From a virus (taxonomy: Duplodnaviria; Heunggongvirae; Uroviricota; Caudoviricetes): a DNA stretch of 4,514 nucleotides. The DNA lies in the IMG/VR virus record IMGVR_UViG_2734482548_000006. One strand, given 5' to 3'. Shown piece after piece: positions 1 through 4,514 of this stretch (within the stretch, counting starts at the first letter, position 1; each line of letters opens with the position of its first letter). The notes beneath the pieces were generated by a model. The model worked only from the letters and a program-made list of their open reading frames with translations, was not told the DNA's origin and made no database searches. A program made the position numbers and the translations under genes.

Positions 1-47
1 AATATCTCCCCGGCAGCCTTCAGGGAAAAATATCATCAGATGGCTGC

Positions 48-401
48 TTAAAAAAAGAACAAATGGTAGTGTCCGCTATTGCCAGTACACCTCAATTGCT
101 CTGCGGCTTCGCTCAGAGCTGGCGTATGTTCCCGGCCTACTGATTCACACAGGTAATCAACGAAACCGGACACCAGTTTTCGTTCGCGAGGCGTGATCGC
201 CCCACCGACCGGAGTCCAGTAATCGAAACCCAGTTGCAGGAGTTTGAAAAAACGCTTGTGGAATGCGTAGTTACACACACGCTTAAAGTCTGCGTGTATC
301 CACTCACCTATTTTGATTTGATGCAGAAAATCGCAACTCTCCGGCGTCGCCGGGAGAAGTAATCCGGAAGAGGTTTGTTTGACCAGTTGTATATGTGCCA
401 T
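48..401 (-). CDS. Hypothetical prophage protein, about 117 aa (MAHIQLVKQ...HYHLFFF)
   Basis: Minus-strand ORF with stop TAA at 48-50. ATG at 399-401 is preceded by GGAG about 7 nt upstream; the listed ORF extends to a TTG at 443, which is a less likely start. Follows the upstream 95-aa gene by 38 bp. No family recognised. Confidence 0.55.
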   Translation of the reverse strand: MAHIQLVKQTSSGLLLPATPESCDFLHQIKIGEWIHADFKRVCNYAFHKRFFKLLQLGFDYWTPVGGAITPRERKLVSGFVDYLCESVGREHTPALSEAAEQLRCTGNSGHYHLFFF

Positions 402-439
402 CGGCTTTCTCCGGTGGCACGGTGTTACACAGCAGGAGT

Positions 440-727
440 TCAATCCTGCTCAAGATTGTAGATGAGTTTATTCTTCAGCAAAAGCAGAAAACCAGCCTTA
501 AAACCAATCTCTTTCAAAACCCGTAATGATGTGACAAATTCGTCCTCACGCAAAATAAAACCGTCCGTCAGAAGTCCATTACAAAAATAAAATAACACAG
601 CACCGCTCTTCCTTTGTTGAGATTGCAAACATCTAATGCGGCAATGGCTGACAATCGCTCCATTCTCAACGCGCACAGCATAGAGGCCATTTTCACTAAA
701 AATTTCACGCAATTCTTCGATTTTCAT
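440..727 (-). CDS. Hypothetical prophage protein, 95 aa
   Basis: Minus-strand ORF with ATG at 725-727 and GGAAGG about 9 nt upstream; stop TGA at 440-442. AT-rich coding region. No family recognised. Confidence 0.55.
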   Translation of the reverse strand: MKIEELREIFSENGLYAVRVENGAIVSHCRIRCLQSQQRKSGAVLFYFCNGLLTDGFILREDEFVTSLRVLKEIGFKAGFLLLLKNKLIYNLEQD

Positions 728-844
728 CTTCAGAATCCTTCCAGATAAATAGCTCTCCCCTGTTCGGGGTCCATCCCTCTTCTCCCTGCGCGCTACTTAA
801 GTGAGTCGATTCTATCTGCGAAGGTGCGCGAATCAAATTCACCG

Positions 845-901
845 GAAATAAACAACAAAAAACCCGCCGAAACGCTGAGAGATCACAGCGATGGGCGGGT
901 T
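845..901 (-). terminator. Rho-independent terminator at the 3' end of the hok transcript
   Basis: Plus-strand aacccgcc (861-868) pairs with ggcgggtt (894-901), with an inner cgctg/cagcg stem (873-877 / 886-890). On the minus-strand RNA the stem is followed by a U-rich tract (complement of 845-860 gaaataaacaacaaaaaa). On the plus strand no T-tract follows, so it is unidirectional. Confidence 0.65.
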
Positions 902-907
902 AAGTGC

Positions 908-920
908 GGGTGCGTTGAGG
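908..920 (-). promoter_or_regulatory. fbi-like 3' element of hok mRNA, complementary to the 5' tac element
   Basis: Plus 908-920 gggtgcgttgagg is nearly identical to the reverse complement of plus 1289-1302 (agcctcaagcaccc), so the mRNA 3' region can pair with its 5' end with a 1-nt bulge. This is the fold-back architecture known from hok mRNAs. A 9-bp perfect hairpin (941-949 gggcgggga / 960-968 tccccgccc) lies between the hok stop and this element. Confidence 0.5.
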
Positions 921-976
921 ATGCCTGACACATCAGAGGTGGGCGGGGATGGGATCAGCTCCCCGCCCGGTCACTC

Positions 977-1132
977 TTACTTCCTGGATTCGTAGTCTAC
1001 GAAGACAGCGACCTCCGTCTGGCCGGTTCGGATTCGTACCTCACAGAGGTCTTTCCTCGTTACCAGTGCCGTCACTATGACGGTTAAACAGATGACGATC
1101 AGGGCGATTAACATCGCCTTTTGCTGCTTCAT
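977..1132 (-). CDS. hok: Hok/Gef family type I toxin, 51 aa (MKQQKAMLIALIVICLTVIVTALVTRKDLCEVRIRTGQTEVAVFVDYESRK)
   Basis: ATG at 1130-1132 with AAGGAG 9 nt upstream; stop at 977-979. Single transmembrane helix followed by the conserved RKDLCEV...TGQTEVAVF periplasmic tail, very close to E. coli HokC/HokD as recalled. Confidence 0.9.
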   Translation of the reverse strand: MKQQKAMLIALIVICLTVIVTALVTRKDLCEVRIRTGQTEVAVFVDYESRK

Positions 1133-1189
1133 AGCCTGCTTCTCCTTGCCTTTCGGCATGTAAGAGGCTAACCTACATGTGCAAAGCAT
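977..1189 (-). CDS. mok: Mok-like overlapping reading frame (70 aa), an in-frame N-terminal extension of hok
   Basis: ATG at 1187-1189 opens a frame that runs in-frame through hok (MLCTCRLASYMPKGKEKQA + Hok). Same layout and size as the mokC/hokC pair (69/50 aa) in E. coli. Confidence 0.55.
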   Translation of the reverse strand: MLCTCRLASYMPKGKEKQAMKQQKAMLIALIVICLTVIVTALVTRKDLCEVRIRTGQTEVAVFVDYESRK

Positions 1190-1262
1190 GAAATTGGCCT
1201 CAGATTAATGTTAAGCGTCTTGCCGGACGCGTAATGTTAACTGGGGCTTTTCTCTATCTGCC
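1181..1262 (+). ncRNA. sok: Putative Sok-like antisense RNA (position approximate)
   Basis: Family expectation: Hok loci carry a short antisense RNA opposite the mok leader. A candidate plus-strand promoter is TTGCCT (1146-1151), 17 nt spacer, TAACCT (1169-1174), and there is a small hairpin gcgtc/gacgc (1215-1230). No clean terminator was found, so the boundaries are a guess. Confidence 0.25.
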
Positions 1263-1288
1263 TTTTGGTGTTCATGCCTGAAGCAGAT

Positions 1289-1338
1289 AGCCTCAAGCAC
1301 CCGCAGTCATTCTACTTACCTCGCCAATATGAAATCAA
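1289..1338 (-). promoter_or_regulatory. hok/mok promoter and mRNA 5' tac element
   Basis: On the minus strand: -35 TTGATT (plus 1333-1338), 18 nt spacer, -10 TAGAAT (plus 1309-1314), predicted start near 1302. The transcript would begin GGGUGCUUGAGGCU (complement of 1289-1302), resembling the 5' end of plasmid R1 hok mRNA. Confidence 0.5.
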
Positions 1339-1359
1339 TCAGAAAGGTGCCCCATAAAA

Positions 1360-2046
1360 TCACTCCTTCTCTTCTTTACCGTAGTGGAGTTGACCAATTT
1401 TGATAAGAGGGCGTCCCTGAGATTTGCGGTGTAGATTGGTATCGCGCAGAGAATACACACAGCCACAATATTCCTGCTGATAGAATTTTTCGCGCTTGCT
1501 GATTTCAATCATACGGGACGAGCCGCCCTGCTTGCGCCAGTTATAATCCCAGTACACCATGCCCGGATAATGCGCGACGGCTCGCCGCCCACAGTCGTTA
1601 ACCTGCTGCATATTTTTCCAGCGTGAAATGCCCAGTGAACTGCTGATCACACTGAAACCATTTTCAGCGGCGTACAGCGCTGTCCGCTCAAAACGCATGT
1701 CAAAACACATGGTGCAACGGATCCCTCGTTCGGGCTCCCATTCCATTCCTTTGGCTCGTTCAAACCAGTTGTCTGTGTCGTAATCAGCATCAATAAACGG
1801 CACGCCGTGTTGTTCAGCAAAGCGAATATTCTCATCCTTACGAATTAAATACTCTTTCTGAGGATGAATGTTCGGGTTGTAGAAAAAGATGGTGTAGTCG
1901 ATTCCCGAGGCCTGAAGCGCCTCCATCACCTCACCGGAACATGGAGCACAGCAAGAGTGCAGTAGTAGTTTGTTTGCCCCGTTTGGGAGCTCCAATTTGG
2001 GCCGTTTGAAATCAGCAACTGTCATAAATATGTTTATTGGGGTCAT
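1360..2046 (-). CDS. queH: QueH-like protein (DUF208 family, epoxyqueuosine reductase homolog), 228 aa
   Basis: ORF with ATG at 2044-2046 (alternative ATG at 2025) and stop TGA at 1360-1362. Carries the motifs I associate with DUF208/QueH: [12 protein letters not shown] near the N-terminus, [15 protein letters not shown] and EYCGCVYS. No strong SD at either start. Confidence 0.75.
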
Positions 2047-2193
2047 AAAAATATCAAAGAGTGTAGCATTAGAACGGGGCTATCGGAAACAGATGTGTGA
2101 CTGCTCCCCGCCCTTTCGGGTGGTCTCCTGATGATTTGAGGGTGCAGAAATCCCTCCGGTTAAGGATTAAATTTTTAACAGTGCTAAATTTAA

Positions 2194-2550
2194 TTATTCA
2201 GTTCTGGATTTTGTCGCCCTGCGTATCCGCGCTTTCGCGTTACGCTCAATCTGTATCAGCTTTTCTATATTTCTCCGCCTTTCCTGTTCCTCCTGGCGCA
2301 ATAGCCTTACATCATCTGCCAGTCTGGTTTCTCTTTTTGCCACAGAGAGCATCCAGTCAAACGGCTCCACAACCGCACCGCAGATTTTACAGCGGACCTG
2401 ACGCTCTTTTTCGTCAACCCGTACAGAGGCGTGATGGCAATATGGTCTTTCCGATGGCTCATAAAGAAAATTAACCTGATTACGAGGGTCATCCTCTTTT
2501 ACCGGAAATAAAACGATATTGCTTAACTCATCTTCTGGTTTTATTTCCAT
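2194..2550 (-). CDS. Hypothetical small protein, 118 aa: Cys/His-rich Zn-ribbon-like segment followed by a charged coiled-coil-like tail
   Basis: ATG at 2548-2550 is preceded by AAGGAGAGGAGC. The ORF is open further to an ATG at 2605-2607, which abuts the upstream stop as TGAATG, so the start is ambiguous. Contains PYCHHASVRV...RCKICG, then RLLRQEEQERRRNIEKLIQIERNAKARIRR. Confidence 0.7.
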   Translation of the reverse strand: MEIKPEDELSNIVLFPVKEDDPRNQVNFLYEPSERPYCHHASVRVDEKERQVRCKICGAVVEPFDWMLSVAKRETRLADDVRLLRQEEQERRRNIEKLIQIERNAKARIRRATKSRTE

Positions 2551-2607
2551 GCTCCTCTCCTTTGATGCGAATGCCAGCGGTAATTGAAGCCTGATAGCTA
2601 ATTTCAT

Positions 2608-3030
2608 TCACAGTATCGCCTCCTGAAAATTACCCTGATAGAAAGCCAGTACACGCTGCATAGCTTCGCTCTTCCGGCACTCGCGACAGATTATATTCAG
2701 GCGCCTGTCGTAGCGGCGTATTTCTCCGTCAGGTAATGACCAGATAAGGTCCGGATCAACAACAACCGGTTTCCTCACCTTTACTCTCGAGAGTTTTTTG
2801 CGGGCGCTTTGCCAGTCCTTGCGAGCCTGTTCAGACGGGAATAAGCCGTAGCCAGAATTATATACATCACCACTTGCGACCAGTTCTATGCATAAGCGAC
2901 CGACAGACGCACGACTGATACCTGTTTCATCTGACAACTGCCGAATCGTGACCCGACCGTCCTGATGCACGAGTTCCACAATTCGCGTCTTCAGTTCTTC
3001 CCGCTGTTCGGGAGTAAAAGGTTTCGCCAT
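2608..3030 (-). CDS. ren: Ren-like protein, 140 aa, with predicted HTH/winged-helix N-terminal region
   Basis: ATG at 3028-3030 with AGGAGG 4 nt upstream; stop TGA at 2608-2610. C-terminus NIICRECRKSEAMQRVLAFY resembles lambda Ren (NLVFKECRQSAAMKRVLAVY, recalled from memory). Sits immediately after the P-like gene, as ren does in lambda. Confidence 0.7.
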   Translation of the reverse strand: MAKPFTPEQREELKTRIVELVHQDGRVTIRQLSDETGISRASVGRLCIELVASGDVYNSGYGLFPSEQARKDWQSARKKLSRVKVRKPVVVDPDLIWSLPDGEIRRYDRRLNIICRECRKSEAMQRVLAFYQGNFQEAIL

Positions 3031-3044
3031 AAATCCTCCTGAAA

Positions 3045-3727
3045 CTACTTAACAACCCTCGAATGGCTAACATTCGGACGCCAGCTCTCCCAGTTAAAAT
3101 TCACCCAGCGCCCGNNNNNNNNNNNNNNNNNNNNNNNNNNNNNNNNNNNNNNNNNNNNNNNNNNNNNNNNNNNNNNNNNNNNNNNNNNNNNNNNNNNNNN
3201 NNNNNNNNNNNNNNNNNNNNNNNNNNNNNNNNNNNNNNNNNNNNNNNNNNNNNNNNNNNNNNNNNNNNNNNNNNNNNNNNNNNNNNNNNNNNNNNNNNNN
3301 NNNNNNNNNNNNNNNNNNNNNNNNNNNNNNNNNNNNNNNNNNNNNNNNNNNNNNNNNNNNNNNNGATAGCTGCCGCTAAGTGATTCTTCCCGGTACCAGG
3401 TTTTCCGCTGAACGCAAAATTTGTACACCCGGTCATCAGTTCATCGGCGATGGATTTCGCCTGGCTTAACGCGTATCGCTGGCCGTCGTTCTGCACCTGG
3501 TAATTCGCAAACGAGCATTTACGGTGCAACGGCTGGATGCCTGAGCGATTCAGAATTTTTTCCACCCGCAACTGGCGATTCAGGCGGTTGATCTCCTCGC
3601 TACGTTTCTGGCCTTCAGCAAGTTGCCACTCGCGCCACTCCGCTACCGTTCTGAATGGGGCGGTTACATGTGGCGGGGTCAGTCGGCGGATGCGTTCCAG
3701 AACGCCGCCTGTCGCAATATTTTTCAT
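3045..3727 (-). CDS. DnaC-like replicative helicase loader (lambda P functional analog), interrupted by an assembly gap
   Basis: ATG at 3725-3727. The N-terminal 121 aa align closely with E. coli DnaC (MKNI..., SGIQPLHRKCSFANY, Walker A GKPGTGKNHLAAAI). After the N-run, the C-terminus WVNFNWESWRP...VVK with stop at 3045-3047 matches the DnaC C-terminus (WVIFNWDSYRSRV). The frame does not carry across the 250-N gap, so the gap length is nominal. Confidence 0.85.
3115..3364. other. Assembly/scaffold gap (250 N)
   Basis: Continuous run of N from 3115 to 3364, inside the DnaC-like gene. Confidence 0.99.
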
Positions 3728-3733
3728 GGTCCG

Positions 3734-4410
3734 TTACCCCCTGAAGCCTGGCGGGATCGCACTGTCCGGCAACGAGACGGTGTTAACCTGTCGGAGCAAC
3801 GTCTCAGGCCGAACACCTTTCGGCGCGAACAGGCCCTGGTATTCATTGGCGATGCTGTGTCGAATCACCTGCTCAGGTGTAAAACCCTGCTGACGGAATT
3901 TTTCCAGTTCCCGTATCGCCCCGTTAGCGCCCTGCTCCGTTCGAATCGGTTTTCGCAATGCCTGTCTGAACCGGACCCACTCATGCCAGAGTGTTTCCGG
4001 CAACCAATCGGGCAGCTCAATAGCCTCCGGCTCGAATTTTTTAGACGCTCGTTTTTGGCGAGGGGGAGATCAGTATTTAGATCTTCCTCTTCCTCTTCCT
4101 CTGGTAACGCTTTTTGATCCGTTTGTGTAACGCTGGCAGCGTTACCTTTTCGTTTCAGTTCGCGTATTTTTGTTACTCGCTCGTTTGTAACCGCCCGTTT
4201 TTTTTAGAGCTTTTTCCGTTATGACGTTCAAAGTTAGGTAGAGAAAGCCCTCCGTCATTTTCGACCAGCCATCCAACCTGAATTAACGCATCAGCAAAAC
4301 CAGACATAAAAGTGATGCGATCTATTGCACTTTTTGTAACGCCGCGAGCGTTACAATCTGCATTACCGTCTATCATTTGTTGATCCGCCCATGCCCAGAA
4401 GCGAATAACC
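3734..4410 (-). pseudogene. Phage replication initiator with DnaT-like C-terminal domain (lambda O functional analog): 5'-truncated by IS and split across three frames
   Basis: The C-terminal frame (4003-3734) ends NTVSLPDSAIPPGFRG, matching the E. coli DnaT C-terminus (NTVSEPDSQIPPGFRG, recalled), and stops 7 nt before the DnaC-like start, as in dnaT-dnaC. The N-terminal piece (frame of ORF 4173..4436) hits a stop at 4173. A third frame is open and protein-like between about 4203 and 4040 (KKRAVTNERVTKIRELKRKGNAASVTQTDQKALPEEEEEEDLNTDLPLAKNERLK). Restoring one base in the A8 run (plus T8 at 4198-4205) and one in a run at about 4037-4066 joins all three. Confidence 0.6.
4082..4102. repeat. 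Hexanucleotide tandem repeat (TCTTCC)x3.5, encoding an EEEEEE acidic linker in the replication protein
   Basis: Plus 4082-4102 is tcttcc tcttcc tcttcc tct; in the middle minus-strand frame it reads P-E-E-E-E-E-E-D. Confidence 0.5.
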
Positions 4411-4514
4411 TGAGGTAGCCTGAGTTTAACGGACACTCCTTCCTGAAATAGAATGGCATCAGAAGGAGCTAATAATGAGCAGAAAAACCCAACGTTACTC
4501 TAAAGAGTTCAAAG
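4411..4514 (+). mobile_element. Left end of an IS3-family insertion sequence (possibly IS600-like), continuing beyond the window
   Basis: Plus 4411 begins TGAGGTAGCCTGAGTTTAACGGACAC. This shares the terminal TGA and the GGACAC at positions 21-26 with the IS3 left inverted repeat as recalled. An SD (AGGAG, 4464-4468) and the ATG at 4475 lie about 65 bp inside the end, the usual position of orfA in IS3-family elements. Confidence 0.6.
4475..4514 (+). CDS. IS3-family transposase OrfA, N-terminal fragment (MSRKTQRYSKEFK...)
   Basis: ATG at 4475 with AGGAG 6 nt upstream. The translation MSRKTQRYSKEFK has the YS.EFK motif typical of IS3-family OrfA HTH proteins. Truncated by the window edge. Confidence 0.65.
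   Translation, partial: MSRKTQRYSKEFK

Follow-up and report, generated by a model that had tools for sequence, protein, structure and literature searches.

The minus strand of the window, by which we mean the whole 4,514-nt stretch of DNA analyzed here (IMG/VR record IMGVR_UViG_2734482548_000006), carries a hok toxin gene at positions 977..1132, encoding a product of 51 aa (MKQQKAMLIALIVICLTVIVTALVTRKDLCEVRIRTGQTEVAVFVDYESRK) with a GRAVY score of +0.52. Its reading frame starts at 1132 inside a longer frame, mok (977..1189, minus strand), a 70-aa in-frame N-terminal extension of hok that was taken from the list of open reading frames, has the layout and length of mokW in phage 933W, and ends at the same stop codon. 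The Pfam model HOK_GEF (PF01848) matched the 70-aa product across its full 42 positions with 79.9 bits against a cut-off of 22 (E = 1e-22), which bears out the first-pass annotation of a 51-aa Hok-family frame with a 70-aa mok-like extension. Among the NCBIfam models, no equivalog scored above threshold, and the Hok subfamily model reached 55 bits where its curated cut-off is 73; the basis of the name hokD, given by PGAP to the toxin at an identical RefSeq locus, is therefore protein identity, not that model. A Shine-Dalgarno sequence for hok (GGAG, 1145-1142, minus strand) lies upstream of the toxin start, and one for mok (GAGG, 1198..1201, minus strand) lies 8 nt upstream of the mok AUG, is invariant in 29 homologues and is paired in the minimum free energy (MFE) fold of the full-length transcript. 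By analogy with related systems, translation of hok would be coupled to that of the overlapping upstream mok frame.

The hok/mok promoter occupies 1309..1338 on the minus strand, with a -35 hexamer TTGATT (1338-1333), an 18-nt spacer and a -10 hexamer TAGAAT (1314-1309). A consensus scan of an 800-nt region returned two sites, where 0.7 were expected, and this promoter was among them, in agreement with the sigma70-like promoter that had been placed here from the letters alone. The -35 hexamer is imperfect. The -10 hexamer lies six bases upstream of G1302, the predicted transcription start. In 13 of 13 homologues inspected, from several genera, a -10-like hexamer (TAGAAT, TACAAT, TATAAT, TACTAT and others) precedes the motif GGG(U/C)GC by 6-7 nt, and this constant distance supports 1302 as the probable start of the transcript. 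With its 5' end marked by the Rfam match described below and its 3' end by the U-run of the terminator, the predicted full-length hok mRNA measures about 446 nt (857..1302, minus strand).

Scanning the whole window against Rfam gave a single match, to the model RF01794 ('sok'), spanning 1302..1127 of the minus strand. It scores 117 bits (gathering score 59, E = 3.9e-27) and covers model positions 1-157 of 157. The match lies on the strand of the hok mRNA, beginning exactly at GGGUGCUUGAGG and finishing at the hok AUG, and the model therefore describes the hok leader, including the complement of Sok.

The gene for the Sok antisense RNA, missing from the first-pass annotation, was located by projecting the annotated sokW gene of phage 933W onto the window. 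The predicted gene is about 71 nt long (~1181..1251, plus strand), is collinear with sokW and spans both the Shine-Dalgarno sequence and the AUG of mok. From G1181, the RNA is predicted to fold as a single long hairpin of -29 kcal/mol with a U-tail and, at its 5' end, about 9 nt of free, single-stranded leader; the hairpin is about 18 nt longer than in other subgroups (alignment columns 72-89). The Sok promoter (1146..1174, plus strand) consists of a -35 hexamer TTGCCT (1146-1151), a 17-nt spacer and a -10 hexamer TAACCT (1169-1174), and its region is identical to that of 933W. This -10 hexamer is exactly the one altered by primer YO-421 in the published sokW 'pro-less' mutant (PMC8621323). 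The consensus scan for promoters did not call the Sok promoter because TAACCT fits the consensus at three of six positions.

Past the toxin gene, the 3' untranslated region contains a 9-bp GC-rich hairpin (GGGCGGGGA/UCCCCGCCC, 941..968, minus strand) with a stem of 968-960/949-941, a 10-nt loop and a predicted stability of -20.9 kcal/mol, which was recovered in the fold where it had been proposed. Its core G-C pairs are kept in all homologues, and it is probably a block to 3' exonucleases. The intrinsic terminator (857..901, minus strand, -22.8 kcal/mol) has an 8-bp stem (901-894/868-861) followed by U6 and a T-rich tail. Here the earlier claim of an intrinsic terminator at 845-901 needs a correction: the terminator is present, with its stem at 901-861 and its U-run, and is not a simple hairpin. 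Inserted in the loop are about 24 nt that form a 5-bp stem of their own (inner hairpin 890-886/877-873) and are absent from relatives, in which the same terminator stem is closed by a simple UUCG loop. A simple terminator scan of positions 700-1500 made no call because the loop is long and structured, not because a terminator is absent.

Folding of the predicted transcript, the check that the first-pass annotation had itself proposed, gave an MFE for 1302..857 (446 nt) of -189.6 kcal/mol, as against -137.9 +/- 6.2 kcal/mol for dinucleotide shuffles (z = -8.4; 0 of 100 shuffles as good). In this fold, the 5' end of the transcript, tac (translational activator, GGGUGCUUGAGG, 1291..1302, minus strand), is paired with fbi (fold-back inhibitory element, CCUCAACGCACCC, 908..920, minus strand) near the 3' end. 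GGGUGC at 1302-1297 pairs with GCACCC at 913-908, and UUGAGG at 1296-1291 pairs with CCUCAA at 920-915, leaving a single bulged C at 914, as had been described for this 3' element; the ensemble pair probabilities are 0.97-1.0. The tac/fbi pairing is worth 12-14 kcal/mol to the closed form of the RNA. The same fold pairs the Shine-Dalgarno region of mok (GAGG, 1201-1198) with a GCCCCAG box at 1247-1241 and the mok AUG with 926-921. In isolation, the duplex of tac and fbi has an energy of -21.5 kcal/mol, which was equalled or beaten by 36 of 2000 (1.8%) dinucleotide shuffles of the 120-nt 3' UTR. The duplex on its own is only moderately beyond chance, and the strong evidence for it is its conserved position and its covariation.

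In order to obtain this comparative evidence, a scan for Hok peptides with one genome per species was used, which yielded 47 loci from Escherichia, Shigella, Kluyvera, Citrobacter, Photorhabdus, Pantoea, Erwinia and others. For the 40 loci with a placeable 5' motif and a Hok reading frame, the best partner of the 5' 14-mer was sought in the 220 nt past the stop codon, and in 36 of the 40 a complementary fbi box was found 45-56 nt past that codon. The fbi box changes in step with the 5' end: the pair is GGGUGC/GCACCC in loci of the Escherichia type and GGGCGC/GCGCCC in Photorhabdus and Pantoea, and further matched variation sets GAGG/CCUC against GAGA/UCUC. With a pairing probability of about 1 here and compensatory changes in relatives, the long-range pairing of the tac/fbi type that had been suggested from this one sequence is well supported.

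The window fold was also projected onto an alignment of 29 transcripts with homologues from Escherichia, Kluyvera, Photorhabdus, Erwinia and Pantoea. In the projected fold, 80.8% of cells were paired, compared to 37-43% when the partners were slid by 1-3 columns, and double changes were seen at 50 pairs. At position 4 of tac, the pair formed with fbi is U-A in 17 of the 29 homologues, C-G in nine and U-G in three, with none unpaired. The same position of tac forms U-A in 18, C-G in nine and U-G in two with its partner in a second, 5'-proximal structure, the metastable hairpin, which is 96.6% paired across the alignment. These joint changes of one tac position with both of its partners are the 'coupled covariation' known for the hok family. 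The UUGAGG half of tac/fbi (pairs 7-12) appears poorly paired in the alignment because the bulged C is missing in Photorhabdus-type loci and the register is shifted; when the duplex was predicted sequence by sequence, the pairing of this half was retained. The Hok reading frame, the mok Shine-Dalgarno sequence, tac, fbi and the Sok promoter of the window all agree with conserved columns of the 29 homologues, as do ucb and dcb, the two remaining RNA elements of the leader.

Three alternative partners of tac emerged from the full-length fold, the truncated fold and the Rfam consensus. Besides fbi, tac has a partner in the nascent transcript at 1274..1284 (minus strand), identified by folding of the first 41 nt and in the alignment. 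This segment folds at -17.1 kcal/mol into the metastable hairpin, with transcript positions 3-13 paired with 19-29 (window 1300-1290 with 1284-1274), and the same partner is taken up by tac when fbi is removed. The third partner is ucb, an anti-Shine-Dalgarno box (AAGCCCC, 1243..1249, minus strand) that is predicted to hold the mok Shine-Dalgarno sequence in the closed form and to pair with tac in the open form. In the MFE fold, the 3' part of ucb (1247-1245, then 1243-1241) lies across the mok Shine-Dalgarno sequence, paired with 1199-1197 and 1203-1201. The tac/ucb stem is part of the RF01794 consensus and is 99.5% paired across the alignment; being invariant, it is therefore uninformative for covariation. 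The downstream complementary box, dcb (AGCCUC, 1164..1169, minus strand), is nearly invariant in the 29-transcript alignment, corresponds to the third hairpin of the Rfam model and in the open form would pair with the mok Shine-Dalgarno region within the Sok-target hairpin.

No 3'-truncated RNA adopted the tac/ucb open form when folded without constraints; the local 5' hairpin was used instead, and constrained energies were compared for this reason. For the full-length RNA, the closed form lies at -189.6 kcal/mol and the form with tac/ucb enforced at -177.2 kcal/mol, a gap of 12.4 kcal/mol. For an RNA cut at 921, without fbi and terminator, the corresponding values are -150.1 and -148.2 kcal/mol, a gap of 1.9 kcal/mol, and in the enforced tac/ucb form the mok Shine-Dalgarno sequence is unpaired. 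These modelled energies show that the lock on the closed form depends on fbi. The open tac/ucb form itself is a predicted state that thermodynamic calculation alone does not show.

The closest experimentally characterized relative is hokW-mokW-sokW of the Shiga-toxin phage 933W and of the Sakai prophage Sp5 (AF125520; PMC8621323), with 92% nucleotide identity over the transcript. HokW and the toxin of the window, both of 51 aa, are one residue apart (VDYESRK here, VDYESEK in HokW), and the 933W locus likewise has an in-frame mok of 70 aa and a sok of 71 nt. The tac and fbi elements, the body of the Sok hairpin and the Sok -10 hexamer are identical in the two systems. In contrast, the hok -35 region and the terminator here are unrelated to those of hokW, with homology limited to query positions 24-448; the window copy has the longer GC hairpin; its Sok leader departs from sokW at about 7 of the first 16 nt, as does the matching mok start region; and the locus lies in the nin region beside QueH, whereas that of 933W lies near the right end (attR). 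HokW is toxic and arrests growth, SokW counteracts it (PMC8621323, Takada et al. 2021), and the toxin localizes to the inner membrane; RNase III and Hfq contribute to the system, and 3' processing of hokW is hinted at by smaller bands only (PMC8621323).

Two other comparisons place the locus within the family. Under PGAP naming, it falls in the hokD (relF) group, of which copies about 91% identical are found in most E. coli, and its C-terminus reads VDYESRK where relatives in that group have TAYEPEE. To our knowledge, the K-12 hokD/relF copy in prophage Qin is without the upstream part that holds mok, sok and tac, all of which are present in the window copy. The hok transcript of plasmid R1 is about 398 nt long, compared to about 446 nt here. 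R1 hok/sok (parB) is a plasmid system and the window copy is chromosomal and prophage-borne; all named RNA elements of R1 are identifiable here at equivalent positions, the Rfam model of the R1 hok/sok family is matched over its full length, and the three-partner behavior of the 5' end is reproduced. The identity of the toxin to R1 Hok is about 44%, a figure given for HokW (PMC8621323). In the hok system, the 5' end of the nascent RNA forms the metastable hairpin, the closed full-length RNA has tac paired with fbi and the mok Shine-Dalgarno sequence held by ucb, and the 3'-processed RNA, with tac/ucb and mok-SD/dcb pairings, is translatable and accessible to Sok (PMC9841398). In R1, 3' exonucleolytic processing is slow, the hok mRNA is stable, Sok is unstable, and RNase III cleaves the duplex of the two (PMC9841398).

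The locus is rare as an exact sequence and common as a type. Of 5426 complete E. coli genomes, only two (FDAARGOS_943 and 944) contain the 501-nt query at 100% identity; the toxin coding sequence there is hokD (WP_014532198.1), and RefSeq annotates the toxin only, leaving mok, Sok and the RNA elements unannotated. Some match was present in 4713 of the 5426 genomes, at a median of two places per genome, and 3814 records matched at 90-95% identity. Matches were also found in 79 phage records, among them 933W, VT2-Sakai and numerous Stx phages, which are 92% identical and have mokW, hokW and sokW annotated. The gene order in FDAARGOS_943 runs cI/Cro-like, YdaT, replication protein, YdaV, DUF977, QueH, hokD, DUF1367, DUF1364, DUF1133, tRNAs, holin and lysozyme, which places the locus between Rac-like replication genes and the DUF1367/DUF1364/DUF1133-holin-lysozyme genes. 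Window positions 95-3114 are 99.8% identical to this lambdoid prophage and 3365-4411 are 98.2% identical, upholding the earlier statement that the locus lies inside a prophage, and Pfam confirmed QueH, DUF1367 and DUF977 in the window. Over 1353 nt surrounding the locus, the window shows three differences from S. flexneri SFBU1023 and from E. coli ECMA0423, and its source is therefore a Shigella-like genome. Homology to the intact prophage ends at window positions 95 and 4411, with IS600 termini beyond both. The nearest IS600 ends, at 97 and 4412, lie outside the locus, which is thus uninterrupted, as the first-pass annotation had held: hok/sok is intact and the prophage around it is broken by IS600. 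The differences of this copy from its relatives, namely the Sok leader relative to sokW, the longer GC hairpin, the terminator-loop insertion, the place beside QueH in the nin region and the flanking IS600 copies, are all minor.

In total, 857-1338 on the minus strand is very probably a hok/mok/sok type I toxin-antitoxin cassette that is complete and apparently functional and belongs to the hokW/hokD subgroup, carried by the nin region of a lambdoid, Rac-like remnant of a prophage in a Shigella or E. coli genome. Every feature of the hok/sok family that can be looked for in sequence was found here, and the elements listed in the original claim of a complete hok/mok-type locus were all recovered in place on the minus strand. 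The toxicity, 3' processing and biological role of the locus are inferred from homologues. This is a known kind of element, an ordinary intact copy of hok/sok with no new mechanism; the identical sequence is annotated as hokD in RefSeq and the 92%-identical hokW-sokW has been characterized experimentally.

The mechanism that we propose takes its sequence and folding steps from this analysis and the remainder from R1 hok/sok and hokW-sokW. Transcription from the promoter at 1338-1309 would yield a stable mRNA of about 446 nt, and during its synthesis tac at the 5' end would form the local hairpin. Once the transcript is finished, pairing of tac with fbi near the 3' end would lock the closed form, in which ucb holds the mok Shine-Dalgarno sequence and both ribosomes and Sok would be excluded. 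Slow trimming from the 3' end would then take away the terminator together with fbi, with a possible pause at the GC hairpin, and tac could move to ucb, freeing the mok Shine-Dalgarno sequence and forming the Sok-target hairpin. As long as the DNA persists, Sok, the unstable 71-nt RNA transcribed from the other strand, would pair with this target region and the duplex would be degraded. Should Sok synthesis stop, because the element is lost, the prophage is induced or transcription is shut off, mok would be translated and hok with it, and the 51-aa peptide would enter the inner membrane and kill or lyse the cell. Stabilization of the element, help with lysis on induction and exclusion of other phages are candidate biological roles, taken from homologues.

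Several other readings of the locus were weighed against this one. That the fold-back pairing and the reading frame are chance features of GC-rich prophage DNA is extremely improbable: the 1.8% of shuffled 3' UTRs that offer the G-rich 5' end an equally stable duplex stand against Rfam and Pfam matches of E = 4e-27 and E = 1e-22, a fold z of -8.4 and compensatory changes at a conserved position across many genera, and a chance origin is refuted by these matches, the fold and the covariation. A decayed pseudolocus was likewise rejected, with the elements uninterrupted and the conserved columns matched. Under a subtler version, the locus is structurally intact and functionally silent: like the chromosomal hok loci of K-12 it would be decaying, a passive passenger in a prophage remnant riddled with IS elements. 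This version would accord with a prophage segment bracketed and truncated by two IS600 copies, with the terminator-loop insertion not seen in relatives and with the imperfect hok -35 (TTGATT) and Sok -10 (TAACCT) hexamers. Pedersen and Gerdes reportedly found in 1999 that most chromosomal hok copies of K-12 are inactive, which also counts in its favor. We nevertheless hold it to be quite unlikely, since no IS, frameshift or stop lies inside any element, the toxin or its activating elements are normally the first to decay and here the Hok frame, mok Shine-Dalgarno sequence, tac, ucb, dcb, fbi and Sok promoter fit the conserved columns of the 29 homologues, and the Sok -10 hexamer is identical to that of the functional sokW.

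A different question is what an active cassette would be for. With the mechanism unchanged, its role could be host lysis and phage release on induction, as for hokW-sokW of Sp5, and not post-segregational stabilization or abortive infection. The 92% identity to hokW-sokW speaks for this, as do the findings in Sp5 that mitomycin C removes SokW, that HokW is induced in a RecA-dependent manner, and that hokW-sokW doubles phage release, the yield being halved without the locus (PMC8621323). Against it, the window copy sits in a different module, in the nin region by QueH and not at the right end as in 933W, its Sok 5' leader differs from that of sokW, and IS600 cuts the prophage on both sides, which probably makes an induction that produces particles impossible. 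This cut lowers the likelihood of a part in phage release here compared with Sp5, and as an account of the locus we consider such a role possible but somewhat doubtful. A further proposal starts from S. flexneri SFBU1023, in which the Sok of this locus and those of two other hok/sok copies share the same hairpin body and have different 5' recognition leaders. The three cassettes might then be mutually insulated, and this copy might be a private addiction module that guards against recombination between the two IS600 copies, which would delete the 4.3-kb prophage fragment lying between them, with QueH, hok/sok and remnants of replication genes. We offer this as a speculative and rather improbable idea; if true, it would provide one concrete instance of a toxin-antitoxin system of type I preserving a specific island during IS-driven genome reduction.

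As an intact hok/mok/sok cassette, the locus matters mainly for correct annotation, as base-level positions can be given for mok, Sok, tac, ucb, dcb and fbi. A fully intact copy could be a natural comparison for the decayed copies of K-12, and the three copies sharing one Shigella genome could serve for testing the specificity of the Sok leader. The odd insertion in the terminator could help to ask how structure at the 3' end influences processing of hok mRNA.

The prophage DNA in the window is bounded on both sides by a terminus of IS600, with the right end of the element at 1-97 and its left inverted repeat and the start of orfA (MSRKTQRYSKEFK) at 4412-4514. These two termini share the same orientation, and a 4.3-kb prophage fragment sits between them. 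Homology to the intact lambdoid prophage of E. coli FDAARGOS_943 is limited to the stretch between positions 95 and 4411, and IS600 cuts short both a DUF1367 gene (48-443, minus strand) and a replication-gene ORF (4173-4436, minus strand). Within the fragment, the middle of a ydaV/dnaC-like ATPase gene (3101-3727, minus strand) is masked by 250 N at 3115-3364. A prophage-borne tRNA-modification gene, QueH (epoxyqueuosine reductase; 1360-2046, minus strand; Pfam PF02677, 220 bits), lies upstream of the hok locus, its end 22 nt upstream of the hok -35 hexamer. The gene belongs to the lambdoid prophage's nin region.

At the other end of the hok locus, the loop of the hok terminator carries an insertion of approximately 24 nt (CAUCGCUGUGAUCUCUCAGCGUU; 869-893, minus strand) that forms its own 5-bp hairpin. 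Three close relatives among the homologous loci (L005, L006 and L014) have the same terminator stem as the window, but in these the stem is closed by a simple UUCG loop. Directly past the terminator, a promoter-like site (TTGATT, 16 nt, TAGAAT; 809-836, minus strand) with both hexamers the same as in the hok promoter lies ahead of a 95-aa ORF (440-727, minus strand), for which there were no Pfam or NCBIfam matches.

The match to Rfam RF01794, named "sok antitoxin", falls on the hok-mRNA strand (1127-1302, minus strand), starting at the 5' end of the mRNA and finishing at the hok AUG. What this model describes is therefore not the strand of the antisense RNA but the hok leader, folded in its open (tac/ucb) form.

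Among the homologous loci, two Hok matches with 89-100% identity reside on tiny contigs from unrelated genera, Acinetobacter idrijaensis (L015, 275 bp) and Xanthomonas pisi (L020, 431 bp), and look like enterobacterial contamination of these assemblies. Finally, S. flexneri SFBU1023 carries three hok/sok copies (L004, L009 and L011) with almost no differences in their Sok hairpin bodies, whereas their Sok 5' recognition leaders are not alike (GCAAAGCAUGAAAUUGG, GUUCAGCAUGGAUUGAG and UGAGACAUAGAUUGGG). Differing leaders on nearly identical hairpin bodies suggest that each Sok is specific for its own mRNA.

Follow-up and report, generated by a model that had tools for sequence, protein, structure and literature searches.

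Why should a lambdoid prophage carry a gene for an epoxyqueuosine reductase of the QueH type, which acts last in queuosine synthesis, in a host that already has QueG? The question is raised by a window of 4,514 nucleotides (the whole stretch of DNA that was analysed), which is a 4.3-kb prophage piece between IS600 sequences and not an intact prophage. The first-pass annotation had placed there a QueH/DUF208 enzyme in the nin-like region of a lambdoid prophage beside hok, and this core claim is upheld by the profile search, by the Cys ligands and by prophages that carry the gene at the same position. The protein already bears the name QueH in RefSeq, and the enzyme family and its chemistry are known. 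In the absence of B12, epoxyqueuosine (oQ) accumulates. QueG is cobalamin-dependent (PMC4646009; PMC5175355), and QueH is the cobamide-independent alternative (PMC6461909). The queuosine pathway was worked out in E. coli, as outlined in PMC5372724 and PMC9508795, and queuosine has been tied to NAU/NAC decoding, biofilm formation, virulence and metal homeostasis (PMC10570037, PMC9508795). We consider it rather probable that the gene belongs to a working QueH module, mobile and selected, that serves as a cobalamin-independent backup for epoxyqueuosine reduction.

The open frame lies on the minus strand at 1360-2046 and encodes 228 aa when counted from the first ATG (2046). The 228-aa protein that had been annotated thus corresponds to a frame opened by an upstream in-frame ATG, whereas PGAP and the homologues place the start at Met8 (window 2025). 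This Met8 is probably the true start, judging from the homologue alignment and the PGAP start, which gives a queH coding sequence at 1360..2025 (minus strand) and a product of 221 aa. The four QueH motifs listed in the first-pass annotation, described there as Cys-containing, were all located in the 228-aa frame: HSCCAPCS at aa 30-37, YNPNIHP at 56-62, RCTMC at 110-114 and YCGCVYS at 193-199. A chance open reading frame is ruled out because the Pfam profile PF02677 QueH (DUF208/COG1636) matches at 220.6 bits, with a cutoff of 23.5. The match is strong (E 1.9e-65) and runs end to end, covering profile positions 1-174 of 175 and aa 27-201 of the prophage protein. A search of NCBIfam profiles with the same protein gave no match at E <= 0.01. 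In PHROGs the protein belongs to phrog_3217, labelled 'unknown function'; the profile of this family begins at an internal Met41 and therefore lacks the CCAPC motif.

The metal ligands were examined by alignment with the solved Thermotoga maritima enzyme and with 62 diverse family members. The ligand pattern CCxx(C/D)...CxxC...CxC is complete in the prophage protein, all seven positions being kept (C32, C33, C36, C111, C114, C194 and C196, for C9, C10, D13, C87, C90, C169 and C171 of T. maritima). Those ligand residues, in the work of Li and colleagues from 2021, reportedly hold a [4Fe-4S] cluster and an adjacent iron. Six of them (C32, C33, C111, C114, C194 and C196) are invariant in 62/62 representatives, which share 35-74% identity, and at position 36, 59 have Cys and the other three have Asp, as does T. 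maritima (D13). For the T. maritima enzyme, the PDB includes the mutants C9S and D13N.

The fold agrees with this assignment. By sequence, the protein matches PDB 7lc5 (T. maritima QueH) with E 5e-22 and about 30% identity over 175 residues. When the AF2 model was used as a query for Foldseek, T. maritima QueH accounted for the five best PDB matches (E 4e-10 to 7e-9, TM on target 0.71-0.73), and the next ones, LarE and TtuA, were far weaker. The model itself is of moderate quality (pLDDT 71, pTM 0.71), with low confidence at about residues 188-200, including the CxC ligands. The T. maritima enzyme (PDB 7LC5, 7LC7, 9DEU; structure paper Li et al. 2021, as cited in PMC13443448) shares with the prophage protein the Pfam family, the fold and six Cys. 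It has Asp13 where the prophage protein has Cys36, and it has no counterpart of the 19-residue N-terminal lead of the latter. A conserved C-terminal tail of about 25 residues (NxHRKxQGRxxIKxGxxYYG) is common to the prophage protein and gammaproteobacterial QueH, whereas it is absent from the 192-aa T. maritima enzyme. From its 78-92% identity to chromosomal queH genes, the prophage QueH is predicted to convert oQ34-tRNA into Q34-tRNA without cobalamin.

Directly downstream of queH lies, as had been annotated, a hok neighbour: the type I toxin-antitoxin module hok/sok occupies 895..1357 on the minus strand and is recognised by Pfam HOK_GEF, by Rfam sok and by a promoter-like site. The hok coding sequence is at 977-1132 (minus strand, HOK_GEF E 1e-22), a mok-like ORF at 977-1189 (minus strand) lies within the module, and the sok match (Rfam RF01794, 117 bits) covers 1127-1302. 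The promoter-like site on the hok side, TTGATT-18-TAGAAT (1338->1309, minus strand), was called by a consensus scan and begins 22 nt past the queH stop. The block 895-1357 is found alone in many E. coli genomes. On the upstream side, the 147-bp spacer to the next ORF was given correctly (2047-2193). That ORF, at 2194..2550 (minus strand), belongs to phrog_1621 (PHROG E 5e-56) and is a PGAP coding sequence in the intact reference prophage; its product is a small zinc-ribbon-like protein with no function assigned. It stands between the DUF977 gene and queH in just 14 of 80 IMG/VR loci; being missing from most queH prophages, it is therefore not part of the queH module. The usual upstream border of the cargo is the DUF977/Ren-like gene at 2608..3030 (minus strand, Pfam DUF977 E 1e-33; phrog_142).

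The slot between the ren-like DUF977 gene and hok/sok is a variable cargo slot of lambdoid prophages. queH occupies it in most of the 80 IMG/VR loci; in 60 of them the DUF977 gene lies some 150 bp upstream of it, and in 64 hok is at a distance of <=400 bp. A survey for carriage at the same position had been proposed, and related prophages do have queH there. Sister prophages hold between DUF977 and hok a DUF7167 gene with small hypothetical genes, or a methyltransferase, or nothing.

The unit that moves into this slot can be delimited by DNA homology. It is a mobile module of about 740 bp at about 1354..2096 (minus strand), formed by the gene with flanks of about 70 bp on the upstream and about 5 bp on the downstream side. 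Homology extends over 1354-2096 with phage HannyBb and with a Salmonella IncFII plasmid over 1356-2096; it ends at 2096 with an E. albertii prophage, and it covers 1353-2089 with both E. hormaechei and a Klebsiella plasmid and 1356-2073 with Scandinavium. The borders are common to the isolated phage, prophages and IncF plasmids, and the flanks outside them are unrelated among the compared copies.

The module includes TGCTACACT (2060..2068, read 2068->2060 on the minus strand), a conserved motif 34 nt upstream of the Met8 ATG that we take as a candidate extended -10 promoter element. Prophage, plasmid and chromosomal copies with an aa identity of at least 87% all have TGCTACA(C/A)T at 31-35 nt from the ATG, amid flanks that diverge. 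The element has a weak -35, and the predicted leader is short, with no Shine-Dalgarno sequence before Met8. The consensus promoter scan, which required a -35 match, did not call it; the two sites that were called, against 2.0 expected by chance, are the hok-side site and a plus-strand site inside the queH ORF. The conservation of the motif suggests a promoter role. No terminator-like site was found in a scan of 900-2700, neither before nor after queH. The 86 nt around the queH stop codon and the 168-nt region upstream of the gene fold no better than shuffled sequences (z -0.41 and -1.09, respectively), and sok was the sole match in a search for regulatory RNAs and riboswitches (Rfam, E <= 0.1).

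These data qualify the moron-like arrangement that had been proposed: the conserved candidate promoter and the presence or absence of the gene between conserved phage genes speak for it, whereas the expected terminator is missing. Like lambdoid morons and the conversion cargo of the nin region, of which the adjacent hok/sok is an example, queH is a single present/absent gene with a candidate promoter of its own. It differs from lambdoid morons in having no terminator of its own and in the type of cargo, a housekeeping-type tRNA-modification enzyme and not a surface, toxin or exclusion factor.

The relatives of the gene are found nearby. The statement of the first-pass annotation that enterobacteria normally use QueG applies to E. 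coli only: a chromosomal queH is present in many Enterobacterales, among them Erwinia, Providencia, Proteus, Photorhabdus, Serratia and Enterobacter, with 78-92% identity to the prophage protein and with housekeeping contexts such as purL-queH-glrK (Erwinia) and tmcA-queH (Providencia). The same module is carried, without hok, by Klebsiella, Salmonella and E. coli plasmids. Given these chromosomal and plasmid copies, we therefore regard queH as a local mobile accessory gene and not as an exotic import. Among Enterobacteriaceae, the chromosomal and plasmid copies (Enterobacter, Scandinavium, Kluyvera, Klebsiella plasmids, Salmonella IncFII plasmid) have 86-97% aa identity and share with the prophage gene the length, the start, the upstream TGCTACA(C/A)T and the borders of DNA homology; next to them, however, lie genes of metabolism or regulation, or else IS elements and genes for iron uptake, and not phage genes. 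Copies between DUF977 and hok in lambdoid prophages occur in Escherichia, Shigella and E. albertii only. One isolated temperate phage, the viable HannyBb, has queH at the same place. Unlike HannyBb, the other protein matches in phage collections are not credible isolated queH phages: they are 328-378-kb 'Acinetobacter phage' records, unannotated gut-virome contigs, and Staphylococcus or Listeria 'phage' records.

In E. coli, the module is present in 995 of 5426 complete genomes. Strains 042, APEC O1 and FDAARGOS_944 are examples of natural queH+ lysogens. The check for queG in the host, made at the species level, found it in all 5426, hence in every genome with queH; queG is core and queH accessory. 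QueG catalyses the same predicted reaction (oQ-tRNA -> Q-tRNA) and is co-resident with QueH in every such E. coli, although the two enzymes are unrelated in fold and cofactor, since QueG needs B12 (PMC4646009). A precedent for both reductases in one genome exists in S. aureus, which carries QueG and QueH and in which their differing expression has been attributed to cofactor supply (PMC13443448). The S. aureus pair is reported within the gene set of that species with no mention of a link to mobile elements, whereas QueH arrives in E. coli by prophages and plasmids.

In the window, the 3' end of an IS600 copy at 1..94 (plus strand, 100% match to annotated IS600 transposase elements) truncates a NinB-like (DUF1367) gene, and the 5' end of a second copy, oriented like the first, at about 4411..4514 (plus strand), is inserted in an O-like replication gene. 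On the source contig (L094), the queH segment lies between two full, directly oriented IS600 copies, one of which is at 11952-13217. Past the right-hand copy the same prophage resumes collinearly (4637-6309 of L094 correspond to 24792-23120 of the intact reference prophage, L001); this copy is therefore a simple insertion, and the arrangement results from IS scrambling of the prophage. An IS600 composite transposon carrying queH was considered and rejected, the DNA beyond the right-hand IS600 being prophage and not foreign. The element is, then, a broken-down lambda-like prophage interrupted by IS600 copies, and its host is probably a Shigella. In this scrambled remnant the replication gene is frameshifted and truncated, and queH is intact.

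Among 84 prophage copies fetched no disrupted one was found; 83 were confirmed intact, and the 84th was set aside solely because its DNA alignment stopped 2 nt short of the 3' end. For 20 prophage alleles, a sample that leans towards the best tblastn matches, the mean dN was 0.0031 and the mean dS 0.105 (up to 0.31), a ratio of about 0.03. queH is under strong purifying selection in prophages.

The data establish that the protein belongs to the family and has its fold and an intact ligand set, that the gene is under strong purifying selection and consistently co-occurs with queG, and that the module is mobile. On our preferred explanation, the gene product would be a working iron-sulfur, cobalamin-independent epoxyqueuosine reductase that converts oQ into queuosine (Q) at position 34 of tRNA-Asp, -Asn, -His and -Tyr. 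The module of about 740 bp would have been captured from a chromosome or plasmid of Enterobacteriaceae, bringing its extended -10 promoter along, and would now reside in the variable cargo slot of lambdoid prophages, from the ren-like gene to hok/sok. Expression in lysogens could come from this promoter and, after induction, from read-through of the early-right operon. A host whose sole other oQ reductase, QueG, needs B12 would thereby gain a B12-independent route to queuosine, and queH, like MetE beside MetH, would act as an accessory fitness trait or as one of lysogenic conversion.

The best surviving alternative is that queH serves the phage: transcribed with the early-right genes (O-P-ren-nin) after induction, it would complete queuosine and tune the decoding of NAU/NAC codons in late genes. 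The orientation of queH, which is that of the early-right genes with no terminator in between, and its place in the viable HannyBb fit this idea. However, the NAU fraction is 0.54 in prophage genes as against 0.57 in the 14 host genes compared, and Q-decoded codons are about equally dense in both; usage is not meaningfully different, and codon tuning is left unsupported. The gene is also intact and under purifying selection in replication-dead remnants and plasmids, which have no lytic cycle, and it keeps the promoter motif of its chromosomal relatives. We therefore think that a service to the phage is an unlikely explanation.

Less likely still is that queH is a neutral passenger, a chromosomal fragment brought into the mosaic nin region by illegitimate recombination that hitch-hikes with prophages or with hok/sok and has no function in E. 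coli. With queG always present in the host, QueH activity is formally redundant; unrelated small genes occupy the slot, a known mixing zone, in sister prophages; and hok is close by in the 64 loci mentioned above. Drift of this kind is nevertheless difficult to reconcile with the low dN/dS and the absence of disrupted copies, with independent acquisition of the module by Klebsiella, Salmonella and E. coli plasmids without hok, and with the survival of queH in a remnant amid truncated or frameshifted phage genes.

Recruitment of QueH to another task is very improbable, be it work on 7-deazaguanine bases of phage or host DNA or on a different epoxide, or a part in phage exclusion or counter-defence. 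In favour of it, its neighbours are cargo of exclusion or toxin type (Ren-like DUF977, hok/sok) and deazaguanine DNA chemistry is known in phages (PMC6884629). Against it, the protein shares 86-92% identity with ordinary chromosomal QueH and diverges at no active-site position; QueA, QueG and QueH are regarded as tRNA-specific by Hutinet et al. (PMC6884629); and no DpdA/TGT-like transglycosylase and no preQ0-synthesis (FolE/QueD/QueE/QueC) gene is among the 50 genes annotated in the intact reference prophage (E. coli FDAARGOS_944). Since these partner genes are missing there, the role in DNA deazaguanine modification on which the first-pass annotation had speculated is rejected.

The Dpd-type modification of phage DNA (DpdA and preQ0 genes, PMC6884629) is, like queH, a case of phage-borne queuosine/deazaguanine metabolism. 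Its defining genes are absent here, and the 2019 survey of Hutinet et al. found no QueA, QueG or QueH in the viruses analysed (PMC6884629); queH therefore represents a different, tRNA-directed branch. In the literature searched on QueH or epoxyqueuosine reductase with phage or prophage, no description of phage carriage was found. Because the enzyme family, its chemistry and the annotation were already known, what is gained concerns ecology and physiology rather than mechanism. B12 independence may well be the benefit to the host that is selected. The literature searched yielded no physiological difference between oQ-tRNA and Q-tRNA, and the selective value of completing the step is therefore unproven.

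If the enzyme is active, about 1 in 5 E. coli strains, together with Shigella and many Klebsiella and Salmonella plasmids, would hold an acquired, B12-independent completion of queuosine. A tRNA-modification enzyme would join the lysogenic-conversion and plasmid accessory traits, the view, suggested by the 2019 phage survey, that viruses lack the tRNA-specific Q genes would be corrected, and oQ/Q ratios obtained with E. coli K-12 in B12-free media would not be valid for queH+ isolates. More tentatively, and as a possibility that we hold in some doubt, queH may be a mobile gene for 'cofactor independence' that is widespread in Enterobacteriaceae and that lambdoid prophages and IncF-type plasmids carry into species with QueG. 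There it would shift oQ to Q when B12 is scarce or its uptake is lost, for example in BtuB-deficient cells escaping BtuB-dependent phages or colicins, with measurable effects on translation, fitness or virulence, and, within the tRNA-specific queuosine branch, it would be the first gene to be carried by a phage.

The gene at window 1360..2046, queH, lies on the minus strand, which the first-pass annotation had left out, and is uninterrupted over the 228 aa from its first ATG, as stated there. The four motifs that had been quoted for its protein are all present (HSCCAPCS at aa 30–37, YNPNIHP at 56–62, RCTMC at 110–114 and YCGCVYS at 193–199). The proposed QueH identity was confirmed by a profile search with Pfam PF02677 (220.6 bits, E 1.9e-65, profile positions 1–174 of 175); an NCBIfam search with the protein gave no match. 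T. maritima QueH, whose PDB titles include C9S and D13N mutants and a queuosine complex, is the sole sequence match among solved structures (E 5e-22, aa 27–203). It also provides all five top PDB matches to an AF2 model of moderate quality (pLDDT 71, pTM 0.71), with TM 0.71–0.73 on target, so that the predicted fold is that of QueH; LarE and TtuA come next and are much weaker. The expected Cys ligands were retained upon alignment with 62 full-length family representatives (35–74% identical), which an exhaustive HMMER search had supplied: C32, C33, C111, C114, C194 and C196 are invariant in 62/62, and at position 36 there is Cys in 59 and Asp in the other three. T. maritima QueH has Asp (D13) at the place of Cys36; the window's protein thus has the majority set at the seven ligand positions. 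Those residues reportedly bind a [4Fe-4S] cluster and an adjacent iron. The C-terminal tail is likewise conserved in gammaproteobacterial relatives.

Translation is likelier to begin at Met8 than at Met1, since PGAP places the start there (window 2025, giving 221 aa) and the first residue of the Enterobacter and Scandinavium homologues aligns with Met8, with no ATG where Met1 would be. The PHROGs profile phrog_3217 (188 positions, 'unknown function') covers the protein only over aa 41–228; as it begins at Met41, the CCAPC motif is missing from it, an indication that starts were mis-called in the phage annotations underlying it. The internal Met41 ATG (window 1924–1926) is preceded by GGTGAGGTG, and many phage annotations evidently start there. 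The ligand motif is lost in this way, and the QueH identity is hidden.

The borders of DNA homology are alike in all contexts, which makes queH a discrete module of ~740 bp. They lie at window 1354–2096 in phage HannyBb, at 1353–2089 in E. hormaechei and in a Klebsiella IncFII/IncR plasmid, at 1356–2073 in Scandinavium and at 1356–2096 in a Salmonella IncFII plasmid; for an E. albertii prophage the alignment covers 1150–2096, hok included, with the upstream border at 2096. A candidate extended -10 motif, TGCTACACT, is found at window 2068->2060 on the minus strand, 34 nt 5' of the Met8 ATG. The form TGCTACA(C/A)T, 31–35 nt from the ATG, is invariant in nearly all copies at least 87% identical, whatever their context, while the flanks diverge, and it is likewise found in some Erwinia copies. 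The exceptions are two Enterobacter copies with TGCTACCCT or TGCTACTCT, together with the Enterobacter sp. ECC-175 and S. marcescens copies, which are without the motif. In Enterobacterales further removed, CTACACT-, CTAAACT- or GCTATATT-like motifs stand about as far from the ATG. From this conservation, we infer that the motif may be the native queH promoter, moving along with the gene; its -35 is weak, and the site was missed by a consensus promoter scan. No Shine-Dalgarno sequence precedes queH, and neither a terminator nor a structured leader was found at the gene. The description as 'moron-like' is therefore borne out only in part, the gene having a conserved candidate promoter and no terminator; the 147-nt upstream spacer (2047–2193) had been given correctly. 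Being co-oriented with the early-right genes, queH would also be transcribed by read-through after induction.

Adjoining the module is a hok/sok block (895–1357) that is found alone in many genomes and is separately mobile. As had been noticed, a Hok/Gef gene (977–1132, Pfam E 1e-22) stands directly downstream of queH, and sok gives a full-length Rfam match (1127–1302, 117 bits). A single promoter-like site, TTGATT-18-TAGAAT (1338->1309), was found on the minus strand in this region; it begins 22 nt past the queH stop, where the hok promoter was expected.

An intact lambdoid prophage beside ybhA/modC in E. coli FDAARGOS_944 (locus L001) carries a 100% identical queH and is 99.9% identical over window 95–3114. 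Its order is integrase, cI/cro, ydaT, O-like gene, dnaC-like ydaV, DUF977, phrog_1621, queH, hokD, an orf, DUF1367 (NinB-like), DUF1364, DUF1133, four tRNAs (Ile, Arg, Thr, Gly), lysis genes and structural genes. The tRNA genes (L001 17102–17412), upstream of the lysis genes, include none for a queuosine (Q) tRNA (Asp, Asn, His, Tyr), and the prophage thus encodes no tRNA substrate to go with its queH. Related prophages keep the gene at the same position: of 80 IMG/VR loci, 64 have hok no more than 400 bp downstream and 60 have DUF977 ~150 bp upstream, with a phrog_1621 gene interposed in 14. The phrog_1621 protein of the window (2194–2607, PGAP start 2550) has a weak, below-cutoff Pfam match to Zn_Ribbon_TF (E 2e-4). 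Sister prophages, including that of E. coli DETEC-E223, have between DUF977 and hok a DUF7167 gene, small hypotheticals, a SAM-dependent methyltransferase, a 3'-5' exonuclease or DUF4014, and this differing cargo marks the slot as a hypervariable one within the nin region. A 95-aa minus-strand ORF (440–727; phrog_340, E 6e-20) separates hok from the NinB-like gene; it is conserved in FDAARGOS_944 and present in HannyBb at 69% identity.

The window itself is a dead, IS-scrambled prophage remnant of the kind typical of Shigella that has kept queH intact. The identical sequence is found in IMG/VR contig UViG_2671180821_000008, and the window's ends belong to IS600. Bases 1–94 are the end of one copy, which cuts the NinB-like DUF1367 gene at base 95; the first bases of a second copy, oriented alike, occupy ~4411–4514 and interrupt the O-like replication gene at ~4411. 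In the source contig L094, full IS600 copies in direct orientation (6308–7573 and 11952–13217) bracket the prophage segment, with a third, partial copy close by (near 3925–4637). One has simply inserted into the O-like gene, with the prophage collinear beyond it, and past the other there is a jump to the integrase region; an IS600 composite transposon carrying queH was rejected on account of that collinearity. Compared with FDAARGOS_944, the O-like gene is frameshifted by two indels totalling 12 nt (ORFs 3734–4003 and 4173–4436), and with the IS600 truncation this makes the prophage very probably unable to replicate. The 250 N at window 3115–3364, in ydaV, stand for 314 bp in L094 (8619–8932), so the masking is not length-preserving; ydaV is a complete 248-aa ORF there (8256–9002), compared with an apparent 208 aa in the window.

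The exact protein, named 'epoxyqueuosine reductase QueH' in databases, is recorded in Shigella sonnei Ss046, other Shigella and E. coli, in at least 1000 contigs. It shares 78–92% identity with the QueH proteins of many Enterobacterales and of other Gammaproteobacteria; phage neighbours occur only around the Escherichia, Shigella and E. albertii copies. Chromosomal orders are purL-queH-glrK in Erwinia, tmcA/DUF441-queH in Providencia and benE-queH in Photorhabdus; two 90% relatives have LysR and acetyltransferase neighbours, and copies in Enterobacter hormaechei, E. quasihormaechei, Scandinavium and Serratia marcescens have metabolic and regulatory ones. With ordinary chromosomal queH in so many Enterobacterales, the premise that enterobacteria use QueG fails for the order and holds for E. 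coli. There, queH DNA is found in 995 of 5426 complete genomes (median one copy) and queG DNA in 5426/5426, so every E. coli carrier of queH has both at the DNA level. One isolated temperate phage, HannyBb (45 kb), has queH, annotated as hypothetical. Homologues also appear in 305 plasmid records (Klebsiella 99, Escherichia 68): copies on Klebsiella IncF/IncR plasmids are 90–93% identical and lie among IS elements, and one on the conjugative Salmonella IncFII plasmid pCFSAN024441_02 is 97% identical, beside IS481 and ferric-citrate (fec) transport genes. In Klebsiella pHNGS471-3 the gene is near a TonB-family fragment. Other phage-labelled records with QueH homologues (31–79% identical), namely two 328–378-kb 'Acinetobacter phage MD-2021a', 18 unannotated human-gut 'Bacteriophage sp.' contigs and Staphylococcus and Listeria 'phage', may be bacterial DNA, mis-binned contigs or real virus-borne QueH.

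Prophage copies of queH are intact in 83 of the 84 fetched, the remaining one having been set aside only for a DNA alignment ending 2 nt short of the 3' end. The 20 distinct prophage alleles, a biased sample of loci picked as best tblastn hits, have mean dN 0.0031 and dS 0.105 (up to 0.31), a ratio of ~0.03, which means that purifying selection in the mobile pool is strong.

E. coli is not known to synthesize B12 de novo, and B12 synthesis in Salmonella and Klebsiella is known only under anaerobic conditions. Q synthesis ends with the reduction of epoxyqueuosine (oQ) on tRNA, a step performed in E. coli by QueG, which requires cobalamin (PMC4646009; PMC5175355); the title of Frey et al. 1988, as cited in PMC5175355, also speaks for this need. 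QueH is a non-orthologous, iron-dependent and cobamide-independent alternative (PMC6461909; PMC9508795), and S. aureus has both enzymes, with differing expression that is attributed to cofactor supply (PMC13443448). In view of these requirements and of the limited B12 synthesis of the hosts, we think that the best-supported reading is a module which the lysogen or plasmid host would express, which would supply a B12-independent route from oQ to Q and which selection would retain for that route. Its main weakness is that no phenotype telling oQ-tRNA from Q-tRNA was found in the literature searched.

That the phage itself benefits during lytic growth is possible, but the data lend this no support: prophage genes have the same NAU/NAC usage as host genes, and queH persists in dead remnants and on plasmids. 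A DNA-deazaguanine or defence-related role, of which the first-pass annotation had speculatively raised only 7-deazaguanine chemistry, is opposed by an active site without divergence and by the FDAARGOS_944 prophage annotation, which holds no partner genes and no other queuosine or deazaguanine gene. Neutral hitch-hiking is contradicted by the dN/dS ratio, the intactness of the gene and its independent acquisition by plasmids.

The enzyme family, its structure and the name of the exact protein are already public. Hutinet et al. 2019 (PMC6884629) reported no QueA, QueG or QueH homologues in the viruses that they analysed, and our literature search, which paired QueH or epoxyqueuosine reductase with either phage or prophage, brought up no account of phage- or plasmid-borne QueH. 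In our opinion, what is new here is the type of carrier, the enzyme itself being a known one.

Follow-up and report, generated by a model that had tools for sequence, protein, structure and literature searches.

Our analysis of a 4,514-nucleotide stretch of viral DNA (IMG/VR record IMGVR_UViG_2734482548_000006; hereafter the window) indicates that two neighbouring minus-strand genes, one for a Ren-like protein of 140 aa and the other for a putative zinc-ribbon protein of 118 aa, are very probably independent of each other, being accessory genes in the early-right operon of a Rac/lambda-like prophage, and do not form a unit. They would lie next to each other here because of mosaic recombination.

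By sequence homology, both genes belong to a prophage remnant of 4.3 kb with IS3-family elements on either side. Only positions 95-4411 of the window are homologous to the intact prophage, and the ends of an IS3-family orfB and orfA are found at 1-51 and 4475-4514. The remnant lacks cro, cI and pR, the native promoter, so that expression of both genes in the present genome is doubtful. Judged by their family matches, among them the match of the second gene product to PHROG 1621 (5e-56; 3e-56 for the 118-aa protein, over its whole length), both are real genes and not chance ORFs. The features of the interval, all on the minus strand, are the following:

3045..3727, minus strand: ydaV/DnaC-like helicase-loader gene (PHROG 50, 4.3e-30; bases 3115-3364 are masked as N)
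2608..3030, minus strand: CDS of the DUF977/YdaW-type Ren homologue, 140 aa plus stop (Pfam, PHROG, BLASTP, hhalign, AF2)
2605..2610, minus strand: TGAATG, the DUF977 stop followed by an in-frame ATG that adds 19 codons to the next ORF; not a functional start
2551..2607, minus strand: intergenic spacer of 57 nt, with the cassette boundary about 30 nt upstream of the start
2557-2562, minus strand: Shine-Dalgarno sequence AAGGAG, 6 nt before the ATG at 2550
2194..2550, minus strand: CDS of the PHROG 1621 zinc-ribbon/long basic helix protein, 118 aa plus stop (PHROG, PGAP, family alignments)
2446..2550, minus strand: acidic tail, residues 1-35, with a net charge of -5.5, predicted to be disordered (pLDDT ~50)
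2365..2445, minus strand: putative zinc knuckle, residues 36-62, C-x-H...C-x2-C
2437-2439, 2431-2433, 2389-2391 and 2380-2382, minus strand: codons of the putative ligands C38, H40, C54 and C57, respectively
2200..2364, minus strand: DPFD motif, then one continuous helix, residues 63-117 (AF2)

By its sequence, the 140-aa product represents a full-length Ren homologue of DUF977/YdaW type, and its gene occupies the canonical slot right after the replication genes. The gene starts 14 nt past the stop of the ydaV/DnaC-like gene, which PGAP names 'ydaV ATP-binding protein' at the 99.9% identical locus L001. We observed a full-length match to Pfam DUF977 (1.1e-33; 116.5 bits, exceeding the gathering threshold of 22.1 bits) and a match to PHROG 142, 'Ren-like exclusion protein' (2.7e-44), with residues 1-139 on profile positions 1-115/116. 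The protein is laid out as a winged helix (residues 1-83), a low-confidence linker of about 30 residues and, at residues 112-131, the C-terminal motif of Ren, NIICRECRKSEAMQRVLAFY. Matched by HTH_24 (7e-06) and IclR-type HTH models, the N-terminus is modelled by AF2 as a confident winged helix at 1-83 (pLDDT >90), and confidence is low at 84-140. With this model, Foldseek retrieved MarR/IclR winged helices only, which are generic matches. Borderline PDB sequence matches (E~0.09) raised a Z-alpha domain identity, which the Foldseek fold search did not support and which we rejected. PGAP labels the product 'DUF977 family protein', and phage records refer to it as 'putative YdaW family protein' or as 'LygF', a name used in some phage records and also in some from Salmonella. 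The lyg genes do no more than mark a Salmonella difference region (PMC4490851).

Lambda Ren (NP_040633) itself matches PHROG 142 (1.6e-41), the PHROG that the 140-aa protein likewise matches over nearly the whole profile. Like the 140-aa gene, lambda ren immediately follows the replication genes of the pR operon, where it overlaps the end of P. Both proteins have an N-terminal HTH-type region and have in common the C-terminal motif N-(I/L)-x-x-x-E-C-R-x-S-x-A-M-x-R-V-L-A-x-Y. BLASTP aligns the C-terminus of the 140-aa protein with lambda Ren 73-92 at 12/20 identical (60%) and 17/20 similar residues, and hhalign gives a probability of 88% across 23 columns. The pairwise similarity is confined to about 23 residues. 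Compared with lambda Ren (96 aa), the 140-aa protein carries an additional stretch of about 45 residues that separates the winged helix from the C-terminal motif; lambda Ren, for its part, has no Pfam DUF977 match at E<=0.1. The initial annotation had described a Ren-like C-terminus in a protein longer than lambda Ren with an HTH-like N-terminus, and both points hold.

Ren function is known only from genetics. By analogy with lambda Ren, the 140-aa protein probably acts at the replication or anti-exclusion interface. Within the DUF977 branch the HTH region is variable and the C-terminal half near-invariant, a pattern that could guide Ren-type experiments. The gene order ydaU-like, ydaV, DUF977 is identical in the window and in Rac-type prophages; the ydaW gene of K-12 is presumably a truncated remnant.

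The minus-strand ORFs run from 3030 to 2608 (140 aa) and from 2607 to 2194 (137 aa), and the plus strand reads CATTCA at 2605-2610, which gives TGAATG on the minus strand. From this sequence the initial annotation had deduced a stop abutting a start and a coupled, co-transcribed pair. The abutting TGAATG is present in the window but is not conserved: most other DUF977 contexts have GTG or GTA as the codon at 2607, the non-DUF977 contexts have in-frame stops upstream of the zinc-ribbon gene start, and the 19 extra N-terminal codons are missing from the family alignment. All genomic contexts have GCTGGCATTCGCATCAAAGGAGAGGAGC-ATG in common, and the sequences diverge upstream of GCTGGCATTCGCATCAAAGGAGAGGAGC. 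PGAP annotates the gene as a 357-nt CDS. Since the family alignment, the PGAP annotation and the cassette boundary all agree, sequence comparison places the start at ATG 2550-2548, giving 118 aa, and not at 2607. With the real start 57 nt downstream and preceded by its own Shine-Dalgarno sequence, translational coupling is not upheld. Its appearance is explained by the spacer being in frame, 19 stop-free codons having a chance probability of ~0.4 by our estimate.

We also found in-frame DUF977::zinc-ribbon fusions of 278 aa, in which the stop is replaced by W (P0256) or by R (P0261). With a spacer that is in frame by chance, a point mutation is enough to create such a fusion. Programmed UGA read-through was considered as a source of the fusion and is unsupported, as the fusions seen carry sense-codon substitutions. 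The minus strand of the 57-nt gap showed no promoter-like or terminator-like site, which makes co-transcription of the two genes plausible. The 147-nt gap after the zinc-ribbon gene contains no Rfam family and no unusually stable fold (z=-0.85).

The 118-aa protein is a typical member of PHROG 1621, from which it shows no differences. A profile search gave 1,491 cluster representatives of the family at E<=1e-3. All 71 distant relatives (71/71) match PHROG 1621, and 70 of them also match PHROGs 4865 and 8538; an IMG/VR search with a smaller alignment of distant relatives yielded no confirmed loci. The initial annotation could place the protein in no family, and this agrees with our searches: there was no match in Pfam, NCBIfam, PADLOC 2.0 or PDB sequence searches, and PHROG 1621 is listed as function unknown. 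The family as a whole is not represented by any Pfam, NCBIfam or PADLOC model or by a solved structure, and our literature search found no study of it. Searching the PDB with the 71-sequence profile returned coiled-coil noise only (E>=0.02). When the AF2 model, a monomer model with a pTM of only 0.36, was compared with PDB and BFVD in Foldseek, no match fell below E=0.1, and the best one was a generic TFIIB ribbon.

Each of the three parts of the protein has conserved features. The acidic tail carries the motif ExELxNVVxFP, of which E6, E8, F15 and P16 do not vary among close family members; in distant relatives it shrinks to two hydrophobic residues, any residue and F-P. Judged by eye, the beta-clamp consensus QL[SD]LF does not fit this motif. 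In the putative zinc knuckle, C38, C54 and C57 never vary among the 71 distant members and H40 is kept in 94% of them, consistent with the C-H-H...C-x2-C cluster and Arg/Glu-rich helix that had been noticed before; AF2 predicts a beta hairpin there, with strands at 43-46 and 51-54. The predicted helix (63-117) reaches a pLDDT of 90-96 at residues 81-110, has a leucine heptad at 84/91/98 and ends in a conserved basic tip, E102-x-N104-x-K106-x-R108-I-R-R (ERNxKARIRR), the last 28 residues having a net charge of +7.8. As a bZIP basic region the tip is, by eye, a poor fit, with the basic part on the wrong side of the zipper.

Given a Ren-like gene followed by this zinc-ribbon gene, the initial annotation had proposed a plausible superinfection-exclusion or anti-defence module at the ren position. 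On this reading the pair would have co-evolved and would act jointly, e.g. in the escape from Rex-like or retron-type abortive infection. Of the 1,679 E. coli genomes with the zinc-ribbon gene, 975 indeed have an intact junction, and DUF977 is directly upstream in 42/80 near-identical IMG/VR loci, where the downstream neighbours vary. Furthermore, the 57-nt spacer is constant even with a DUF977 partner that is only 55-80% identical; this constancy and the common adjacency in E. coli and Shigella make selection for the arrangement possible. The 278-aa fusions also speak for a module, as do two preprints, one in which Rac YdaW (DUF977) is listed as blocking the retron-Sen2 toxin RcaT, a screen hit and the only functional hint for DUF977/YdaW (bioRxiv 10.1101/2020.06.22.160242), the other describing a lambda Ren-Rex protein interaction in a two-hybrid assay (bioRxiv 10.1101/2021.04.19.439022). 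Against it, the fusions require no more than a point mutation, and the zinc-ribbon gene is, on its sequence, a self-contained cassette with its own Shine-Dalgarno sequence and 118-aa ORF and a boundary 30 nt upstream of its start. The gene is also found without DUF977, behind Ea22-like or other genes in E. coli and at the nin-to-Q position. Conversely, E. coli genomes with the DUF977 3'-end sequence by far outnumber those with the intact junction, and other genes, such as a DUF1627 gene, often take the place behind DUF977. No DUF977 adjacency was seen in any non-Escherichia/Shigella relative or context examined: in Klebsiella, Serratia, Erwinia, Pantoea, Photorhabdus and Kluyvera the gene lies between a nuclease gene (NinG, RusA, YbcO) and Q, these copies often overlapping the upstream stop codon by ATGA, and distant members of the family lie within arrays of small early genes. 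The two genes thus do not co-occur in related prophages. Cassette independence and variable neighbours leave the module unsupported, and a joint function of this kind appears highly improbable to us. A role in defence found no backing either: no evidence from PADLOC 2.0 ties either protein to a known defence system, the 140-aa protein giving weak generic winged-helix matches only (E>=0.0017).

The neighbours of the cassette suggest two further readings. In one, the 118-aa protein is a detachable effector of Ea22-type lysis-lysogeny modulators, either free-standing or fused as a variable C-terminal domain, and its adjacency to DUF977 is incidental. In phage ArgO145 the gene begins within or right behind an Ea22-like gene, and a paralogue (~31% identity) is found in the same Ea22 context in 933W and Tyrion. 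Clean in-frame fusions of an Ea22 N-terminal domain to the whole protein (...AELEAR-EIKPEDE...) also occur (P0007, P0121, P0266 and P0269) and involve at least two Ea22 N-terminal variants, and a repertoire of different C-terminal domains has been described for Ea22 proteins (PMC7093339). However, many family members in nin-to-Q and DUF977 contexts have no Ea22 neighbour, and the short identity at the fusion junction (REI/MEI) could merely promote recombination; we regard this reading as unlikely. The other reading, a transcription factor that contacts RNA polymerase (TFIIB-like ribbon or DksA/TraR-like) and modulates or assists Q-dependent late transcription, is less probable still. It draws on at least 9 independent non-E. 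coli contexts, involving three Q families (PF06323, PF06530 and PF03589), where the gene directly precedes Q or is separated from it by one gene, and on the TFIIB N-terminal ribbon being the best, sub-threshold, match in both sequence and fold. The TFIIB ribbon (PF08271) and DksA/TraR fingers (e.g. lambda Orf73) do have a small beta-hairpin zinc knuckle like that of the 118-aa protein, but PF08271 scored 21.1-21.5 bits, below the 29-bit gathering cut-off, and the Foldseek match to 1pft (TFIIB ribbon) had E=0.12 over only 27 columns. The DksA/TraR family (PF01258, zf-dskA_traR) gave no Pfam match at E<=0.1. Its domain order differs as well, with a C4 finger between two helices, whereas the 118-aa protein has putative CHCC ligands and a knuckle before a single helix and lacks the DxxDxA acidic tip. 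In addition, the E. coli gene is far from Q, and the last nin-region slot is a general insertion point for accessory genes.

Compared with known nin-region genes (lambda NinG/NinH; DLP12 ybcO-rusA-ylcG-quuD), the zinc-ribbon gene is located outside Escherichia between NinG/RusA/YbcO and YlcG/Q; in the window it is at the proximal end of the nin region, beside ren. Placement in a nin family with an unrelated role had been named in the initial annotation as counting against its proposal, and this holds in part: the gene is a nin-region gene by its location, but Pfam and PHROGs revealed no homology to the named Nin proteins.

We favour two independent accessory genes, with a zinc-ribbon cassette that would reassort among early-operon slots, either after DUF977, after an Ea22-like gene or between a nin nuclease gene and Q. 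The model and the conserved residues suggest how its product may work. The helix of about 55 residues may dimerise as a coiled coil, and the conserved basic tip ERNxKARIRR and the zinc knuckle would bind nucleic acid. The acidic disordered tail, with its short docking-type motif, could dock onto a host or phage protein, and the protein would act early in lytic growth. We put forward this joint mechanism tentatively, giving it somewhat less than an even chance. A broader version, in which PHROG 1621 would be a widespread early effector class of zinc-knuckle, coiled-coil proteins whose basic tip acts on a conserved nucleic-acid or protein machine of the host, which exists free-standing or as an Ea22 C-terminal domain, and which was recruited beside Ren in E. 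coli against abortive infection, seems to us rather improbable.

The interval consists of ordinary lambdoid accessory genes that thousands of E. coli and Shigella genomes already carry, and it has little direct consequence; existing annotations of the pair read 'DUF977 family protein' and 'hypothetical protein'. The analysis corrects the start of the zinc-ribbon ORF and traces the apparent stop/start coupling to an in-frame spacer. It also delineates a large, uncharacterised family of phage proteins whose basic helix is sharply conserved and which is repeatedly linked to Ea22-like genes and to the nin-to-Q position; the family is a reasonable target for focused functional study. As a side observation, phage 933W carries a TraR homologue two genes upstream of the zinc-ribbon paralogue.

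The window contains a prophage remnant of 4.3 kb flanked by two IS copies, since homology to the intact prophage is confined to 95–4411 and IS3-family ends, in the same orientation, lie outside it (1–94 and 4412–4514). Positions 1–51 hold the final 16 codons of an orfB, with the C-terminus NISPAAFREKYHQMAA followed by the stop, and 4475–4514 the initial 13 codons of an orfA starting MSRKTQRYSKEFK; full-length orfB and orfA proteins at a Shigella flexneri locus (L086) match the rve and HTH_Tnp_1 models. Positions 95–3114 share 99.9% identity with a Rac/lambda-type prophage of E. coli FDAARGOS_944 that looks intact and in which PGAP labels the genes “ydaV”, “DUF977 family protein”, “hypothetical protein” (357 nt) and “QueH”. 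Every gene of interest lies on the minus strand.

Features of the window
4436..4173 and 4003..3734, minus: O-like replication gene, two ORFs (PHROGs 2509, 6451, 678)
3727..3045, minus: ydaV, DnaC-like (bases 3115–3364 are an N mask)
3030..2608, minus: 140-aa Ren-like ORF (DUF977, PHROG 142)
2607..2194, minus: zinc-ribbon ORF as first called (PHROG 1621)
2046..1360, minus: QueH, epoxyqueuosine reductase (Pfam 1.9e-65; PHROG 3217, function unknown)
977–1302, minus: hok/sok locus (Hok_Gef ORF 1189..977, 9.8e-23; Rfam sok 1127–1302, 117 bits)
After hok/sok in transcription order, minus: 95-aa gene (PHROG 340)
Last in transcription order, minus: DUF1367/NinB-like gene, truncated

The remnant lacks cro, cI and pR, and its DUF1367 gene is cut short. 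The O-like gene (3734–4436) has lost around 35 N-terminal codons at the IS junction and consists of 87- and 89-aa ORFs versus a single 262-aa CDS in FDAARGOS_944, with 2 gap openings in the alignment; it is probably a pseudogene. The Ren-like and zinc-ribbon genes are intact, while their native expression signal is gone. In the middle of ydaV, the 250 N at 3115–3364 stand against 314 nt in the near-identical locus L001, so the mask length is mismatched.

Both ORFs are real genes, matching DUF977 (1.1e-33) and PHROG 142 (2.7e-44) for the first and PHROG 1621 (5e-56) for the second. The features described in the initial annotation are all present: both ORFs have the stated coordinates and meet at TGAATG, the first protein has a Ren-like C-terminus behind a longer HTH-type N-terminus, and the second has the C-H-H...C-x2-C cluster and Arg/Glu-rich helix. 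However, the abutting stop and start are not the real junction, as four agreeing lines of evidence place the zinc-ribbon start downstream. Homologues from Escherichia, Klebsiella, Kluyvera, Serratia, Erwinia, Salmonella and Yokenella all start at the equivalent of M20 of the 137-aa ORF, the resulting 118-aa form is the PGAP call, a Shine-Dalgarno-type AAGGAG lies 6 nt 5′ of the ATG at 2550, and the sequence shared by 80 near-identical IMG/VR loci begins just ~30 nt 5′ of this ATG. A 57-nt spacer therefore parts the genes, and the zinc-ribbon gene has its own ribosome-binding site. In the IMG/VR loci, codon 2607 is GTG or GTA, not ATG, in most DUF977 contexts, and contexts without DUF977 carry in-frame stop codons further upstream of the ATG. 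Co-transcription of the two genes is still likely, because a search of the minus strand of the spacer found no promoter-like or terminator-like site.

The Ren-like identity of the 140-aa protein was correctly recognized: lambda Ren and this protein each match PHROG 142 along nearly the whole profile, although their pairwise similarity does not extend beyond the C-terminal motif (BLASTP, 12 of 20 residues identical; hhalign, 88% probability over 23 columns). Lambda Ren itself gave no match to Pfam DUF977 at E ≤ 1e-1. AF2 predicts a confident winged helix for residues 1–83 and a low-confidence C-terminal part, and Foldseek with this model returned only generic MarR/IclR-type winged helices. Aligned DUF977 alleles form groups whose differences lie chiefly in the HTH region (residues ~12–50), with near invariance at 54–135, which would reflect either a recombination breakpoint within the gene or an N-terminal domain tracking the upstream replication module. 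Functional hints come from the literature only: Rac YdaW is among the listed blockers of the retron-Sen2 toxin RcaT (bioRxiv 10.1101/2020.06.22.160242), and lambda Ren interacted with Rex proteins in a two-hybrid assay whose authors regard a part for Ren in replication as likely (bioRxiv 10.1101/2021.04.19.439022). Two Erwinia prophages (L091 2486–2791 and L095 3933–4175) carry short winged-helix ORFs of 101 and 80 aa, 1–2 kb upstream of the zinc-ribbon gene; their C-terminal FGVS..SEFQRL(I/V) segment is Ren-like by eye only, and neither matches PHROG 142 at E ≤ 1e-3.

The description of the second protein as uncharacterised proved right, with no match in NCBIfam, PADLOC or PDB sequence searches and, in Pfam, a single match below threshold, the TFIIB ribbon at 21 bits (cut-off 29 bits). 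Searching 1.84 billion cluster representatives with a profile returned 1,491 relatives at E ≤ 1e-3 (224 at E ≤ 1e-10); those among the matches listed are all small proteins, most of ~100–190 aa. All 71 distant members examined match PHROG 1621 and 70 also match PHROGs 4865 and 8538. The function of all three PHROGs is unknown, and these 71 members fall in no Pfam family. Family-wide conservation comprises C38, H40, R50, C54, C57 and a D62-P-F-D65 motif, followed in the helix by leucines 84, 91 and 98 at heptad spacing and by E102, N104, K106 and R108. In the AF2 model (pLDDT 71.8), the N-terminal 35 residues are disordered, the knuckle forms a β-hairpin and a single helix spans residues 63–117, with pLDDT >90 at 81–110. 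Net charge is −5.5 in the N-tail and +7.8 over the last 28 residues. Fold searches of the PDB and BFVD gave nothing below E = 0.1.

We observed that the genomic context speaks against a Ren-like/zinc-ribbon pair. Among the 80 IMG/VR loci (zinc-ribbon gene 97–100% identical), DUF977 is directly upstream in 42 and within ~0.65–1.3 kb in many others; the adjoining DUF977 protein is 55% to 100% identical to that of the window, and the downstream genes differ. Of 5,426 complete E. coli genomes, 1,679 carry the zinc-ribbon gene, which has 2,135 places in all, and 975 have the intact junction. Some part of the junction query is matched in 3,830 genomes, with most partial matches of an evenly spaced row sample falling under DUF977 genes, and a DUF1627 gene often takes the slot 3′ of DUF977 in place of the zinc-ribbon gene. 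Stx phage ArgO145 has the zinc-ribbon gene in its early-left operon, where it and an Ea22-like gene overlap. No adjacent DUF977 was found in the Klebsiella, Serratia, Erwinia, Pantoea, Photorhabdus and Kluyvera prophages examined; there, a NinG, RusA, YbcO or DUF968/HNH gene precedes the zinc-ribbon gene, which is often joined to this nuclease-type gene by an ATGA overlap, and antiterminator Q, of three different families, follows directly or one gene downstream. More distant members belong to arrays made up of small early genes, with PAPS-reductase and methyltransferase genes nearby in some cases. Because contexts vary in this way across loci and genera, the zinc-ribbon gene is a mobile early-operon cassette, which in Escherichia and Shigella often, but only facultatively, adjoins the Ren homologue.

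Natural fusions are of two kinds. Among the 278-aa DUF977::zinc-ribbon proteins, the two sequences inspected, P0256 and P0261, have a sense codon (for W and R, respectively) instead of the TGA stop; this fusion is possible only because the spacer is in frame and stop-free, a state for which we estimate a somewhat less than even likelihood of chance origin. In the other kind, an Ead/Ea22 N-terminal domain and coiled coil are followed in frame by the entire zinc-ribbon protein through a clean join (...AELEAR-EIKPEDE...), with at least 2 different Ea22 N-terminal variants. These fusions fit the published account of interchangeable C-terminal domains in Ea22 proteins (PMC7093339), making Ea22 a more interesting candidate partner than DUF977. 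A paralogous subfamily (~31% identity) occupies the place that the zinc-ribbon gene has in ArgO145, by an Ea22-like gene, in 933W, VT2-Sakai, Stx2 II and Enterobacter phage Tyrion.

The Ea22 fusion proteins (P0007, P0121, P0266 and P0269) come from E. coli and E. marmotae, while in ArgO145 (L003 6362–7730) the two genes are separate with a 23-nt overlap. The paralogous subfamily is also present in Min27 and many other Stx phages. The 933W paralogue (ST933Wp77, L108 2370–2762, 131 aa, ~31% identical to the window protein) lies directly 3′ of the Ea22-like gene, and a DksA/TraR-like zinc finger is encoded two genes upstream of the paralogue.

The initial annotation was partly confirmed. The Ren-like/zinc-ribbon arrangement is an ordinary mosaic of catalogued families. 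Its coupling into a superinfection-exclusion or anti-defence module is unsupported, the junction being present in 975 of the 1,679 E. coli genomes with the zinc-ribbon gene and other contexts lacking DUF977. The least supported reading of the zinc-ribbon protein is that it and the Ren homologue form a dedicated two-gene module against exclusion, to which the Rex interaction of lambda Ren would be relevant. Two rival readings are a possible role in transcription or with RNA polymerase tied to Q, its close neighbor in the prophages of the six genera above, and a possible Ea22-linked role in the lysis–lysogeny decision. We tentatively regard the protein as a nucleic-acid-binding dimer, though we hold this to be rather less probable than not. 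The long helix with its heptad leucines would form a dimeric coiled coil, the conserved basic tip and zinc knuckle would bind nucleic acid, and the acidic tail, through a conserved hydrophobic-hydrophobic-x-F-P motif, may dock onto a partner protein, with action presumably early in lytic growth. The only lead that merits pursuit is the PHROG 1621 family, which is large and sharply conserved, with its link to Ea22-like proteins.

QueH, a prophage-borne gene between the zinc-ribbon gene and hokD, comes after the former in no more than 12 of the 80 related viral loci, and just 2 of the 5,426 complete E. coli genomes have the full arrangement. The hok/sok-type toxin–antitoxin locus of the window is complete; in 933W, too, a hok locus (hokW/sokW) closely follows the paralogous zinc-ribbon gene.

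Follow-up and report, generated by a model that had tools for sequence, protein, structure and literature searches.

The closest described relative of the gene studied here is an intact YdaU-type initiator from Rac-like prophages of Escherichia coli, deposited as WP_038340159.1 ('hypothetical protein') and WP_001737256.1 ('phage replication initiator YdaU family protein'), with approximately 99% nucleotide identity. The E. coli gene is a single open reading frame (ORF) of 262 aa (789 bp), and it has the same neighbors as our locus: a cro-like gene, ydaT, ydaU, ydaV, DUF977, queH, and hokD. Compared to this allele, our copy is divided by IS600, its A run is A8, and 10 bp are deleted. The 262-aa protein also differs from the YdaU of K-12, which has 285 aa and belongs to PF07120. 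When the intact ortholog and both fragments were scanned against Pfam, no family was returned at E-values up to 10, so the DUF1376 (PF07120) label does not apply here; the K-12-type 285-aa YdaU found in locus L009 does carry PF07120.

Over its full length, the intact ortholog matches PHROG 2509, 'replication initiation protein' (1.2e-89, 1 to 262 of 277 profile positions), and a second match, to PHROG 6451, 'primosomal protein' (1.7e-39), covers the C-terminal half. Residues 170 to 262 align to the C-terminal domain of DnaT (PDB 2RU8, E = 9.5e-5; 9ZBT, E = 3.2e-4), where they correspond to DnaT residues ~92 to 179, and the terminal motif VNTVS-PDS-IPPGFRG is common to both proteins. Only this domain is related, as the phage initiator N-terminal domain is absent from DnaT. 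The DnaT equivalog model NCBIfam NF002770 gave 16.2 to 17.5 bits, covering the last 19 residues only, against a cutoff of 201 bits. A first-pass annotation of this DNA called the gene DnaT-like; given the C-terminal match and the missed equivalog threshold, that label is right for one domain and wrong for the rest of the protein. From N- to C-terminus, the protein consists of the phage initiator domain, a charged linker whose poly-Glu repeat varies, and the DnaT-homologous domain.

Phage lambda O and P provide a third comparison. The gene order, initiator then helicase loader, is the same, and candidate repeated sites lie inside or just upstream of the initiator gene; the only likeness to O itself that we claim is a PHROG 'O-like' match (phrog_678, 7e-26). 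From family labels and gene order, and by analogy with O and P, we infer that the intact protein would attach to the origin of the prophage and bring in the helicase loader. The expansion of IS1, IS2, IS4, IS600, and IS911 in Shigella, and the pseudogenes driven by these elements, were described by Hawkey et al. 2020 (PMC7373316); IS600 belongs to these five elements, which have expanded in every Shigella species, and is documented to give rise to pseudogenes (PMC7373316). The cases described there resemble ours in the insertion of IS600, the 3-bp duplication in a coding sequence, inheritance throughout S. sonnei, and the IS-dense region. Here the gene hit is a prophage gene rather than a metabolic gene, and nothing essential differs.

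We analyzed a stretch of 4,514 nucleotides (the window), a Rac-like prophage segment in which all genes lie on the minus strand, ordered by coordinate as hokD, queH, a hypothetical gene, a DUF977 gene, ydaV, and the gene at 3734 to 4410 (ydaU). Loci fetched for comparison are cited by L numbers. The features of the window used below are as follows.

1 to 94, plus strand: right end of a second IS600 copy, in which GTAGTGTCCGCTATTGCCAGTACACCTCA at 66 to 94 is the reverse complement of the IS600 right-end sequence of L004.
3045 to 3727, minus strand: ydaV, a DnaC/IstB-like helicase loader, annotated in E. coli as 'ydaV: ATP-binding protein'.
3734 to 4060, minus strand: 3' piece of ydaU, from the DnaT-like C-terminal domain to the stop, identical to intact-ortholog codons ~155 to 262.
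4061 to 4067, minus strand: single remaining TCCCCCT direct-repeat copy (AGGGGGA on the plus strand), the second frame-change site, located by alignment to intact alleles.
4068 to 4197, minus strand: middle piece of ydaU, a basic/acidic linker in the third frame, matching ortholog residues ~106 to 148.
4084 to 4101, minus strand: (GAGGAA)3, an in-frame hexanucleotide repeat encoding a poly-Glu stretch, with a copy number that differs between alleles.
4198 to 4205, minus strand: homopolymer A8 (T8 on the plus strand), the first frame-change site, at Lys codons 104 and 105, located by alignment.
4206 to 4410, minus strand: 5' piece of ydaU, the N-terminal initiator domain from codon 36 to ~103, with a phrog_2509 match.
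4408 to 4410, minus strand: 3-bp target-site duplication (GGT on the gene strand, ACC on the plus strand), found on both sides of IS600 in L004 and L006.
4411 to 4514, plus strand: left end of IS600 (IS3 family), with the inverted repeat TGAGGTAGCC...; the window is identical to L004 here.

Six-frame translation spreads the ydaU product across three minus-strand frames. As the first-pass annotation stated, the initiator cannot be read as one ORF, and its three-frame reading holds when compared to the intact ortholog, because every piece aligns to the 262-aa protein. A hybrid 87-aa ORF at the 5' end matches phrog_2509, 'replication initiation protein' (9.3e-37); the middle piece reads KRAVTNERV...EEEEEEDLNTD; and the 3' piece, which matches phrog_6451, 'primosomal protein' (1.7e-29), is in the frame of the native stop codon (TAA at 3734 to 3736), with the ydaV ATG 6 nt downstream. 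Alignments to intact E. coli and S. dysenteriae alleles, at ~99% nucleotide identity, reveal exactly three structural lesions. The 5' piece is identical to the orthologs except for one synonymous change (GGT>GGA), and the rest of the gene as a whole is likewise unchanged from the intact alleles except for one synonymous change. When we repaired the lesions in silico by removing the IS and one GGT, restoring the 10 bp, and setting the A run to A6, the protein was identical at 262 of 262 residues to WP_038340159.1 of E. coli FDAARGOS_944; the same repair with A9 gave one extra lysine. With three mapped disruptions relative to near-identical intact orthologs, the undoing of which restores the full ORF, the gene is a pseudogene. 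We are highly confident in the fuller reading, namely that this is a YdaU-type initiator pseudogene of Shigella sonnei, lying within the remnant of a Rac-like cryptic prophage, produced by IS600, A-run slippage, and a 10-bp deletion, and inherited clonally.

Homology to the intact orthologs stops at 4410/4411, with the last ydaU base at 4410 and IS sequence (TGAGGTAGCCTGAG...) from 4411. Megablast of positions 3364 to 4514 against complete E. coli genomes returned hundreds of near-identical copies, with similarity ending at 4411. The 5' end of the gene therefore runs into an IS3-family terminal repeat at the place first reported (about 4411). The element is IS600: the 1264-bp copy in L004 shares 99.8% identity, over its full length, with elements that carry the annotation 'IS3-like element IS600 family transposase'; it has TGAGG-type terminal inverted repeats (TGAGGTAGCC... 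and TGAGGTGTAC...); and a two-ORF transposase is called in the loci (orfA, 100 aa, PF01527, HTH_Tnp_1; orfB, 272 aa, PF00665, rve). The orfA start ATG is at 4475, and the window holds only the first 40 nt of orfA. The GTG at 4434 to 4436 (minus strand) that starts the hybrid 87-aa ORF lies inside IS600, as had been noted, and the first nine codons of the ORF (MSVKLRLPQ) are IS-derived.

The gene had been described as IS-truncated, a term that needs correction. In L004 and L006, which are complete S. sonnei assemblies, nt 1 to 107 of ydaU lie on the far side of the 1264-bp element. The L004 junctions read ...GGGAAGGT, then IS600, then GGTTATTCGC..., compared to GGGAAGGTTATTCGC in the intact allele. 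Because the first 107 nt and the GGT duplication are found beyond IS600, the gene is interrupted rather than truncated; the event is a simple transposition into codon 35/36, and truncation of ydaU by the IS is ruled out.

The far side of the codon-36 IS600 is not the ydaU 5' fragment in some assemblies (L005, L009, L012, and L013). There, positions 6640 to 6762 of L005 are part of another transposase gene, and positions 6700 to 6765 of L009, L012, and L013 hold a K-12-type ydaU or ydaV gene, with Ns where the sequences meet. These far sides reflect either IS-mediated rearrangement or scaffold mis-joins. Separately, in a rare S. sonnei-labelled allele (L019 1431 to 1868 and the contig ends of L017 and L018), the run is A9 and codon 36 is free of any IS. 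The allele carries an independent IS600-like end after ~nt 408 (AAAAAGCG followed by TGAGGTAGCC...), a second IS600 insertion in ydaU.

Two internal lesions remain, both of which the first-pass annotation took to be single-base deletions in homopolymers. The only homopolymers of at least 6 bases in the ydaU region are T6 at 4037 to 4042 and T8 at 4198 to 4205. Alignment to the intact alleles confirms the T8 tract as the first frame-change site: the window and all 10 fetched S. sonnei loci have A8, the E. coli orthologs have A6, and S. dysenteriae (L014 to L016) and the S. sonnei-labelled L017 to L019 have A9, making A8 a change of -1 from A9 or +2 from A6. The second frame change had been placed at a homopolymer near 4037 to 4066, but it is a 10-bp repeat deletion. 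Both the T6 run and a T5 run are the same as in the intact orthologs, and a lesion within T6 is ruled out. The intact layout is GATC-TCCCCCT-AAA-TCCCCCT-CGCC, containing the direct repeat TCCCCCTAAATCCCCCT; the deletion, TCCCCCTAAA, removes one 7-bp TCCCCCT unit and the AAA spacer, changing GATCTCCCCCTAAATCCCCCTCGCC in the intact alleles to GATCTCCCCCTCGCC in the window. It is present in all 10 fetched S. sonnei loci. The earlier frame arithmetic worked because both lesions shift the frame as -1 would (A9 to A8 in one case, -10 in the other); as a description of the second lesion, however, a single-base deletion in a homopolymer is wrong.

The in-frame hexamer near the deletion is itself variable. 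There are two GAGGAA units in the S. dysenteriae alleles and in the E. coli locus L003, three in the window, in L004, and in the E. coli loci L001 and L002, and six or seven in L006 to L008 and L010 (at ~8336), such that S. sonnei assemblies have three, six, or seven. The repeat, (GAGGAA)n, is a small VNTR inside the pseudogene.

The simplest and most likely path for the A run is a one-base loss, A9 to A8, which we favor because the nearest relatives by flanking sequence carry A9: of ~1300 positions upstream, only 2 distinguish L018 and L019 from L004, and both loci have the 1-bp deletion in ydaT that is seen in S. sonnei. The direction of the change is judged on very few informative sites. 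Here the expectation of A9 in the first-pass annotation was partly borne out, in that A9 is a plausible ancestral length, given its presence in S. dysenteriae and the nearest S. sonnei-labelled relatives, but this genome truly has A8. It is also possible, though unlikely, that the same pseudogene gained two bases from an E. coli-like A6 allele. Among the three E. coli alleles with A6, L001 and L002 have three GAGGAA units like the window, where the S. dysenteriae A9 alleles have two, and repair to A6 yields 262/262 identity to an existing protein; however, a hexamer that ranges from two to seven units is a poor marker, a two-base gain is less simple than a one-step slip, and the A6 origin leaves aside the A9 of L018 and L019, the loci closest in their flanks.

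If the frame changes were instead draft-assembly under-calling of homopolymers, the real genome would have an intact gene body. In favor of this, the window is scaffolded across a gap of 250 Ns, and one lesion does lie within an 8-base homopolymer. Miscalls or slippage do happen at this tract, as an A7 version of the hybrid ORF (97 aa; SRW53799.1) occurs on 3 S. sonnei contigs, the longest of 4.81 Mb; A7 is either rare extra slippage, and so a slight polymorphism, or a homopolymer miscall. The 87-aa ORF offers a way to count the A8 version, because it depends on the IS600 junction for its start and on A8 for its tail (KKNGRLQTSE). An exact match to the ORF occurs on 492 contigs (481 blocks) of the protein collection, named Shigella sonnei (for example, 'hypothetical protein FORC11_0721 [Shigella sonnei]'), which reach 4.86 Mb and thus chromosome size; another 73 contigs have a 67-aa call that ends in this tail. 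In most blocks with the 87-aa ORF, the contigs are 2 to 5 kb long, which fits the window as a segment between two IS600 copies.

All 10 fetched loci, from different assemblies, have the same IS junction, A8, and 10-bp deletion, and the non-N bases of the window on both sides of the gap are 100% identical to L004, L005, and L012, leaving no private differences. The lesions are thus neither private to one assembly nor missing from independent ones. Exact look-ups of the products that A9 or A6 would give at this IS junction, with or without the deletion, found none on record. Moreover, the second lesion is a 10-bp deletion rather than a homopolymer indel, and IS600 would still break the gene after repair of both frameshifts. 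The case against an artefact is the agreement of many assemblies, from different projects and contig-size classes, rather than raw reads. Because these assemblies are clonal descendants, they show that the sequence is real, and not that the events recurred.

A 211-bp query against complete E. coli genomes gave no full-length match above 94.6% identity, from which we conclude that no complete E. coli genome carries both lesions. Two short lesion-centred megablast probes returned no matches among 5,426 complete E. coli genomes, a search on which we place no weight, as the T8 and G5 tracts were possibly masked by the low-complexity filter and it lacked a positive control. Judged by the agreement among deposited sequences, we take the split reading frame to be real sequence and reject assembly error; an intact gene body hidden by under-called homopolymers is extremely improbable. 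Between the two explanations offered by the first-pass annotation, genuine decay is thereby supported, and homopolymer under-calling is rejected. That annotation's guess of an IS-rich, Shigella-like genome was also right.

A real split gene might nevertheless function, through ribosomal frameshifting at A8 or through use of the separate pieces (the hybrid IS600-ydaU N-domain ORF, the free-standing DnaT-like C-domain ORF, and the intact ydaV), perhaps driven by a promoter that reads outward from the IS600 end. In favor of function, the A8 run is slippery, most S. sonnei loci keep both ydaV and the 89-aa C-terminal ORF open, and the remnant has only one extra substitution, which is synonymous. 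Few mutations, however, are equally expected after recent inactivation in a young clone. Two frame changes and the IS would all need to be bypassed, and the C-terminal ORF has a TTG start only, without a demonstrated ribosome-binding site. In E. coli and S. dysenteriae, each ortholog is one uninterrupted ORF containing A6 or A9, so frameshifting is not conserved, and we rejected a programmed ribosomal frameshift. We consider residual function of the split gene very unlikely. There is a similarly slight chance that ydaV, the C-terminal ORF, or the hybrid ORF is expressed, perhaps from the end of the IS, and has been kept in S. sonnei for an effect on host replication restart or on incoming Rac-like phages. 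If the remnant were expressed and kept, the A run (A6 to A9) and the GAGGAA repeat (two to seven units) would be hypervariable modulating tracts.

For the pseudogene, which is the reading we prefer, the following history, given in no order of time, would account for the three lesions. IS600 would have transposed into codon 35/36, duplicating GGT (its usual 3-bp duplication) and separating the promoter, the ribosome-binding site, and the first 107 nt from the rest of ydaU. Strand slippage in the poly-A run would have left A8, most likely from A9 (-1), and slipped mispairing of the two 7-bp direct repeats may have caused the loss of 10 bp. The lesions have been passed down clonally across S. sonnei.

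The surroundings of ydaU show decay as well. Both IS600 ends in the window (1 to 94 and 4411 to 4514) are in the same orientation, which makes the window a 4.3-kb segment bracketed by direct IS600 repeats; in the L004 gene map, IS600 is at 12450 to 13606. The C-terminus of a DUF1367 gene (window ORF 48 to 443, minus strand) has been removed by IS600, leaving 117 to 131 aa compared to 199 aa in L009. Next to ydaU, ydaT has a 1-bp deletion (GTTAGCC to GTTGCC) relative to the S. dysenteriae and E. coli alleles, at ~6195 in L004 and also in L006 to L008, L010, L018, and L019, which leaves a 101-aa call instead of 140 aa; this lesion is more decay within the same replication module. The sole break in the window copy of ydaV is the 250-N scaffold gap at 3115 to 3364, where L004, L005, and L012 have 314 bp of sequence; S. 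sonnei loci including these three have an intact ydaV of 248 aa (PF01695/PF00308). In the surrounding 16 kb of L004, we found several IS elements and, of the holin and integrase genes, only a fragment each. The locus is a heavily decayed prophage remnant.

A 19-bp palindrome, GTAACGC-N5-GCGTTAC, occurs at 4127 to 4145 and at 4336 to 4354 of the window, and a third copy is at 4172 to 4190 of L001, 14 to 32 nt upstream of the ydaU ATG, such that the three copies are spaced ~190 to 210 bp apart. Zero copies are expected by chance in the window, and the palindrome is conserved in all alleles examined. On the basis of these sequence features, we propose the palindromes as candidate initiator-binding or origin sites. 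In S. sonnei, IS600 parts one of them from the other two.

The main import of these results concerns annotation hygiene. Because the frame breaks are real, other coding sequences in the contig need not be distrusted for homopolymer error, and the locus is no argument for or against the quality of the draft assembly beyond the scaffold gap. In S. sonnei genomes, the two deposited ORFs that carry the labels 'hypothetical' or 'bacteriophage protein' are pieces of a single dead gene. The loss of ydaU is ordinary IS-driven genome decay, of a known and already-understood kind.

Follow-up and report, generated by a model that had tools for sequence, protein, structure and literature searches.

A probable IS600 insertion in the replication-initiation gene of a Rac-like prophage remnant from a Shigella sonnei-type genome

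The window, by which we mean the whole 4,514-nucleotide stretch of DNA that was analysed, consists of a prophage fragment with IS600 sequence at either end (Table 1). The fragment carries a truncated DUF1367 gene, a Rem-like gene, hok/sok, a QueH gene, an open reading frame of 118 aa, a DUF977/Ren-like gene, a DnaC-like gene and the remnant of a replication initiator gene. The initiator remnant and the DnaC-like, DUF977, QueH and hok genes all lie on the minus strand. The intact reference is the uninterrupted prophage of Escherichia coli FDAARGOS_944 (locus L001), where the gene order is cI-like, cro-like, ydaT, a gene for a 262-aa protein, ydaV (encoding a DnaC-like ATPase) and DUF977, followed by a hypothetical gene, QueH, hokD, a second hypothetical gene, DUF1367, DUF1364 and DUF1133. 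Within the DnaC-like (ydaV) gene, 314 real bases are replaced by a run of 250 Ns at 3115–3364; because of this difference, coordinates to the right of the run are 64 too low, and reading frames called across it are meaningless. The hok frame at 977–1189 (minus strand) matches the Pfam family HOK_GEF (1e-22), and the sok RNA at 1127–1302 (minus strand) scores 117 bits in Rfam, where the gathering score is 59. Judged by these matches, hok/sok at 977–1302 is an intact type I toxin-antitoxin locus. QueH is likewise intact and full length (Pfam, 1.9e-65).

Table 1. Features of the window, with coordinates counted from its first letter.
Feature	Position	Strand	Remark
Right end (nt 1171–1264) of a second IS600	1..94	+	Same orientation as the copy at 4411; truncates the DUF1367 gene
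Prophage fragment between the IS600 copies	95..4410	-	Colinear with the uninterrupted prophage, L001 632–5019
Initiator remnant from codon 36, pseudogene	3734..4410	-	98.7% identical to the intact 262-aa CDS
Site of 10-bp deletion	4060..4067	.	One copy of the near-repeat AGGGGGATTT/AGGGGGAGAT gone (alignment)
T8 run, +2 frameshift	4198..4205	.	A8 on the gene strand; A6 in the intact gene (alignment)
ACC, near-side copy of the 3-bp target-site duplication	4408..4410	.	
IS600 left end (nt 1–104), IS3 family	4411..4514	+	Window ends inside the element
IRL, left terminal inverted repeat TGAGGTAGCCTGAGTTTAACGGACACT	4411..4437	.	19/27 positions match the reverse complement of IRR
Promoter-like site TTAACG-17-TAGAAT	4426..4454	+	Inward toward orfA; consensus scan, pattern match only
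First 13 codons of IS600 orfA, MSRKTQRYSKEFK	4475..4514	+	ATG at 4475–4477

The last 104 nt of the window match IS600 copies at 104 of 104 positions (100% identity, E = 1e-46, among the best matches listed by megablast), and a megablast search of 5426 complete E. coli genomes returned 3210 records that share at least 99% identity with this segment. As a sequence match this is far beyond chance. Copies named in RefSeq served as a proxy for the ISfinder reference in judging the identity of the element; they bear the label "IS3-like element IS600 family transposase," and RefSeq annotates a "programmed frameshift" for the IS600 transposase CDS. IS600, which belongs to the IS3 group of the IS3 family, was first described in Shigella sonnei. 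The element begins with TGAGGTAGCCTGAGTTTAACGGACAC at 4411, the bases from that point onward being TGAGGTAGCCTGAGTTTAACGGACACTCC, and the alignment with the IS600 of E2865 (L002) begins at exactly this base. In the annotated E2865 copy the element starts at L002 position 2501 and the frameshifted transposase CDS at 2565, which places orfA at IS nt 65, an offset equal to that in the window. The sequence AGGAG is found at 4465–4469, ahead of the orfA start codon, and the 13 codons present are identical to the start of the OrfA encoded by the full-length copy described below. An earlier note on this DNA had proposed an IS3-family left inverted repeat at 4411 and an orfA start on the strand opposite to the phage genes, and both proposals are borne out, the repeat being that of IS600.

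Since the window contains only the first part of the element, its completeness, its orfB, its right repeat and its target duplication were read from other genomes that carry the same junction. A look-up of the DUF977 protein led to chromosome-length records riddled with IS elements, and the accessions of exactly matching genomes include CP146292, CP023645, CP104419 and JBEAAA. The identical junction is on public record in 11 genomes examined, and in each of the 10 whose element could be measured (L020 being the exception) it is a full IS600 of 1263–1264 bp. One copy, that of L006 (CP146292.2), was dissected in detail. The window corresponds to L006 from 13030 down to 8453, with 100% identity except for the N run. 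The junction copy in L006 is 1264 bp long, differs from the E2865 IS600 at 2 positions, keeps both orfA and orfB open and ends in TGAGG...CCTCA, so that its imperfect inverted repeats have TG...CA termini. OrfA (100 aa) contains the Pfam domain HTH_Tnp_1 (1.5e-20). OrfB (272 aa) lies in the -1 frame, which is open from IS nt 304, and the slippery motif AAAAAAAG (A AAA AAG, A7G) occupies IS nt 316–323. The Pfam matches of OrfB are rve (8.7e-26), HTH_21, rve_2 and rve_3, and the protein scores 334 bits with the NCBIfam model transpos_IS3 (cut-off 160). All of the tested sequence-level features that define the IS3 family are present, and the element at this junction agrees with IS600 in its repeats, its orfA/orfB layout, its A7G site and the 3-bp duplication, with no difference found. 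Extension of the contig, which the earlier note had suggested, thus recovered a full IS600 with orfA, orfB and a right inverted repeat, and the junction copy is a complete and apparently functional element. By analogy with IS911, IS2 and IS3, -1 frameshifting would produce an OrfAB fusion, which would catalyse copy-out/paste-in transposition through a circular intermediate.

Homology to the uninterrupted prophage breaks at 4410/4411. A search with window positions 3400–4514 identified hundreds of E. coli genomes with an uninterrupted prophage, of which FDAARGOS_944 gave the best match, and the alignments all stop at 4411. The junction itself was found in 0 genomes of the complete E. coli set, where the best matches stop at the same base, and the exact 39-nt junction was found nowhere in a species-representative genome collection, from which we suspect Shigella genomes to be missing. 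In seven of the junction genomes (L004, L005, L013, L015, L016, L018 and L019) the trinucleotide ACC is present on both sides of the element. These genomes read ...AATAACC, IS600 and then ACCTTCCC, where the uninterrupted sequence is AATAACCTTCCC with a single ACC; in L004 and L005 the flanks are ...GAATAACC and ACCTTCCCTAATGCGG on either side of IS600, and the uninterrupted prophage has GAATAACCTTCCCTAATGCGG. The duplicated bases, ACC in the orientation of the window and GGT on the gene strand, are nt 105–107 of the CDS and fall between Lys35 and Val36. A 3-bp duplication of this kind identifies the event as a simple transposition of IS600 into the initiator gene, between codons 35 and 36. 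The recommended search for a target-site duplication was successful in 7 of the 11 genomes. The length of the IS600 duplication is not stated in PMC9397093.

Beyond the element the genomes fall into several states. A far flank of ACCTTCCCTAATGCGG would signify the simple insertion and GTGAGCTGCCTCGC the variant with a 2515-bp deletion. The simple insertion with the duplication is seen in the seven genomes named above; L006 and L014 differ from the seven, and L017 and L020 have other flanks. In L006 the 2515 bp corresponding to L004 4766–7280 are absent beside the right end of the IS. This stretch comprises the 5′ end of the initiator gene, ydaT, cro, cI, DUF1391 and a partial IS600. The deletion in L006 (at 7293) ends within another IS3-family element, and the far flank of L014 is the same. 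On comparison of these sequences, the loss is a secondary, later, IS-adjacent deletion that varies between strains. As for other IS3-family elements, an intramolecular event or recombination between IS copies could give rise to such adjacent deletions. Because L013, with the simple insertion, and L006 and L014, with the deletion, are all 100% identical on the near side, the window fits either state. The proposal that the insertion removes the N-terminus of the initiator stands only in part: it describes L006 and L014, where the later 2515-bp deletion is responsible, whereas in 7 of the 11 genomes the first 35 codons are intact beyond the IS and have merely been displaced. In the drafts L017 and L020 (at about 4000–6000), IS600 is bordered on its far side by the DnaC-like gene from another Rac-type prophage, whose YdaU protein (285 aa) belongs to DUF1376. 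Either two prophages recombined through their IS600 copies to give this flank, or it is a misassembly.

An open reading frame of 87 aa (4173–4436) spans the junction and fuses nine IS-derived codons to the initiator sequence from Val36 onward. This frame is found in 481 blocks of the collection, and the longest contig that carries it measures 2–5 kb in 397 of them, which is in keeping with short-read assembly of an IS600-bounded fragment into a contig of its own.

The product of the interrupted gene, a 262-aa "hypothetical protein" in the reference genome, matches PHROG 2509, "replication initiation protein," over residues 1–262 (E = 1.2e-89), with weaker matches to the O-like PHROG 678 and the primosomal PHROG 6451. 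It has no match to any Pfam family at E ≤ 0.01, DUF1376 (PF07120) included, and no usable NCBIfam family was found for it. Its homologue in active phages is annotated as "DNA replication protein O." The gene order of the window prophage is that of the Rac-type module (ydaS/cro-ydaT-ydaU-ydaV). The module in the record "Escherichia phage Rac" is about 92% identical in DNA, and that of phages vB_EcoS-666R9, vB_EcoS-673R7 and vB_EcoS-613R10, where "DNA replication protein O" is followed by a DnaC-like gene, is about 95% identical. The match to PHROG 2509, the annotation in phages and the Rac-type module together identify the interrupted gene as a phage replication initiator. Its 262-aa product lacks DUF1376, in contrast to the 285-aa YdaU-type protein of L017 and L020, and by sequence it is a different type of initiator in the position that YdaU holds. 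The name "YdaU family" given in some RefSeq records reflects position or annotation rather than membership of Pfam PF07120.

The remnant of this gene in the window is itself split into two frames (4173–4436 and 3734–4003) by an expanded A-run and a 10-bp deletion (Table 1). The 10-bp deletion is common to two genomes that are free of the IS600 insertion at this site, L007 and L010, and to the aligned IS-bearing genomes L004, L005 and L006. The A-run is also expanded in the IS-free genomes, to A8 in L010 and to A9 in L007, the latter being HE616528, S. sonnei 53G, a lineage II strain according to the literature. The presence of both lesions in genomes without the insertion indicates that the initiator gene was probably dead before IS600 arrived, an order of events reached by parsimony over a handful of genomes.

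Two kinds of repeat occur within the initiator gene. A GAGGAA hexamer (encoding Glu-Glu) at about 4083–4100 is found in about 2–7 copies among near-identical genomes and forms a small VNTR. The perfect palindrome GTAACGC-N5-GCGTTAC occurs twice, at 4127–4145 and 4336–4354, where 0 copies are expected by chance, and a third copy, located beyond the insertion point, precedes the initiator ATG by 13 nt (L007, about 8400–8430). The IS600 insertion parts this upstream copy from the two internal ones. The palindromes may be binding sites for the initiator or part of an origin; in phage lambda, ori lies inside O.

A second copy of IS600, absent from the earlier note, borders the fragment on the left. 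Positions 1–94 of the window match the last 94 nt of IS600 at 100%, with IRR ending at 94, and in L006 this copy is full-length (12937–14200). The frame next to it, at 96–443 on the minus strand, covers positions 1–101 of the 198 in the DUF1367 profile. In L004, L005 and L006 the outer flank of the second copy consists of an integrase fragment and lacks a matching duplication. This side has therefore been rearranged, which points to an IS-mediated event. A prophage fragment of 4.3 kb that is bounded by IS600 on both sides is consistent with a short-read contig broken at repeats. Independent IS600 insertions are found elsewhere in the prophage, in the gene for the 118-aa protein in L010 (10610–11872) and in DUF1367, 62 bp from the window site, in L003 and L012 (12999–14262).

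We assign a probability of roughly 0.93 to the reading that the window contains the end of a complete IS600 that, in a genome of the S. sonnei type, transposed into the initiator gene of a decayed Rac-like lambdoid prophage. The genome is presumably S. sonnei, an assignment that we base on a backbone 100% identical to 53G (HE616528) and on the exact-match accessions. Several parts of the earlier note agree with this reading. The insertion does lie inside the replication module of the prophage, the remainder of the initiator gene and the DnaC-like gene are cut off from the cro/ydaT/PR side, and the downstream cargo, hok/sok and QueH, has been left in place and intact.

The note had further held that the insertion would immobilise the prophage. 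A stronger form of this proposal, in which IS600 inactivated a working replication module, could draw on the splitting of the initiator gene at codons 35/36 and on the 1.26 kb of antisense DNA now placed between PR-cro-ydaT and the remaining replication genes; an insert of this size, antisense to the phage operon, would by analogy with other IS3-family elements be polar on PR transcripts. However, the 10-bp deletion and the expanded A-run are already present in L007 and L010, and the prophage has been hit by other IS elements as well, which disrupt int, Rha, the Q/holin region and DUF1367. Even in the 53G prophage, which is free of this IS600, IS elements interrupt int, Rha and the Q/holin region, and ydaT is shortened (101 aa rather than 140 aa). 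Given so many other insertions, the IS600 at 4411 did not immobilise the prophage, and inactivation of a working module by this element is improbable. With two frameshifting lesions already in place as well, the functional effect of the insertion was probably nil. The IS600 insertion would then be one late lesion among many, in a dead gene of a dead prophage.

A slightly less probable proposal assigns the insertion a significance of its own: the Rac-like early region could be a preferred target of IS600, its disruption could be selected, or the IS600-bracketed hok/sok-QueH block could be retained because it is useful. This proposal draws on a small number of IS600 insertions that arose independently in the region, those in the initiator gene and DUF1367 of the window-type genomes L004–L006 together with those of other lineages described above, and we rate it unlikely. 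It is more doubtful still that the IS end supplies an outward promoter for the DnaC-like gene and the cargo downstream of it. IS3-family ends do carry promoter parts, which speaks for such a role in general, and no direct support for it was found at this end. The sole promoter-like site reads inward on the plus strand, and a consensus scan of 3600–4514 returned no outward site on the minus strand; there is thus no sign of the IS driving the DnaC-like gene or the cargo. In IS3-family elements such as IS911 and IS2, moreover, the outward -35 box lies in the right end, whereas it is the left end that faces the phage genes in this window.

The position of the 4.3-kb fragment between two IS600 ends of like orientation might also suggest a composite transposon that moved hok/sok, QueH and the replication genes as a unit. 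This arrangement is highly improbable, since the uninterrupted prophage is colinear with the fragment, which in most genomes continues into the prophage across the 4411 copy (copy A), copy A has an ACC duplication of its own, the outer flanks (…AAC, ACC…) form no shared duplication, and the same gene order is found without either IS in 53G. Finally, although both ends of the window fall about 100 nt within IS600, in the manner of short-read contigs, an assembly artefact in which a contig end was wrongly joined to a repeat can practically be dismissed, because the same junction is found in the chromosome-length sequences of L004, L005 and L006 and in eight further assemblies.

Simple transposition of IS600 into an already decayed initiator gene, the reading we prefer, accords with what is known of the element. 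Five IS, IS600 among them, have expanded across all species of Shigella (Hawkey et al. 2020, PMC7373316). IS600 is a documented source of variation between strains and of pseudogenes there (PMC7373316), and it has also been amplified in some STEC (PMC9397093). The locus described here resembles the IS-driven decay reported for Shigella (PMC7373316) in the strain-variable presence of the element, in the adjacent deletion and in the independent IS600 insertions within the prophage. The insertion is one event in the known expansion of IS600 in Shigella and is, as such, already known. It matters little beyond annotation, in which the initiator gene should be marked as a pseudogene with three lesions. 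The IS600-bounded ends may explain why the 4.5-kb piece appears as a contig of its own in short-read assemblies, and the strain-variable states of the locus, with or without the IS and with or without the adjacent 2.5-kb deletion, could serve as a marker for sub-typing. The locus adds another example of the documented expansion of IS600 and of prophage decay in Shigella.
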